Positions 1-64,000 of a stretch of DNA of 64,000 nucleotides are shown here, piece by piece. Source of the stretch: Gammaproteobacteria bacterium (GTDB lineage Bacteria; Pseudomonadota; Gammaproteobacteria; Magnimaribacterales; AG-339-G14). Position numbers and translations under genes: made by a program. How positions within the stretch are numbered: the stretch's first letter is position 1; every line of letters begins with the position of its first letter. A model generated the notes under the pieces. The model was not told the origin of the DNA. It did no database searches and saw only the letters and a program-made list of their open reading frames with translations. The DNA is taken from assembly GCA_019652555.1 (NCBI GenBank), contig BPAJ01000002.1, positions 79,014-143,013 on the forward strand, given 5' to 3'.

Positions 1-71
1 GCGTTAAATTCTTCCTGAGACATTTCCTTTTGAAGAGCTTTTTTACATTTTTTCCAAGATTTGATCATCAT
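1..71 (-). CDS. dnaA: Chromosomal replication initiator DnaA, first 23 codons only (gene runs off the left edge)
   Basis: Reverse complement of 1..71 reads MMIKSWKKCKKALQKEMSQEEFN. This fits the DnaA N-terminal pattern W..C...L..E.....F (E. coli [22 protein letters not shown]). It is divergent from rpmH with DnaA boxes just upstream. Confidence 0.6.
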   Translation of the reverse strand, partial: MMIKSWKKCKKALQKEMSQEEFN

Positions 72-94
72 GACAGATAAAAAGATAATATACC

Positions 95-143
95 TTATAC
101 ACAAAGTTATCCACAGGATATGCTATTAATTTTCTGTGGATAA
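95..143. promoter_or_regulatory. Cluster of three consensus DnaA boxes (TTATNCACA) in the dnaA-rpmH intergenic region
   Basis: TTATACACA at 95-103, TTATCCACA at 107-115, and TGTGGATAA at 135-143 (TTATCCACA on the minus strand). All are perfect matches. A T-rich tract follows at 150-240. Confidence 0.75.
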
Positions 144-243
144 CCTGTTAGTTCTTAGTTTTTTTTATTTATTTCTATTTATTTTTTCTTGCTTTTATCT
201 TTTCAATCTATATTATTCTTTTGCTCAATCAAATCTTAAAAAA

Positions 244-378
244 ATGAAAAGAACGTATCAACCCAGCAAGATAAAAAGAAAAAGAACTCATGGTTTCAGG
301 GCGAGAAATTCTAGCGTTTCAGGAAAACAGGTTTTAAAAAGTAGAAGAAGTAAGGGAAGAAAGTCTCTCACAGTTTAA
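244..378 (+). CDS. rpmH: 50S ribosomal protein L34
   Basis: 44 aa [44 protein letters not shown], a canonical L34 sequence. The track ORF 136..378 starts too early; the real ATG is at 244. Confidence 0.97.
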
Positions 379-379
379 G

Positions 380-736
380 TTGTCTTATAAGCCTTTAGTG
401 GGAAAGGATGACTTCGATGAAGTCTTCAATAATTCCAGCCAAAATATAAGTTCAGAAAATTTTAGAGCTTTGATACTAATTACAAACGACAATTTTAAGC
501 TGGGCATGATTCTTCCTAAAAAAAATATTAAACTTGCGGTTCACAGAAATTATTTAAAGAGAATTATTAGGAATTTATCTATCGATATCTTTGCGGAATC
601 TAAAGTATCATTGATTGTGGTTTCAAAAAAAAGAATTTTAGATTTTAAAAAAGAAAAATTAAGGAGAGAAATAAAGACTCTGTTTTTGAATTTAACTAAG
701 AAATTGAATGAAAAAAATAATTATATATTTAATTAA
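380..736 (+). CDS. rnpA: Ribonuclease P protein component
   Basis: TTG start 1 nt after the rpmH stop. 118 aa basic protein with the RNase P protein motif [15 protein letters not shown]. Conserved rpmH-rnpA synteny. Confidence 0.9.
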
Positions 737-929
737 ATTTTATCAAATTACATTAAGCCCCTTGTTAGGTTCAAATTGCAGATTTCAGCCGACATGCAGT
801 CAATACATGATAGAGGCTATAAACCTTCATGGTGTTTTAAAAGGAGTAAGTCTAGGAATTAAAAGAATTTCTAAGTGTCATCCTTTGGGGTCCAAAGGAT
901 ATGATCCGGTTCCTGGAAAAGAAGAGTAA
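708..929 (+). CDS. yidD: Membrane protein insertion efficiency factor YidD
   Basis: 73 aa with the signature [23 protein letters not shown]...[18 protein letters not shown]. Overlaps the rnpA 3' end by 29 nt and lies upstream of yidC. Confidence 0.93.
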
Positions 930-2570
930 TGGAAAATTTTCAAAGATATTTTCTAATAGCTTGTGTATTCATTATGAGCTATTTCCTAATTATTAGATGG
1001 GATCCACCATCTAATATACCAGTAAATCAAAGAGGTTAAAACCGAAGTAAGTACTTACTCACAAACAGAAGACTTTGGCTTTATTGATGAAAGCATAAAA
1101 AATGAGCCTGAAGAATTAATTACAAATTCCGTATCAGCAACCTGTGCCTCAGGCGGAGACTACGAAATAGATTCCAATAATTGGAAAATTTCTGTTGACT
1201 TAATAGACGGTTCCTTAAAAAAAGCTGAATTAAAAAGTTATCCAGACGAAATTGGCTCAAATAACAACAAACTTATGTTTGATGCTTGTGGTAGAAACGA
1301 ATATTCACAATTATCTGGATTCGTATTTGGAAATAATGTTAACCAAGATTTTTCTTCTTTCAAGATTGAAGACATAAAAAGGAGTTCAGATACAAATAGC
1401 TACACGTTTGTGAGAGAGTCTGCTTCTGTTAAAGAATCAAAGATTATATCTTTTCAACCTGAAAATTATTTTGTAGAAGTTAAGCACATCATTAGAAACT
1501 TATCTTCAGAAGTTATAAATTCTTCGTCTTATTCAAAAATAGAAAGAAACTCCCTTAAGCCTCCTGGGACTGAAGGCGCATTTTTTGGAGACCCTGCAAA
1601 CTTTGCTTACCTTGGTCCGGTTTTTTCTACTGAATCTGATAATTATCAAAAAGTTAATCTGGGAGAGCTAGAGGAAAACGATTTTAAAGAAAATTCTATA
1701 AAAGGCTGGACTGCTTTCTTAGAACACTATTTCTTAACTGCTATTATTCCTGACCAAGAAAACATAAATGTTTTCGTTGGGAAAAAAAACAAGACAAACG
1801 AGAAGTTTTCGGTTGGAGTCGTCGGAAGGCCAATAAAAATTCAGCCATTTGAAGAGACTTCTTTTAGTTATTCACTGTATTTTGGTCCAAAAGTTCAGTC
1901 AGAGTTATCCAAGGCAAACCAAGACCTTCCTTTGGCTGTAGATTATGGGTTTTTATACTGGATAGGGCAGCCAATGTTTCTGGCTATGCAATTCTTCTAT
2001 GATATGGTCGGAAATTGGGGATGGGCTATTGTTTTAGTTACTTTGCTAATTAAAGTAATTTTATGGCCTTTATCTTACGTTTCATACAAATCTATGGGCA
2101 AAATGAGGCAAATTCAGCCTCAACTCAAAGATCTTCAGGAAAGACATTCTGGAGACCGTCAGGCGATGTCACAAGCAATGATGAAGCTTTATAAGGATGA
2201 GAAAGTTAATCCTGCCCTTGGATGTCTGCCGATGTTGCTTCAAATGCCTTTTTTTCTTGCTTTTTATTGGGTTTTAATTGAAACCGTTGAGCTAAGATAT
2301 GCTCCTTTTATGATATGGATCACAGATTTATCATCAAGAGACCCTCTTTTTATATTGCCTATTCTCAATATTGGAGCCATGTGGGCTATGCAAATGCTTC
2401 AACCACAACCTGCTGGGATAGACCCAATGCAAGCAAAGATATTTAAGTTTATGCCGTTAATATTTGGTGTAATGTTTGCTTTCTTCCCTGCGGGCTTAGT
2501 TCTGTATTGGCTCATTAACTCTTTGGTGTCTGCAATACAAATGCTCATGCATTCTCCTAGAAGTGCTTAG
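929..2570 (+). CDS. yidC: Membrane protein insertase YidC, interrupted by an apparent 1-nt frameshift near 1026-1039
   Basis: ATG at 929 (TAATG overlap with yidD) gives [27 protein letters not shown], the YidC TM1, and stops at 1037-1039. The adjacent frame is open from 1026 through the track ORF 1275..2570. That frame encodes the periplasmic domain and the conserved core (VDYGFLYWIGQPMF, MRQIQPQLKDLQER, KVNPALGCLPMLLQMPFF). Confidence 0.9.
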
Positions 2571-3864
2571 TGAAAAAGATACTATAGTAGCTTGTTCATC
2601 TCCGCCTGGAAGAGGTGCTATTTCTGTAATAAGGCTTTCGGGCGATAAGGCCTTTTCTATTATTAAAAAAATAACAAAAAATAAGCTTAAAAAACAGATA
2701 TCTGTGGTTAAGTTTCCTTTAGATGCTGATTTAATTGAGAAGTGTGTACTTACTATCTTTAAGGCTCCTAATTCTTACACAGGGGAAGATATTGTAGAAA
2801 TTTCAACCCATGGGAATCCTTATATTGTGGAAGAAGTAATAAAGAAATGCTTGGACTCAGGGGCAAAAATAGCTAAGCCAGGCGAATTTACTTTAAGAGC
2901 TTTTTTAAATAATAAGCTTTCTCTAGATCAGTCTGAGGCTGTAATAGAAATTATAAATGCCAATTCAAAAGCTTCTTTGAAAGCCGCGCAAAACAGCCTT
3001 GAAGGCGGGCTAAAAGTAAAAATATCAGCTATTCAAGATAAATTGAGAGAGACACGGGTTCTAGTTGAAACTTTAATTGACTTTACGGATGAAGATGTAA
3101 ATGTTTATATCGAAGAGGTTAAAAGCAAAATTAATGAATTTAAGCTGTTTTTCGCTTCATTTAATGAGGATATGAAGGCATATAGTTCAATTTCTAACGA
3201 TGTAAAAGTTGTTGTTATTGGCCCTCCAAATTCAGGGAAATCCACCCTAATTAACGCTATAATCGGCAAAAAAGTATCTATTGTTAACGAAAAACAAGGA
3301 ACTACCAGAGATGTGGTTACTTCTTCTTGCTTAATTGATGGAATCAGGTTTGTTTTCAGCGATACTGCTGGAATTAGAAAAACTTTAAACAAAATCGAAA
3401 AAGAAGGCATCGAATTATCCAAAAAAGCACTTAAAAGCGCTGACATTGTTATTTACTTAGCTGATAAGGAAAATGATTTTGATAAATTGCCAATTGCAAA
3501 GAATAAAAAAAATATTTTTGTTTTGAACAAGATTGATCTTACTAATAAGAAGGCTCCTGTTGGAGGGTTTGCGATTTCCGCAAAAACGAAAAAAAACCTT
3601 AAGTCGCTTAAAAAGGCCCTTGCTCATAATTTTTTGAAACTTAACCAAGAAGAGCTCTTGTCAGTAAATATTAGACATTTAGATTTAATAAAAAAAGCAT
3701 ACAAGAATATAGCTTTAATTTCCCCTGGCTTGGTTAGTTCTAATTTAGAACTGGTGGCTGAAAATTTAAGAAACTGCGATGAGCTTTTGGGAGAGATATA
3801 TGATCCTATCTCTTCTGACGATATGCTAGGAAAGATATTTAATAAATTTTGCATTGGTAAATAA
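2563..3864 (+). CDS. mnmE: tRNA modification GTPase MnmE (TrmE)
   Basis: GTG start overlapping the yidC stop. 433 aa with CSSPPGRGAISVIRLSG, the G motifs GPPNSGKST / DTAGIR / NKID, and the C-terminal CIGK typical of MnmE. Confidence 0.95.
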   Translation: MLSEKDTIVACSSPPGRGAISVIRLSGDKAFSIIKKITKNKLKKQISVVKFPLDADLIEKCVLTIFKAPNSYTGEDIVEISTHGNPYIVEEVIKKCLDSGAKIAKPGEFTLRAFLNNKLSLDQSEAVIEIINANSKASLKAAQNSLEGGLKVKISAIQDKLRETRVLVETLIDFTDEDVNVYIEEVKSKINEFKLFFASFNEDMKAYSSISNDVKVVVIGPPNSGKSTLINAIIGKKVSIVNEKQGTTRDVVTSSCLIDGIRFVFSDTAGIRKTLNKIEKEGIELSKKALKSADIVIYLADKENDFDKLPIAKNKKNIFVLNKIDLTNKKAPVGGFAISAKTKKNLKSLKKALAHNFLKLNQEELLSVNIRHLDLIKKAYKNIALISPGLVSSNLELVAENLRNCDELLGEIYDPISSDDMLGKIFNKFCIGK

Positions 3865-4114
3865 TGCTGTTGATAAGAATGTATAAATTGTTAAAAGTTT
3901 TGAAGCTAATTTTAAAGTTTGTCTTTACTCACAAGTAATACAGTTTTGTTCTCAAAATATATACAGACTATTTAAGAAGATATCATTAGCTCCAATGCTT
4001 TCAACTCCTAACATAGGTAGGTTATCAACAGAATATGCGCTGCCCTATAACAATAACAATATAAACTAATTAATATAAATAATTTATATAATATTTATTT
4101 ATGAGTGTGGATAT
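3865..4114. promoter_or_regulatory. mnmE-mnmG intergenic region with four DnaA-box-like 9-mers plus a pure A/T tract (second oriC candidate or mnmG promoter)
   Basis: TGTTGATAA at 3868-3876, TTACTCACA at 3925-3933, TTATCAACA at 4022-4030, and TGTGGATAT at 4106-4114. Each is 1 mismatch from TTATCCACA or its complement. 4046-4100 is almost pure A/T. No GATC seen. Confidence 0.4.
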
Positions 4115-5959
4115 CATTGTAATCGGAGGAGGTCATGCCGGATGTGAAGCTGCCTATGCCGCCTCTAGATTTAAAAAGAAAGTTTTGCTTGTTACTCACG
4201 ATGTTTCAACAATAGGACAGATGTCTTGTAATCCTGCCATTGGGGGCTTAGGCAAAAGCCATCTTGTTCGAGAAATAGATGCTATGGGTGGGCTGATGGG
4301 AGTTTGTGCTGACAAAGCAGGTATTCACTTCAAGGTCTTGAATGCCTCTAAAGGACCAGCTGTTAGGGCCACCAGATCTCAGTCAGATAGGATTTTGTAT
4401 AGTAAGGCAGTCAAGTCTTTAATTGATAGTAAGGACTTACTAACATCTGTATCTGATGAGGTGGTTGATATAGAAGTAAAAAATGGTAAGGCCACTGGGG
4501 TAAAGCTAAAAAACGGAGAAATAATAAGCGCAAAAAAAATTATTTTAACCGCAGGAACTTTTTTAAATGGAAAGTTGTTTACTGGAGAAGAGGAAGAAGA
4601 AGGAGGAAGAAAAAGGTCAAAATCATCAAAGATACTTGCAAACTGTTTGAGGTCTTTAGACTTAGGGGATGCAAGATTAAAAACAGGAACCCCTCCTAGG
4701 ATACTCACATCGTCAATAGACTTTTCAGTATTAGAAGTTCAACCTGGAGATTCGCCAAGACCATGTATGTCTTTCATTGGCTCGCCTGATATGCACCCTA
4801 AACAAATGAATTGTTTTATCACAAGAACGAACAAAAAAACTCATGATTTTATAAGATCTGGACTCGATAGGTCTCCGATGTTTTCAGGAAGAATTGACGG
4901 GGTTGGACCACGATATTGCCCTTCAATAGAAGACAAGATTCATAGATTTGCTGACAAAGAATCTCATCAAATATTTATAGAGCCCGAAGGACTTACATCT
5001 GAGGAAGTTTATCCAAATGGCATATCAACAAGCATGCCGAAAGATATTCAAGAAAAAATGGTTAAAAGTATCTTAGGATTTGAAAAGGCTAAGATCAGTC
5101 AATTTGGATACGCGGTTGAATATGATTTTTTCGATCCGAGAAACCTTTCTCAAACTTTGGAGACAAAGAGAATAGAAAACCTTTACTTTGCTGGGCAAAT
5201 AAACGGCACTACAGGTTATGAAGAGGCAGCAGCGCAAGGGTTGGTGGCAGGAATAAACGCTGCGCTGAGTTTAGACGACAAAGATCCCTGGATAGAGTCA
5301 AGAGGTAATAGTTACATAGGAGTTTTGATAGACGATTTAATAACTCTGGGCACGAAAGAGCCTTACAGGATGTTTACAAGCAGAGCAGAGCACAGGTTGC
5401 TTCTCAGAGAAGATAACGCAGACCAAACTCCTGAATGACCCCTTATGCACATTCCTTGGGAATTATAAGCAACGATAGGTGGGAAACTTTTCAAAAGAAA
5501 ATGGCGAAAATAGACGCCGAAACAAAAGCGCTTGAAAAAATAAAAATTGACCCTTCTTCATTTGGAGGAAAAAACAAATCAAAACAACCTGTTCTTTCCG
5601 TTTTGAAAAGGCCAGAAGCAAAGCTGGTGGATATTTACAACTTAATAAAAAGACCGCTTCCAGAAAAAGGCGTGCTTTTAGATATAGAGACAACAAAAAA
5701 ATATGCTGGTTATATTGAAAGACAAAACAAAGAAATAAAAAAAATAAAGAAATACGAAAACGCAAAAATTCCAAGAGAAATTATTTTTTCTGAAATAACA
5801 GGACTGTCTAATGAGGTAAAGCAAAAGCTGGAAAAGGTTTTGCCTAAAACCATAGCTCACGCTCAGAGAATCCCGGGGATTACGCCTGCTGCCATATCTC
5901 TTTTATTAGTTCACATCAAAAAAGAACAAAGCCTGCTCAAAGAAAAAATTGGATCTTAA
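4101..5959 (+). CDS. mnmG: tRNA uridine 5-carboxymethylaminomethyl modification enzyme MnmG (GidA), interrupted by a frameshift near 5427-5437
   Basis: N-terminal FAD motif [16 protein letters not shown] 4101..5438 ends ...[17 protein letters not shown] 5435..5959 in another frame continues [18 protein letters not shown]... and [16 protein letters not shown], the MnmG C-terminal domain. Confidence 0.92.
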
Positions 5960-6545
5960 AGAACTGATTGCGGCTTCAAGCCTGAATCTAACTGACATTC
6001 AAGTCAGCCAGGCTGATAAGTATTTAAATCAAATCTTGAAATGGAACAAAACGCGAAACTTAGTATCCAGAAATTTGAGAAAGAATGATTTAGCAGAGCA
6101 TTTTCTGGACTGTGCCGTTTTGCAAAAACATCTTATGCCTGGATCGGTAATTGATCTAGGAACGGGATCAGGTTTTCCAGGAATTTGCCTGGGGATTATA
6201 GATCCTAATAGAGAGCTAACCTTGGTGGATTCAAACAGAAAAAAAACTTCCTTTTTAATACACATAAAAAACGAGCTCGGGTTGAATTCAGTCTCAATAA
6301 AGAATTTAAGGGTGGAGGAAATTGAACAAATAAATGAAACAAATATTGTTTGCAGGGCATTCAAAGAACCAGATGCCTTGTTAAAAAGTTTGGAAAACAA
6401 AATCACGAAAAAAAACAAAATAATTTTAATGGTTTCTGAGAAGGAACCCCTTTCTGCTCAAGGTTTTGATATCGCCTACAAAGAGTCAGAGGCATCTAAA
6501 ATTCTTGGAAAAAAAAGAGGTTTCTTGGAAATTCAAATGTCCTAA
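5949..6545 (+). CDS. rsmG: 16S rRNA (guanine527-N7)-methyltransferase RsmG (GidB)
   Basis: TTG start overlapping the mnmG end. 198 aa with WNKTRNLVS and the SAM motif DLGTGSGFPGI. Conserved mnmG-rsmG synteny. Confidence 0.9.
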   Translation: MDLKELIAASSLNLTDIQVSQADKYLNQILKWNKTRNLVSRNLRKNDLAEHFLDCAVLQKHLMPGSVIDLGTGSGFPGICLGIIDPNRELTLVDSNRKKTSFLIHIKNELGLNSVSIKNLRVEEIEQINETNIVCRAFKEPDALLKSLENKITKKNKIILMVSEKEPLSAQGFDIAYKESEASKILGKKRGFLEIQMS

Positions 6546-6563
6546 AACTGCTATAGTAAGCTT

Positions 6564-7340
6564 GTGAAAATTCTTGTTGTAGCAAACCAAAAGGGGGGCG
6601 TAGGAAAAACCACTACAACTTTAAATCTGGCTGCAAGCTTGGCGGCCGCGGGAAGAAAAATTCTTTTGTTGGATATTGACTCACAGGCCAACCTAACCAC
6701 TGGGCTCGGTGGAAAGAAGACATATGAAGAAACTACCATCACAGACGTGCTGCTTGACGATGCTTCATTAGAGAGCTTAATTCAAAGAAAGCCTGATTTT
6801 AATTTTGACGTAATTCCAGGCAGCCCAGATCTGATATCCGCAGAGTTAGAAATGGCAAGGGTTCCCGATCCAACTTCAATTTTGAAAGGAAAGCTAAACC
6901 TATTGGCGCACAAATATGATTATTGCTTGATAGACAGCCCGCCTTCATTAGGCATGCTGTCTGTTAGTGCTTTGAGAGCAGCGGACAAAATAATCATACC
7001 GTTGCAATGTGAGCACTTTTCAATTGAAGGTTTGGCTGCAATGCAGAGGACAATAATTGAGATAAACGAAGCCACGGGTAGCAACCTAAAGATTGATGGA
7101 ATTTTAAGAACTATGTTTGATCAAGAAAAACAAAGAGCTAGAGAAATATCTGAAAAGCTCGAAAAGTCTCTATCTCAGCAGGTATTTAGTACCATAATCC
7201 CTAGATGCGACCTGCTTGCCGAGGCCCCTTCTGAAGGAAAACCAATTATGTACATTGACCCAGACGCCAAAGGAACATTGGCATATTTTGCGCTTGCTGG
7301 TGAGATAATAATGAAGTTTGAGGATAAAAATGTCGCCTGA
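6564..7340 (+). CDS. parA: Chromosome partitioning ATPase ParA (Soj)
   Basis: GTG start. 258 aa with the deviant Walker A motif NQKGGVGKTTTTLNLA and LLLDIDSQAN. Confidence 0.95.
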   Translation: MKILVVANQKGGVGKTTTTLNLAASLAAAGRKILLLDIDSQANLTTGLGGKKTYEETTITDVLLDDASLESLIQRKPDFNFDVIPGSPDLISAELEMARVPDPTSILKGKLNLLAHKYDYCLIDSPPSLGMLSVSALRAADKIIIPLQCEHFSIEGLAAMQRTIIEINEATGSNLKIDGILRTMFDQEKQRAREISEKLEKSLSQQVFSTIIPRCDLLAEAPSEGKPIMYIDPDAKGTLAYFALAGEIIMKFEDKNVA

Positions 7341-8250
7341 AAAAAAGAAAAGAGGGCTTTCAGCTTTTTTGTCGCCTGAGCAAGAAAAGAAAAAAAACAG
7401 AGGTATGGGCGCCTTTGTCGGCTCTGAAGAAACCTTGCCAGCCAAAAAAGCAGAGGCAACCAATAAGCCCAGCCTTGGCATTACTCAAGCTGAAATTAGC
7501 AGCATTAAACCAAGCAGGTTCCAAGCAAGAAAAAACATCCCGCCAGAAAGCATCAAAGAGCTCTCCGACTCAATTAAAACCCAAGGCGTAATTCAGCCTT
7601 TAATAGTCAGAAAGCTTGCTAAGGGTTATGAGTTGGTAGCAGGAGAAAGAAGGCTTAGAGCATCAAAACTGGCTGGTTTGAATTCTGTTCCTGTTCTAAT
7701 TAGAGAAGACTCTGAGGAATCGGCCTTGACTGTAGGCCTCATTGAGAACTTGCAAAGGGAGGATTTGAACCCGCTTGAAGAGGCAGAAGGAATCTTAAGG
7801 CTACAAAAGGAATTTGGACTTACTCAACAATCCATGGGAGAGGCATTAGGAAAATCAAGATCGGCTATTGCAAACTCTTTGAGGCTTTTACAGCTATCAA
7901 AACCAATTCAAAAAATGCTTTTTGATGGCCAGTTAACCATGGGACATGCCAGAGCCTTGTTGCCGCTGCCCCCAGCTTATCAAGAGCAAATAGGAAATAA
8001 AATAATCTCTTCGGGTCTTTCAGTAAGGCAAGCCGAAAAATTAGCAAGCTCATACTTAAACAAAAAAACCGGTAGAGCACGAAGCTCTTCGAAAGACCCA
8101 AACATTGTGGCGCTAGAGAACTCTCTTAGTGACGCGCTTAATTCACAAGTAATAATTTCTCACAAAAAGAATGGTAGCGGAAAAATTTCTTTCTCTTATA
8201 AAGACCTCGACCAGCTCGAACAAATCATCAAGCCCTTTAAAAAAGAATAA
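7330..8250 (+). CDS. parB: Chromosome partitioning protein ParB (Spo0J)
   Basis: ATG at 7330 preceded by GAGGA (the track start 7318 is a TTG). ParB box GERRLRASKLAG and an HTH region QQSMGEALGKSRSAIANSLRLL. Overlaps the parA stop. Confidence 0.92.
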   Translation: MSPEKKKRGLSAFLSPEQEKKKNRGMGAFVGSEETLPAKKAEATNKPSLGITQAEISSIKPSRFQARKNIPPESIKELSDSIKTQGVIQPLIVRKLAKGYELVAGERRLRASKLAGLNSVPVLIREDSEESALTVGLIENLQREDLNPLEEAEGILRLQKEFGLTQQSMGEALGKSRSAIANSLRLLQLSKPIQKMLFDGQLTMGHARALLPLPPAYQEQIGNKIISSGLSVRQAEKLASSYLNKKTGRARSSSKDPNIVALENSLSDALNSQVIISHKKNGSGKISFSYKDLDQLEQIIKPFKKE

Positions 8251-8274
8251 TGGCAAATAAATTGCATCTAAGCC

Positions 8275-9203
<929 letters not shown>

Positions 9204-9224
9204 CTAAAAAATTAGGAGACTAAT

Positions 9225-9452
9225 ATGGAAGTAGAAGTAGGTAGATTAATAGCAGGAGCACTGCTTACCGGTCTTGGCGCTTTAGGTGCCGGGATAGGTA
9301 TCGGAAGTCTAACTTCAAAATATATTGAAGCTGTGGCCAGACAGCCCGAGCTTCAAGGACAATTGTTCGCGCAGGTTTTGATTGCTCTTGGGCTTACAGA
9401 TGCATTGCCAATTATTTCTTTGGCTGTAGGGCTACTATTCTTGTTCACTTAA
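9225..9452 (+). CDS. atpE: F0F1 ATP synthase subunit c
   Basis: 75 aa hairpin proteolipid with ARQPE in the loop and a carboxylate in GLTDALPI. AGGAG SD upstream. Confidence 0.95.
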   Translation: MEVEVGRLIAGALLTGLGALGAGIGIGSLTSKYIEAVARQPELQGQLFAQVLIALGLTDALPIISLAVGLLFLFT

Positions 9453-9456
9453 AAAC

Positions 9457-9927
9457 ATGAATATAAACGCTACTTTTTTTGCAGAGCTTTTAGCTTTTTG
9501 TATCTTTGTGTTCATTACTTATAGATACATTTGGCCTAGTATGGAAAACCTTCTCGAGGACAGAAGAAAAGAAATTTCTGATGGTCTCGAGGCCGCCAGT
9601 CAATCTCAAAGAAAACTTGAAGAAGCAAATAAGGAGTCAGCAACGATATTAGATGAAGCGAAGGCGGAAGCCTCTTCCCTGATAAATCAAGCAAACTCCA
9701 GAGCAGATCAAATTGTCGATGAGGCGAAAGAACAAGCCGTGGAAGAAGCAAAGAAAATCAAACTCTCAGCAGAAGCAGATATCGAGCAAAGCGCTAACAA
9801 GGCTAAAGATGGCTTAAGGGATGAAGTCGCTGCGCTTGTTATTGCCGGTGCCCAGAAGATTTTAGACAAAGAGATAAACGCCAAGGCAAATAAAGACATC
9901 ATCGATTCGTTGATTAAAAAGATTTAA
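9457..9927 (+). CDS. atpF: F0F1 ATP synthase subunit b
   Basis: 156 aa with one N-terminal TM helix followed by a long charged Ala/Glu/Lys helix. Operon position. Confidence 0.92.
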   Translation: MNINATFFAELLAFCIFVFITYRYIWPSMENLLEDRRKEISDGLEAASQSQRKLEEANKESATILDEAKAEASSLINQANSRADQIVDEAKEQAVEEAKKIKLSAEADIEQSANKAKDGLRDEVAALVIAGAQKILDKEINAKANKDIIDSLIKKI

Positions 9928-10463
9928 TGTCAGAAATAAGAACACAATCTAGACCTTATGCTGAAGCAGCTTTTGAAGTTGCTCTAGCAGATGACGCTTT
10001 AGATGCGTGGACAGCAGATTTTTCGTTGATAGAACTTGCTCTTGAAGATCAAAAAATATCTCAACTCGTAGAGACGCCAAGTATCTCACAAAGTGAAAAA
10101 ACAAATATTTTCTGTGATTTGTTCAAAGATGAGGTTCAAGAAAAATTTGTAAATTTTCTTTCCGTTGCGGGAAGCGCAAATAGATTGAGGCTTTTGACTG
10201 ACATCAGCAAAAACTTCAAGGAACTCGTTGCCAAGGAAAAAAATTTAAAGAACATTACCGTTGCTTCTTCTTACAGAATTGACAAAGAACAACTAAAGCA
10301 AATTGAAGCAGCTTTAAAGAAAAGAATGAAAGCCGAAGTAAGCATTGTTACAGAAATAGACAAAAGTCTTATTGGCGGCCTAAAAATTTCTTATGACGAT
10401 CAAGTAATTGATTTGTCGATAAAAAACAAACTAGAAAAGTTGAAAACTCAACTTAGAACATAA
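9927..10463 (+). CDS. atpH: F0F1 ATP synthase subunit delta
   Basis: 178 aa. TAATG overlap with atp[13 protein letters not shown]-terminus and a C-terminal LIGGLKI motif typical of delta/OSCP. Confidence 0.92.
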
Positions 10464-10473
10464 GAGGTTACAA

Positions 10474-12018
10474 ATGGAAGATTTAAACCCATCAGAAATT
10501 AGCAAGATTATAAAAGATCGAATTAATAAGTTGGATGTGTCTGCTGAAGAATCGAACGAAGGCACAATTGTGTTTCTTGCTGACGGTATTGCCAGGGTTC
10601 ATGGACTCAGTGAAGCCATGTATGGGGAGTTAATCGAATTCACCGGCGGCGTATTTGGCATGGCGTTGAACTTGGAACGCGACTCTGTGGGAGTCGTAAT
10701 TTTTGGTGATTACAAGCTGCTCTCTGAAGGAGATACCGCAAAATGTACTGGCAGAATTCTTGAAGTCCCAGTCGGCGATGAGCTTGTTGGCAGAGTAGTA
10801 GATGCGCTTGGAAACCCAATCGATGGTAAAGGCGACATTGGTTCCAAGTTAACTTCGCCAGTTGAGAAAGTTGCTCCTGGGGTAATGTTCAGAAAGCCAG
10901 TAGATCAGCCAGTTCAAATCGGTCTAAAAGCGGTAGATAGCATGGTGCCTATTGGGCGAGGTCAAAGGGAACTCATTATTGGCGACAGACAGACAGGAAA
11001 AACGGCTATCGCCATCGACGCGATCATAAATCAAAAAGGCAAGAACATGACTTGCATTTATGTGGCAGTTGGCCAGAAACAATCCTCAATAGCTGCAACA
11101 GTAAGAAAGTTGGAAGAATTTGGCGCAATGGATCACACCATTGTTGTAGCTGCCGCATCGGCAGACCCAGCACCCATGCAATTCTTGGCTCCATATTCTG
11201 CTTGTTCTATGGGGGAGTACTTTAGAGACAAAGGCGAAGATGCTTTGATCATTTATGACGACTTATCTAAACAAGCGGTTGCTTACAGACAAATTTCATT
11301 GCTGCTAAAAAGACCGCCAGGAAGAGAGGCATACCCAGGCGATATTTTCTACCTTCACTCAAGGTTGCTCGAAAGAGCCTCACGAGTCAACGAAGAATAT
11401 GTTGAACAAGAAACTGGTGGAAAGGTAAAAGGGAAAACGGGTTCTTTGACTGCGCTTCCTATAATTGAAACTCAAGCAGGGGACGTATCGGCTTTCGTGC
11501 CCACGAATGTGATTTCAATTACTGACGGACAAATCTTCTTAGATACTTCTTATTTCAACAAAGGTATTTTGCCTGCTATGGATCCAGGAATTTCAGTATC
11601 TAGGGTGGGTGGAGCAGCTCAATTGCCATCGATTAGAAAGCTTGGCGGAGGAGTAAGGATAGCTTTGGCCCAATTTAGAGAACTCGAGGCATTTGCACAA
11701 TTTGCCTCTGACCTGGATGACGCTTCTCGAGAACAGTTGGAACAAGGACAAAAAGTAACCGAAGTTATGAAACAAAAACAGTACTCGCCAATGTCAGTTG
11801 GGGAGATGTCGGTAATGCTTTTTGCCGTTAACGAAGGTTATATGAAAGATGTAGAGCTCAACAAAGTAGCTGATTTTGAGTCTGCCTTGTTGTCTTTTAT
11901 GGCATCTGAATATAAAGAACTCATGGCCAACTTAGACGAAACCGGAGAATATTCCGATGACGTGCTTGCTAGTTTCAAAGAAGCGCTAGAAAAATTCAAA
12001 TCAACACAAACTTGGTAG
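10474..12018 (+). CDS. atpA: F0F1 ATP synthase subunit alpha
   Basis: 514 aa with P-loop GDRQTGKTA and the conserved blocks [21 protein letters not shown] and ITDGQIFL. Confidence 0.98.
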
Positions 12019-12019
12019 C

Positions 12020-12880
12020 ATGGCAAATACAAAAGAAATAAGAAAACAAATTTCCAGTATTTCAAATACGCAAAAAATTACGAGCGCCATGGAAATGGTC
12101 GCTTCTAGTAAGATGCGCAAAACCCAAGACAGAATGGAAATGGGCAGACCCTATGCAGATCGCATGCTCTCCGTTATTGGTCACTTGGCTAATTCAAATC
12201 CTGAATATAAGCCTTTGTATATGACAGAAAGAGAAACCAAGAACATCGGCATCATTGTCGTAAGTTCTGACAAAGGCTTGTGTGGCGGTTTAAACATAAA
12301 CTTGTTTAGAAACTTGGTCGGCTTTTTAAAGGAACAGGCTGATCAAGGAATTGGCCAACAGTTTTGTTCGGTTGGCACCAAGGCAAAGGTATTCTTTAAC
12401 TCATATGGGGGCAACGTTGTTGCGGCTGCTGAAAAGCTTGGAGACGTTCCAGCTTTAGAGGATTTGATTGGCTCGATAAAAATTTTGTTGGAAAAATTTG
12501 AAGCAGGAGAAATCGATAAGGTTTATTTAGCTAGTAACAGATTTGTTAATACCATGACGCAGCAGCCAGAAATCAAACAACTTCTGCCGCTCTTAGCAGA
12601 AGATACACCCGAGTTGAAACACAGATGGGACTACATCTATGAGCCAGATGCGAAAGAATTGCTAGACGGTTTGATGCAGCGTTATATCGAATCTTTAGTC
12701 TACCAAGCCGTGATTGAAAATATAGCCTGCGAGCAAGCGGCAAAAATGATTGCGATGAAAAATGCTACAGAAAATGCCGGCACCCTCATCGACGAATTAC
12801 AACTTATTTACAACAATGCCAGACAAGCGGCAATTACTCAGGAACTTTCTGAAATTGTCGGTGGAGCTGCAGCACTATAA
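12020..12880 (+). CDS. atpG: F0F1 ATP synthase subunit gamma
   Basis: 286 aa with N-terminal [24 protein letters not shown] and C-terminal [19 protein letters not shown]. Confidence 0.97.
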
Positions 12881-12890
12881 AAATTATTGA

Positions 12891-14276
<1,386 letters not shown>

Positions 14277-14278
14277 GC

Positions 14279-14692
14279 ATGTCGACAATTCTTTGCAACA
14301 TCGTAAGCGCTGAGTCGGAAATTTTTTCTGGCCAAGTTGAAATGGTGGTTGCAACTGGAACTTTAGGAGAACTCGGCATAACACCAGGACACTCTCAACT
14401 TCTCACAGGTATCAAAGCAGGTCCGGTGAAGGTAATTTTAGAGGGCGGCGAAGAAAAAGTATTTTTTCTGTCCGGTGGGTTCATCGAAGTCCAGCCAGAT
14501 GCAGTAACCTTGCTTTCCGATGTTGCTGAAAGAGCGGAAGATATTGATGAGGCAGAAGCTGAGAGAGCTAGAGAGTTAGCAGAAAGGGCAAGAGATAATG
14601 CCAGTTCGGATGTAGATTTTTCCAAAGCCAAAGCTGAACTTGCTGAAGTTGCTGCGAGATTGCAAACGCTTCGCAAAATGCGAAAGAAATAG
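14279..14692 (+). CDS. atpC: F0F1 ATP synthase subunit epsilon
   Basis: 137 aa with an N-terminal beta-sandwich (IVSAESEIFSGQVEMVV) and a C-terminal helical hairpin. Last gene of the operon. Confidence 0.93.
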   Translation: MSTILCNIVSAESEIFSGQVEMVVATGTLGELGITPGHSQLLTGIKAGPVKVILEGGEEKVFFLSGGFIEVQPDAVTLLSDVAERAEDIDEAEAERARELAERARDNASSDVDFSKAKAELAEVAARLQTLRKMRKK

Positions 14693-14739
14693 TCAAAAGC
14701 CCCTTAAAAATCTAGAATACGCTCTAATCTGGGCTGTTC

Positions 14740-16086
14740 ATGAAAATCGATGCAATTATTTTAGCTGCTGGCAAAGGCAAGAGAATGCAATCTGCTTCGC
14801 CAAAAGTATTGCAACAAGTTGCCGGAAAAGCTTTGCTGCAGCATGTTTTAGATACTTCTCTCGAATTAAAAAGTTGTCAGCCTCACATTGTTGTTGGCGA
14901 CCAAGCCTCTTTGGTAAAAGCTTCTGTATCTGCTCCTAAAAACAGCAAATGGTCCAAACAAGCAAAACAATTGGGCACAGGACACGCGGTAAAACAATCT
15001 TTAAAAGGCTTAAGAGCTGGATCGATAGCGCTTATTCTTTATGGCGATGTTCCATTAGTGAAAAGCTCTACGATGAACAACTTAGTTAAGGCAGCTGGAA
15101 AAAGCAGTCTCGCCCTCCTTTCATTTGAGCAACAAACACCAAAAGGCTATGGCAGAATCATCAGAAGTCCCAGAGGCAAGGTACTTGGAATTGTTGAAGA
15201 GAAAGACGCAACAACAGAGCAAAAGAAAATCACTGAAGTAAATTCTGGAATTATGGCAGTTGCTTCAAATAAGCTTGAAGAGCTTCTTAAGGGCTTGAAA
15301 AATAAAAATGCTGCAAAAGAATATTATTTAACCGATATTGTAAGCCTAGCAAATGAGAACAAAATACCAGTAAAAGCTGTCAAACTTGATAGCAAGGAGG
15401 AAGTTTTGGGAGCAAACAATCTAGAAGAGCTCAATCAACTCGAGCGAAACTATCAACTGTTGAAAGCCAAGGAGTTTTCAAAAAAAGGAGTGATTATCTT
15501 TGATCCGGCCAGAGTGGATTTTAGAGGCGAAGTCAAAATTCAAAAAGGCAGTAGTATCGATATCAACTGCGTCTTTGAAGGAAAGGTCGAAATTGGAAAA
15601 AACGTCATCATTGGTCCAGGCGCGATCATAAGAAATTCCAAGATAGGCGACGGCTCAAGAATTGAGCCCTACACTCTCATTGAAAATGCAATATTAGAAA
15701 AAAACGTCACTGCCGGCCCATATGCGCACATCGGACCCGATGCTCACCTTGAAGAAAGTTCTGAGATTGGAAACTTTGTTGAAGTAAAACGCAGCAAAAT
15801 TGGCAAAGGCACAAAAGCCAAGCACTTGGCTTATATTGGCGATGGGCAAGTTGCAGAAAAAGTAAATGTTGGAGCGGGGACTATTTTTGTAAATTACGAC
15901 GGTAAAAATAAAAACAAAACTAAAGTGGGCAAAGGTGCTTTTATTGGCTCCAACAGCTCTTTGATTGCCCCTATAAAAATCGGACAAAATAGTATGATTG
16001 GTGCTGGCTCGGTTGTTACGAGCGACGTTCCGGCTGAAAGACTGGCCTTGGGCAGATCAAGACAAAGGAATATAAAGAAAAAATAA
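14740..16086 (+). CDS. glmU: Bifunctional UDP-N-acetylglucosamine diphosphorylase / glucosamine-1-phosphate N-acetyltransferase
   Basis: 448 aa with N-terminal ILAAGKGKRM and C-terminal left-handed beta-helix hexapeptide repeats. atp-glmU-glmS synteny as in E. coli. Confidence 0.95.
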   Translation: MKIDAIILAAGKGKRMQSASPKVLQQVAGKALLQHVLDTSLELKSCQPHIVVGDQASLVKASVSAPKNSKWSKQAKQLGTGHAVKQSLKGLRAGSIALILYGDVPLVKSSTMNNLVKAAGKSSLALLSFEQQTPKGYGRIIRSPRGKVLGIVEEKDATTEQKKITEVNSGIMAVASNKLEELLKGLKNKNAAKEYYLTDIVSLANENKIPVKAVKLDSKEEVLGANNLEELNQLERNYQLLKAKEFSKKGVIIFDPARVDFRGEVKIQKGSSIDINCVFEGKVEIGKNVIIGPGAIIRNSKIGDGSRIEPYTLIENAILEKNVTAGPYAHIGPDAHLEESSEIGNFVEVKRSKIGKGTKAKHLAYIGDGQVAEKVNVGAGTIFVNYDGKNKNKTKVGKGAFIGSNSSLIAPIKIGQNSMIGAGSVVTSDVPAERLALGRSRQRNIKKK

Positions 16087-17913
16087 TGTGCGGAATAATT
16101 GCAGCAGCTACTGAAAAAAGCGTTGGCAAACTCTTAGTGCAGGGTTTGTACAAGATGGAATATCGGGGCTACGACTCTGCAGGTGTGGCTTTGCATCAAA
16201 TAGACGATATTGCACACCTTAGATCTTTAGGCAAAGTTAAAAAGCTCGAATCCAAAATGGTTAAAGAAAAGCCCAAGGGCAAAATTGGTATTGCTCACAC
16301 AAGGTGGGCTACCCATGGCAAGCCTTCAGAAGAGAACGCCCATCCACACGTTTCTAATAATAGAGTGTTCATCGTGCATAACGGCATCATTGAAAATTAT
16401 GTTGCTTTGAAAGAACAACTCATTAAAAAAGGTTACCAATTTAATTCCCAAACCGACTCAGAGTTGATAGCGCATCAACTGGATTTTTTCTTAAACCAAG
16501 GAAGTGAGATGCTGGAAGCTATGTCTTTGTTGAAAGAAAAACTAGAAGGAGCTTACGCTGTTGCTGCCATTGATTTAAAAAATGAATCGCATTTTTATCT
16601 CATGCGAAATAAATCACCGCTGCTTTTGGGTCAATCCGATTCAGGCATGTTTGCTGCATCCGACCCTTTGGCGCTTGCTGATCTAACCAACGAATTTGTT
16701 TTCTTAGAAGATGGCGATGTCGCTGAGGTATCTGCAAAAGAGTACAAGATTTTAGATAAGAACCAGAAAAGGGCCATTAGAAAAATTACCACTATCGATG
16801 TTTCAAGCGAGGCGATGGGCAAAAACGGCTATCGCCATTTCATGGAAAAAGAAATTTATGAGCAGCCAACTGCAATTTTAAATACTTTAGATGGCAGGAT
16901 TGGAGGCGAGGATGTACTCGAAAATATATTTGGCGAAGGTTCTAATGAGTTGCTTTCAAAAGTAGAAAGAATTCAAATCGTTGCTGCAGGCACAAGTCTG
17001 CATGCAGGCAGAGTAGCAGCCAATTGGTTTTCAGCAATAGCAAATCTCCCAACGCAAATAGATTATGCGAGCGAATACCGCTACAAAAATCCGTATGTTG
17101 ATAAAAACACCCTCTTGTTAACCATTTCTCAATCGGGAGAGACTGCAGATACTTTAGGCGCATTAAGATATGCCAAAGAAAGAAGCTATTTGGGTTCTCT
17201 TACCATTTGCAACGTACCCACAAGCTCGCTGGCCAGAGAATCTGATTTTGTTTTGTTGACCAACGCAGGTCCTGAAATAGGCGTTGCCTCGACCAAAGCC
17301 TTTACGACGCAACTAACTGCCTTGATGTTACTTACTTTGTCCTTGGCAAAAGCAAGAAACCTAAATCCAAGATTAAGAGGAAGAGTCGTTGGCGCTTTAC
17401 GAGCTTTGCCAGAGAAAATAACTGAGTCGTTGGAGTTGAAAACCTAAGATCATAAAAATCGCTAAAGAAATAGCTAAAAAAGACAATGCTTTATTTTTAG
17501 GAAGAGGTATCTTTTATCCGATAGCTCAAGAAGGCTCTCTAAAACTCAAAGAAATTTCTTATATTCATGCTGAAGCCTATCCTGCAGGAGAGCTCAAACA
17601 CGGACCGCTTGCTCTTATCGATAAAAATATGCCTGTTATTGCTTTGGCGCCCGAAAATGAATTGGCAGAAAAATTGATCTCTAATTTAGAGGAAGTGAAA
17701 GCAAGAGGCGGAAAACTGTTTGTCGTAGGAAATGCAGCAGGCAATATGAAATTGAAAGCAAAAAATCTGATCAATCTGCCAGAATGCGATTTCTTACTGA
17801 CACCGATTTTGTACACCGTACCCCTACAGATTCTTTCTTACGAAGTAGCCCTGCTTAGAGGTACCGACATCGACCAGCCAAGAAACTTAGCCAAGTCTGT
17901 CACGGTAGAGTAG
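16086..17913 (+). CDS. glmS: Glutamine--fructose-6-phosphate aminotransferase GlmS, interrupted by a 1-nt frameshift at about 17437-17450
   Basis: MCGIIAA nucleophile start. ORF 16086..17447 ends ...ITESLELKT*. The +1 frame is open from 17440 and reads [23 protein letters not shown]...[27 protein letters not shown], running into track ORF 17629..17913, which ends KSVTVE. The lesion lies in the run TTGAAAACC. Confidence 0.93.
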
Positions 17914-17916
17914 TTT

Positions 17917-19434
17917 TTGATTTTCTTTAGTTTTCCAAAATGCAGACTTTACATTTTTATAATGTTGAGCATTTTTTTGGCTCCTCAAATTTATGCAAAC
18001 GAATTTAAAGTTGGGTTTGCTGAGCTTTCAATTACCCCTGAGCTAATCGATGAATGGGAAGATATAAATAACGACGCTCAATTTGATTCGGATATTGATA
18101 GATGGACTGATGTGAATGGCAACAACAAATTTGATGCCGTGTGGATGGCAGGGTTTCAAAATAAACGAGCCGCTCAAGGAGTTAAAGATGACCTCATGGC
18201 GGTAACCGCCGTAATTGATGATGGCCAGACTCGGATAGGAATAATTAGCGCTGACACTATAGGGCTAATGAGAAAATTTGTACTCAGTGTGCGTGAGGAT
18301 GTTCCCGCAGAGTGGGGTCTAGATTACATCATGGTGCATGCCACTCATAATCATGAGGGCCCAGATACCCAAGGTCTTTGGGGCCCGGGTTTTTTAAAAA
18401 GCGGCGTTGATGAAGATTATATGGAGCAGCTCAAAACAGCTTTCATACGCTCATTAAAAATGGCTATAGATAACTTGGAGCCTGCAGAAATGAGCTTGGC
18501 TTTAATTCCGACTAATCCTCTTACGCCTATCAAAGACAAAAGAAAACCCATCGTGATAGACGATGACATCAGAGCAATTTTGTTTAATAGACCTGATGGC
18601 TCAATTATTGGCTCGTTAATTAACTTTGGAATTCATGTCGAACTTACATGGGATAAAAATCTAGAATTAACTGCTGATGTTGCAGGCTACTTAAGAAGAG
18701 GCATCAGCGAGGGTATTTACTATGATGATCAGCTAATTAGAACTGGACTTGGCGGAACCACTTTATGGCTTACAGGAAATATAGGAGGCTTAATGACTTC
18801 AGGGCCAACCGATCCAATTTATGATCCTGTTTTAGAAAAAATGCTCACGAAACCAAGTCATGCTAAAGCACGCGCGTATGGATATAGCTTAGCAAACAGT
18901 GTCATCGAGGCTTTTCAAGCAGGAGATTTCAAGCAGTCTCCAAAGCCATCGATAACTGTCCACTCGACAGAAATAGAATTAGGCATAGAAAATTTCATGC
19001 TCTCATTAGGTACTTTGCTTGGCGTCATTGATTCCGATCCTAAATTCAGTCTGATGCCACCATTTATACGATATCTCAGCGAAGTGGCATTTATACAAAT
19101 AGGAGACGCATCCATTACCGGCGTTCCTGGAGAACTCTATCCAGAAATTGCTGTTGGAGGCATAGAAAATCCTATAGGCGCAGATTACGTGATGGCTCCA
19201 CAAGAAGTTCCACATTTACGAAGTCAATTTCCAGACAAACTTAATTTGATGGTGAATTTAGCAAACGATGCTATTGGTTACATCATTCCAAAAAGCGAAT
19301 GGGATGAAGACGCCCCTTGGATTTATGGAGAGAATGAAGAAACTTATGGCGAGGTAGTGTCTCTAGGTCCAAATACTGCCCTTATAATTCATGAAAATCT
19401 TGTTAAGCTTATAGAAGAATCAAAAAATAAATAA
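17917..19434 (+). CDS. Exported neutral/alkaline ceramidase-like hydrolase family protein
   Basis: 505 aa with a TTG start and a hydrophobic N-terminus. FKVGFAELSITPE...GVKDDLMAVTAVIDDG...IISADTIGL...VHATHNHEGPD resembles the N-terminal domain of neutral ceramidases. Family call from motifs only. Confidence 0.5.
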   Translation: MIFFSFPKCRLYIFIMLSIFLAPQIYANEFKVGFAELSITPELIDEWEDINNDAQFDSDIDRWTDVNGNNKFDAVWMAGFQNKRAAQGVKDDLMAVTAVIDDGQTRIGIISADTIGLMRKFVLSVREDVPAEWGLDYIMVHATHNHEGPDTQGLWGPGFLKSGVDEDYMEQLKTAFIRSLKMAIDNLEPAEMSLALIPTNPLTPIKDKRKPIVIDDDIRAILFNRPDGSIIGSLINFGIHVELTWDKNLELTADVAGYLRRGISEGIYYDDQLIRTGLGGTTLWLTGNIGGLMTSGPTDPIYDPVLEKMLTKPSHAKARAYGYSLANSVIEAFQAGDFKQSPKPSITVHSTEIELGIENFMLSLGTLLGVIDSDPKFSLMPPFIRYLSEVAFIQIGDASITGVPGELYPEIAVGGIENPIGADYVMAPQEVPHLRSQFPDKLNLMVNLANDAIGYIIPKSEWDEDAPWIYGENEETYGEVVSLGPNTALIIHENLVKLIEESKNK

Positions 19435-19447
19435 AAAGGGGATAAAT

Positions 19448-20617
19448 ATGGGTAATGGAAAAGAATATGATTTTGTAGTTTATGGAGCTACAGGTTTTAC
19501 AGGAAAGTTAGTCGTTGAGTATTTGGTAGAAAAATACAGCAATGATTCTGAAGTAACCTGGGCTTTAGCAGGCCGAAATCTCGAAAAGCTTAAATCTGTT
19601 GCTGACTCTATTGGCGTTCCTGAAAATACAGAGCTTTTGGTAGTTGATAGCAATGATGTTTCAAGCATTGAAACCTTAGTTTCAAAAACCAAATGTGTTT
19701 TAACTACTGTTGGTCCATATCAACTTTATGGCGACGACATTGTTGCTGCATGTGCAAAATCCGGAACAGACTATGTTGATCTGTGTGGTGAGCCAGGTTG
19801 GATGCATGAAAAGATTAATGAGCTAGGTGATATCGCAAAAGAATCCGGTTCGAGAATAGTTTTTTCCTGTGGGTTCGACAGCATTCCTTTTGATTTGGGT
19901 GTTTTATTTTTGCAAAACGAAGTTATTAAAAGACATGGCAAACCAGCTTCAAGTGTCAGGGGGAGAGTCAGGGCAATGAATGGTGAATTTTCTGGCGGTA
20001 CGGCAGCATCACTTGGTGCGACTATGGCAGCATTGAAAGAAAAGCCGGAACTTTTTGCAGTTCTTGCCAATCCATTTGCACTTTCAGATGGCTTTACAGG
20101 ACCAGAACAACCCGCTGACAACAAACCCATGCTTGATGAAAAGCTAGACACATGGGTGGCTCCATTTTTTATGGCGCCAATTAATACCAAGAACGTTCAC
20201 AGATCCAATGCATTGATGAATCATATGTATGGGGAGGATTTTTGTTACAACGAGATGTGGATTATGGGGCCTGGCGACGATGGCAAAGCTGCAGCCGATG
20301 CAGTCTCTTCCGCGAATCCTCTTAGCGATGCTCCAGAACCTGGCGAAGGCCCCTCAAGAGAATCCAGAGAAAATGGAAACTACGATGTCTTGTTTTGCGG
20401 AGACATTAATGAAGAAAGCGTTCATGTTTCTGTCGCTGGGGATATGGATCCTGGTTATGGCTCAACCTCAAAGATGATTGCTGAGAGTGCAATATGCTTG
20501 GTAAAAGAGTGTGCCGATCTTGCTGGAGGTATTTACACACCAGCACCTTCAATGGGAATCAAACTCATAAAAAGGTTGCAAGACAATGCAGGACTTACCT
20601 TTAAAATTGAAAACTAA
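19448..20617 (+). CDS. Saccharopine dehydrogenase-like NAD(P)-binding oxidoreductase
   Basis: 389 aa. The Rossmann N-terminus YDFVVYGATGFTGKLVVEYL is typical of the SCCPDH / trans-acting enoyl reductase family. Confidence 0.7.
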   Translation: MGNGKEYDFVVYGATGFTGKLVVEYLVEKYSNDSEVTWALAGRNLEKLKSVADSIGVPENTELLVVDSNDVSSIETLVSKTKCVLTTVGPYQLYGDDIVAACAKSGTDYVDLCGEPGWMHEKINELGDIAKESGSRIVFSCGFDSIPFDLGVLFLQNEVIKRHGKPASSVRGRVRAMNGEFSGGTAASLGATMAALKEKPELFAVLANPFALSDGFTGPEQPADNKPMLDEKLDTWVAPFFMAPINTKNVHRSNALMNHMYGEDFCYNEMWIMGPGDDGKAAADAVSSANPLSDAPEPGEGPSRESRENGNYDVLFCGDINEESVHVSVAGDMDPGYGSTSKMIAESAICLVKECADLAGGIYTPAPSMGIKLIKRLQDNAGLTFKIEN

Positions 20618-20659
20618 GATATAGACTAAATTTAGTCTTAAATAAAAAAGGGGGAGCTT

Positions 20660-21055
20660 ATGGAAAAAACTTTTATCACTGTTGGCAGAATGCTGCTAGG
20701 CCTTTATTTTTTGCTCCCCGGAATTTCTAAAATTCCAACTTATACAGGTACAACTGAATACATGTTGCTGCATAACATCCCGTTGGCAAGCATTCTGCTG
20801 CCCATCACAATAGTTTTGCAAATAGGCTTGGGAGTGATGCTCATCATAGGTTATCGCATCAAAGAATCTGCTTTAATCCTTGCTGCTTTAACCATTTTTA
20901 TAAATATCGGCATGCATGATTTTTGGAATGAGTATCCGAATACAGATGCGGGGCATGAAACTCAGAACTTTGTGAAAAACTTAGCAATCTTTGCCGGGCT
21001 GCTTGTGTTAAGCGCAACTGATAGAGTTCAGCAATGGAAGCTTTTCTCAAAATAA
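20660..21055 (+). CDS. DoxX family membrane protein
   Basis: 131 aa with 4 TM helices. GRMLLGLYFLLPGISK and NFVKNLAIFAGLL are typical of DoxX. Confidence 0.65.
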   Translation: MEKTFITVGRMLLGLYFLLPGISKIPTYTGTTEYMLLHNIPLASILLPITIVLQIGLGVMLIIGYRIKESALILAALTIFINIGMHDFWNEYPNTDAGHETQNFVKNLAIFAGLLVLSATDRVQQWKLFSK

Positions 21056-21074
21056 CAAACTTAAGGAGGTTATT

Positions 21075-21410
21075 ATGATGTTTTTTAGATTTTTTCTCGG
21101 ATTTATAGCTTTAGCGGTTGTTGTTTATACAATTCCTGTCATTCAGAGCGACGGACTTTTAACTTTATTCCCATCTTTTTTTGGTGAAATCCTAAGTATG
21201 AGTTGGCAAGGACAATTTAATACAGATTTTTTAGCCTTTCTTTTGTTATCAGCCTTTTGGACTTGTTGGAGAAATAATTTCTCTTTGCAAGGAATCGCGC
21301 TTGGGATTGGAGCTTTTTTTCTTGGAGCGCCATATTTAGCTTTCTATCTCATTTACTTAAGTTATGTTTGCAAAGGAGACATAAAATTAATGTTGTTAGG
21401 AGATAAATAA
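21075..21410 (+). CDS. Small integral membrane protein, unknown function
   Basis: 111 aa with about 4 hydrophobic helices and a GGAGG SD upstream. No family recognised. Confidence 0.5.
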   Translation: MMFFRFFLGFIALAVVVYTIPVIQSDGLLTLFPSFFGEILSMSWQGQFNTDFLAFLLLSAFWTCWRNNFSLQGIALGIGAFFLGAPYLAFYLIYLSYVCKGDIKLMLLGDK

Positions 21411-21415
21411 TAATT

Positions 21416-22876
21416 ATGGCAACCAAAATTCTTAAATATACTTTTGCAATATTTCTGATACTGGTATTAATCGTTTTGCTTAGAGCTTATTTGCATCAGC
21501 CAGATGCTTACCAAGCTAAAATTAGTGAGCCAATAATTTTTGATGAAACAAAATCAATTAATAACCTTTCAAGATCCATACAATTTGAAACCATATCTCA
21601 TCCGGATTATGAAAAATTTGATTACGATGAGTTTCAAAGATTTCTTGCTTGGCTCGAAGAAGAATACTTTCAAGTTTTCAAAAATTTAGAAAAAAAATAT
21701 CTTGGCGAGACGCTCTTATTAAAATGGAAAGGAGAAGATCCAAGCCTAGACCCTATTTTACTAACAGGTCATTACGATGTGGTTCCTGTTAGAGAGGATG
21801 CAAACTCAATCTGGCAAGAAAAACCTTTCTCGGGAAAAATCGATGATGAATATGTTTGGGGCAGAGGCGCGCTAGATGACAAAAGCGGGGTCATCGCAAT
21901 TTTGGAAGCCGTTGATTATTTGTTAACTCAAGACTTTGTCCCTAATAGAACAATTTATTTAAGTTTTGGCCATGATGAAGAAATTGGTGGCAGAAGGGGC
22001 GCTGGCAAAGTTGCTGAATTTCTTATCAATGAAGGAGTGGAACTTGAATGGACTTTAGACGAAGGTTCTTTCTTACTCAAAGACATAATTCCTGGAGTCA
22101 ACAAACCCGTCGCGGTTATTAATGTCGCTGAAAAAGGCAGTTTAACCATCGAGGTTATTGGTAAAGCAGAAGGCGGTCACTCCTCCATGCCATCCTCAAA
22201 TTCATCTGTTGGATATTTGGCTGAAGCTTTACTGAAGCTTGAGGATAATCCCATTCCTGGAAAGCTGGAAGGTATTTCTCTAGGCCTTTTTGATGAAGTC
22301 AGCAAGCAAATGCCTTTTCAGTATAAAATTTTATTTGCGAACTTATGGTTATTTGAGCCAGTAATAAACAGTTTTCTTTCCAATAGCCCAACCATGAACG
22401 CTGTAATAAGAACCACTACAGCCCCAACAATGTTATCGGCCAGTAATCGAATTAATGTGCTTGCAAGCGAGGCGAAAGGAACAGTTAATTTTAGACTCCA
22501 TCCCAGAGACAACCCAGAAACCATCGTCAATTTCGTTAACAATTTGATTGGCAATGAAAATATCGAAGTGAAAAAACTTAGCTCAGGAACTTTGGCAAGC
22601 TCTGTATCTGATTGGGACACTGATGGATACAGGGTAATCAGCAATTCAGTGAGAGAAGTTTATGGCGACATTATTGTAGCTCCAGGCCTAATGGTAGGCG
22701 GTTCTGACTCAAAACATTATGGCAAAGCCGCTAAAAATTCATACCGATTTAACCCTTTTCCATTATCTGCAAGCGAGCTAAGCGGTCTACATGGAATTGA
22801 TGAACGCATCAAGAAAGAAGATTTTCTAAATGGAATCAGATCTTACATAAGAATTATTCAATCTGGATCTATTTAA
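21416..22876 (+). CDS. M20-family metallopeptidase (carboxypeptidase-like) with N-terminal membrane anchor
   Basis: 486 aa with metal-binding blocks LLTGHYDVVPV, GRGALDDKSG and FGHDEEIGG. Confidence 0.8.
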   Translation: MATKILKYTFAIFLILVLIVLLRAYLHQPDAYQAKISEPIIFDETKSINNLSRSIQFETISHPDYEKFDYDEFQRFLAWLEEEYFQVFKNLEKKYLGETLLLKWKGEDPSLDPILLTGHYDVVPVREDANSIWQEKPFSGKIDDEYVWGRGALDDKSGVIAILEAVDYLLTQDFVPNRTIYLSFGHDEEIGGRRGAGKVAEFLINEGVELEWTLDEGSFLLKDIIPGVNKPVAVINVAEKGSLTIEVIGKAEGGHSSMPSSNSSVGYLAEALLKLEDNPIPGKLEGISLGLFDEVSKQMPFQYKILFANLWLFEPVINSFLSNSPTMNAVIRTTTAPTMLSASNRINVLASEAKGTVNFRLHPRDNPETIVNFVNNLIGNENIEVKKLSSGTLASSVSDWDTDGYRVISNSVREVYGDIIVAPGLMVGGSDSKHYGKAAKNSYRFNPFPLSASELSGLHGIDERIKKEDFLNGIRSYIRIIQSGSI

Positions 22877-22922
22877 AGATACAATTCCCAGAACAAATTA
22901 TTTACAACAAAAAGACACAACT

Positions 22923-24092
22923 ATGATTGATTCAACTCGTTCAATAAAGGCTTGCGCAGCCTACTATGGGGAAAATGCAGATGAGATGGAAGCTTATTTG
23001 CTAGATGGAGAAAAAAGAGCTTTAGAGTTAGGCAATAGAGGTCCCATTTCATTTGATGAAAATGGAGAGCTATCTAAAGAAATTCGTGAAGCATATTCAA
23101 AAAATGGTTTTTACATTTTTGAAAATGTAATTGATGCCAAAGAACTCGAGGACATCAAAGAGGATCTCGAGCAATTAAGAGAAAATTTTCCTGCTGGACC
23201 AGAGACAACTCTAGATGCAAACGGCAAGCCCGCATTCAATGCAGATTCGAAGGCATTAACCCTAGTGTGGTCAAAACCTCTAGGCGATCCCTTAGGAGGA
23301 ACCGAACTAGCGAATGGTCGACACCAAGTAAAACTCTTTGAGCCTGAAGCTGCTGATGATGCTCCTCAAGCTGTACCGGTTATTTTATTGGGCACTTTGC
23401 AATTTTCAGATGCCTGCCTTCGAACTTATGCTCACCCAAAACTTTTACAGGTCGCAGCGTCCATAAACGGAGAAGATTTTGCTCCGTTCAATGAAGCTTT
23501 ATTCATTAAAGAACCCGGAGTGGGAGCTGCAGTTTCTTGGCATCAGGATGGAGTAACTCATTGGGACAGTAAAGATTTTGATGAAGATATCCATGGCTTT
23601 AATTTCATGGCTCAGGTTTATGGCAGTACTGCGGTAAACGGCGTATGGGTTCTGCCAGGCACACACAAAGATGGAAAAATTGATATTAAAAAGCTGGTTG
23701 CTGAGTCAGGAAGCGAAAGATTGAAAGGCGCTGTCCCCATGATCTGTAACCCAGGTGATGTTGTCATGTGCAACAGACAACTTTTGCATGGTTCGTTTCC
23801 AAATTGTGGCTTTGAAAAAAGAGTAACAGTAAATTTTGGATTTCATAAGAGATCTTCGGTTTTAGGTACCAAAGGAGGCGGCATTCACAGTGAGTCACAA
23901 GTTTTTGATGCAGAAACCATAAATAGAAGATCCAAATCCATTGGCTACGCTATTGAAGCCAGAAAAGCCAAATACAAAGATGAAGAGCCTTATGTTTACA
24001 AGCCGTTTGAAGCATCCAAAACTTCTTATGTGTGGAATGAAAATGCCCGCAAAGATTTAATAGACTACAACTTAGAGGACCTGAGCATATAG
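22923..24092 (+). CDS. Phytanoyl-CoA dioxygenase (PhyH) family Fe(II)/2-oxoglutarate oxygenase
   Basis: 389 aa with VSWHQDGVTHW (H-x-D facial triad) and the distal LLHGSFPN. Confidence 0.65.
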   Translation: MIDSTRSIKACAAYYGENADEMEAYLLDGEKRALELGNRGPISFDENGELSKEIREAYSKNGFYIFENVIDAKELEDIKEDLEQLRENFPAGPETTLDANGKPAFNADSKALTLVWSKPLGDPLGGTELANGRHQVKLFEPEAADDAPQAVPVILLGTLQFSDACLRTYAHPKLLQVAASINGEDFAPFNEALFIKEPGVGAAVSWHQDGVTHWDSKDFDEDIHGFNFMAQVYGSTAVNGVWVLPGTHKDGKIDIKKLVAESGSERLKGAVPMICNPGDVVMCNRQLLHGSFPNCGFEKRVTVNFGFHKRSSVLGTKGGGIHSESQVFDAETINRRSKSIGYAIEARKAKYKDEEPYVYKPFEASKTSYVWNENARKDLIDYNLEDLSI

Positions 24093-24135
24093 CAATTCAG
24101 TTAGGAGCGAATTGAAAAGCTCTTATTAAATCCAA

Positions 24136-25170
24136 ATGTTTAATCTAAAAACTTTATGCCTGATAAGCACATTTCTGTTTTGCAGCATCTTTTACGCAAA
24201 TGCTAGGCCAGAATGGTTTGTTCCTCCGCCTTTAGACCCTTCTGGAGTAGTGCTGGAGACGGTTAAATTACACGATGGAGTTTTTGCTTTAATGTCCAAT
24301 ACTCCTTTTGCAGACAATTCAGGGTTTGTTGTAGGCGACGATGCCGTTTTGGTAATTGATGCTCATTTTACGGGAAATATGGGAAAGCAAATTATTGATG
24401 CCGTGAAAAAGGTTACAGACTTGCCAATAAAGTATTTGGTAAATCTAAATGCATTTGGCGATCATGTTTTTGGTAACTATGTTTTTCCTGAATCTACTGA
24501 AATTATCGCGCATGAAAAGACCATAGATTTTCTCAAGGAAAACTCCTTGCAAAAAAGGAAAGAAATAATTTCGGTTACAGTTGGCGGCAGTACTGAATTA
24601 TTCAGAGATGTTGTAGACAGACTCCCGACTGAGTCTTTTAAGACGAAGAAAAAATTAAATCTAGGAAATAAAATCGTTGAATTGTATTACTTTGGACCTG
24701 GCATGTCGCCAAGTGATACGGTTGTATATGTCCCAGATGCCAGAGCGGCTTGGACAGGAAATTTAATTTTTGGAAAGGGAAGCATTCCATGGGCCAGATC
24801 TGAAATCGTTTCAGACTATTTGAAGTCCATGAAAAATTTTCAAAGAAAAATCGATCCTAAAATTATTGTAGCCGGGCATGGACAAATCTCTGATGGCGAC
24901 ATAGTAGAGAAATATATTTCTTATTTGGATTATGTATTGGAATTTTCAAGATCTCTGAAAAAAGAAGATATTTCAATAGAAGAATATGTAAAAACGTTAA
25001 ATATTCCTCCTGAGTATCTTATCGAGGACGACATTAAAGAGTTGATGGAAGGCTTTCATAAATGGAATGTATTGAACTCTTATAAGCAAGTAACAACATC
25101 TACATCTCAGTTGAAAGACAGGAAAAATTTAGGACAAAAGGTCGCCCGAGACGGTAAAGTTGTTAAATAA
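24136..25170 (+). CDS. Exported MBL-fold protein with degenerate metal-binding motif
   Basis: 344 aa with a signal peptide. MBL-like layout, but the H-x-H-x-D-H block reads NLNAFGDH. Later ligand positions read GPGMSPSD and WTGN; VAGHGQ is retained. Confidence 0.6.
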   Translation: MFNLKTLCLISTFLFCSIFYANARPEWFVPPPLDPSGVVLETVKLHDGVFALMSNTPFADNSGFVVGDDAVLVIDAHFTGNMGKQIIDAVKKVTDLPIKYLVNLNAFGDHVFGNYVFPESTEIIAHEKTIDFLKENSLQKRKEIISVTVGGSTELFRDVVDRLPTESFKTKKKLNLGNKIVELYYFGPGMSPSDTVVYVPDARAAWTGNLIFGKGSIPWARSEIVSDYLKSMKNFQRKIDPKIIVAGHGQISDGDIVEKYISYLDYVLEFSRSLKKEDISIEEYVKTLNIPPEYLIEDDIKELMEGFHKWNVLNSYKQVTTSTSQLKDRKNLGQKVARDGKVVK

Positions 25171-25183
25171 ATATAGAAGAAAA

Positions 25184-25573
25184 ATGAAACTATTCCTGAG
25201 AATCTTGCTAATTTTGTTTTCAATCAACTCGTTTTCCGAAAAAGTCTATTTCATAAACCTTAAAGATGGAGATGAATTAAAATCTCCTTTTCTTATTCAA
25301 TTTGGCTTATCTGGCAAAGGCATTGCTCCTGCAGGAACAGATGTCGATAATACTGGCCATCATCATCTTTTAATAAATGTTGACGAAGTTAACTATTCGA
25401 TGCCCATTCCATCCTCAAAACAACATTTGCATTTTGGTTTAGGGCAAACAGAAACAAAACTTAGTTTGCCACCAGGTAGACACAAGCTTCAATTAATCTT
25501 GGGAGATAAATATCATGTACCCCATGATCCTCCTCTTGTTTCTGAGATTATTGAAGTAAAAGTTATCGAGTAA
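25184..25573 (+). CDS. Exported DUF4399-like protein
   Basis: ATG at 25184 gives the signal peptide MKLFLRILLILFSINSFS. GHHHLLIN and GRHKLQLILGDKYH match my recollection of DUF4399. Confidence 0.55.
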   Translation: MKLFLRILLILFSINSFSEKVYFINLKDGDELKSPFLIQFGLSGKGIAPAGTDVDNTGHHHLLINVDEVNYSMPIPSSKQHLHFGLGQTETKLSLPPGRHKLQLILGDKYHVPHDPPLVSEIIEVKVIE

Positions 25574-25579
25574 AGCATC

Positions 25580-25978
25580 ATGGAAGTAACTCTTCTTTTC
25601 ACCACAGTATTATCTGTATTCATGATAGTTCTTGCTGTAAGGGTTTTAGATCTTAGAGGCAGCCCAGTTACGAAGTCTTTTCATAAACCTGACAGACAAA
25701 TCGATCCAAACGACTTAGAAAGAGCTATTCGGGGGCACGGTAATTTGATTGAGTATGCCCCTTTGTTTTTGATATTAATGTTGGCACTTGAATTAAGCGA
25801 AGCATCGAAAACATTACTTTACGCATGCGGGATTATTTTTACTTTGGGCAGACTGATGCATGGCATAGCATTTTCATTTATGAAGAAAAATGGATACTTA
25901 AGGATTGGCGGCATGTCATTAACTTTTATTGGTTTTTTTGGATTAATTGTTCCAGCCTTAGGGATTATATTTTTTTAA
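25580..25978 (+). CDS. MAPEG family membrane protein
   Basis: 132 aa with 4 TM helices. RAIRGHGNLIEYAPLFL and GRLMHG are typical of MAPEG/MGST-like proteins. A paralog lies at 53086. Confidence 0.7.
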   Translation: MEVTLLFTTVLSVFMIVLAVRVLDLRGSPVTKSFHKPDRQIDPNDLERAIRGHGNLIEYAPLFLILMLALELSEASKTLLYACGIIFTLGRLMHGIAFSFMKKNGYLRIGGMSLTFIGFFGLIVPALGIIFF

Positions 25979-25985
25979 ATCAAAA

Positions 25986-26633
25986 ATGAATTTACTTGCA
26001 GGCTCAACAGGATTCCTTGGAAATAACATTCTCAAAGAACTAGGCTTTAACAAAAGCCCAACTATAGCTCTAGGCAGAAGACCCGTTTCTAATCTGCCAG
26101 ATGATGCAGAAGAGTTAATAATTGATTTTGATAATCTTGAAGGATTGAGGTTTCCGGATATTGATCATGTCTACCTATCCATGGGGTACCCTTTGATTTA
26201 CTTCAATGTGATGGGGCTCATGAGTAAAAGTCTTAAAAAAGACTTTTTCTTGGTAGATTTTACTTATCAGCTAGAAATAGCCAAAAAAGCCAAAGAAGCA
26301 GGTGCGAAAAATATTTCTCTTATTTCGGCAGTAGCAGCAGATTCAAATTCTTGGAATTATTATCTTAAAACCAAGGGTATGCTTGAAGAGGAAATAATCA
26401 AACTTGGTTTTGAAAGTACCAATATTTTTCAACCAGGCCATCTCACAGGAAATAAGTTCAGGCTGGATATACTTTTGGCTGATGCAGTATCTTTAATCTT
26501 TGATCCTTTCTTATTTGGCCCTTTAAAAAAATTCAGAAGCATTTCTGCAGAAAAACTCTCTGTCGCAGTTGTTAAAAATTCTCTGCAAGCAAAAGCAGGC
26601 ATCAATTACTTTGATTACAAAGACTTCATATAA
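25986..26633 (+). CDS. NAD(P)-binding (atypical SDR / HTATIP2-like) protein
   Basis: 215 aa with the glycine-rich N-terminus LLAGSTGFLGNNILKEL. Confidence 0.5.
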   Translation: MNLLAGSTGFLGNNILKELGFNKSPTIALGRRPVSNLPDDAEELIIDFDNLEGLRFPDIDHVYLSMGYPLIYFNVMGLMSKSLKKDFFLVDFTYQLEIAKKAKEAGAKNISLISAVAADSNSWNYYLKTKGMLEEEIIKLGFESTNIFQPGHLTGNKFRLDILLADAVSLIFDPFLFGPLKKFRSISAEKLSVAVVKNSLQAKAGINYFDYKDFI

Positions 26634-26699
26634 AAAGTTCTGAATTAATCTATTGCACATATTTTTTCCTATTGATAATCTCTTTGAGGGAGAGAAACT

Positions 26700-28332
26700 A
26701 TGGAAAAGACTTTTGATTATGTAATTGTTGGAGCTGGAAGCTCTGGATGTGTGATGGCCAACAGGCTTTCAGAAAATGGTAAGAATACGGTATTAATTTT
26801 AGAAGCAGGCGGCAAAGATAGAAATTTCTTTATACACATGCCTTCAGGCTATTCGCAGATTGTGCCAACGAAAAGTAATCTGAATTACGGTTTTGAAACA
26901 GAACCTGAATCAACTACAAACAATAGAAAATTATATTGGCCAAGAGGTAGGGGCTGGGGAGGCTCATCTTCGATAAATGCAATGATTTATATAAGAGGCC
27001 ATGCCCATGATTATGACTTGTGGAGACAAATGGGAAATAGCGGTTGGTCTTATGATGACGTGCTTCCATATTTTAAAAAAGCCGAGTCTTTTAATGGCGA
27101 GGGAGACAAAGACTTTCATGGGTACGACGGACCTTTACATGTAAAGAAATCGGAGAGAGAGGACGATGAATTACTTGATGTTTTTGTAGAGGCAGGAGGA
27201 CAAGCTGGCTTTCCTTTAACCAACGATTTTAATGGTGAAAAGCAAGAAGGCTTTTCAAGGTATGAACATACAATGTATGACACCAAATGGGGCCCCAGAA
27301 GATGGAGCTCTGCTCGAGCATACTTACATCCAGCCTTAAAAAGAAAAAATTTAAGCACAGAGACTAATGTGCAAGTAAATAAAGTACTCTTTGAGGGAAA
27401 AAAAGCTACTGGAGTTGAATATTCTCACAAAGGCAAAACATTGAGTGTCAAGGCAAACAAAGAAGTCATTCTTTCTGCGGGGGCGATAAATTCACCACAA
27501 ATTTTAATGAACAGTGGTATTGGCGATTCTGCAGAACTTAGCGAAACATGGCATATCCATGGTCCACGAATTAAAAGGTGTTGGCAAAAACTTACAAGAT
27601 CACTACGCCGTCATAAATTCTTTTAACTGTACCAAGCCGGTTACCTTGCATAGATCGGCAAGTTTTTTAAGAACGCAATTGTCAGGCTTGCAATATTTGC
27701 TTCTAGGAACAGGGGATGCAGCAAATCCTCCTTCTAGTGGAGGAGCATTTATTAAGTCGAGTCCTGAAAAGGATATTCCTGATACTCAAATTCATTATGC
27801 CTCTTACCAAACATCTGATCTGCATGGTAGAGATGGGATCGATTCAAATCATGGATTTAGTGCAGTAATTTGTATCCTTAGACCGCAAAGCAGAGGGCAT
27901 ATAGAGCTTAAAAGTGCTGATCCAAGTGAAGCACCTCTAATGTATCCCAATTATCTTTCCGAAGAGCAAGATGTTATTGATACAAGAAATGCTTTTAGAG
28001 AATCCAGAAGGGTATTCCTTCAACCTGCTTTTGATGAATACCGAGGAGAAGAATCTAAGCCTGGTCCAGAGGTTAACATCGATAACGATGATGAAGTAGA
28101 TCAATGGATTCGCGATACTGGAGAAACCTTGTATCACCCAGTTGGTACTTGCAAGATGGGCGATGATGACATGGCTGTTGTCGATGACCATTTGAAAGTA
28201 AAAGGTGTTGAAAACTTGAGGGTTATAGACGCATCGATTATGCCAACACTAATTGGAGGCAATACCAATGCACCATCGATTATGATTGCTGAAAAAGCTG
28301 CCGATTTGATTAACCAAGCTTCTGCATCTTAA
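26700..28332 (+). CDS. GMC-family oxidoreductase (choline dehydrogenase-like), interrupted by a 1-nt frameshift near 27534-27541
   Basis: FAD motif [22 protein letters not shown] 26700..27626 loses similarity after [11 protein letters not shown] 27514..28332 in the +1 frame resumes [21 protein letters not shown] and ends with HPVGTCKMG and [10 protein letters not shown]. Confidence 0.85.
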
Positions 28333-28336
28333 AAAA

Positions 28337-28858
28337 ATGAGAAGAATTATCACTGGCCACAACGAAGAGGGAAAATCGGTAATTTCAATAGACGGTCCTC
28401 CAGCAAGATCAATTGGCGAAGAAGCAGGAGGTTTGTTTGAGATTTGGAATACGGATGGATCTGGCTTTGATACAAAATCAAAAACGGATCGTGCGGATAT
28501 AGATATTCTTCTTTCCCCTGTTAAAAGCGGAACCAAGTTTAGATATTTCCAGATAAATCCTATTCCAGAGGGAGTTCCTCAAGAAGCGATTGAAGCAGCT
28601 ACTGCAGAAGCTTTCGAAAAAATAGGCGCTGCCCATCACAGAGTGGATACTTCCAGAAATGCTGCCATGCATGAAACCGACACAATTGATTACATCATTC
28701 TTTTAAAAGGCGATGTAAGTCTGATTCTTGATGAAGAAGAAGTTAAGCTGAAGCCCCATGATGTCGTTGTACAAAGAAGGACCAATCATGCTTGGGTAAA
28801 TCATGGTACCGAGCCTGCTTTGTTGATTGCAGTGCTCATTGACAGCAGTTTGGTTTAA
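28337..28858 (+). CDS. Cupin domain protein
   Basis: 173 aa. The C-terminal block MHETDTIDYIILLKGDVSLILDEEEVKLKPHDVVVQRRTNHAW is a typical cupin fold signature. Confidence 0.6.
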   Translation: MRRIITGHNEEGKSVISIDGPPARSIGEEAGGLFEIWNTDGSGFDTKSKTDRADIDILLSPVKSGTKFRYFQINPIPEGVPQEAIEAATAEAFEKIGAAHHRVDTSRNAAMHETDTIDYIILLKGDVSLILDEEEVKLKPHDVVVQRRTNHAWVNHGTEPALLIAVLIDSSLV

Positions 28859-28941
28859 TAAATTCAAATTTGCATTTACAAAGTACAAAAAAATTGTAAC
28901 AACAGTGTTTTTTCTTTAGACTGCAACTCTTGGGAAAATTT

Positions 28942-29346
28942 ATGAACACGCAACTCTTTACGGATAAACTGGCAATTTCCTTGTCGGCAATTTGTGTATT
29001 GCACTGTCTTTTCATGCCTTCCTTTCTCATTTTATCTTCTTGGTTTGTTGCCTTTTCGATCAATAATGAGTTCATTCATTATGTAATTTTAACTGTTGCT
29101 ATTCCTGTGAGTGCTTTTGCCTTAGTTAGAGGGTATAAAAACCATAACAAATTGTCTTATTTTGTTTTTGGTTCTTTTGGCCTATTTCTATTATCTTTTG
29201 CTGTGCTCACTGCGAGTATTATTGGAGAAATAGGAGAAAAGTCTTTGACCGTATTGGGCTCATTATTTGTTATATACGCCCACTATAAAAATCATCAAGT
29301 TTGTAAAGAATTAAATTGTGATTGTCACAATTTAGAAAGTTCTTAA
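28942..29346 (+). CDS. MerC-domain membrane protein
   Basis: About 134 aa from the ATG at 28942, with 4 TM helices. LSAICVLHCLFMPSFLIL resembles the MerC-family Cys/His motif. No other mer genes are nearby. Confidence 0.55.
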   Translation: MNTQLFTDKLAISLSAICVLHCLFMPSFLILSSWFVAFSINNEFIHYVILTVAIPVSAFALVRGYKNHNKLSYFVFGSFGLFLLSFAVLTASIIGEIGEKSLTVLGSLFVIYAHYKNHQVCKELNCDCHNLESS

Positions 29347-29385
29347 TTTTCTTCTAATAATTTTAAGTTTTTCATAGGAGAAAGT

Positions 29386-29832
29386 ATGTCTATTTTTAAT
29401 AAAATCAAATCAATTACAGCTTTAACTTTTGGAATATTGCTTTTTGGTATTTCATCTATTTTTGGCTTTCAGGTAAGCGGCGAAAGTTTCGACGCAAATT
29501 TCAAAATTTCGTCTTGGACGGCTACTAAAAGCGGAAGCGTAATCACCTCGGAAGGCATAGTCGGTGAAGGCTATGGAAAAGTTTATTTGACTCACACTTT
29601 TAGCTCCAATAACCCAGAAGGGTCTTCTGGCGATTTTGTCGGTCAAGCAAGAACGATAAATAAAGATGGAGAGATGAGATTTGCATCCTTACAAGGCATT
29701 TGGGAAAGAGAGGGAACCATTGTGACTATGTATACTTTGGATGGCGTAACCAATGGCGTGATGAATTATGCTAAAGGTAAGGTCGACCTATTTGCAGGTA
29801 CCCTAAGTTTTAAAGTCTTTCCTATAGAATAA
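29386..29832 (+). CDS. Exported hypothetical protein
   Basis: 148 aa with an N-terminal hydrophobic signal, a beta-rich composition, and an AGGAGA SD. No family recognised. Confidence 0.5.
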   Translation: MSIFNKIKSITALTFGILLFGISSIFGFQVSGESFDANFKISSWTATKSGSVITSEGIVGEGYGKVYLTHTFSSNNPEGSSGDFVGQARTINKDGEMRFASLQGIWEREGTIVTMYTLDGVTNGVMNYAKGKVDLFAGTLSFKVFPIE

Positions 29833-29843
29833 TAATATCGAGC

Positions 29844-30614
29844 ATGGCAAAAATTTTTCTGACGCTTCTTATTTTCTTTGGATCTTGCTTGTCAGCTGAC
29901 GAGCTCATGGCAGCCATTAAGAGTGAATATCGTGATCCTGAAAATATCATTAGGGATGAATTTCGCAATCCTTATGAAACTTTAACTTTTTTTGGAATAG
30001 AGCCCTCAATGAAAGTGGTTGAGCTTTCTCCAGGAGGAGGTTGGTATACAGAAATTCTAGCAAACTACCTAAATAACTCGGGAGAGCTTATAGCAGCTCA
30101 TTTTGATGAGAATTCTAATAGTAATTTTTTAAAAAAAATCAGAAAAAATTTTGAAAAAAAAATGGATTCAAATTCAATATATGAAGGTGTGAAAATTGTT
30201 GACTTAACTTCAGGGCTAACAGAGCCTAGGTCAGCGGATGCTGTTTTGACATTTAGGAATTTACATAATTGGCTGGGCTCCACTATGGATACAATTTTTG
30301 CTAATAGTTTCAAAGCTCTCAAATCAGGAGGAATTTTTGGAGTAGTCGAGCATAGAGCTGAAGCTGGCACTTCAATCCAAAATATGAAGAAAAGCGGATA
30401 TGTGACCGAAGAACATGCCATTGAGATGGCAAAAAAACATGGCTTTGTTTTAGTTTCGAAGTCTGAAATAAATTCAAATCCTAAAGATTTGAAAAGTTAT
30501 GAAAAAGGGGTGTGGACCTTACCTCCGTCGTTAAGATTAAAAGAGAAAAATAAAGCCAAATATCTAGCTATCGGAGAAAGCGACCGCATGACTTTATTGT
30601 TTAAAAAACCCTAA
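29844..30614 (+). CDS. Class I SAM-dependent methyltransferase-like protein with signal peptide
   Basis: 256 aa with signal peptide MAKIFLTLLIFFGSCLSA, motif I-like VVELSPGGGWYTEIL, and GGIFGVVEH. Confidence 0.6.
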   Translation: MAKIFLTLLIFFGSCLSADELMAAIKSEYRDPENIIRDEFRNPYETLTFFGIEPSMKVVELSPGGGWYTEILANYLNNSGELIAAHFDENSNSNFLKKIRKNFEKKMDSNSIYEGVKIVDLTSGLTEPRSADAVLTFRNLHNWLGSTMDTIFANSFKALKSGGIFGVVEHRAEAGTSIQNMKKSGYVTEEHAIEMAKKHGFVLVSKSEINSNPKDLKSYEKGVWTLPPSLRLKEKNKAKYLAIGESDRMTLLFKKP

Positions 30615-30668
30615 GTTTTTTATAAGCTATGAATTGGAAAAATCAAAAAAAATATTTATCATTTTCGA

Positions 30669-31868
30669 ATGCTTAAGAACGAACAACTACGACTCTTAAA
30701 AGGCTTGCTCAATCACTTGGATGCAAAAACCAATGTAGATGCTGGCGGTATTATGCAAACGCCATCAGATACTTATACCAGCAAAGAAAGGTTTGACCTT
30801 GAATGGCAATCTTTTTTTCAAGATTATCCTCAAATAATTGGTATGTCAGGAGACTTGGCAGAACCAAATAGCTTTTTGACCATAGATGATTTTGGCTCTT
30901 CAATTATTGCCACACGAGATGAAAATGGCGTATTTAGGGCATATGCAAATGTTTGCACACACAGAGGAGTTCAAATTGAAAATGAAAAAAGAGGCAATAA
31001 GTCAAAATTCTCCTGCCCATTTCATGGCTGGACTTTTGATAACAAAGGCTCTCTCGTTGGCTATCCTAAAAGCGAACAGTTTGGAAAAATCGATAAATCT
31101 TGTTACGGATTAGCTGAGCTTCCAAGTATAGAAAAATATGGTTTTCTATGGGTTCATCCTAATAAAGAAGGAAAAATAGACTTGTCAAAATTGCTTGGTG
31201 AAAAATTAGAAAAAGAATTTAAGGCTTGGAGTTTTGACAGATTAATTCTTTCTAATGAAGAAGCTTATGAAACTGATATGAATTGGAAACTTGCAATTGA
31301 TACTTTTGGAGAAACTTATCATTTTTCAGTTTTACACAAAGATTCTCTCTTCCAGTCTTTTCATGGTAATTGTCAGATGTTTGATAGCTTTGAAAGAAAT
31401 GGAAGGCTGATCTTATGCAAAAGAGATATTGATGAAATGAGAAAATTGCCTGAGCAAGATTGGAACATTTGTACCGGTACCTTGCCAGTCTATTATTTAT
31501 TTCCAAATATAATATTTATGCCAACACCGGAAGGAGCTTTTTTAGTGAGAGAATATCCGCTTGAAAATTCTCCTCATAAAAGTGTTTCAAAAATTTCCTT
31601 TTACTTTTATCCCGAGGCACTCGAAGCTGCTGAGAAAATGGGCGTTTCTCCAGAAACAGGCCAAAATCCTTTAGAAGAACTTTACAGCGCTTTCGGCAGC
31701 GTTATCAGAGATGAAGATTATGTAGCGGCGGCATCTTCACATAAAGGATTGCAATCAGGAAACTTAAACTTTTTAACTTTTGGCAGGAATGAGCCGGCAT
31801 TACATCATTATCACAATACGTACAGAGAGGCTTTAGGCTTGCAAAAACTTCCAATAATCGAATCTTAA
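30669..31868 (+). CDS. Rieske [2Fe-2S] ring-hydroxylating oxygenase alpha subunit
   Basis: 399 aa with the Rieske motif CTHRGVQIENEKRGNKSKFSCPFHGW (C-x-H...C-x-x-H) and a catalytic domain containing ETYHFSVLH. Confidence 0.85.
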   Translation: MLKNEQLRLLKGLLNHLDAKTNVDAGGIMQTPSDTYTSKERFDLEWQSFFQDYPQIIGMSGDLAEPNSFLTIDDFGSSIIATRDENGVFRAYANVCTHRGVQIENEKRGNKSKFSCPFHGWTFDNKGSLVGYPKSEQFGKIDKSCYGLAELPSIEKYGFLWVHPNKEGKIDLSKLLGEKLEKEFKAWSFDRLILSNEEAYETDMNWKLAIDTFGETYHFSVLHKDSLFQSFHGNCQMFDSFERNGRLILCKRDIDEMRKLPEQDWNICTGTLPVYYLFPNIIFMPTPEGAFLVREYPLENSPHKSVSKISFYFYPEALEAAEKMGVSPETGQNPLEELYSAFGSVIRDEDYVAAASSHKGLQSGNLNFLTFGRNEPALHHYHNTYREALGLQKLPIIES

Positions 31869-31869
31869 G

Positions 31870-32604
31870 ATGATAGATTTATATTATGCTCCAACCCCGA
31901 ATGGCTGGAAAATATCCATCATGCTTGAAGAATGTGAAATGGATTATCAGGTCGTACCGGTAAATCTTGGCAAAGGCGATCAATTTACCCCAGAATTTTT
32001 AAAAATTAGCCCAAACAACAGAATGCCTGTGATTGTAGATCACGAAAATATTATTAATGGAGAGCCAATGAGCATTTTTGAGTCCGGAGCCATATTGATG
32101 TATCTGGGAGAAAAAGCTGGAAAATTTTTCCCCCAAAAATCTCCAGAGAGAGAAAAGGTTTTAGAGTGGTTGTTTTGGCAAGTAGGTGGATTAGGACCTA
32201 TGGCCGGCCAAGTAAGTCATTTCGTTAACTACGCACCAAATTTTCCGGGAGATCATTCTTACTCAGAAGAAAGATATAAAAATGAATACGATAGATTGCT
32301 TGGCGTAATGGATAGAATTCTTAATGAGCGAGAATACTTAGCTGGCGATTATTCCATTGCCGACATGGCATCTTTTCCCTGGGTAACTGCCTATAAAAGA
32401 TATGAAGTAAATTTGGATTTATTCGCGAACGTCCGTAGATGGTTTGATGCAATTAAAGCCAGGCCTGCTGTTCGCAGAGGAATTGATGTGGGTAAGGAAG
32501 CCAGAAATTTTGGTGAAGGCATTTCTAAAGAAAGTTTAAAGACCATGTTTAAACAAGATGCCAAAAGCATTGCTGAAATGGCAAAGAAAAAAGAAAAAGA
32601 ATAA
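31870..32604 (+). CDS. yfcG: Glutathione S-transferase family protein, YfcG-like
   Basis: The N-terminus MIDLYYAPTPNGWKISIMLEECEMDYQVVPVNLGKGDQFTPEFLKISPNNRMPVIVDH closely parallels E. coli YfcG. Starts 1 nt after the Rieske gene stop. Confidence 0.75.
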   Translation: MIDLYYAPTPNGWKISIMLEECEMDYQVVPVNLGKGDQFTPEFLKISPNNRMPVIVDHENIINGEPMSIFESGAILMYLGEKAGKFFPQKSPEREKVLEWLFWQVGGLGPMAGQVSHFVNYAPNFPGDHSYSEERYKNEYDRLLGVMDRILNEREYLAGDYSIADMASFPWVTAYKRYEVNLDLFANVRRWFDAIKARPAVRRGIDVGKEARNFGEGISKESLKTMFKQDAKSIAEMAKKKEKE

Positions 32605-32607
32605 ATC

Positions 32608-33204
32608 CTATAATTTTTTTTCGATAAGCTGAATTCTATCGTTACCGAAATACATGTCTTCTTTTTCTAAAAAGAAAGTTGGCGAACCAAAACCTTTACG
32701 ATCCATTAATTCTTGTGTGTTTTTTACAAGTCTTTCTTTGGTTTCTGGTAATGCAATAAATTCTAAGAAATCATCAGCTTTTATCGATAGAGAAGTGACA
32801 ATTTCATTCAAACAAGCATCGCTTGAAATGTCCTTACCTTCTGTCCAATAAGCTTTAAAAACTTTTTCTAAGTATTCCTCTATATCTTTGTTTTTATCAA
32901 TAAAGTAAAAAGCACCGCGCATAGACTTTACGCTATTGATTGGAAAGATTTTTGGCCAGTTGAATACAATGTTCCTTAGTTTTGCCCAATCGGCCATGTC
33001 CTTTTGAGAATATTCCAATTTTTCTTTAACTGGATTTTTTCTACTTTCGTAGACGCTAGGATTTGTTGAATTGAAAATTCCCCCAACCAATATGGGCTTC
33101 CAAATTATTTCAAATTCTTTGTTTTTTTGAAGTTCTAAAATACCCCTAAACGAAAGGTAGGTCCAAGGACTACTGCAGTCTAGGTAATACTCAATTTTTT
33201 TCAT
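32608..33204 (-). CDS. 2-hydroxychromene-2-carboxylate isomerase / DsbA-like thioredoxin-fold protein
   Basis: 198 aa. IEYYLDCSSPWTYL (the position of the DsbA-like active site) and GFGSPTFFLEKEDMYFGNDR are typical of the HCCA isomerase family. Confidence 0.7.
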   Translation of the reverse strand: MKKIEYYLDCSSPWTYLSFRGILELQKNKEFEIIWKPILVGGIFNSTNPSVYESRKNPVKEKLEYSQKDMADWAKLRNIVFNWPKIFPINSVKSMRGAFYFIDKNKDIEEYLEKVFKAYWTEGKDISSDACLNEIVTSLSIKADDFLEFIALPETKERLVKNTQELMDRKGFGSPTFFLEKEDMYFGNDRIQLIEKKL

Positions 33205-33283
33205 CGTCGATATAATTTTTACTTGTTAATACTTTATAATCTTACCTCTTAACAATTCAAGCTGCTCACTTAGAGGGGGAAAA

Positions 33284-33547
33284 ATGGAAGAAGACCAAAA
33301 AAGACTTGCCGATGCTCTGGAAGAGTTAAAAGATCACAATTTCATGAAAATTCATGAATCTGCATGGAAGTTCATGTACTACAACCTCTTGAGAGGTTTG
33401 GCGATTGGCCTTGGATCTGTTGTTGGCGCTACAGTTCTGGTAACTATTTTTATCCAAATATTGGCTCAGTTTGAATTTATTCCTATTATCGGAAATTGGG
33501 CCCACGAAGTCATTGAAATCATCGAAAAGCTAGACAAATCTGGATGA
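33284..33547 (+). CDS. Small membrane protein (DUF5665-like)
   Basis: 87 aa with one or two TM helices and YYNLLRGLAIGLGSVVGATVLV. Confidence 0.5.
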   Translation: MEEDQKRLADALEELKDHNFMKIHESAWKFMYYNLLRGLAIGLGSVVGATVLVTIFIQILAQFEFIPIIGNWAHEVIEIIEKLDKSG

Positions 33548-34272
33548 CAGCTCCTCTCAATAACGTTATCTGTATGAAGTGGGGGGATAAATACTCAGCA
33601 GATTACGTGAACATATTATTCAATATGGTTTCAAGAAATTTAAGCATCCCTTTTAGGTTTGTTTGCTTCACTGACGATCCAAAAGGCATAAATGAACAAG
33701 TAGAAGTTTTCGATCTTCCAAGTTTAAATTTACCAAATAACATACCTGAAAGAGGCTGGCTTAAACTTACAACTTTTTCAAAAACTCTAGGAGATTTAGA
33801 GGGAAAAGCTCTTTTTTTAGATTTAGATTTGATTATCACGGGAAGCTTAGATGAGCTCTTTGAGATCGAAGGTGATTTTTTAATAGTTAAGGATTTCATC
33901 AGAAAAGATGTTACTGGTAACAGTTCAGTTTATAGATTTGAGATAGGTCAACACGAAGACGTAATTGAAAATTTCAAAAATAACTTTACTGATATAAAGA
34001 ATAAACACAGAAACGAACAAGAATATTTATCCGCCTTTATGGATAAAAAAAATCAATTGAGCTACTGGCCTGAAGATTGGTGCAAGAGCTTTAAAAAGCA
34101 TTGCATTCACAAAGGATTTAAACAATTCTTTTATCCACCTGAATTACCAGAAAATACAAGAATTGTTATCTTTCATGGAAAGCCAAACCCTCCAGAGGCC
34201 ATTGCAGGCAAAAGTGGTAAGTGGTACCGAAAGGTATTGCCGACTCCTTGGGTTAAAGATTTTTGGAGATAA
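33544..34272 (+). CDS. Hypothetical protein, possible nucleotide-sugar transferase fold
   Basis: 242 aa with VICMKWGDKYSADYVN and a DxD-like LFLDLDLIITGSLDELF. ATGA overlap with the upstream gene. Function not established. Confidence 0.45.
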   Translation: MTAPLNNVICMKWGDKYSADYVNILFNMVSRNLSIPFRFVCFTDDPKGINEQVEVFDLPSLNLPNNIPERGWLKLTTFSKTLGDLEGKALFLDLDLIITGSLDELFEIEGDFLIVKDFIRKDVTGNSSVYRFEIGQHEDVIENFKNNFTDIKNKHRNEQEYLSAFMDKKNQLSYWPEDWCKSFKKHCIHKGFKQFFYPPELPENTRIVIFHGKPNPPEAIAGKSGKWYRKVLPTPWVKDFWR

Positions 34273-34556
34273 AGGACAAAATATTTTTAAATTTGGAAGG
34301 AACAACCTTTCAAAAAAAAGTTTGGCAAGAATTGCTAAAGATCCCAAAAGGGCAAACAAGATCTTATAAAGAAATTGCTATTTCAATAGGTTATCCCAAA
34401 GCCGCAAGAGCCGTTGCAAACGCTTGTGGAAAAAATCCTTATCCTATAAAAATACCCTGTCACAGAGCAATAAGATCAGATGGCTCAATAGGAGGGTATA
34501 GCGGGATCGGAGGCTCAACCACCAAACTCAAATTATTAATTGAAGAAAAAAACTAG
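34263..34556 (+). CDS. ogt: Methylated-DNA--protein-cysteine methyltransferase (short, DNA-binding/active-site domain only)
   Basis: 97 aa with a TTG start. FQKKVWQELLKIPKGQTRSYKEIA and the active site IPCHRAIRSDGSIGGY (PCHR). Confidence 0.85.
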   Translation: MEIKDKIFLNLEGTTFQKKVWQELLKIPKGQTRSYKEIAISIGYPKAARAVANACGKNPYPIKIPCHRAIRSDGSIGGYSGIGGSTTKLKLLIEEKN

Positions 34557-34666
34557 TTAGCTTCTTTAGCTTTATATTTTTTCAAAGCTTCTGCGTATTC
34601 TTCTTCTGAAAGTTTATGCCAACCGATACATTTGCCCGTTGGACTTCTTCCACAGCCACAATCCAT
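34553..34666 (-). CDS. Unannotated 37-aa cysteine-rich small protein
   Basis: Below the track's size cut-off. The minus strand reads ATG GAT TGT GGC TGT... = MDCGCGRSPTGKCIGWHKLSEEEYAEALKKYKAKEAN*. AGGAG lies 7 nt upstream of the ATG, directly downstream of the 34677..35657 gene. Confidence 0.5.
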   Translation of the reverse strand: MDCGCGRSPTGKCIGWHKLSEEEYAEALKKYKAKEAN

Positions 34667-34676
34667 ATTTCATCTC

Positions 34677-35657
34677 CTAATTGAGTGTAACTTTTTTTAG
34701 TTGTCCAGGCTTTAAAATTTCAAAAAAGGTTTTAGGCAGTCCATTTTTTGTCAAGGCTTCTTCAAGCAAAGCTGGTGGCTCCAACGTTTCTTCATCAGTA
34801 AGTTGGAAAGTTCCCCAATGCATGGCGTAATTTTTCTTTGATCCTAAATCAAGAGCAACCTGCAAAGCTTCTTCAGGGTTCACATGATTTGCTTTCATGA
34901 ACCACCTAGGCGCATACGCTCCTATTGGTATCAAAGACAGATCGGGTTTGCCAAGTTTTGCTTGCGTATCTTGGAAATCTTTAGAGTAACCTGAATCTCC
35001 TGCATGAAAGCTTTTAAAATTTGGAAAGGACATGAACCATCCACCCCAAAGGCTTTTGTTTCTATCTGCTAAACCTCTAGCCGACCAATGTTGAGTAGGA
35101 GTGAATGTAAATTTAGTTCCTTTAATTTCAATATTTTCCCACCACAAAAATTCTCTAGTATTTTTAATACCCTTTCGATTTAATAATTTTTGGTCTCCTT
35201 TCGGAACTAAAAACAAAGTTTTTGGATTTTTTTTTGAAAGTTTTTTTAATGAAGGGATGTCCAAGTGATCATAATGATTATGACTTACCGTAACGACGTC
35301 TATTTCAGGTAAGTCTGTAATTTGCATGGCTGGAGGGATAATTCTTTTTGGGCCAGCTATCTTCACTGGAGAAGCCCGATCAGAAAAAACTGGATCAGTT
35401 AAGACAATCGTCCCTTCTATATTGATTAAAAAAGTGGAGTGCCCAATCCAAATTAAATAGTTTTTCTCATAATCAGAAAAGTTTTTCCATTCATCTGATG
35501 ATTCTATTTTTATTGGGGTTGGTCTTTTTCTATTAAAACTCCATTTCAAAAAGTCTCCAAAACTTTTTAAATTTGGCATATTGTTGGTATTTTTAAATCT
35601 CTCGTCAGACATTAGAAGACTGGAAAATAAGATAAGGAATATTAATTTTTTTTGCAT
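34677..35657 (-). CDS. Exported MBL-fold metallo-hydrolase (NAPE-PLD-like family)
   Basis: 326 aa with a signal peptide, an intact motif VTVSHNHYDHLD, and WIGHSTFLINIEG. Confidence 0.8.
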   Translation of the reverse strand: MQKKLIFLILFSSLLMSDERFKNTNNMPNLKSFGDFLKWSFNRKRPTPIKIESSDEWKNFSDYEKNYLIWIGHSTFLINIEGTIVLTDPVFSDRASPVKIAGPKRIIPPAMQITDLPEIDVVTVSHNHYDHLDIPSLKKLSKKNPKTLFLVPKGDQKLLNRKGIKNTREFLWWENIEIKGTKFTFTPTQHWSARGLADRNKSLWGGWFMSFPNFKSFHAGDSGYSKDFQDTQAKLGKPDLSLIPIGAYAPRWFMKANHVNPEEALQVALDLGSKKNYAMHWGTFQLTDEETLEPPALLEEALTKNGLPKTFFEILKPGQLKKVTLN

Positions 35658-35758
35658 GGAAATTAGTTTGCATTTTGAAGCGCTATTGTAATCTTATTGA
35701 ATCTAAAACATAGAGAAATTTATTTAAAACATTTTAGATATGTATAATTCTCCCTCCG

Positions 35759-36547
35759 ATGAGAATTTTAAGAAAACTATTGATGTTTTTTGGACTGCTT
35801 TTTGTTGCTGCTGGAGCGATTTCAAGCTTAGTAGGCGAACTAATCGGATTTGTTACTTTTTCTGGTTCACAAAACCTTTTGATTTCTTCTATGGGAGTAG
35901 TTATTTTTTGGCTATCTCTTGAGCGAGTTCATCCTGAAGGTTATAAGTTTTTTTTGATATTTATTTTACTTTCTTCTGTTTTGGGCTTTTTTTACTTTCC
36001 TCTGGGAATTATAGGTTTCCTTTTAACGATTTTCGTTTTATGGTTTTTTAGAGATCCAGAAAGAATGGTTCCTTCATCTGAAGCAGGCATCATTTCTCCT
36101 GCAGATGGCGTTATCTGCAAAATAGAAAAAACCCTTCCGCCTAAAGAGGTAAAAAGCTCTGAAGAATTATTAAAAATTTCGGTTTTTATGAATGTTTTCA
36201 ATGTCCATGTAAACAGAGCTCCTGTTGCAGGCAACATCAAAGACATAATCTATGTTCCTGGAAAATTTATAAACGCCAGCTTAGACAAAGCAAGCGAACA
36301 CAATGAGCGTAATATTCTTGTGCTAGAAAATAATAAAAATGAAGAAATTATTGTCGTCCAAATAGCAGGGCTCATTGCAAGAAGAATCCTTTCTTTTGTA
36401 AACCTTTTTGATTCACTAAAGATTGGCGAAAGATTTGGTCTGATTAGGTTTGGTTCTCGAGTTGATGTCTATCTACCTTCCAATTACGATCCAAAAGTAG
36501 AACTGGGACAAAAGGTCATTGCTGGAGAGAGCATCATTGCGAGTTAA
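35759..36547 (+). CDS. psd: Phosphatidylserine decarboxylase (short Asd-type proenzyme)
   Basis: 262 aa with FFRDPERMVP, ISPADGVI, HVNRAPVAGNI and the FGSRVDVYLP cleavage/pyruvoyl region. Upstream of pssA. Confidence 0.88.
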   Translation: MRILRKLLMFFGLLFVAAGAISSLVGELIGFVTFSGSQNLLISSMGVVIFWLSLERVHPEGYKFFLIFILLSSVLGFFYFPLGIIGFLLTIFVLWFFRDPERMVPSSEAGIISPADGVICKIEKTLPPKEVKSSEELLKISVFMNVFNVHVNRAPVAGNIKDIIYVPGKFINASLDKASEHNERNILVLENNKNEEIIVVQIAGLIARRILSFVNLFDSLKIGERFGLIRFGSRVDVYLPSNYDPKVELGQKVIAGESIIAS

Positions 36548-36552
36548 TAATC

Positions 36553-37305
36553 ATGTCTGAAAGAAGCATCAAGAATTTTATTCCAAACTTAATAACTTTA
36601 ACCGGACTTTGTTTTGGTCTAAGTTCTATAAGGTTTGCAGTTTTAGAAGATTTTAAAGCTGCAGTTGTGTGTATTCTTATTGCAGCAATCTGCGATGTCT
36701 TAGATGGATTATTTTCTAGGCTCTTAAAAACTCAATCAGACTTGGGAGCTGAACTCGATTCTTTGGCTGATTTTTTGAGTTTTGGCGTGGCTCCTGGAAT
36801 TTTAGTTTATTTTGGAATTCTTGAAGAATTAGCTATTTGGGGATATCTTGCTGTTACTGCCTTTATTGTTTTTGCTTGTTTAAGGCTTGCAATATTCAAC
36901 TTAAACTTGCCGCCAACAGAGGATGCCCAAAAACAAGGTTATTTTTTAGGAGTACCAACGCCATCAGGTGCAGGGCTGATTTTGCTACCCTTGATTCATT
37001 CTTTTCTCGGTTTCAATTGGGGCATAGAAAATCCTGAGGTGGTTGCAATATACACTAGCCTGGTTGGCTTACTGATGGTCAGCAAAATTCCAACATTTTC
37101 ACTAAAAGAGTTAAACATCACTGTTAATAGGAAGTTTTTCTTGAGGTTTTTTGTCGGCTTCGTAGTTTTAGTTTTACTTATGATAAATTTTTTATGGCAG
37201 TTTCTTTCTGTGGTTGGGATCCTTTATATTATTGGTATACCCGTAGCATTTTTTATCTTTCGTAAAAATCGTCTAAAAAAATCTTCAGACAATCTAACTA
37301 ATTAA
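36553..37305 (+). CDS. pssA: CDP-diacylglycerol--serine O-phosphatidyltransferase
   Basis: 250 aa with the CDP-alcohol phosphatidyltransferase motif DVLDGLFSRLLKTQSDLGAELDSLAD. Confidence 0.88.
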   Translation: MSERSIKNFIPNLITLTGLCFGLSSIRFAVLEDFKAAVVCILIAAICDVLDGLFSRLLKTQSDLGAELDSLADFLSFGVAPGILVYFGILEELAIWGYLAVTAFIVFACLRLAIFNLNLPPTEDAQKQGYFLGVPTPSGAGLILLPLIHSFLGFNWGIENPEVVAIYTSLVGLLMVSKIPTFSLKELNITVNRKFFLRFFVGFVVLVLLMINFLWQFLSVVGILYIIGIPVAFFIFRKNRLKKSSDNLTN

Positions 37306-38406
37306 CTTAGTAGCAATTCGTTTTCCTTTGTTTTGAGATCTCTCTTTTCGTCTGGTTTTATCATTTACTTTACCAACCAGTTGACCACATGCTGCCATGA
37401 TGTCTTCTCCTCTAGTGGTTCTAACAGTTGTGATATAACCTTCTTTTTGAAGAATTTTTTTGAAAGTTTCCACCCGCATGTTGGAAGGTCTTTTGTATTC
37501 TGTTCCAGGAAATGGATTGAAGGGAATCAAATTAATCTTGCTTGGAATATCTCTTAATATTTTTGCCAATTCTTTTGCGTTATCTATAGAGTCGTTAACT
37601 TTATTAATTAAAATATATTCCATGGTAGTTTTTCTTTGATCGCCGCATTTTTCAACATAACGCATTACAGCCTCCAATAGCTTTTTAATTGGATATTTTT
37701 TATTTAAGGGCACCAGATCATTACGTAATTTGTCATTGGGAGCATGAAGGGAAATGGTCAATGCTGCATCGGTTACCTCAGAAAGCTTATCTATCATCGG
37801 CACCAATCCAGAGGTACTTAAAGTAACCTTTCTTTTGGATAGTCCATATGCTTTATCGTGCATCATCAAGTTCATAGCCTCAGTTACTGGTTCGAAATTC
37901 AGCAAAGGCTCTCCCATACCCATCATCACAACATTTGTTACGTTCTTTGAGCCATGATCCCTGGGTGTTCCAAAAGAATTTTCTGCTACCCAAACTTGCC
38001 CTATGATTTCTGCTGTCGATAAGTTTCTTGAAAAACCCTGTTTTCCAGTAGCACAAAAACTACAGTCAACAGCGCAGCCCACTTGAGAGGAAACGCATAA
38101 AGTAGCTCTTTTACCCTCAGGAATTAAGACCATCTCAACTAAATCACCTTCTCCAACGCTTAAAACCCATTTACGAGTGCCATCTTTGGAATCTTTCTCG
38201 TAAACAATTTCTGGAGGCTTAATTTCTGTTTTTTCCTCCAAAATACTTTTAAGGTCCTTTGATAGATTGCTCATCCCATCATAGTTTGAGATTCCTTTTT
38301 GATGAATCCATTGAAAAACTTGCCTTGCTCGATAAGGCTTTTCTCCTAAGGATACGAAAAATTTTTCCATGGCATCTAAAGACATGCCAAGAAGATTTAT
38401 TTTCAT
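37294..38406 (-). CDS. rlmN: 23S rRNA/tRNA (adenine-C2)-methyltransferase RlmN (radical SAM)
   Basis: 370 aa with YRARQVFQWIH, the radical SAM cluster CAVDCSFCATG, and MGMGEPLLN. Confidence 0.95.
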   Translation of the reverse strand: MKINLLGMSLDAMEKFFVSLGEKPYRARQVFQWIHQKGISNYDGMSNLSKDLKSILEEKTEIKPPEIVYEKDSKDGTRKWVLSVGEGDLVEMVLIPEGKRATLCVSSQVGCAVDCSFCATGKQGFSRNLSTAEIIGQVWVAENSFGTPRDHGSKNVTNVVMMGMGEPLLNFEPVTEAMNLMMHDKAYGLSKRKVTLSTSGLVPMIDKLSEVTDAALTISLHAPNDKLRNDLVPLNKKYPIKKLLEAVMRYVEKCGDQRKTTMEYILINKVNDSIDNAKELAKILRDIPSKINLIPFNPFPGTEYKRPSNMRVETFKKILQKEGYITTVRTTRGEDIMAACGQLVGKVNDKTRRKERSQNKGKRIATKLIS

Positions 38407-38409
38407 TTT

Positions 38410-39384
38410 TTACAGCTCAAATAGATTTTTTATCGGTTTGCCATCTTTTAGATTAGCGACATTCTCAAGGAAAAGATTAAACGATCTCGGCAGAGACATT
38501 AAAGAATGAGCAGAATCGTGAGGAGTAATGTAACAATTGTTTGCCTCCCAAAGGGGGGACTCTGTCTCTAGAGGTTCTTTTCTTGTGGTATCCAAAGCTG
38601 CAGCAGCAATTTCACCAGTATTTAATGCTTCTGCAAGATCTGCTTCATTCACAGCGCTGCCTCGACCGACATTAATGAACATACTTTGCGGATTCATTTG
38701 TTTGAAAACTTTTTTGTCGATTACATTCCTAGTATGTTCGCTATCCGGCAATACCGTTACAAGAAAATCTGCAAAAGGCAACATATCCATTAAATCTTCT
38801 GGAGTTTTGACTTCGTCAGCAAATTCGCAAGTTACAGGCGATCTCCTAACACCAGTAACGTTCATTTCAAATGACTTTGCAATTCGAGCAATTTCTTTTC
38901 CTATACCACCATATCCATAAATGACTAAATTCTTATTCGTTAATTCCCCGTCCCCTCCATTTGGCATCCATTTTTTTTCCTTTTGAAGTTCAATATGAAG
39001 ATCAATTCTTTTGTTCCATCTCAACATTTGCGCTAAAACGTAATTGGCCATGGGTTTGCCATATATGCTGCTTGCATTTGCAACAATTGCGTTCGTTTCT
39101 TTCAAGACTGCTTGCAAAAAAGGATCATCCATTCCCGAATATCCGCTTTGGATGAATTTAGCTTTCTTCGCAACTTCCAACATAGGCTCGAAAAGATGTT
39201 TGTGGTCTCGCACCGCAAAAAGAAATTGATAAGACAAAAATAAGGCATCAACTTCCGGAACATCTCCCCAAGCAGGATTTGTATGATCCTCAGGGTTCAG
39301 CACAATAATTTCCATATTAGGATCAAGCTCTAGAATTTCCGACTCATAAAGTTTGCTTATCAGGCTATCGACTACTATTTTCAT
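38410..39384 (-). CDS. D-isomer-specific 2-hydroxyacid dehydrogenase family protein
   Basis: 324 aa with the NAD motif IYGYGGIGKEIARIA and the catalytic region NVGRGSAVNEADL...TPHDS. Confidence 0.82.
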   Translation of the reverse strand: MKIVVDSLISKLYESEILELDPNMEIIVLNPEDHTNPAWGDVPEVDALFLSYQFLFAVRDHKHLFEPMLEVAKKAKFIQSGYSGMDDPFLQAVLKETNAIVANASSIYGKPMANYVLAQMLRWNKRIDLHIELQKEKKWMPNGGDGELTNKNLVIYGYGGIGKEIARIAKSFEMNVTGVRRSPVTCEFADEVKTPEDLMDMLPFADFLVTVLPDSEHTRNVIDKKVFKQMNPQSMFINVGRGSAVNEADLAEALNTGEIAAAALDTTRKEPLETESPLWEANNCYITPHDSAHSLMSLPRSFNLFLENVANLKDGKPIKNLFEL

Positions 39385-39461
39385 TGGTTTCCTTTTTTAG
39401 ATGGGGCAATTTAAACCAGAAGTTTTTAGAAAACAAGAATATTGATTTAACTGACTATATA

Positions 39462-40322
39462 ATGTTCCGAAAAATGACAGAACTCACCATCACAGATGTT
39501 TATGCCTTTGGCGTTCCTATCATATTGGCCCTTATTTTATTTGAGGTCTTGATTTCAAACTGGCAAAACAAGAATTACTACAACTCTGGCGATACTTGGT
39601 GTACCTCAGGACTTCTCTTTGGAAATATCTTAATGGGATTTGCCATCAAAGGATCCATTGTTGGGTTTCATTTCTTTTTATATCAGTTTCGAATTGTTGA
39701 TTTAGTAACCATCTTGCCAAATTGGGTTTTATGGATCTTAACTTTCGTTTTAATAGACTTAGTATTTTATATTTACCATAGGCTTTCTCATCGGGTTAGA
39801 TTTCTTTGGGCAATTCATATGAGTCATCATTCCAGCGAAGAAATGAATTTTGCAGTTTCCTTCAGACAGGCTTGGTTTGGTCCAATTTCAAAAGTGCCTT
39901 TTTTTATGGTGTTACCAATTTTAGGCTTAGACCCCTTAATGATTGCAGTTGCAGGAGTCATAAGTACTTTATGGGGAGTAGTGGGGCATACCCAAATTAT
40001 CGGCAAGCTAGGCCCACTAGAATGGCTTTTCAATACTCCTTCCCACCACAGAGTTCATCATGGCTCAAACCCAGAATACATAGATAAAAATTATGGAAAC
40101 TTACTTATTATTTGGGACCGCCTGTTTGGTACTTTTCAGCCCGAGGAAAGGCCTGTGAATTATGGTCTTGTAAATAATGTAAATACCTTTAACCCAATTA
40201 AAATAACATTCATGGGTTGGAATAAAATATTTCTTGATATGAAAAAAGCTTCAAGCTTGAGACAAGCTATGGACCATTTTTTTGGCCCACCAACCACTCA
40301 CGAAAAAGAAGCTTTGAATTAG
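39462..40322 (+). CDS. Sterol desaturase / fatty acid hydroxylase family protein
   Basis: His boxes HRLSHRVRFLWAIHMSHHSSEEMN and HHRVHHGSN. Start uncertain: the track gives 39384 (non-ATG), with ATG candidates at 39462 and 39474. Confidence 0.8.
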   Translation: MFRKMTELTITDVYAFGVPIILALILFEVLISNWQNKNYYNSGDTWCTSGLLFGNILMGFAIKGSIVGFHFFLYQFRIVDLVTILPNWVLWILTFVLIDLVFYIYHRLSHRVRFLWAIHMSHHSSEEMNFAVSFRQAWFGPISKVPFFMVLPILGLDPLMIAVAGVISTLWGVVGHTQIIGKLGPLEWLFNTPSHHRVHHGSNPEYIDKNYGNLLIIWDRLFGTFQPEERPVNYGLVNNVNTFNPIKITFMGWNKIFLDMKKASSLRQAMDHFFGPPTTHEKEALN

Positions 40323-40343
40323 TTCAGAAAAGCTTAGGTAATC

Positions 40344-41222
40344 ATGAAGACAACAATTATCAATTGGCTGCTGGTTTTATTTGTGAGTCTTAGTTGGGGA
40401 GCCTCCTATATGTTCACTAGAATCGTTGTAGAAGAAATGCCCCCATCGCACTTAGTATCAATAAGACTTTTACTTGCTGCTCTTCTACTAGGACCTTTGT
40501 TCATTAATAAAGAAGAATTTTTAAAGATGTCTAAAGTGATCCCTTCTTTGATTTTGCTTGGAATAATAAATGCCGCCTTGCCATTTTTTCTTTTTGCTTG
40601 GTCTGCTCAAGAACTTACTGCTGGCATGCTTTCTATTTTAAATGGAACTTCACCTTTATTTGCATTAATTATTGCAATAGCCCTTTTTAGACAAAATACA
40701 CCTTCCTTCAAGTAATAGGTCTTCTTTTTGGGCTTTATTGGACTATTGATTTTTATAGGACTTGATGAAATTAGAGTAGTATTTTTCCCAGTAACTTTAT
40801 GCCTAATAGGAGCTTTTTGTTATGCATATTCAAACAATGTCTTATTTAAATTGAATCATATAAATTCTTCAGCTCTTGCTTCTGCAACTATGCTGTCAGG
40901 TTTTGTTTTTTCAATTCCTTTATTTCTGTCCGAGCCACAATCTTTTTCTTTTGATCTGTCACTAAAAACTTATTTAGCAACCTTATTCCTTGGCCTGGTT
41001 TCAACGGGCATCTCATTTATTGCGTATGTTGTTTTGTTACAAAGATCTTCCCCAGTTCAAGCCTCTTCGATAATTTTCTTGGTACCCATAACTGGAATTT
41101 TCTGGGGAGCAATATTTTTAAATGAGAATATAGATCAGAAGGTGATATTGGGCTCTTTGTGTATTTTAGTTGGTATAGGACTAACAAATATTTTTAAACC
41201 TAAAAAACTTTTGAGAGATTAA
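40344..41222 (+). pseudogene. DMT-superfamily (EamA) transporter interrupted by two consecutive in-frame stop codons
   Basis: ORFs 40344..40715 and 40728..41222 are in the same frame, separated only by TAA TAG (40713-40718). Together they give a 10-TM EamA-type protein. The break falls between TM4 and TM5, not at the domain boundary. Confidence 0.55.
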
Positions 41223-41573
41223 TTAAATAATCTTCAAAACATTTTCTGGCGGCCTGCCAACTATAGCTTTAGACCCTTTTACATAAATTGGTCTTTCAAT
41301 GAGCTTGGGATATTCAATCATTAAATTAATGATTTCTTCTTCTGAAATATTAGAATCTTTTAAGTTATTCTCTTTATATGCAGATTCTCCTGTTCTCAAA
41401 AGATCTCTTGGGCTCATGCCAAGTTTTTGAATTATTTCTTTCAAAAAGTTTTTTTCGAGTTTCTCATCAAGGTACATGAAAACCTCAAAATTTTCTTTTT
41501 CTTTCTCAAGGAGGTTTAGGGCTTGTCTAGACTTGCTGCATCTAGGGTTGTGAAAAAGAAAAGCTTTGGCCAT
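41223..41573 (-). CDS. ArsC-family (arsenate reductase / Spx-like) thioredoxin-fold protein
   Basis: 116 aa with HNPRCSKSRQALNLL and a C-terminal LIERPIYV...AIVGRPPENV. Confidence 0.8.
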   Translation of the reverse strand: MAKAFLFHNPRCSKSRQALNLLEKEKENFEVFMYLDEKLEKNFLKEIIQKLGMSPRDLLRTGESAYKENNLKDSNISEEEIINLMIEYPKLIERPIYVKGSKAIVGRPPENVLKII

Positions 41574-41589
41574 AGTTACAAATCATCTT

Positions 41590-42360
41590 ATGAAAAGAGT
41601 TATTTTAAGCAGAAAAGGATTTGATTCAAAATATGGAGGTAGACCTTCACCCATATTTAAGAATGATGATATTTTCTCTCTTCCCATTCCTCAAAATGGA
41701 AAATCTCCAAAAAAATATCATGAGCTTAAATTCAATGGTATCAATGGAACTCAAGCTTTGAAGGAAGTTTCAGCCACACAGGTTACTTCAGAAGACTTTT
41801 GCCATTATGATCCCGCTCTTAATGACAAAATTGGACTTTTTGGTCAGGCGGGTAGCGCACAATCTGAGCTTAAAAATAATGGTGTAGGTATAGGAGATCT
41901 TTTTTTATTTTTTGGCTGGTTTAAAAAGACAGAAAATCCAAAAATAGATATCCATAAAATTTTTGGTTGGTTACAAATTGAAGAAATCTTGGAAGGCGAC
42001 AAACAGATTTCTAATTTTTTAAAAAAACACAATCTTTCACATCCACACGATCCAAAATATCGAAAATATAAAAACAATACAATTTATGTATCAAGAAAAA
42101 ATTTTGGTTTATTTAAAAAATTCTCTAAAAAACTAGTGCTTAGCGCTCCTAACCACAAGAAATCTATGTGGCAGTTTCCCAAAAAATATTTTGCTAGTGC
42201 TGCTAAGAAGAAGAGTAATATTTTTTTAAACCGTCTAAAATGGAAAGACAATAGAAAATTATTAGTCGATACAAATATTGGCCCTGGCCAAGAATTTATT
42301 TTCGACGCCCAAGAAGTACCAGATATTTCTTTATGGGCAAAATCACTAACAGAAGAGTAA
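41590..42360 (+). CDS. Hypothetical protein (conserved N-terminal SRKGFDS..GG.PSPI motif)
   Basis: About 256 aa from the ATG at 41590 (MKRVILSRKGFDSKYGGRPSPIF...). The motif resembles a predicted nucleotide-modification-associated domain I recall only loosely. No partner genes nearby. Confidence 0.4.
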   Translation: MKRVILSRKGFDSKYGGRPSPIFKNDDIFSLPIPQNGKSPKKYHELKFNGINGTQALKEVSATQVTSEDFCHYDPALNDKIGLFGQAGSAQSELKNNGVGIGDLFLFFGWFKKTENPKIDIHKIFGWLQIEEILEGDKQISNFLKKHNLSHPHDPKYRKYKNNTIYVSRKNFGLFKKFSKKLVLSAPNHKKSMWQFPKKYFASAAKKKSNIFLNRLKWKDNRKLLVDTNIGPGQEFIFDAQEVPDISLWAKSLTEE

Positions 42361-42364
42361 TCTT

Positions 42365-42751
42365 ATGAACAATTTATATCTTTTTCTTGCGGGACTAATG
42401 GCTGGAATGATTTTATTTCAGGCTGCTTTAAATGCTCCTACTATTTTTAAAGTGTACTCTGAAGAACAAGCCGGACCCTTTCTAAGAGCAATTTTTCCAA
42501 AATTATTTTTAAATGTGGCAGTTCTTAGTCTCATAGGAGTTGTCTTATCAGTAATTGGTGATCGTCTTTCGCTTCAAATACTTTTTTTTGTTTCTTTTTT
42601 ATTAATGAGTATTTCGTATTTGATAGTTCCGGCGACAAACAAGGCAAGGGATGAAGGAAGAGATAAAAGTTTTAAGTATCTGCACTTATTGAGTGTAATA
42701 CTTACTTTATTGACTTTAGTACTCTGTCTTATAATTTTGGTGGTCACCTAA
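42365..42751 (+). CDS. Small membrane protein (DUF4149-like)
   Basis: 128 aa with 4 TM helices. Confidence 0.45.
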   Translation: MNNLYLFLAGLMAGMILFQAALNAPTIFKVYSEEQAGPFLRAIFPKLFLNVAVLSLIGVVLSVIGDRLSLQILFFVSFLLMSISYLIVPATNKARDEGRDKSFKYLHLLSVILTLLTLVLCLIILVVT

Positions 42752-42752
42752 A

Positions 42753-43124
42753 ATGGAAAAACAATTCAATGTTTTTGAAGAAGAAATAGAGGAATGTTGT
42801 TCAAATCCTATTACTGGTTTCTTTCGAGATGGATTTTGTCACACCGATAATTTGGATCAGGGCTTGCATGTTGTTTGTGCATACATAACAGATGATTTTC
42901 TAGAATTTTCTAAATCAAGAGGCAATGATCTTTCTACGCCAAGAGAAGAATTTAATTTTCCAGGCCTAAAGGAGGGTGATCACTGGTGCGTTTGTGCAGA
43001 ACGTTGGAAAGAAGCTTATGAGAACGATAAGGCTCCTAAAATCTTTTTAAGAAGAACAAATAGAAAGTCTATAAAAATTATTGATTTAGAGATTCTTAAG
43101 AAATATGCAATTGACTTAGACTAA
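42753..43124 (+). CDS. DUF2237 family protein
   Basis: 123 aa with CCSNPITGFFRDGFCHT, GLHVVCA and GDHWCVCAERWKEA, a conserved Cys pattern characteristic of DUF2237. Confidence 0.7.
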   Translation: MEKQFNVFEEEIEECCSNPITGFFRDGFCHTDNLDQGLHVVCAYITDDFLEFSKSRGNDLSTPREEFNFPGLKEGDHWCVCAERWKEAYENDKAPKIFLRRTNRKSIKIIDLEILKKYAIDLD

Positions 43125-43127
43125 AGG

Positions 43128-44561
43128 CTAAGCTCTTCTGAGTCTGCTGCCGTGTTTCAGGTAAACGTCTTTAGCAATTTTCTTGAAGTCAGAACCTTTT
43201 CTTACCGACCAAATTGTTTCTCGAGCTTTTTTTGCCGAAGCTTTCAGGTCTACTATTTTTTCATGATAGATTTCATTTAATTCTGCTACGTGAATGTTTT
43301 TCGGCTCTATATTTTTTAAAGAATTAATTTGGCCTTTAATCCACATTGCAGATGGATCTTGGTCGCTACTTTGTTTTAAGACTGAGTATATTCTTGGGAG
43401 ATTGATACCCGTTACGCCGCTTTGCATTTGCACTTGGCATATGTGAATGCCTGGTTCGTAATCTACAAAAAGTTCAGCAAGACGAGGTGAAGTTTTTTGC
43501 CAAGGCTGCCATAAGTTATAAGAGGCAAAAGACATGATCATTGCTCGCATTCTAAAATTAATCCAACCTTTTTCTTTCAAGAAAACCATGCAAGCGTCTA
43601 AGAACGGAAAACCTGTTTCTCCTGCAATCCATTTCTCAATAAGTTCATCATTCTCATCCTCTCTCAAAGAATCACACATTGGATGCATGGATTTAAATTC
43701 TAATTCAGGCTCGGTTTCAAGCTTTTGAATAAAATGACAATGCCAGTGAAGTCTTTTTTTAAATGAGTAGAGGTCTTTCCTGAAAATGGAGCTATTCATA
43801 TTTTTCTGAACTTCTTGAAAAATAGTTCTTAATGATATTGTTCCAAACGATATGTGTGGGGATAATCTAGAACAAGAATGTTCAGCTTCAACGGGACTGG
43901 ACATTTTTATAGAATATCCATCCATCCGCTTTTCTAAAAAAGATGAAAGAAGTTTTTTTGCTTTATCTTCGCCACCAAGCTGAAAACTATTATTTTTTGG
44001 ATCTACAAGAGACTGCTTTTTTTTAAATGCTTTAAAATCTAATAAATCTTTGGGCTTAATTTTTGAGGAATGGTTAATTTGTGGAGGTGGCAATATCTTC
44101 TGAGTCATTATTCTATGCCAATTTGAAGACCAGTCATCTCTGTTGTGATTTTTTGTTTGAATTCCAAAATCTTCAAATTCATACAACCTTCCAGAGTCTT
44201 CAAACTTGCTAAAGAACTTTGCTTTAAGATTTCTGTGATAATGAATGTCGGTTGATTGATTCAAAAAAATCTTAGACTGAGGAAAGTTTTTGTCTATCCA
44301 CAAAGCAAGTTCATCAAGATCGCCCTCAAAGATGAACAAATCTCTATTGAGTTTATTGAGCTTTTCATCTAACTCTCCTAAAGAGTCGAGACAAAATTGA
44401 AATTGTCTTTCTGATTTTCCGTTGTTACTCCAATAGTCTTTATCGTATGCGTATATGATCAAAGATTTGTCAGCATTACAGCCGTGATACAAAGCAGAAT
44501 TATCGGAAATTCTTAAATTTTTATGAAGCAAAACAATATTCACTGGACTAGAATACTTCAA
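43128..44561 (-). CDS. Cryptochrome/photolyase family protein
   Basis: 477 aa with an N-terminal alpha/beta domain (IVLLHKNLRISDNSAL) and FAD-binding domain blocks TGFPFLDACMVFLKEKGWINFRMRAMIMSFASYNLWQPW. Confidence 0.8.
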   Translation of the reverse strand: MKYSSPVNIVLLHKNLRISDNSALYHGCNADKSLIIYAYDKDYWSNNGKSERQFQFCLDSLGELDEKLNKLNRDLFIFEGDLDELALWIDKNFPQSKIFLNQSTDIHYHRNLKAKFFSKFEDSGRLYEFEDFGIQTKNHNRDDWSSNWHRIMTQKILPPPQINHSSKIKPKDLLDFKAFKKKQSLVDPKNNSFQLGGEDKAKKLLSSFLEKRMDGYSIKMSSPVEAEHSCSRLSPHISFGTISLRTIFQEVQKNMNSSIFRKDLYSFKKRLHWHCHFIQKLETEPELEFKSMHPMCDSLREDENDELIEKWIAGETGFPFLDACMVFLKEKGWINFRMRAMIMSFASYNLWQPWQKTSPRLAELFVDYEPGIHICQVQMQSGVTGINLPRIYSVLKQSSDQDPSAMWIKGQINSLKNIEPKNIHVAELNEIYHEKIVDLKASAKKARETIWSVRKGSDFKKIAKDVYLKHGSRLRRA

Positions 44562-44614
44562 ATGATCTCAACGCATTCTCATATGAATATAAGAAGTTTT
44601 TTTCTTGATAATTT

Positions 44615-45151
44615 ATGACTATTGATTACTTAAAGACACAGAAAATAATTCATTGGCTTATGGCAATTATTATCATGTTGGATCTTAATGTCGCCCAAAA
44701 GTTTGGCGGCAATATGGAACTATGGGACAGACTTGAGTCACGATCTGATCATGCAACAGCCGGTATGATCGTAACTTTCTTATTTATATTAAGAATAATA
44801 TTACGATATTTTTATGGAGCCCCAAAACTACCTTCAACGATGCCTGCCTGGCAGGTAGCTTCTGCAAAATTAGGACATTATTCTTTATATTTTCTTATGG
44901 CAGGACTCATAATTACTGGAATATCAATGGCGAGCTTTGCTTCAGACCCAATAATAGTTTTTGGCATCGATTTGGCTTTTGCAGCGCATAACCAAAATAC
45001 ATTTTTTATAATAAGAGGATTTCACGAATTTTGTACCAACGCAATCATTGCATTGATTGTTATTCATATTCTTGCCGCGCTGTATCATCAATTTTTTGCA
45101 AAAGATGATACAACCAAAAAGATGCTTAAATTTTGGGACAACAAAAAATAG
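44615..45151 (+). CDS. Cytochrome b561 family membrane protein
   Basis: 178 aa with 4 TM helices carrying conserved His (IIHWLMA, LGHYSLY, VIHILAALYHQF). Confidence 0.7.
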   Translation: MTIDYLKTQKIIHWLMAIIIMLDLNVAQKFGGNMELWDRLESRSDHATAGMIVTFLFILRIILRYFYGAPKLPSTMPAWQVASAKLGHYSLYFLMAGLIITGISMASFASDPIIVFGIDLAFAAHNQNTFFIIRGFHEFCTNAIIALIVIHILAALYHQFFAKDDTTKKMLKFWDNKK

Positions 45152-45239
45152 AAGATTTTTAAAAATTATCATTTAATACTAGAATTCTCTTGCTCAAAAA
45201 AAAGTTCTATAACCAATACCTATTGCTACTTTTGCAAAC

Positions 45240-45885
45240 GATTACATTTCCCCAAAAATAATTTTAGACGGCTGGTTTGAGAAACGAGAGAATTAAATGC
45301 TTTGAAATCTTTTTTCTCTCAATGCAATTTTTCTAAAAGATTATGTCTCGACATAGGAGCGAACATAGGAAATCATTCATTATTTTTTTCAAGAATCTTT
45401 CAAAGAAGTTTTAGCTTTTGAACCAAATAACAAAGTTTTTAATCTTTTAGAAATCAATGCTTCATCAGTTGATAACATTCAAGTGACTTAATTTTGGTTT
45501 TTCCGATGCTTCAAAAGAATTACCAGCGCAAATAGCTTTTGTTGATATTGGAAATGCTACTCAGGCATTGTTTCTTCTCCGGAGCAATCCAATACTATCT
45601 TAAAGGTTGAGAAACTTAGATAATTTTAAAAAGGAAAATAGTTTAGGGAAAATATCCTTCATAAAAATAGATGTAGAAGGGCATGAATAAGCTGTTTTAA
45701 GAGGAGCTAAAGATATTCTAATAAAGGATTCTCCAGTTATTTCTTTGGAGCTTGAAATGACAAATTATTATGAGAACTGCATTGAGTCAATACAAATTTC
45801 TAAAATCATGTGGATATTCAGAAGCTCATATTTTGAAAAATACCTTTTCCGGAGCAATTTCATCAAACTTTAAAAAAACTTCTAT
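45240..45885 (+). pseudogene. Decayed FkbM-family methyltransferase
   Basis: Fragments in three frames read CLDIGANIGNHSLFFSRIFQ / EVLAFEPNNKVFNLLEINASSVDNIQV / NFGFSDASKEL...KISFIKIDVEGHE*AVLRGAKDIL. There are at least 3 frameshifts (about 45290, 45400, 45487) and 2 in-frame TAA codons (45601-03, 45688-90). No ORF of 60 aa or more in any frame. Confidence 0.8.
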
Positions 45886-45971
45886 CGCATAATTTTTTAA
45901 AGCTACCTAGAAAAAGGCATAAAATGGTAATGTTTTTTATTCACTAAGAGGGATGTAATGTAAAAATTTGG

Positions 45972-46574
45972 TTGCCAATTAGCTTGGTCTATATTTTATT
46001 TTTTCTCTGGTATACAAATTTATCTGGCCCTCTTACAGAGCAAGAAATAGAAAGTTACAAAAAAATCTTCGATGAGAGTAACTCAGCAAGAAGAGATTCT
46101 GGGCAATGGGAAAAAGCATTCAAGTTCATGATTGAGGATGATGGCAAAGACTTTTATATGGTGAACTTTCTTGATAGGAACGAATCACCACGAACTATGG
46201 AAGCTACTGGAGAGGGAGCAACTTCATTAGATTTGCAGATGCACTACATGGAATACATGTGGCCACAACAGTTTAAAAGAGCCTCACATCCAGTATTCTT
46301 TGCTTTTGTTTTAAATCCTGCTCTGGATATCGTTGCCGCCCAAGGAATGGAGGACTGGGACATTGTTGCAATATTTAGATACAGAAGCAGAAGAGATTTG
46401 TTTGAAATCGGTCTGAATCCTGTTTTTGATGAAAGGCATGAATACAAAGTTGAGGCCTTAGATAAGACGATAGCCATTCCTGTAGAAACCCCCTTTATTA
46501 CTGATTTAAGGTTTGCCTTGTTTGTATTTTTGTTACTAATTGGCTTAATAATTGAAAGAATCAGAGGAAAATAA
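45972..46574 (+). CDS. Hypothetical membrane-anchored protein
   Basis: 200 aa with a non-ATG (TTG) start and hydrophobic N- and C-terminal helices. No family recognised. Confidence 0.45.
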   Translation: MPISLVYILFFLWYTNLSGPLTEQEIESYKKIFDESNSARRDSGQWEKAFKFMIEDDGKDFYMVNFLDRNESPRTMEATGEGATSLDLQMHYMEYMWPQQFKRASHPVFFAFVLNPALDIVAAQGMEDWDIVAIFRYRSRRDLFEIGLNPVFDERHEYKVEALDKTIAIPVETPFITDLRFALFVFLLLIGLIIERIRGK

Positions 46575-46615
46575 AATTCTTTTGGGCTTTTTCTCAAAGC
46601 TATAAAAATTAAAAA

Positions 46616-47677
46616 ATGATGAACAGAATAAAAGCAGCTTGGGAAGGAAGGATTTCAGGTTGTTTGCTTGGTAAGCCCATAGAAATTTTATCAATGCGAG
46701 AAGGAAAAGATTCTTTAGAAAACTACCTTAAAGAAGCAAAGTCTTTCCCGTTGAGGGATTATATAAATCATGTCGAGCATCCATTAATAAAAGGCTTATC
46801 AATTAATTGTTGCAAGGGAAAAATTAATAGAGCTGAACAAGATGACGACATCACTTACACAGTTTTAGCTTTAATGATGCTCGAAGAACATGGCTTAAAA
46901 CTTGATACAGATGACATTGCAAGGACATGGATTAACAAACTGCCAGCTGGTGCTACTTTTACGGCAGAAAGAGAGGCGTACATCAAGTTACTAAAAAATA
47001 TGAACTTTGATTATCAGTGGGGCGGGGAAAGAAAATTTGATATCGATACTCTGAGCGATAATGAGTTTAATGATTGGATTGGAGCACAAATAAGAATCGA
47101 TATGTATGGTTGGGTTCTGCCTGGCAATCCGGCAATAGCTGCAGATTTGGCAAGGAAAGATGCGCGCCTATCTCATAGAGGGTGTGCCGTAGAATGTTCT
47201 GCATATATTGCTGCTCTTGCAGCTCTAATACCAGTTAAAGAAAAGAGAATAGATGCAGTTGAAGAAGCTTTAAAATACATAGACAAAACTTCAGATGCCT
47301 ATAAAGCAGTGGAAGTAGGGATAAAAAATTTCGGTAAAGCTTGCAACAAAATCATAGACAAATATAAAGATCTTTCCCCAGTCCATAGCCTCAATAATTT
47401 AGCCATAGTTGTTTGGGCTTTTTTAAGTTTTCAAGATTCTTTTGATGAAGCAGTAGGTGAAGCAGTTTCAGCGGGATGGGACACCGATTGCAATGGAGCA
47501 ACTGTTGGCGGATTGTTTGGTCTTGCTAATGGCGAGATTCCATCAAAGTGGACCGATCCTTGGAAAGGTAAAGTTAACACTACCATATCCGGCATAGGAG
47601 AATTAAGTTTAGAAAATCTTATTCAAAGAACAGAGAATCTCCGAGAAAATATAAGTTCGCAATTAAAAAAATCATAA
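46616..47677 (+). CDS. ADP-ribosylglycohydrolase family protein
   Basis: 353 aa with QDDDITYT and C-terminal GWDTDCNGATVGGLFG metal-binding blocks. Confidence 0.82.
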   Translation: MMNRIKAAWEGRISGCLLGKPIEILSMREGKDSLENYLKEAKSFPLRDYINHVEHPLIKGLSINCCKGKINRAEQDDDITYTVLALMMLEEHGLKLDTDDIARTWINKLPAGATFTAEREAYIKLLKNMNFDYQWGGERKFDIDTLSDNEFNDWIGAQIRIDMYGWVLPGNPAIAADLARKDARLSHRGCAVECSAYIAALAALIPVKEKRIDAVEEALKYIDKTSDAYKAVEVGIKNFGKACNKIIDKYKDLSPVHSLNNLAIVVWAFLSFQDSFDEAVGEAVSAGWDTDCNGATVGGLFGLANGEIPSKWTDPWKGKVNTTISGIGELSLENLIQRTENLRENISSQLKKS

Positions 47678-47680
47678 AAG

Positions 47681-48586
47681 ATGTCTGACTTTATTGTTTT
47701 TGGTGGCATTAATATGGATCTTTTTGCTTATCTTCCTAGATCTCCTGAAGAAGGCGAAACAATTGAAGCAAACTCAATAGAATTCTTTTTGGGAGGAAAA
47801 GGTGCGAATCAAGCAGTAGCCTTGGCGAGACTGGGCGCAAAGGTAAGTTTTGTAGGAACCGTTGGCAAAGATTTATTTGGTCAGGATCTAGAGTCTTTGA
47901 TCGAGAGAGAAAATGTAAATATTAAGAACTTGAGCAGGAAGAAAGGACAATCAGGCGTTGCATTAATTAACGTACTAGAAGATGGCAGAAATGAAGTCGT
48001 CGCTTTTCCAGGCATAAATAAGAATTCCAAAAGCAAACAAGTAAGCAATCAGGAATTAGAAGCTTGCTCAATTGTAATTGGCACGATGGAGTTGGAAGAA
48101 GTTGAGACTTCAGATTTATTCAAGCGCGCGAAACAAAACAATTGTTTAACAATACTTAATTTAGCTCCGTATAAAGAACCTTCAAAATTACTACTGGAGC
48201 AAACAGACATTTTAGTAATTAATGAGACTGAATTTTTAGGCCTTCTTAATAAGGCTCCTCAGTCAGTTGATATAGATTTCATTGATAAGAATTTTTCCTC
48301 ATTAAATATTCCCTCGCATGTAAATGTTGTTATTACCCTGGGAGATTCAGGAGTAATTGCATATGAAAAAGGAAAAAGAAAATATTTCAAATCAAGAAAA
48401 GTTAAAGCTATTGATACAGTTGGAGCAGGAGATTGCTTCGTAGGGGCCCTGGGATTTTCTCTTTCGGAAAATCCAGATATGTTTTCTGCCGTTAAATTTG
48501 CAAATTGTGCAGCATCGTTATCAGTGACCAAAAAAGGTGCTGCTAAATCAATGCCATCCTATGATGAGGTTGTAAATAAACTTTAA
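47681..48586 (+). CDS. PfkB-family carbohydrate kinase (ribokinase-like)
   Basis: 301 aa with GGKGANQAVALARLG and DTVGAGDCFVGAL signatures. Confidence 0.85.
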   Translation: MSDFIVFGGINMDLFAYLPRSPEEGETIEANSIEFFLGGKGANQAVALARLGAKVSFVGTVGKDLFGQDLESLIERENVNIKNLSRKKGQSGVALINVLEDGRNEVVAFPGINKNSKSKQVSNQELEACSIVIGTMELEEVETSDLFKRAKQNNCLTILNLAPYKEPSKLLLEQTDILVINETEFLGLLNKAPQSVDIDFIDKNFSSLNIPSHVNVVITLGDSGVIAYEKGKRKYFKSRKVKAIDTVGAGDCFVGALGFSLSENPDMFSAVKFANCAASLSVTKKGAAKSMPSYDEVVNKL

Positions 48587-48606
48587 ATTTTTTAATCTAT
48601 ATTTAA

Positions 48607-49473
48607 ATGAAAAATTTGAATTTTGAAAATTTTGAAAAATTGGATTTGCCTTTCAAAGTTAATCGATTGTCTCCAAATATTGGAGCAGAGCTTCTGGAAA
48701 TCGATTTAAGAGAAGATTTCAATAAGGAAACTTATGAATTGATTTACCAAGCTCTACTCATTTACAAAGTAATTTTTTTTCGCAAGCAGAATCTCAGTAC
48801 CGAGGATCATTTAAGGTTTGCAAAACAATTTGGTGAACTGGAAGTTCATCCTTTTGCGCCGCACAAAGAAGGATACCCAGAAGTTCTCAGCATAACTCAC
48901 AACGAAAAGAGCAAAGGTAGAGAAAACACTTGGCACTCTGATGTTACTTGGAGGGAAGAACCTTCCTTGGGATCTATTCTGCGCATGATCGAGGGTCCTC
49001 AGGTTGGAGGCGATACCTTATTTTCTGACATGTGTATGGCCTATGATGGGCTGTCTGATGAAGTGAAGAAAAAGTTAGAAGGAGCAATTGCTGTTCATGA
49101 TTTTGCTGGTTTTAGACAAAGATTGATAAAACAAGGCAAAAGTGAAGCAGAAATAGAGGCTTTTAATCAAAAGTATCCAAGCCCTGAACATCCTGTGATT
49201 CGTACGCATCCGGATACAAAACAAAAAGTTATATACGTAAACAAAGCTTTTACACAATATATAAAAGACTGGGATGCTACAGAATCTTCCATTATGCTAG
49301 ATTTCTTATATGCCCAAGCGGCAATACCTGAGTATCAGTGTCGATTTATCTGGGAAAAGGATTCGATTGCTTTTTGGGATAATAGAGCGTGCCAACACTA
49401 TGCAGTATCAGATTATTGGCCGCAAGTAAGAAAAGTTGAAAGGGTTACAGTCGTAGGCGACAGACCCTACTAA
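48607..49473 (+). CDS. TauD/TfdA-family Fe(II)/2-oxoglutarate dioxygenase
   Basis: 288 aa with WHSDVTW (H-x-D), GGDTLFSDM, and FWDNRACQHYA. Confidence 0.85.
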   Translation: MKNLNFENFEKLDLPFKVNRLSPNIGAELLEIDLREDFNKETYELIYQALLIYKVIFFRKQNLSTEDHLRFAKQFGELEVHPFAPHKEGYPEVLSITHNEKSKGRENTWHSDVTWREEPSLGSILRMIEGPQVGGDTLFSDMCMAYDGLSDEVKKKLEGAIAVHDFAGFRQRLIKQGKSEAEIEAFNQKYPSPEHPVIRTHPDTKQKVIYVNKAFTQYIKDWDATESSIMLDFLYAQAAIPEYQCRFIWEKDSIAFWDNRACQHYAVSDYWPQVRKVERVTVVGDRPY

Positions 49474-49501
49474 AAATTAAAAATAAATCACAGGGGAAAT
49501 T

Positions 49502-49891
49502 ATGTTTAGTCATATTATGGTTGGAGCAAATGATATAGAGGAATCTAAAACTTTTTACGACAATGTTTTAGGAGTTTTAGGTGCAAAACCAGGACTCATG
49601 GTTCCAAATCTTACTGGTCAAACTCGTTACTTTTATTTTTTAGAGGGAATGACTTTCTGTATTTCAGAGCCTATTGACGGGGAGCCAGCTTCAGCAGGAA
49701 ATGGCTCAACTATCGGATTCAATATAGAAGATGAAGCTCAGGGAGATAAATGGCATGCAGCAGGCCTTGAAGCTGGTGGAATTTCCATTGAAGATGCGCC
49801 TGGCGTTAGAGAATTTGAAGGCATGAAAATGTACTTAGCTTATTTGAGAGATCCCTCAGGCAACAAGCTTTGTGCAATTAAACAACTATAG
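49502..49891 (+). CDS. VOC (glyoxalase/bleomycin resistance/dioxygenase) family protein
   Basis: 129 aa with MFSHIMVGANDIEESKTFYDNVLG and YLRDPSGNKL. Confidence 0.75.
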   Translation: MFSHIMVGANDIEESKTFYDNVLGVLGAKPGLMVPNLTGQTRYFYFLEGMTFCISEPIDGEPASAGNGSTIGFNIEDEAQGDKWHAAGLEAGGISIEDAPGVREFEGMKMYLAYLRDPSGNKLCAIKQL

Positions 49892-49896
49892 AAATT

Positions 49897-51135
49897 ATGG
49901 ATTATGTTCCGTATGCAGTTCCGTTTTTCTTATTAGCCATCCTAATAGAACTATCTTATGGTTGGTTAAAAAATAACAATACTTACCGAGCCAATGATGC
50001 TTTGTCTAGTATGTTTATGGGAGCGCTTCGGTCTACTAGTTCGGCATTGAAAATAGGTTTAGGTGGCGCAGTTTTCTTCTTTGTGGAAACACATTTTTCA
50101 TTGCCAAGATGGGATTCAAGTTCAATTCTTACTTGGATCATTGCCTTTGTTGCCTATGACTTCTTTTATTATTGGTTTCACAGAATCAGTCACGAGAGAC
50201 AAATTTTTTGGGCATCGCATGTAGCTCATCACCAAAGCGAGGATTACAATTTATCTACGGCTTTAAGACAGACTGGCACAGGTTTCTTTTTGACTTGGGT
50301 ATTTTATATTCCGCTTTTCATTATCGGCGTGCCTTCTTATGTTTTTGTTTCGGTAGCTTCCATTAATTTGATTTATCAATTTTGGGTTCACACAGAACAT
50401 GTTCCTAAATTGGGATGGTTCGAGTTATTTTTCGTTTCTCCCTCTAATCACAGAGTTCACCATGCTCAAAATGAGGAATACATAGATAAGAATTATGGCG
50501 GGGTATTTATTATTTGGGATAGATTGTTCGGAACTTTCAAGGAGGAGGAAGACAATCTTTCTCCTATCTATGGCATTAGAGGTCCTTTAAAAACCTTTAA
50601 TCCTGTTTGGGCAAATCTTCATATTTATGTGAAGATGCTAAGAGAAATATTTCATACAAAAAATCTTAAGGATAAGCTTTATGTCTTGGTTGCACCAACC
50701 AGGTGGATTCCAACCGATTCAGGTCATTTATCTCCAAAAACAGATTTCGATGTTCACAATTTTAAAAAATACAATCCTAATTCCTCTTTGGCATCTAAAA
50801 GTTACGCTTTTTTTCAACTGATATTCGTGTCTCTTATCAGCACAGTCTTTATTGAACTGGGCGAACTGAACCTACCGCAAGGGATTGTTGTTGCTATTGC
50901 AATGGTTTCAACCGCATATTGTGTTTCTTTGTGGTTGGACAGCAAGAAGGCTTTGCTGGCAGATGTTTTCAGAATAGTTTTTTTAATAGGAGTTTTCTTA
51001 ACTTCTTTTTTTCTTCCCGAGGCAAACAAATACACTCTGCCATTGGCAGGATACTTGTCTATAAACCTATTATTTCTATTTTTCTTATATAATTCTTTTC
51101 GAAAAAACAATCTTTTGACACGACAAATGTCATAA
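49897..51135 (+). CDS. Sterol desaturase / fatty acid hydroxylase family protein with about 170-aa C-terminal membrane extension
   Basis: His boxes HRISHERQIFWASHVAHHQSEDYN and HRVHHAQN. Paralog of the gene at 39462..40322. Extra hydrophobic C-terminal region. Confidence 0.8.
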   Translation: MDYVPYAVPFFLLAILIELSYGWLKNNNTYRANDALSSMFMGALRSTSSALKIGLGGAVFFFVETHFSLPRWDSSSILTWIIAFVAYDFFYYWFHRISHERQIFWASHVAHHQSEDYNLSTALRQTGTGFFLTWVFYIPLFIIGVPSYVFVSVASINLIYQFWVHTEHVPKLGWFELFFVSPSNHRVHHAQNEEYIDKNYGGVFIIWDRLFGTFKEEEDNLSPIYGIRGPLKTFNPVWANLHIYVKMLREIFHTKNLKDKLYVLVAPTRWIPTDSGHLSPKTDFDVHNFKKYNPNSSLASKSYAFFQLIFVSLISTVFIELGELNLPQGIVVAIAMVSTAYCVSLWLDSKKALLADVFRIVFLIGVFLTSFFLPEANKYTLPLAGYLSINLLFLFFLYNSFRKNNLLTRQMS

Positions 51136-51171
51136 GTTATATTTTTTTTTAATTTATTAAGGTAATTCGAT

Positions 51172-53079
51172 ATGGCAGCAAATATAGAAAAATTTGATTT
51201 TGATCCGGAAAAACTTCGTCAAAAATATAGAGAGGAAAGAGATAAACGTCTTCGCCCTGATGGCAACGACCAATATCAGGAAGTAAAAGGAGATTTCTCA
51301 TATTTTGTAGAAGATCCATATGTCGAAGAAAAAATGGAAAGGGCACCTTTAAAACTTCATACTGAAATTGCAATTATCGGCGGTGGTTTTGGTGGAATGC
51401 TGGCTGCTGCAAGGATAAGAGAAGCAGGATTTGATGATTTTAAAATAATTGAAAAAGGGGGAGACTTTGGAGGGACTTGGTATTGGAATAGATATCCTGG
51501 AGCCTCATGTGACATTGAATCTTATATTTACTTTCCTTTGCTTGAAGAAACTGGATTTATCCCTAAAAGAAAATACACCAATGCTCCTGAGACTCTAGAG
51601 TACTGTGGAGTTATTGCTGAAAAGTTTAATCTTTATGAAAACTCAATTTTGCAAACTGAAGTCACTGAGACAAAGTGGTCGGATGATTCTGGATTATGGA
51701 CAATTAAAACCAACAAAGGCGATGAAATAACTGCAAACTTTGTTGTTCATTCAAATGGACCTTTGAACAGACCAAAGCTACCTGCAATCGATGGAATTAA
51801 TGACTACAAAGGACATACTTTTCATACAAGTCGTTGGGACTACGAATATACCGGAGGATCTTCTCACGGAGACCTGAAAAATCTTTCCGACAAAAAAGTA
51901 GCCATCATTGGTACAGGAGCAACTGCTGTACAGTGCATTCCTCATTTGGGAGCATCTGCAAAAGAGCTTTATGTTTTTCAAAGAACTCCTTCGTCGATAG
52001 ACGTAAGAGCAAATAGAGAAACCGACGAAGACTGGTTTAATTCTATGAAGCCTGGTTGGCATGAAAAAAGAAGAGCTAACTTTGAAGGATTTTTAGCAGG
52101 AGAATTCAGCGGAGAAGATTTAGTAAACGATGGTTGGACTGAAATTTTCAGAACTATATTGTCAGCATTCAGGGCATCAGGACCATCTAAACTCAGAATG
52201 GCTTTGTGGGCATTACTTGCACCATTCAATAAAGATTTTTATAAAAAAGGCCTCAAGCCATATATGGCCGATAAATTCATGAACTTTGTTGGGAAAGAAA
52301 ATATCTCGAATAAAGTTGAAATGGTAGATTTTGCCAAAATGGAGCAAATCAGAGCTAGAGCTGAAGAAATAGTAAAAGATCCAAACGTAGCGGAATCTTT
52401 AAAGCCTTATTACCGACAATTTTGCAAACGCCCATGTTTCCATGATGAATACCTAGATACTTACAATCGCGAAAATGTGACTTTGGTTGATACTCAAGGT
52501 AAGGGCCTAGATAAAATCACTGAAAAGGGCATTTTCTTTGACGGCAAAGAATATGAAGTTGACTGCATCATATTTGCTACAGGCTTTGAGGTGGGAACTG
52601 ACTACACCAGAAGAAGTGGTTATGAAATTTATGGCAGAAAAGGTCTTTCAATAATGGATAAGTGGAAAGATGGTCTATCTACTATGCATGGTATGCATAG
52701 TCGCGGATTCCCAAATAGTTTTTTCTTTGGCCCTCAACAAGCTGGCTTCACAGCAAACTATACTCATTCTTTAGATGAACAGAGTATCCACCTTGCATAT
52801 ATTTTAAAATCCATGAGAGAAAAGAATATGTCTCTAGTTGAGGCTTCAAAAGAAGGTGAGGAAAATTGGGTAAAAACTATCATAGATAACTCAAGAGACA
52901 TGTTGAGTTTTCAAGAAAGTTGCACCCCAGGTTATTACAATAATGAAGGTAAGCCTATGCAGGCTCCACAAAATAATCCTTACGGCGGAGGAGCTCTGAA
53001 TTTTTTCAAACTTATGAAAAAATGGCGTGATAAAGGGGATCTCAAAGGTCTTGAGCTCAGCAGCAATAACTACAATTAA
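51172..53079 (+). CDS. Type I Baeyer-Villiger (flavin-containing) monooxygenase
   Basis: 635 aa with FAD motif IIGGGFGGM, GGTWYWNRYPGASCD, the BVMO fingerprint YKGHTFHTSRW (F/Y-x-G-x3-H-x3-W), and the NADPH motif IIGTGATAVQ. Confidence 0.88.
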   Translation: MAANIEKFDFDPEKLRQKYREERDKRLRPDGNDQYQEVKGDFSYFVEDPYVEEKMERAPLKLHTEIAIIGGGFGGMLAAARIREAGFDDFKIIEKGGDFGGTWYWNRYPGASCDIESYIYFPLLEETGFIPKRKYTNAPETLEYCGVIAEKFNLYENSILQTEVTETKWSDDSGLWTIKTNKGDEITANFVVHSNGPLNRPKLPAIDGINDYKGHTFHTSRWDYEYTGGSSHGDLKNLSDKKVAIIGTGATAVQCIPHLGASAKELYVFQRTPSSIDVRANRETDEDWFNSMKPGWHEKRRANFEGFLAGEFSGEDLVNDGWTEIFRTILSAFRASGPSKLRMALWALLAPFNKDFYKKGLKPYMADKFMNFVGKENISNKVEMVDFAKMEQIRARAEEIVKDPNVAESLKPYYRQFCKRPCFHDEYLDTYNRENVTLVDTQGKGLDKITEKGIFFDGKEYEVDCIIFATGFEVGTDYTRRSGYEIYGRKGLSIMDKWKDGLSTMHGMHSRGFPNSFFFGPQQAGFTANYTHSLDEQSIHLAYILKSMREKNMSLVEASKEGEENWVKTIIDNSRDMLSFQESCTPGYYNNEGKPMQAPQNNPYGGGALNFFKLMKKWRDKGDLKGLELSSNNYN

Positions 53080-53085
53080 TTTTAA

Positions 53086-53481
53086 ATGATAAGTTTGTTC
53101 TATGCAGGGGCTCTCGGTCTTTTTGCAATTATTCTATCTTTTCTTACTGTAAGACAAAGACTTAAAACTGAAATTAGCCTTGGTACTGGGGATAGTGAAG
53201 AATTATTGGCTGCTCAAAGAGCACATGGGAACTTTATTGAATATGCTCTTATTTTTCTTGCTTTATCGTTTGCACTCGAAATTATTGCCGAGATCCCAGA
53301 CTTAGCAATTATTATTTTGGGGGATTTATTCGTCTTTGCTAGAGTTTTGCATGCTTATGCATTAACTGGTGGTGGACACGTCATTTTTAGACAAATGGGC
53401 ATTCTTTTCTCTTGGTTAGTGATATTGATTCAAGCAATATGGGCAATGATTATTTCATCATTTCAGGACCTGTCTTGGTAA
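53086..53481 (+). CDS. MAPEG family membrane protein
   Basis: 131 aa with RAHGNFIEYALIFL and ARVLHA. Paralog of the gene at 25580..25978. Confidence 0.7.
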   Translation: MISLFYAGALGLFAIILSFLTVRQRLKTEISLGTGDSEELLAAQRAHGNFIEYALIFLALSFALEIIAEIPDLAIIILGDLFVFARVLHAYALTGGGHVIFRQMGILFSWLVILIQAIWAMIISSFQDLSW

Positions 53482-53517
53482 CCACTGTATTTGGTTAAAA
53501 CTTTTATTCCAGAATAA

Positions 53518-54117
53518 GTGACTTCAACAGAGCTTTTTGAATTAACACTCGCTCTAAAAATAGTTCTTTGGGTTGAAGCAATAGTTTATTTAGGCCTAGG
53601 TATCTTTGAAATCTTTGATGATTTTTTTAGAAAACTGCCTTCTTGGACAAAACTCAATGGAAAATTAAATGCGTATTTATTCATGGAAGACAAAATGCAA
53701 CATAAATTTCATGCCATTGTTTGTTTTTTTCTCGGTTTCATTGCTCTAAACGGCATCATAGAGGGCGCAGTCACTAGATTTGAAATTGAACTCCTATTTA
53801 TAGGTCTAGCACTAATTATGATGCTTTTGTGGATGATCATGCCTCCTGGAAAAACGGGAATAGCTATGTTTTTAACTAAGCCTGAGACATATCTTTCAAT
53901 TACCATGTTTTTATTGTTTTCCGACCTGATCAGAGTAGAAATTTTTATCATTTGCATTTTGTTCAACGTTTGGGGAATAGCAGTTTTTATCTTCAATACG
54001 AGAAAACTTATTATTCCTTATACTTATAAAAGATATCGTGGCGATGTAATCGAAGCTGGTATTTCAGAAAATAAAGTCAAAACTTGGGATAAGATGTCAG
54101 GATATAAGGAAAATTAA
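53518..54117 (+). CDS. Hypothetical polytopic membrane protein
   Basis: 199 aa with a GTG start and about 5 TM helices. No family recognised. Confidence 0.45.
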   Translation: MTSTELFELTLALKIVLWVEAIVYLGLGIFEIFDDFFRKLPSWTKLNGKLNAYLFMEDKMQHKFHAIVCFFLGFIALNGIIEGAVTRFEIELLFIGLALIMMLLWMIMPPGKTGIAMFLTKPETYLSITMFLLFSDLIRVEIFIICILFNVWGIAVFIFNTRKLIIPYTYKRYRGDVIEAGISENKVKTWDKMSGYKEN

Positions 54118-54123
54118 GTAACA

Positions 54124-54685
54124 ATGAATGAAGCACTAAATAATATTCTCAATAGAAACTCTCCCAGAGAATTGTCTGAACCTTATCCTTCTGAAAAAGA
54201 AATGGAGCTAATTTATCAGGCTGCTCTTAGAGCACCCGATCATGCTTGGCAAAGACCCTCAAGATTTATTCAAGTAACGGGCAAGGGCCTAGAAAAACTT
54301 TCATCTATTTTTGTAGATTTTGCTAAGGACAACATTGAGGATGTTACCGATGAGACATTGCAAAAATATAGAGAGGCACCTTTTCGCGCACCAATGATTG
54401 TCATTCTAATTTCTGAAATCAAGACGCATCCAAAAGTTCCTGAAATAGAGCAAATGCTCTCTACTGCGGCCGCTGCGGAAAATATATTACTTGCGTTAAA
54501 TGCTCTAAATTATGCTGGTATGTGGAGAACTGGAGTTTTTGCACTTAATGAAAAAAATTTTAAAATATTTAAAATTGAAAAATAACCAAAAAATTTGGGT
54601 TTTCTTTATGTAAATCCTACAGGAAAGCAAAAAAATTCCTGAAATGAATATTTCGGAATTCGTTACAGTGGATCTAACCTCTTGA
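54124..54685 (+). pseudogene. ydjA: YdjA-like NAD(P)H nitroreductase with in-frame stop and 3' frameshift
   Basis: ILNRNSPRELSEP...ALRAPDHAWQRPSRFI...APFRAPMIV parallels E. coli YdjA. An in-frame TAA at 54583-85 is followed in the same frame by PKNLGFLYVNPTGKQK. After an A7 run (about 54640) the C-terminus IPEMNISEFVTVDLTS* continues in another frame and ends at 54683-85. Confidence 0.75.
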
Positions 54686-55509
54686 TGGAAAAAGTTTTTA
54701 AAAAATCTATGGACAGGAGTTAGCTGCTTCAACATATGGATATAAAAAAAAAACCTCTTTTTTTTTCTTCATGGGGGGGACAAACTAGATTTGCAGGAAA
54801 AGGTAGCTAAAGTTTCAGCAAGGTTTCTATGTAATTACTTATGATTTAAAAGGGCATGGAGATAGCTTTTTGGGCTGAAAAAAAGGAAATTCAAGGGCGA
54901 AGATCATAAACAAGATTTAGCAGCATTGCTCAAGAGCGAATAAACCGCAAATTTAGTCGGCGCTTCTTTAGGGGGAATGACCTCCTTGTTTTTTGTTGGT
55001 GACGAAAAAATCTGGTTTTGTAAAACTTTGATCATGGTGGATATCGGCATTTATCCAAACCCAAAAAGGCTCAGAAAAATTCTAGACTTTATGAGTTCCG
55101 CTAAAAATGGTTTGAATCTTTAGAAGACTGCTAATCACATTTCAAAGTTTTTACCTCATAAAAAAACCCAAAGACTTGTCAGGGCTTAACAAAAATTTAA
55201 GAAGAAAGACGATAACCGGTTTTTTTGGCACTGGGATCCTAAATTTTAGAAGGAAGAGAAGGAAGAAATAGTAAGGAGTATTTTAAAACCCCTTGAACTG
55301 GCTGCTAGCAAAATAAAACAACCAACTCTATTAATTAGAGGGGCTTTGGTGATGTTTTGACAGACGAAGAAAAGGTTTTTTTTTGAAAAATAAAACATGC
55401 AGAATTTGAAGAGATTGAAAATGCCGCCCTATGGTGGCGGCGACAAAAAAGATATTTTCAGGCTGCTATTTTAAGTTTCTTAAAAAAAAATAATCAAATG
55501 TTGTTTTAA
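54685..55509 (+). pseudogene. Heavily decayed alpha/beta hydrolase
   Basis: Fragments spread over all three frames read PLFFFLHGGGQTRFAG, ITYDLKGHGDS, NLVGASLGGMTSL (nucleophile elbow G-x-S-x-G), KTLIMVDIG, FWHWDPKF, PTLLIRGA, and HAEFEEIENA...AILSFLKK. Many frameshifts and stops. No ORF of 60 aa or more. Confidence 0.8.
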
Positions 55510-55536
55510 TAATAATTTGCTTAGATATTTAGTCCT

Positions 55537-55713
55537 ATGGGGGAAAAAAATTTTTGGGGCTTTACTGCTTTTTTTAAGCAACTATTTTTAATTCTGACCC
55601 AGTTATTTGGAGTGGAATTGGGTACTTTTTTGACTCCCGGGAAAACATCCTCTACATATCCCAAAATTTTAAATTCTTTAGAAGGATTTGAATCTAGCAA
55701 GGCTAATTTCTGA
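55537..55713 (+). CDS. 58-aa hydrophobic ORF: either a small membrane protein or the displaced signal-peptide N-terminus of ORF-A
   Basis: ATG at 55537 gives MGEKNFWGFTAFFKQLFLILTQLFGVELGTF... This overlaps, in a different frame, the first 26 nt of the 55688 ORF, whose own frame only opens at 55682. Confidence 0.35.
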   Translation: MGEKNFWGFTAFFKQLFLILTQLFGVELGTFLTPGKTSSTYPKILNSLEGFESSKANF

Positions 55714-56830
55714 TAAGTTTTCTGGAAACGAAAATATTATTATTGGCGGCTCAGGGAACATATCGAGCGATGAAGGCCTTAACAGCGTACTTTTAGCAAT
55801 TACTTCGGAAAAAATATTCTCCAACTATAGAGGAAAAAATCCATTAGATGGCTCTCATTTGTGCTACAGAACTTATTTGCTTGGCTCTCAAGTTGTTTTG
55901 TACTCTTTAAATGACAAAAAAATCCTCAAAGCATTTCCAAGCACAACCAAAAAAACATTCATTGATGGAGATGACAAGGAAGCTTGTAAAAACTCAACTG
56001 TAAGCTTAAACCTCCATAAAGCAAGATTTGCTGATATTTTGTGGGGCTCTGATTTTGCAAAGATTGGAGTAGGCTCAGATTTTACCAGTAATTACAATTC
56101 TGCAAACTTAGAAACGAGCGGCATGCTTCAAGAACAAATGGAAAAGATCTTAACCCTGAAGAATATATTTGCTAAGGGAAATCAACCAATTGGCGTTAGG
56201 CAAGTAAGTGTTTCTGAATATGCAAATAATCAACTCACAGGAAAGGGAGATTTTTCTCCGCATCAAGATTATATTTCTAACAATGGATTAAATCTCAAAG
56301 AACTCAAAGAATGGTTGGGTGCTGAATTCTCAAAATGGCTAACTCAAGATTTAAAAATTTCTATTGTTCCTTTTTACGAAGGAGAGGGCTTAACTTTAAA
56401 TATAGGAACTACATTTTCTAACTCTGCTGAAGCTTTGAATCTAAAAAAACCTGAATTGAGTTATGGATTTGATTATGTATTAAGAGGTTTTAGAAAAGTT
56501 GATGTGGGAGAAACTCAGACACAAAAAGGAAGCGTTTGGTCTGTTTATTCTGGAATAAAATTTGGAGTTGTTTTAGGCGAAGAACCTGAAGATATAAAAA
56601 CTCTAGCAACCATTCCTTTTACTCAAAGTACAGCTGAACAATATAATAAAACGGATATAATAAATGACTGGGATAATTTTGATGAAACAACACAAGTGGG
56701 TATAAGAGAAATTAGTCAAAACTTAATCAAACAAAATAAAAATTGGATGAAAGAGAGTTCAGAAATATCATCAAAAGAATTTAGGAATTTTGCTAAAACT
56801 ATTTTAAGTAAGGTGGGATATGAAAAATAA
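55688..56830 (+). CDS. ORF-A, hypothetical protein, first gene of the exported-protein operon
   Basis: 380 aa with a TTG start as drawn by the track and no signal peptide in this frame. Ser/Asn/Gly-rich with no recognisable catalytic motif. 11-nt overlap with ORF-B. Confidence 0.55.
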   Translation: MNLARLISDKFSGNENIIIGGSGNISSDEGLNSVLLAITSEKIFSNYRGKNPLDGSHLCYRTYLLGSQVVLYSLNDKKILKAFPSTTKKTFIDGDDKEACKNSTVSLNLHKARFADILWGSDFAKIGVGSDFTSNYNSANLETSGMLQEQMEKILTLKNIFAKGNQPIGVRQVSVSEYANNQLTGKGDFSPHQDYISNNGLNLKELKEWLGAEFSKWLTQDLKISIVPFYEGEGLTLNIGTTFSNSAEALNLKKPELSYGFDYVLRGFRKVDVGETQTQKGSVWSVYSGIKFGVVLGEEPEDIKTLATIPFTQSTAEQYNKTDIINDWDNFDETTQVGIREISQNLIKQNKNWMKESSEISSKEFRNFAKTILSKVGYEK

Positions 56831-57920
56831 AATCAAAATAATCTTCGTTTCTTTGAGCATATTAGGCATAGGATTTTTTCCATCTTATGCTTCGACTGAG
56901 GTTGTTGTAAAAGGAACTGGTTTTAACTCTTTCTCGAAAGGATGTAGCAAAAACAAACCTCGCGATAAAGGATTGCATGAAGCTACAATGGAAAAGGCAA
57001 AAGAAAAGGCTTGGAAAAGATTTATCAATAAACAAGAAGATGATGTTATAGATGTTTATGATGAAAATGAGGATGAAATTCTAGAAAACTTAGATGACTT
57101 CATTTTGGATATGTCAGTTCTAAATCAAGAATGCGATAAATCAAGCAAAACATATGAATTGATAGTAAGGCTGTCAATAGACGACAGAGCTTTCAACAGG
57201 TTTTTAACGAAAGCGACTGGTAATACATCAAGACAGGGAGCTCTAGCAGGGCAAACAACTTTAATCTTGCTTTATCCAAGAGTAGTAGCTACAAGAATAG
57301 ATGCCAAGAGAGCCGACGTAACCGAAAAACGATCCAGTTTCGAAGGTGATGAAGTTAGCGATGTTGATAATAATTCGGCTTCTATTTCAGAAAGGTCTAT
57401 TGAAAAGAATGCAATCATTAAAGGTGGAAGTACCACAGCCTCTAGAAATATATACAAGATAGGTAATCAACAAGATGCTCAGGCTTCAGCTACGAGAGCA
57501 TTGAGAAGATTCAAAATGAGAGCCACTTTTCCTGCAAATATGGTGGCAAGGTCGGAAAGAATGGGAGTGGATGCGAGCTTTTTAAATACTTTGAGAGACG
57601 AGTTTATACAGGAAGGAAATTATTCATTTAATACTTTAGCAAATCTCGAAAATTTTTCTATGGATATTGGAGCCTATCAATTTATTGTTTTAGGTTCTAT
57701 AGATCTTAGCGAAGCTAGAGTAGATCAACAATCAGGGTTACCGAGAGTTACAGCTATAGTAAATATTGAACTATATGAAGCTACAATGGATGGAAATTTT
57801 GTTCTTGCAACTGCTAATGAATCTTATAACGCAGTTGCAGAAACTCAAGAGGAGGCACAATCAGCAGCACTAAAAAAAGCTGCAAAGACTGCGATAGAAG
57901 GTTTATTTACGCAAATTTAA
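56820..57920 (+). CDS. ORF-B, exported hypothetical protein with LPP20/FlgP-like terminal motifs
   Basis: 366 aa with signal peptide MKNKIKIIFVSLSILGIGFFPSYA-ST. N-terminal VVVKGTG...HEATMEKAKEKAWKRFI and C-terminal ETQEEAQSAALKKAAKTAIEGL resemble the LPP20-type G-x-G...A-x3-A-x3-A pattern. Confidence 0.6.
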   Translation: MKNKIKIIFVSLSILGIGFFPSYASTEVVVKGTGFNSFSKGCSKNKPRDKGLHEATMEKAKEKAWKRFINKQEDDVIDVYDENEDEILENLDDFILDMSVLNQECDKSSKTYELIVRLSIDDRAFNRFLTKATGNTSRQGALAGQTTLILLYPRVVATRIDAKRADVTEKRSSFEGDEVSDVDNNSASISERSIEKNAIIKGGSTTASRNIYKIGNQQDAQASATRALRRFKMRATFPANMVARSERMGVDASFLNTLRDEFIQEGNYSFNTLANLENFSMDIGAYQFIVLGSIDLSEARVDQQSGLPRVTAIVNIELYEATMDGNFVLATANESYNAVAETQEEAQSAALKKAAKTAIEGLFTQI

Positions 57921-57964
57921 ATTTTGCTTTATAAAACAAAAAAAAATTTTTTAGGAGAGAAAAA

Positions 57965-58660
57965 ATGAAAAATATTTATAAAACAATACTTTTTACATTA
58001 GGTATTTTATTGTCATCATTAAGCTTTGCACAATTTGGTGGATTGGGAGGCTTAAAGGATGCTATTGGAGGAGGAGATTCCTCTGGAGGAGGAAACGCAT
58101 TAGCTTTACAGGCTGAACTGATTTTAGGAATGAGTGTCGCAATGAACTCTTTCTTGAAAGCAGACGCTAAGTTTATGAGTGCAATTGGCCAAGATGCAGA
58201 AGCGAAAAAGCTTCTAAATCTTGTGGAAGAGCCTTCTGAGAATGACAAAAAACTTGAAGCAAAGATCAAGGCAAGTGGTGAGGCAGATATAAAAATGCAA
58301 TCCTTCATTGATTCCGGAAAGGAATTAAGTGCGGAAGGAAAAAAAGATTTAGCTGAAGGACTTTTGCCTTATGCAATAGGAATGGCCTCAATGATTAAAA
58401 TGGCAAAAGTAGCGCCTGAATTTTTGCAAGCCTCAGTAGACGAGATTAAAAGCATTAAAAATCCTATGCAAATTATGAAAGTGAAAAAACAATTTGACTT
58501 AGGAGTAAAAACAGGAAAAAAGGTTCCTGATCTATTCAAAAAACTTGGAGCTTCTTCAAAAAAACTTTTTGGTTTTGCTAAAGCGAACAAGATAGATATG
58601 AAAAAAGTTCAGAGTGATGCAAAAAAAGCAGGAGCAGCAGACGGTATACCTAGTATGTAA
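57965..58660 (+). CDS. ORF-C, exported Gly-rich then Lys-rich helical hypothetical protein
   Basis: 231 aa with an AGGAGA SD and signal peptide MKNIYKTILFTLGILLSSLSFA-Q. A FGGLGGLKDAIGGGDSSGGGN linker is followed by a predicted all-helical Lys/Ala-rich body. Confidence 0.6.
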   Translation: MKNIYKTILFTLGILLSSLSFAQFGGLGGLKDAIGGGDSSGGGNALALQAELILGMSVAMNSFLKADAKFMSAIGQDAEAKKLLNLVEEPSENDKKLEAKIKASGEADIKMQSFIDSGKELSAEGKKDLAEGLLPYAIGMASMIKMAKVAPEFLQASVDEIKSIKNPMQIMKVKKQFDLGVKTGKKVPDLFKKLGASSKKLFGFAKANKIDMKKVQSDAKKAGAADGIPSM

Positions 58661-58666
58661 CTAAAA

Positions 58667-59938
58667 ATGTTTTTAAGAAAATTTCTATTCTTTGTCACGC
58701 TTTCTACATTTGTAACTTTTGGCTTTAGCCAAATAGAAACTGTATCAGTAAATTCCAAAGGCTATGGAGACGGACCAGAGTCTGCATTAAATTCTGCTTT
58801 GACTCAGGCCATTGGACAAGTGAATGGAAGATCCATAGATTCTGATAGTTTACTTACGACAACAGAAAAAACCTCCACTAAAAATGATGAGTCAGATTAC
58901 CTTTCCAGTAGAGATTTCAAAGAATCAATCAAATCTAAAACTAAAGGAGTAGTAGAAAGTTATTCGATACTATCTAATGCAAAAGATGATTCTGGTTTAT
59001 GGGTTGCTGAAATTACAGCACAAATTGCTAGGTTCAAAACTTCGAAATCTGCAAATCGAAAAAGAATAGCCGTAATTGATTTGATAGGTAGACAAGGATG
59101 TTGCCTAACAGTGGAGGGCGAACTTAATCCAGATGTTGCAGCTTATGAAGTTTCAAGTGCTATTTCTAATTTTCTTGTTCAAAGTAGAAAATTCACTGTT
59201 TTAGATAGATCATTCCAAGGATTTGCAGAAACTGAGAGAAATACTCTTAAAACTTCTGAAAATATGCCTGTTAAAGAGTTAGCTAAATTAGGTCAGGAAC
59301 TATTTGCAGACATGATTCTTGTTGGGAATTTAAATTCCATCCGTCTTCAAAAGGCACAAAGAAAAATGAATACTTCTGATCGAGTTTTAGAATATTTAAC
59401 TGGAAATATTGCGACAAACATCAGGATAATTGACACTGCTACAGGTCAAATTAAATTTTCTTCTTCTCTGAGAATGAATCCAAAAGATTTAGATCTAAAT
59501 CTTGGAAGTGACATTTTCACTATTTCAAAAAAAGTTGGCGAGCGAGTTGGATTTACAGTTCTCAATGCGATTTATCCTATTCAGGTTACCGGTGTCACCG
59601 AGAAAATTGTTGTTGACCTTAATACAGGAGGAGATGTTGTTTCTGTAGGTCAAGTTTTTGACCTGATGTTGTTGGGAGAAAAAATAAAAGATGCTTATAC
59701 AAAGGAATCTCTTGGAAAAAGAGAGACAAAGATAGGTACAGTTGAAATTACCCAAGTCTCTCCGAAACAATCTAGAGGGAAAGCTACCTTGATAAACGAA
59801 ACTTCAAATCTTGAAACAAACTTTAAACCGAAGATGTATATTTTAAGATTGAGCAATTCAAGTAAAAAACAAGCTTTGAAGAAAAAGACTAAGGAAGTAA
59901 GAAAACAAATAGAAAAAGATTTTGAGGATTTATATTAA
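58667..59938 (+). CDS. ORF-D, exported three-module protein: LPP20-like N-domain, CsgG/FlgO-like core, C-terminal beta domain
   Basis: 423 aa with signal peptide MFLRKFLFFVTLSTFVTFGFS-Q. N-terminal VNSKGYGDGPESALNSALTQAIGQVNG. Core KRIAVIDLIGR...ISNFLVQSRKFTVLDRS...LAKLGQELFADMILVGNL matches the CsgG-family pattern. C-terminal GGDVVSVGQVFDL...IGTVEITQVSPKQSRGKA. Confidence 0.6.
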   Translation: MFLRKFLFFVTLSTFVTFGFSQIETVSVNSKGYGDGPESALNSALTQAIGQVNGRSIDSDSLLTTTEKTSTKNDESDYLSSRDFKESIKSKTKGVVESYSILSNAKDDSGLWVAEITAQIARFKTSKSANRKRIAVIDLIGRQGCCLTVEGELNPDVAAYEVSSAISNFLVQSRKFTVLDRSFQGFAETERNTLKTSENMPVKELAKLGQELFADMILVGNLNSIRLQKAQRKMNTSDRVLEYLTGNIATNIRIIDTATGQIKFSSSLRMNPKDLDLNLGSDIFTISKKVGERVGFTVLNAIYPIQVTGVTEKIVVDLNTGGDVVSVGQVFDLMLLGEKIKDAYTKESLGKRETKIGTVEITQVSPKQSRGKATLINETSNLETNFKPKMYILRLSNSSKKQALKKKTKEVRKQIEKDFEDLY

Positions 59939-59956
59939 ATTTAAAAGAGAAAAACT

Positions 59957-61297
59957 ATGAGTAAATTAAACCGATTAATTAAAGTATCTTTAGCAACAGC
60001 TTTTTTTGTGTCTCCTTTGTTGGCACAAGAAATAGATAATCAAGAAGAAAGTGATTTCGTGATTGAAATCTTATCTCTACCTTCAGAAATGTGTGATGAC
60101 TATCTCAGTAATAAAGGGTGGACTACTGGATTAAATACCTTGAAAGGAGGAAAGGAGGTTTATTTTGCAGTTGGGTTCTCAGGCATTAAGGCTCCTAAAA
60201 ATAGTCTTAGGTATGTAGATTCAATTCAAAATGCCTACACATCAGCTGCCTTGCAAGCAAAAAAAGAACTTGCAGAGTACTGGGGAAAAGAAGTTACTAA
60301 TGATTTGAAGACATCTCTGGTCGAGAGACTTTCTGAGGGTAAAAAACCTCAGGATTTACTTGCAGAAGAAAAATCTAAAAATGAAGATGGGGAACTTTCC
60401 CTCCTTGAAAAAGCAAGATTGATAATGCATCAAAAACTCAACGACATGATGAGCGATGAAACTCAAGAAAAAATTGAAAATGACCAATTGGAGGCTGAAG
60501 AACTTGCAAGAGCAATCGATAACATTACTGATCAGAATAGTTTTCAACAAACGGTGAATACTTCAGCTCAAGCACAAATAAGAGGTATGAAAACTACCTA
60601 TGCGGGACTTTCCGAAACGGGAGTTTGTGCGGTATCAGCCTGGTCCGAGAACACTTCGAAACAAGCAGACGCTCTTGCGACAGGAGACTTTAAAATTCTG
60701 CAAAATTTGAAGCCTGGAAAGCCCTTTTCACAAAGAATTCCTAATCATAAATCAGCAAAAGGAGTTGAAAAATTGTTATCTCGCTTCGGAGCTTATATAG
60801 CCAGAAATGAAAATGGTGAAATTGGCGTCATAAGTTATGGTCAAGCTTCTGCAATGAGATCTGACCCTACCGCCATGAAAAGTGCTATGAATGTCGCAAA
60901 ACTGAAAGCAGAAGCTCAAATTGCTCAATTGAGCAAAGAGAATGTTGATGTTAGAAGCAAATTAGAAGATATAGAAATTGAAACTGGATTCAAAAATAGC
61001 GATATGAAGGACTACTACTCAGAAAGAAATACCGAAGAGAGAATTGCAGCTAGCTCCAAGCTCAAAGTTTCTGGAGTTGTCCAATATGGTTCTTGGGCGA
61101 TACCTGCACACCCAATAACCAAAAAGCCAGTTGCTGGAGTCATTTTAACTTGGACTCCTTCAGATTCAAATTTAGCTAAAAAAATGAAAAAAACAGATTC
61201 TACCTCTTCTTCTAGTAAGCCTTCAGGTGGTTCTTGGTCTGAGGAAACAGGAATGACAGGAGGAGGCTCTTCTGGAGATGACGAAGAAGATTTTTAG
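59957..61297 (+). CDS. ORF-E, exported protein with two LPP20-like modules, a central coiled-coil and an acidic Ser/Gly tail
   Basis: 446 aa with signal peptide ...LATAFFVSPLLA-QE. The modules are VYFAVGFSG...IQNAYTSAALQAKKELAEY and IGVISYGQAS...MKSAMNVAKLKAEAQIAQL. The tail reads TDSTSSSSKPSGGSWSEETGMTGGGSSGDDEEDF. Confidence 0.6.
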   Translation: MSKLNRLIKVSLATAFFVSPLLAQEIDNQEESDFVIEILSLPSEMCDDYLSNKGWTTGLNTLKGGKEVYFAVGFSGIKAPKNSLRYVDSIQNAYTSAALQAKKELAEYWGKEVTNDLKTSLVERLSEGKKPQDLLAEEKSKNEDGELSLLEKARLIMHQKLNDMMSDETQEKIENDQLEAEELARAIDNITDQNSFQQTVNTSAQAQIRGMKTTYAGLSETGVCAVSAWSENTSKQADALATGDFKILQNLKPGKPFSQRIPNHKSAKGVEKLLSRFGAYIARNENGEIGVISYGQASAMRSDPTAMKSAMNVAKLKAEAQIAQLSKENVDVRSKLEDIEIETGFKNSDMKDYYSERNTEERIAASSKLKVSGVVQYGSWAIPAHPITKKPVAGVILTWTPSDSNLAKKMKKTDSTSSSSKPSGGSWSEETGMTGGGSSGDDEEDF

Positions 61298-61631
61298 TAT
61301 ATTTCTTATTGTTTCCTCCTCATTTATCTTGGCTTCAGAATATAGTTTTGATTTCAAGATTGATAAAAAGTTTGAATTTCCTGATTCTCAAGCAAGAGCA
61401 GAGGCAAATAAGATAATTGTAGAAAATGCTTATTTAGCATTTCATCAACAATCCACTTTGAATAAAAGTTGCTGGGAAAATTATTTAAAAAATAAAAAGA
61501 TAAAATTCGAAATTAAGGAGAGTAAAGTTGAGACAATCAACTTTTTTGAAAGACTTTATAGAGTAAAGTTTGATCCAAATAAAATAAGTTTTGAATATGA
61601 TCATTCAAACTACATTGACTCAGGATGTTAA
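61278..61631 (+). CDS. ORF-F, small exported hypothetical protein
   Basis: 117 aa with signal peptide MTKKIFSIFLIVSSSFILA-SE. Overlaps the ORF-E 3' end by 20 nt. Ends ...DSGC. Confidence 0.55.
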   Translation: MTKKIFSIFLIVSSSFILASEYSFDFKIDKKFEFPDSQARAEANKIIVENAYLAFHQQSTLNKSCWENYLKNKKIKFEIKESKVETINFFERLYRVKFDPNKISFEYDHSNYIDSGC

Positions 61632-61650
61632 TTTAAAAGGAGAAAGTTTA

Positions 61651-62334
61651 ATGTTGTGGCTAAAAACCTTTTTTGGGATTCTTTTTCAAACATTACTATT
61701 AGGCCTTTTTTTGTATTTACCCGCCTTTACTTTGAGTTGGTTCGAGGCATTTTTATTTCTTTGTATTCACTTTTCAATGACTATCTTGGCTTCTGGATAC
61801 TTGCTTGTTTACAAACCCGATAGCATACAAGCGCGACTAAATTACGATTCTGAAGCTCAACCCCAAGAGGATAAATTCGCAACATCTCTTATGTTTAGTG
61901 CAATTATCTTTGGGCTTTGTTTAGCTCCTATTGATATTTTCCACTTAAATTTTTCACCTGCTTTTGAAGGTTTAACCAAAAATATTGGATTAGGTATCTA
62001 CACTCTTGGAATGATACTGTTCATGGCTTCTATAAATGCAAACGAATTTGCAGAAACCACAGTAAATATTCAAGAAGAGAGAGGTCAGAAGGTTATAGAC
62101 ACAGGAGTTTACTCTCTGGTGCGACATCCGATGTATACAGGCTTTATTTTTTTTATAACTGGAGTAAATCTTTGGCTAGGAACATATCTTTCTCTTTTGT
62201 TGAGTTTAACTTTTCTTGCTATTGCTTTGAGATCAAGAATTAATATTGAAGAAAAAACTCTCCTCAATGATTTAGAGGGCTATGACGATTACTGTAAGAA
62301 AGTAAAAGCTAGGCTAATTCCTTTTTTGTTTTAA
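61651..62334 (+). CDS. Isoprenylcysteine carboxyl / phospholipid methyltransferase-like membrane protein
   Basis: ATG at 61651 with AAGGAG 8 nt upstream (the track start 61591 overlaps ORF-F). Polytopic, with GVYSLVRHPMYTGFIFF typical of ICMT/PEMT-type methyltransferases. Confidence 0.7.
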   Translation: MLWLKTFFGILFQTLLLGLFLYLPAFTLSWFEAFLFLCIHFSMTILASGYLLVYKPDSIQARLNYDSEAQPQEDKFATSLMFSAIIFGLCLAPIDIFHLNFSPAFEGLTKNIGLGIYTLGMILFMASINANEFAETTVNIQEERGQKVIDTGVYSLVRHPMYTGFIFFITGVNLWLGTYLSLLLSLTFLAIALRSRINIEEKTLLNDLEGYDDYCKKVKARLIPFLF

Positions 62335-62343
62335 AATTTCGTA

Positions 62344-63186
62344 GTGTATGAGTTATCGAATGTTTCAATAGTTATTGTAAGCTTTAACAGCGAAGAAAAA
62401 CTATTTGAATTATTTCCATCCATTCCTGAGAATTGCGAATTAATAATTGTAAATAACGCATCAAATTCTTTGCCACAAGAATTAAAAAAATCGAGACATT
62501 TTATTGAAATTCATAACTCTGAAAACAAAGGATTTGGAACGGCATGTAACATTGGTGTTACTAAAGCATCTAAAGATTTTATATTTCTCCTTAACCCCGA
62601 TACTTTTCTAAAAGATCATTGTTTAGAAAATCTATTAAAAGTTTGCAAAGATTTTCCTAATGCTTCTGCTTTTACTCCAAAAATAACTAATAAAAAAAAT
62701 AAAGAAGACTTCAAACGTCGCTCAATTCTTTTAGATAGGGGACAGTGGTTAAAAGGTCCTCCAAAGGTTTTGAGTGAAATTCCTGTGATGGGAGGTGCAG
62801 CTATTTTTTTAAAAAAAACAATTTTCTCTAAGGTAGGTGGCTTTGATGAAAATATATTTTTGTATCATGAAGATGATGATCTTTCTCTAAGGCTTAAAAA
62901 TGAAGTGGGCTCATTGATGTATTGCCCTCAGGCTAAGATTTTTCACGATGGCGGAAGCTCATCTTCAAGAAGTCCTTCAATAGCGAAGCTGAAAGGTTTT
63001 CATATGGGCAAATCAAGAGTATATGCAATGAAAAAATATCAGATTAAGAACTATAAATTGAAATGCATTTTCTTTGCTATCATTCAATTAATGTCAGTTG
63101 AAATGTTATTTTCCAAAAGAAAAAGAGCTAAATATCTTTCTTTTTATGAAGGAGTGATGGAAGGAATAAGAGAGGATTTAGAATGA
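62344..63186 (+). CDS. Family 2 glycosyltransferase
   Basis: 280 aa with a GTG start. VSIVIVSFNSEE, NKGFGTACNIG, LLNPDT, and GGAAIFLKK..F..VGGFDENIFLYHEDDDLSLR are typical of GT2 rhamnosyltransferase-like enzymes. Confidence 0.85.
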   Translation: MYELSNVSIVIVSFNSEEKLFELFPSIPENCELIIVNNASNSLPQELKKSRHFIEIHNSENKGFGTACNIGVTKASKDFIFLLNPDTFLKDHCLENLLKVCKDFPNASAFTPKITNKKNKEDFKRRSILLDRGQWLKGPPKVLSEIPVMGGAAIFLKKTIFSKVGGFDENIFLYHEDDDLSLRLKNEVGSLMYCPQAKIFHDGGSSSSRSPSIAKLKGFHMGKSRVYAMKKYQIKNYKLKCIFFAIIQLMSVEMLFSKRKRAKYLSFYEGVMEGIREDLE

Positions 63187-64000
63187 TTTTAGTTACTGGG
63201 GGAAGTGGTTTTATTGGAGCTAATTTCATAGTCAATTCGTTACATAAGAAAAAAGAGCCTATTATAAATCTAGATAAGCTTACGTATGCAGCAAATCAAA
63301 AAAATTTGAAAGAAGTTGAGACGCTGGAAAATTACTTTTTTGAAAAAGGCTCAATTGATGATTATTCACTGCTATCTGCTTTGTTAAAAAAATACCAACC
63401 AAGGTTGATTATCAATTTTGCAGCAGAAAGTCATGTTGATCGTTCTATTTCAAGTTCCGATGAGTTTATAAATACAAACATAATAGGTACTCATACTCTT
63501 TTAAAGGCTTGTTTAGTTTATTTTGAAAGCTTGAAGGGTGAAGAAAAAGACGCATTTAGATTTATTCAAATTTCAACGGATGAAGTTTACGGCTCTTTAA
63601 AAGATTCTGATCCACAGTCTATAGAAGAAAGCCCATACTTTCCTAATAGTCCTTATTCAGCTTCTAAAGCTTCAGGAGATCATTTAGTAAGAGCTTGGCA
63701 TGAGACGTTTGGGCTTCCAACAATTACGACTAATTGCACAAACAATTACGGCCCCTATCAGCACCCAGAAAAACTAATTCCCAAGATTATCAATCACTGT
63801 TTAAACGATGAAAAATTACCAATTTATGGCGACGGAAAAAATATTAGAGATTGGCTCTATGTATTAGATCACTGTGAAGCAATATCGATGGTTGCTGAAA
63901 AGGGCAAAATAGGAGAAACGTATAACATAAGGGGAAAAAATGAAATTGAGAACATTAGTGTTGTACAAAATATATGTACCTTATTAGACGAACTCAAGCC
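63183..64000 (+). CDS. rfbB: dTDP-glucose 4,6-dehydratase (partial, runs off the right edge)
   Basis: ATGA overlap with the GT2 stop. MILVTGGSGFIGANFI, ESHVDRSI, the catalytic YSASKASGDHLVRAW, and NCTNNYGPYQHPEKLIP. Not in the track because no stop is reached. Confidence 0.92.
   Translation, partial: MILVTGGSGFIGANFIVNSLHKKKEPIINLDKLTYAANQKNLKEVETLENYFFEKGSIDDYSLLSALLKKYQPRLIINFAAESHVDRSISSSDEFINTNIIGTHTLLKACLVYFESLKGEEKDAFRFIQISTDEVYGSLKDSDPQSIEESPYFPNSPYSASKASGDHLVRAWHETFGLPTITTNCTNNYGPYQHPEKLIPKIINHCLNDEKLPIYGDGKNIRDWLYVLDHCEAISMVAEKGKIGETYNIRGKNEIENISVVQNICTLLDELK

Follow-up and report, generated by a model that had tools for sequence, protein, structure and literature searches.

An unannotated operon of exported proteins around a FlgT relative is kept in non-motile ocean bacteria

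We describe an unannotated operon of six genes, ORF-A to ORF-F (hereafter A to F), that encodes exported proteins, with a relative of FlgT, a flagellar ring protein, at their centre. It is kept in SAR86 and SAR11-type bacteria, which are non-motile and live in the ocean. The operon lies in the window, the 64,000-nucleotide stretch of SAR86 DNA that was analysed. Its products probably assemble into a scaffold in the periplasm, and not into a secretion pore of the curli type. As to what that scaffold is, we tentatively favour, as a possible reading, a non-flagellar H-ring-like assembly near the outer membrane that does not act as a secretion pore. The first-pass annotation had not recognized the gene set as a described system, and indeed no source names any of the A to F proteins, which are labelled hypothetical throughout.

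The six co-directional + strand genes span positions 55537–61631 and are tightly packed or overlapping, with overlaps of 11 nt (A/B) and 20 nt (E/F) and gaps of 44 nt (B–C), 6 nt (C–D), and 18 nt (D–E), as the first-pass annotation had reported in describing them as coupled. The six-gene operon is real. Comparison of the window genes with their orthologues in the related loci L007 and L008 gave pN values of 0.08–0.22 against saturated pS values of 0.58–0.76, and thus the genes are real and under strong purifying selection. The order A-B-C-D-E-F is maintained among SAR86 lineages down to 40% identity, and the unit of exported proteins, with its FlgT/CsgG-superfamily folds, is kept in all SAR86 loci (L001–L018) other than those truncated by contig ends. 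It recurs in alphaproteobacterial loci (L019–L027) from Pelagibacteraceae and other single-cell genomes, with the A-B pair inverted on the opposite strand in L019 and L027. The setting is non-flagellar, as had been proposed: the operon contains no curli or flagellar partner genes, and a SAR86 isolate has been described as non-motile (PMC11582366). ORF-G, found after F in the closest relatives (L006–L008) alone, is a neighbour outside the conserved unit. A GT2 gene and an RfbB-like dehydratase gene also lie just downstream of the operon in the window. The link to a surface-glycan locus that had been drawn from this adjacency did not hold up, as the adjacency is limited to the window lineage, and L001, L004, and the other loci have different flanks.

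Table 1 Features of the operon and its downstream neighbour (positions in the window)
Feature	Position	Strand	Remarks
ORF-A, exported protein	55537..56830	+	~430 aa in relatives; no known family
ORF-B, exported 366-aa protein	56820..57920	+	no family match
ORF-C, exported 231-aa protein	57965..58660	+	no known family
ORF-D, predicted FlgT-like three-domain periplasmic protein, 423 aa, without lipobox	58667..59938	+	
D N-domain, FlgT_N-like, residues 22–124	58730..59038	+	beta-alpha-(disordered insert)-beta-beta, from AF2 model
D M-domain, alpha/beta, residues 130–302	59054..59572	+	CsgG/LpoB/TolB-N/FlgT_M superfamily
D C-domain, FlgT_C-like beta domain, residues 305–395	59579..59851	+	Foldseek alignment to FlgT spans domain
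D C-terminal Lys/Glu helix and acidic-aromatic tail	59864..59935	+	FEDLY; relatives DENW or DDDW
ORF-E, DUF6844/FTT_1539c-family exported protein, 446 aa	59957..61297	+	
ORF-F, small exported protein, 117 aa	61278..61631	+	overlaps E by 20 nt
ORF-G, ICMT/PEMT-family membrane methyltransferase	61591..62334	+	Pfam PEMT 2.5e-11, ICMT 2.2e-10

All six products carry Sec-type signal peptides. Those of B to F, which had been recognized earlier, have charged residues at the N-terminus, then a hydrophobic core (12-residue Kyte-Doolittle mean of 2.0–2.5) and an A/S-x-A-type cleavage site. The absence of a lipobox Cys was likewise borne out, with no lipobox-like match in any family (16–26 members each) except that of C (1/26). 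No internal TM-like segment was found in the A to F products, and A, B, C, E, and F matched no enzyme family in Pfam or NCBIfam, in line with the lack of enzyme motifs noted before.

By its AF2 model (pLDDT 67.5, medium confidence), ORF-D is a three-domain FlgT-like protein. The best Foldseek match of the model is FlgT (3W1E; E = 2e-17 over 414 columns), with FlgT in the LPHT ring (8Z5N) at 1e-16, and the alignment to FlgT covers all three domains. Matches to CsgG (1e-6) and then TolB, LpoB (4Q6Z; 1e-4), and PelC (1e-4) are weaker. A CsgG-like core had been proposed for D, and Pfam agrees: the window protein scores 29.4 bits for CsgG (cut-off 20.8) and 28 bits for LpoB (cut-off 22.3), and within the D family CsgG and LpoB are each matched by 15/15 members and FlgT_M by 11/15. 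The homologue of D in a Sedimenticolaceae genome (locus L028) matches FlgT_N at 4.5e-4 and FlgT_C at 4.5e-3. In the M-domain, the vicinal pair Cys145-Cys146 is invariant within SAR86. The model also contains a long, highly charged hairpin (residues 216–256), which, because its tip (QKAQRKMNTSDR) is charged, is not an amphipathic membrane hairpin.

ORF-E is a DUF6844 protein and a full-length homologue of Francisella FTT_1539c: its family profile aligns to PDB 4QVR over the full length with E = 2.3e-30, Pfam DUF6844 matches 9/21 family members (best 3.4e-12), and its AF2 model (pLDDT 66.7, medium confidence) retrieves 4QVR in Foldseek at 1.3e-10. The protein is laid out as two beta-hairpin, long-helix, beta-hairpin repeats with a helical insert and a Ser/Gly linker, after which comes an invariant C-terminal D-F. 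An HMM built from E alone matches the N-domain in two D sequences (9e-5 and 2.5e-4) and hhalign relates E to this domain with E = 0.004; the C-terminal repeat of E is distantly related to the FlgT_N-like domain of D. These data bear on the LPP20/FlgP-type motif that had been assigned to B, D, and E. The strings exist, but membership of the LPP20 family is not upheld by HMM, as Pfam LPP20 matches none of the B or E members and just one of the 15 D members, at E = 0.97. They are better read as a FlgT_N-like domain that is weakly common to D and E.

The remaining products, A, B, C, and F, have neither a family match nor an assignable fold. An A orthologue (414–450 aa, with an N-terminal signal peptide and two conserved Cys) is present 5' of B wherever the locus is not truncated at that end, and has no Pfam or PDB sequence match. 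The ATG at 55537, the first position of the region described previously, matches the codon at which the 430-aa orthologues start, but in the window the frame is intact only from 55688 (TTG) to 56830. The first ~50 codons carry four indels (+4, -5, +1, +1) relative to L006, L007, and L008, are out of frame with the ORF running from 55688, and sit within a low-quality sequence patch. ORF-B has homologues in 154 representative clusters at E<=1e-3. In it, a low-complexity TGGS linker joins an N-terminal beta-alpha-beta-beta domain to a C-terminal alpha/beta domain that shows a weak LptE-like signal (9/89 members, best 6e-4). FlgT_N matches 2/89 B members, the hhalign probability of B against the D N-domain is only 15–31%, and the PDB sequence search of B was without match. 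ORF-C sits between B and D in all loci, reaches 545–548 aa in some alphaproteobacterial loci, and has a Gly-rich N-terminus and an acidic C-terminal tail; judged by composition, it is probably helical. ORF-F, with its C-terminal Cys and conserved Cys-Trp motif, lies 3' of E in most SAR86 loci; in most alphaproteobacterial loci its place after E is taken by a positional equivalent whose Cys pattern is the same.

The solved E homologue (FTT_1539c, 4QVR) and the linkage of the D+E core to lpoB in other Gammaproteobacteria were both overlooked in the first-pass annotation. The pair, in the order E-D, lies directly 3' of lpoB in Francisella (FTT1540c–FTT1537c) and in the Sedimenticolaceae genome. 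The E HMM matches FTT1539c at 1.5e-32, the D HMM matches FTT1538c at 7e-38 (hhalign 99.6%), and the adjoining lpoB is bona fide (TIGR02722, 228 bits in Francisella; Pfam LpoB, 5.6e-35). In Francisella, FTT_1538c is ~100-fold enriched in OMVs (PMC6795709) and FTT_1539c is an OMV and immunodominant antigen (PMC10963506, PMC4207810). The module is not essential there, since transposon insertion in FTT1538c left growth normal and caused only marginal attenuation (PMC4696196).

In the H-ring-like scaffold that we tentatively favour, the six Sec-exported non-lipoproteins, none membrane-spanning, would work in the periplasm or on the inner surface of the outer membrane, with the gene pair D (FlgT-like) and E (DUF6844, FTT_1539c type) as the putative core. 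By analogy with FlgT and members of the CsgG/PelC/TolB-N superfamily, we infer that D oligomerises, with a ring or lattice as the predicted product. D would in turn serve as the docking platform for E and for the accessory proteins A, B, C, and F, perhaps by way of the C-terminal tails of C, D, and E, which are acidic and end in aromatic residues. This docking would resemble that of the FlgP/FlgO C-terminal loops that glue the rings of the H-ring together; FlgT ring formation and docking through these loops have been described (bioRxiv 10.64898/2025.12.02.691832). Such a scaffold may support envelope architecture, that is, the coordination of outer membrane and peptidoglycan. A lipid anchor, an OmpA/LysM peptidoglycan-binding domain, and a beta-barrel signature are all missing from the six proteins, which leaves the scaffold without an evident means of attachment to outer membrane or peptidoglycan. 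Also weighing against it are the absence here of the LP-ring template of FlgT, the lack of an assignable fold for A, B, C, and F, the pLDDT of about 67 for both AF2 models, and the barely affected FTT1538c mutant.

One alternative, which we consider unlikely, is a regulator of peptidoglycan synthesis, whereby D and E work alongside the LpoB-type activators of class A PBPs or, in the case of SAR86 and SAR11, stand in for them, and the D middle domain touches the synthase from the outer-membrane side. The uniform Pfam LpoB matches in D, its Foldseek match to LpoB, and the position of the E-D pair directly after lpoB are consistent with this. However, D scores 22.7 bits against an LpoB equivalog cut-off of 110 bits, has neither the lipid anchor nor the long disordered linker with which LpoB spans the periplasm, and is structurally far better matched by FlgT. 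The module also occurs in Alphaproteobacteria, in which no LpoB/UB2H system is known.

Other readings attach D to a different outer-membrane machine. D might encircle a secretin (T4P or T2SS), as TsaP does PilQ, and FlgT-fold proteins are known around other outer-membrane machines; but the alignment of the D profile, in its FlgT_C-like part, to the FlgT-like repeats of TsaP (6VE2_O) is weak and not significant (E = 0.3), a LysM domain is lacking in D, and the operon has no pil or gsp neighbour in any of the loci with listed genes, which makes a secretin ring improbable. We see little prospect for the CsgG/T8SS-like secretion or surface-anchoring system suggested previously, with D as an outer-membrane pore exporting C or another operon product, or as a PelC/HfaB-like funnel for the neighbouring glycan. 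The CsgG and PelC matches, the downstream GT2 and RfbB-like genes, and the low-complexity exported C point that way. Against it, no CsgE/F/A/B-like partners were found and the glycan neighbourhood is not kept in other loci. D as a CsgG channel is itself contradicted by the absence of a lipid anchor (lipobox in 0/26 members), FlgT as the best structural match, the charged hairpin tip, and an hhalign probability of 2.7% against E. coli CsgG with only 78 columns aligned. Finally, a decaying H-ring remnant, with flgT, flgO, and flgP persisting once motility was lost, would account for the FlgT fold of D but is effectively refuted: six genes are intact across lineages 60% different in sequence with pN far below pS, the unit is common to two classes of non-motile bacteria, and the partners are not FlgO or FlgP, with no LPP20 or FlgO HMM matches.

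Among known systems, the Francisella FTT1540c–FTT1537c locus shares adjacent E and D homologues with the window. Its gene order is E then D, unlike the D-E order of the window, and FTT_1538c is homologous to the M and C domains of D but lacks the N-domain. The partners there are two lipoproteins, LpoB (FTT1540c) and the 464-aa FTT_1537c, and homologues of A, B, C, or F were not detected at that locus. Lpp20/FlgP (5OK8) has a beta-alpha-beta-beta topology that resembles the D N-domain and the E repeats. The Foldseek TM-score of E against Lpp20 is ~0.45 on target length, but with E ~3 and probability 0.2, and none of the A to F products is a lipoprotein. TsaP (6VE2) provides a precedent for a non-flagellar FlgT-fold protein that forms a periplasmic ring, in its case around the type IV pilus secretin, whereas D is without pilus gene context. 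The CsgG/LpoB/TolB-N/PelC/GNA1162 superfamily shares its fold with the D middle domain; unlike CsgG, D has no lipid anchor, amphipathic membrane hairpins, or curli partners.

The closest counterpart of D is FlgT of the Vibrio polar flagellar motor H-ring (3W1E, 8Z5N), where it forms a 26-mer. Both proteins are Sec-exported non-lipoproteins with an N/M/C three-domain architecture, yet their identity is only ~12–14%. Vibrio FlgT requires the flagellar LP-ring as a template, whereas the hosts of D, SAR11 and Francisella included, are non-motile or non-flagellated and have no LP-ring. The operon partners of D, unlike those of FlgT, are not FlgO, FlgP, or MotX/Y, and compared with FlgT, D has an additional disordered insert in the N-domain, a vicinal Cys pair, and a charged C-terminal helix with an acidic-aromatic tail.

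Six consecutive plus-strand genes, ORF-A to ORF-F, occupy window 55537–61631. Their spacing is that described in the first-pass annotation, with overlaps of 11 nt between A and B and 20 nt between E and F and gaps of 44, 6 and 18 nt at the intervening junctions. The G + C content of the operon (~34%) is similar to that of its flanks, and a scan for promoters and terminators was uninformative, with signals at or below shuffle expectation. The B–F N-termini each show a basic start, a hydrophobic core and a small-x-small cleavage site. None of the six proteins contains an internal TM-like segment, and a lipobox-like motif was found in no member of the A, B, D, E and F families and in 1 of 26 members of the C family. 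A, B, E and F contain exactly two cysteines each, D a vicinal pair and C none, a pattern that fits folding in an oxidising periplasm. When A–F were compared with their orthologues in two homologous loci, L007 and L008, non-synonymous divergence was low (0.08–0.22) while synonymous sites were saturated (0.58–0.76). Thus, A–F are real genes under strong purifying selection.

Coordinates of the six operon genes in the window
Gene	Position	Strand	Basis
ORF-A	55688-56830 as open frame	+	ORF call
ORF-B	56820-57920	+	ORF call
ORF-C	57965-58660	+	ORF call
ORF-D	58667-59938	+	ORF call
ORF-E	59957-61297	+	ORF call
ORF-F	61278-61631	+	ORF call

The ATG at 55537, proposed earlier as the start of ORF-A, does match the start codon of the 430-aa orthologues, but the first ~50 codons in the window are out of frame, with four indels relative to the loci L006, L007 and L008. 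A ~1.1-kb patch (window 54560–55700) contains ~68 gap positions relative to syntenic SAR86 loci, mostly homopolymer-length changes. The patch breaks the 3´ end of a nitroreductase-like ORF (153 versus 186 aa) that is intact in L006 and ruins an entire alpha/beta-hydrolase gene, the L006 copy of which is also intact (286 aa). The frameshifts in ORF-A belong to this patch, which looks like low-quality sequence rather than gene decay or pseudogenisation.

A scan of species-representative genomes assigned the window to SAR86. Homologues also came to light in single-cell genomes of Pelagibacteraceae and other uncultured Alphaproteobacteria, and a distant one in a Sedimenticolaceae MAG. Database relatives of D number 638, nearly all marine-metagenomic, and one near-identical form is present on 60 contigs. 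The order A-B-C-D-E-(F) is constant in all SAR86 loci where the contig extends, with identity falling to 40% for D and ~25% for A. The alphaproteobacterial loci contain A, B, C, D and E, most have an F-like small Cys-Trp protein 3´ of E, and in some A-B is inverted and divergent from C-D-E. Neighbourhood comparison across the SAR86 and alphaproteobacterial loci shows that the gene set is conserved as a unit. SAR86 has been described as non-motile (PMC11582366), and no flagellar families were detected among the genes called in loci L001–L005 and L029–L031. SAR86-type A–F operons in unchanged order also occur on contigs labelled as a Candidatus Neomarinimicrobiota MAG (L007, D 87% identical) and a Flavobacteriales MAG (L011, D 45% identical); both contigs are probably mis-binned.

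The genes flanking the operon vary by lineage (MarC, cupin, DUF2805, GIY-YIG and others). In the window, the region 3´ of F (61591–64000) encodes a membrane methyltransferase of the ICMT/PEMT family, a GT2 glycosyltransferase and the first part of an RfbB-like dTDP-glucose 4,6-dehydratase, and marks the edge of a surface-glycan locus to which the operon had been linked. The methyltransferase and GT2 genes follow F only in the closest relatives and are not kept across lineages, which argues that the glycan locus is a neighbour and not a partner.

The first-pass annotation had given D a CsgG-like core and named a channel or secretion system among the candidate roles of the operon. Residues 129–297 of D indeed match Pfam CsgG (PF03783; 29.4 bits versus a cut-off of 20.8), and LpoB is also above threshold. 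Across the D family, CsgG matches 15 of 15 members, LpoB 15 of 15 and FlgT_M 11 of 15. As the same stretch matches all three models, the CsgG match marks a superfamily and not a channel. The FlgT domain models (FlgT_N, FlgT_M, FlgT_C) gave no Pfam match at E ≤ 1 in the window's own D, such matches being found only in relatives; the Sedimenticolaceae homologue (locus L028) matches FlgT_N at 4.5e-4 and FlgT_C at 4.5e-3. The AlphaFold2 model of D (pLDDT 67.5, domains mostly 70–88) is composed of an N-domain with a beta-alpha-(disordered insert)-beta-beta arrangement, an alpha/beta middle domain, a beta-rich C-domain and a terminal charged helix. Foldseek searches of the PDB with this model returned FlgT as the best match (3W1E, E = 2e-17, 414 columns), followed by FlgT in the Vibrio LPHT ring (8Z5N, 1e-16) and then by single-domain CsgG (1e-6), TolB, CT253, GNA1162, LpoB, PelC and HpaA.

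By contrast, when E. coli CsgG was aligned with the D family in hhalign, only 78 columns were covered, at an insignificant 2.7% probability. Unlike CsgG, none of the 26 D-family members has a lipobox-like motif, cleavage of D being predicted between GFS and Q, and the only long hairpin of D (residues 216–256) has, as judged from sequence and model, a strongly charged tip. No curli component (csgE/csgF or csgA/csgB) gave a Pfam match in A, B, C, E, F or their families. The best fold match, the weak CsgG profile alignment, the charged hairpin tip and the missing lipid anchor identify D as a periplasmic protein of the FlgT-like kind, not a pore like CsgG; with neither lipobox, amphipathic hairpin nor partner genes of the CsgG type, the secretion-channel reading is not supported. 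We also rejected an identity of D as an equivalog of LpoB, a PBP1B activator and lipoprotein with a long disordered linker (TIGR02722, 22.7 bits versus a cut-off of 110.55; no lipobox); the match of D to the LpoB globular model PF13036 is partial, covering profile positions 49–121 of 147. The CsgGF genes of Pelagiphages and OM43 phages, considered as a possible link, encode true CsgG-like pores and appear unrelated to the operon (PMC9004378). D additionally contains a vicinal cysteine pair, Cys145-Cys146 (window 59099–59104), that is invariant in 15 of 15 aligned SAR86 D proteins. Homologues from Alphaproteobacteria, Sedimenticolaceae and Francisella do not have this pair, which might form a disulfide between subunits or a metal site.

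ORF-E belongs to the DUF6844 family. The window's own E has no Pfam match, DUF6844 (PF20891) being below detection, and 9 of 21 E orthologues match this model, the best at 3.4e-12. A profile of the 21 orthologues aligns over its full length (positions 1–441) with the Francisella tularensis protein FTT_1539c (PDB 4QVR) at E = 2.3e-30, and Foldseek matches the E model to the same structure at 1.3e-10. This AF2 model (pLDDT 66.7), built on a shallow alignment as the homologue search with the window's E gave 9 matches, contains two repeats of a beta-hairpin, a ~40-residue helix and a second beta-hairpin, with a helical insert between them. At the C-terminus, a disordered linker of Ser and Gly leads up to an invariant Asp-Phe.

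An LPP20-type motif had been reported in B, D and E. Pfam LPP20 (PF02169) matches 1 of 15 D members (E = 0.97), 0 of 21 E members and none of the B sequences (0/19 and 0/89), so membership of LPP20 is not demonstrable. In Foldseek, the E model aligns with H. pylori Lpp20 (5OK8) at E ~3, probability 0.2 and TM 0.45 on target. An iterated HMM search merged D into the E family, and as we treated the inflated E-values as an artefact, an E-only HMM was used instead. This HMM matches the N-domain of two D sequences (9e-5 and 2.5e-4), in weak agreement with hhalign of the D and E families (E = 0.004). Together these data indicate that what was seen as a motif in D and E probably corresponds to a single FlgT_N-like domain common to both.

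Counterparts of both proteins are found in Francisella, in the order FTT_1540c, FTT_1539c (the E homologue), FTT_1538c and, at the end, FTT_1537c, a 464-aa lipoprotein. Over its M and C domains, the D HMM matches FTT_1538c at 7e-38, with 99.6% in hhalign, and FTT_1540c is a bona fide LpoB-family lipoprotein (TIGR02722, 228 bits). The Sedimenticolaceae locus contains the same set, namely the homologous lipoprotein, LpoB, an E-like protein and a full-length D-like protein. Because the D+E pair recurs in the SAR86-type, Francisella and Sedimenticolaceae loci with differing accessories, it is the conserved core, and the accessory proteins vary by lineage. FTT_1537c (L029 11431–12825) and the 470-aa Sedimenticolaceae protein (L028 4106–5518) are lipoproteins homologous to each other (BLASTP 1e-13) and assigned to no family; no relation to A, B, C or F was detected for either of them or for the neighbours at locus L030. 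E is also found outside the D+E pairing, since a DUF6844 E-like protein (hhalign 100%) is encoded at L030/L031 (9001–10374), where no D homologue was detected; genes near it encode a 342-aa lipoprotein, sigma factors, a Ser/Thr kinase and a 490-aa protein in which the signal of the D N-domain is faint.

FTT1537c–1540c has been treated as a four-gene operon, and an FTT1538c transposon mutant showed normal growth and marginal attenuation (PMC4696196). Outer-membrane vesicles contain FTT_1538c at ~100-fold enrichment (PMC6795709), FTT_1539c recurs as an immunodominant antigen and as a vesicle antigen (PMC10963506, PMC4207810), and the annotation of its orthologue FTL_0572 goes no further than DUF6844 (PMC13649117).

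Direct Pfam and NCBIfam scans gave nothing significant for A, B, C, E or F, family-wide Pfam scans of A and C gave no matches, and F has no family match. Profile searches of PDB sequences yielded nothing beyond chance matches for A, for C and for B, the last with both a shallow alignment and a deep one of 89 sequences. The B family is diverse (154 clusters at 50% identity), with faint matches to LptE-like (9/89) and FlgT_N (2/89) models. Among the six families only B-D and D-E gave any hhalign signal, and since that for B-D is weak (31% probability when the signal peptide is included, 15% when the deep alignment of B is used), we make no claim that B is related to FlgT_N or LPP20. In one alphaproteobacterial group (L020, L021, L023–L025; e.g. 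L020 6292–7935), the C protein is 545–548 aa long with an N-terminal extension of ~320 aa, and one member matches the BamE domain (7e-4). C (58630–58657), D (59921–59935) and E (61270–61294) all have acidic C-terminal tails. The D and E tails have an aromatic last residue (FEDLY and EEDF, the F invariant); relatives of C end hydrophobically (DDIEL, SSMEL), and the window's C ends in GIPSM. These tails may constitute a shared docking motif.

CsgG and PelC, which have the middle-domain fold of D, form rings. FlgT likewise forms a 26-mer periplasmic ring, and the lipoproteins FlgP and FlgO form concentric rings, with their C-terminal loops inserting into the adjacent ring (bioRxiv 10.64898/2025.12.02.691832). 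All six products of the operon carry export signals, D has a FlgT-like architecture, E is homologous to an envelope protein of solved structure, D and E probably have a domain in common, and the set is conserved as a unit in non-motile lineages. We tentatively favour, at somewhat below even chances, a reading in which it encodes a non-flagellar scaffold near the outer membrane that supports envelope architecture. Near the outer membrane, D would oligomerise as a ring or lattice, to which E and the accessory proteins would bind, possibly via the acidic tails of C, D and E with their aromatic or hydrophobic ends. The weak point of the scaffold reading is that the SAR86 set contains nothing to explain attachment to membrane or peptidoglycan. 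Most of what was first observed holds: the idea of an envelope ring or scaffold survives, while the secretion channel, LPP20 and glycan link do not.

The main rival, suggested by the synteny with lpoB, is that the operon regulates peptidoglycan synthases, which we regard as unlikely. Other explanations fit the evidence less well: a TsaP-like secretin collar appears improbable, a CsgG/PelC-like export device slightly more so, and a flagellar relic scarcely credible. Going beyond the scaffold reading, the operon could be a free-standing periplasmic ring or lattice organelle of non-flagellated bacteria, two of the ocean's most abundant clades among them, built from H-ring parts (FlgT-like and FlgT_N-like-repeat proteins). 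Such an organelle would represent either an ancestral module of the envelope, the source of the FlgT that gammaproteobacterial motors recruited, or an independent machine for stabilising the envelope, with Francisella FTT1537c–1540c as a pathogen-borne version; we hold this to be rather doubtful.

All sources checked call the operon proteins hypothetical, and in the literature on FlgT homologues in non-flagellated bacteria and on Pelagibacter with CsgG we found no description of the operon. The folds are already known, and one component has a crystal structure; what we did not find is a function, name or description for the SAR86/SAR11 operon or its Francisella counterpart. SAR86 and SAR11, both with streamlined genomes, rank among the Earth's most numerous organisms, and a six-gene operon of exported proteins kept there under strong purifying selection likely matters for envelope biology. 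It gives the FlgT fold a non-flagellar context, which bears on the evolution of the Vibrio-type H-ring, and gives DUF6844/FTT_1539c, an immunodominant, vesicle-associated Francisella antigen of solved structure, a functional neighbourhood. Its value lies in abundant hosts, strong conservation and testable predictions, and it offers concrete targets for genetics and cryo-ET in Pelagibacter, in F. novicida and in the SAR86 isolate that was recently brought into culture.

As indicated by Foldseek and the family Pfam matches, D resembles FlgT in its three-domain FlgT_N/FlgT_M/FlgT_C architecture and in being a Sec-exported non-lipoprotein. Flagellar FlgT belongs to flagellated hosts and assembles around the LP-ring with FlgO, FlgP and MotX/Y, whereas D resides in a lineage described as non-motile, with no flagellar family among the genes called in L001–L005 and L029–L031. 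Because the operon departs from CsgG and flagellar FlgT in defining features and is not supported as LPP20/FlgP by the Pfam model, we class it as a non-flagellar FlgT-like plus DUF6844 system.
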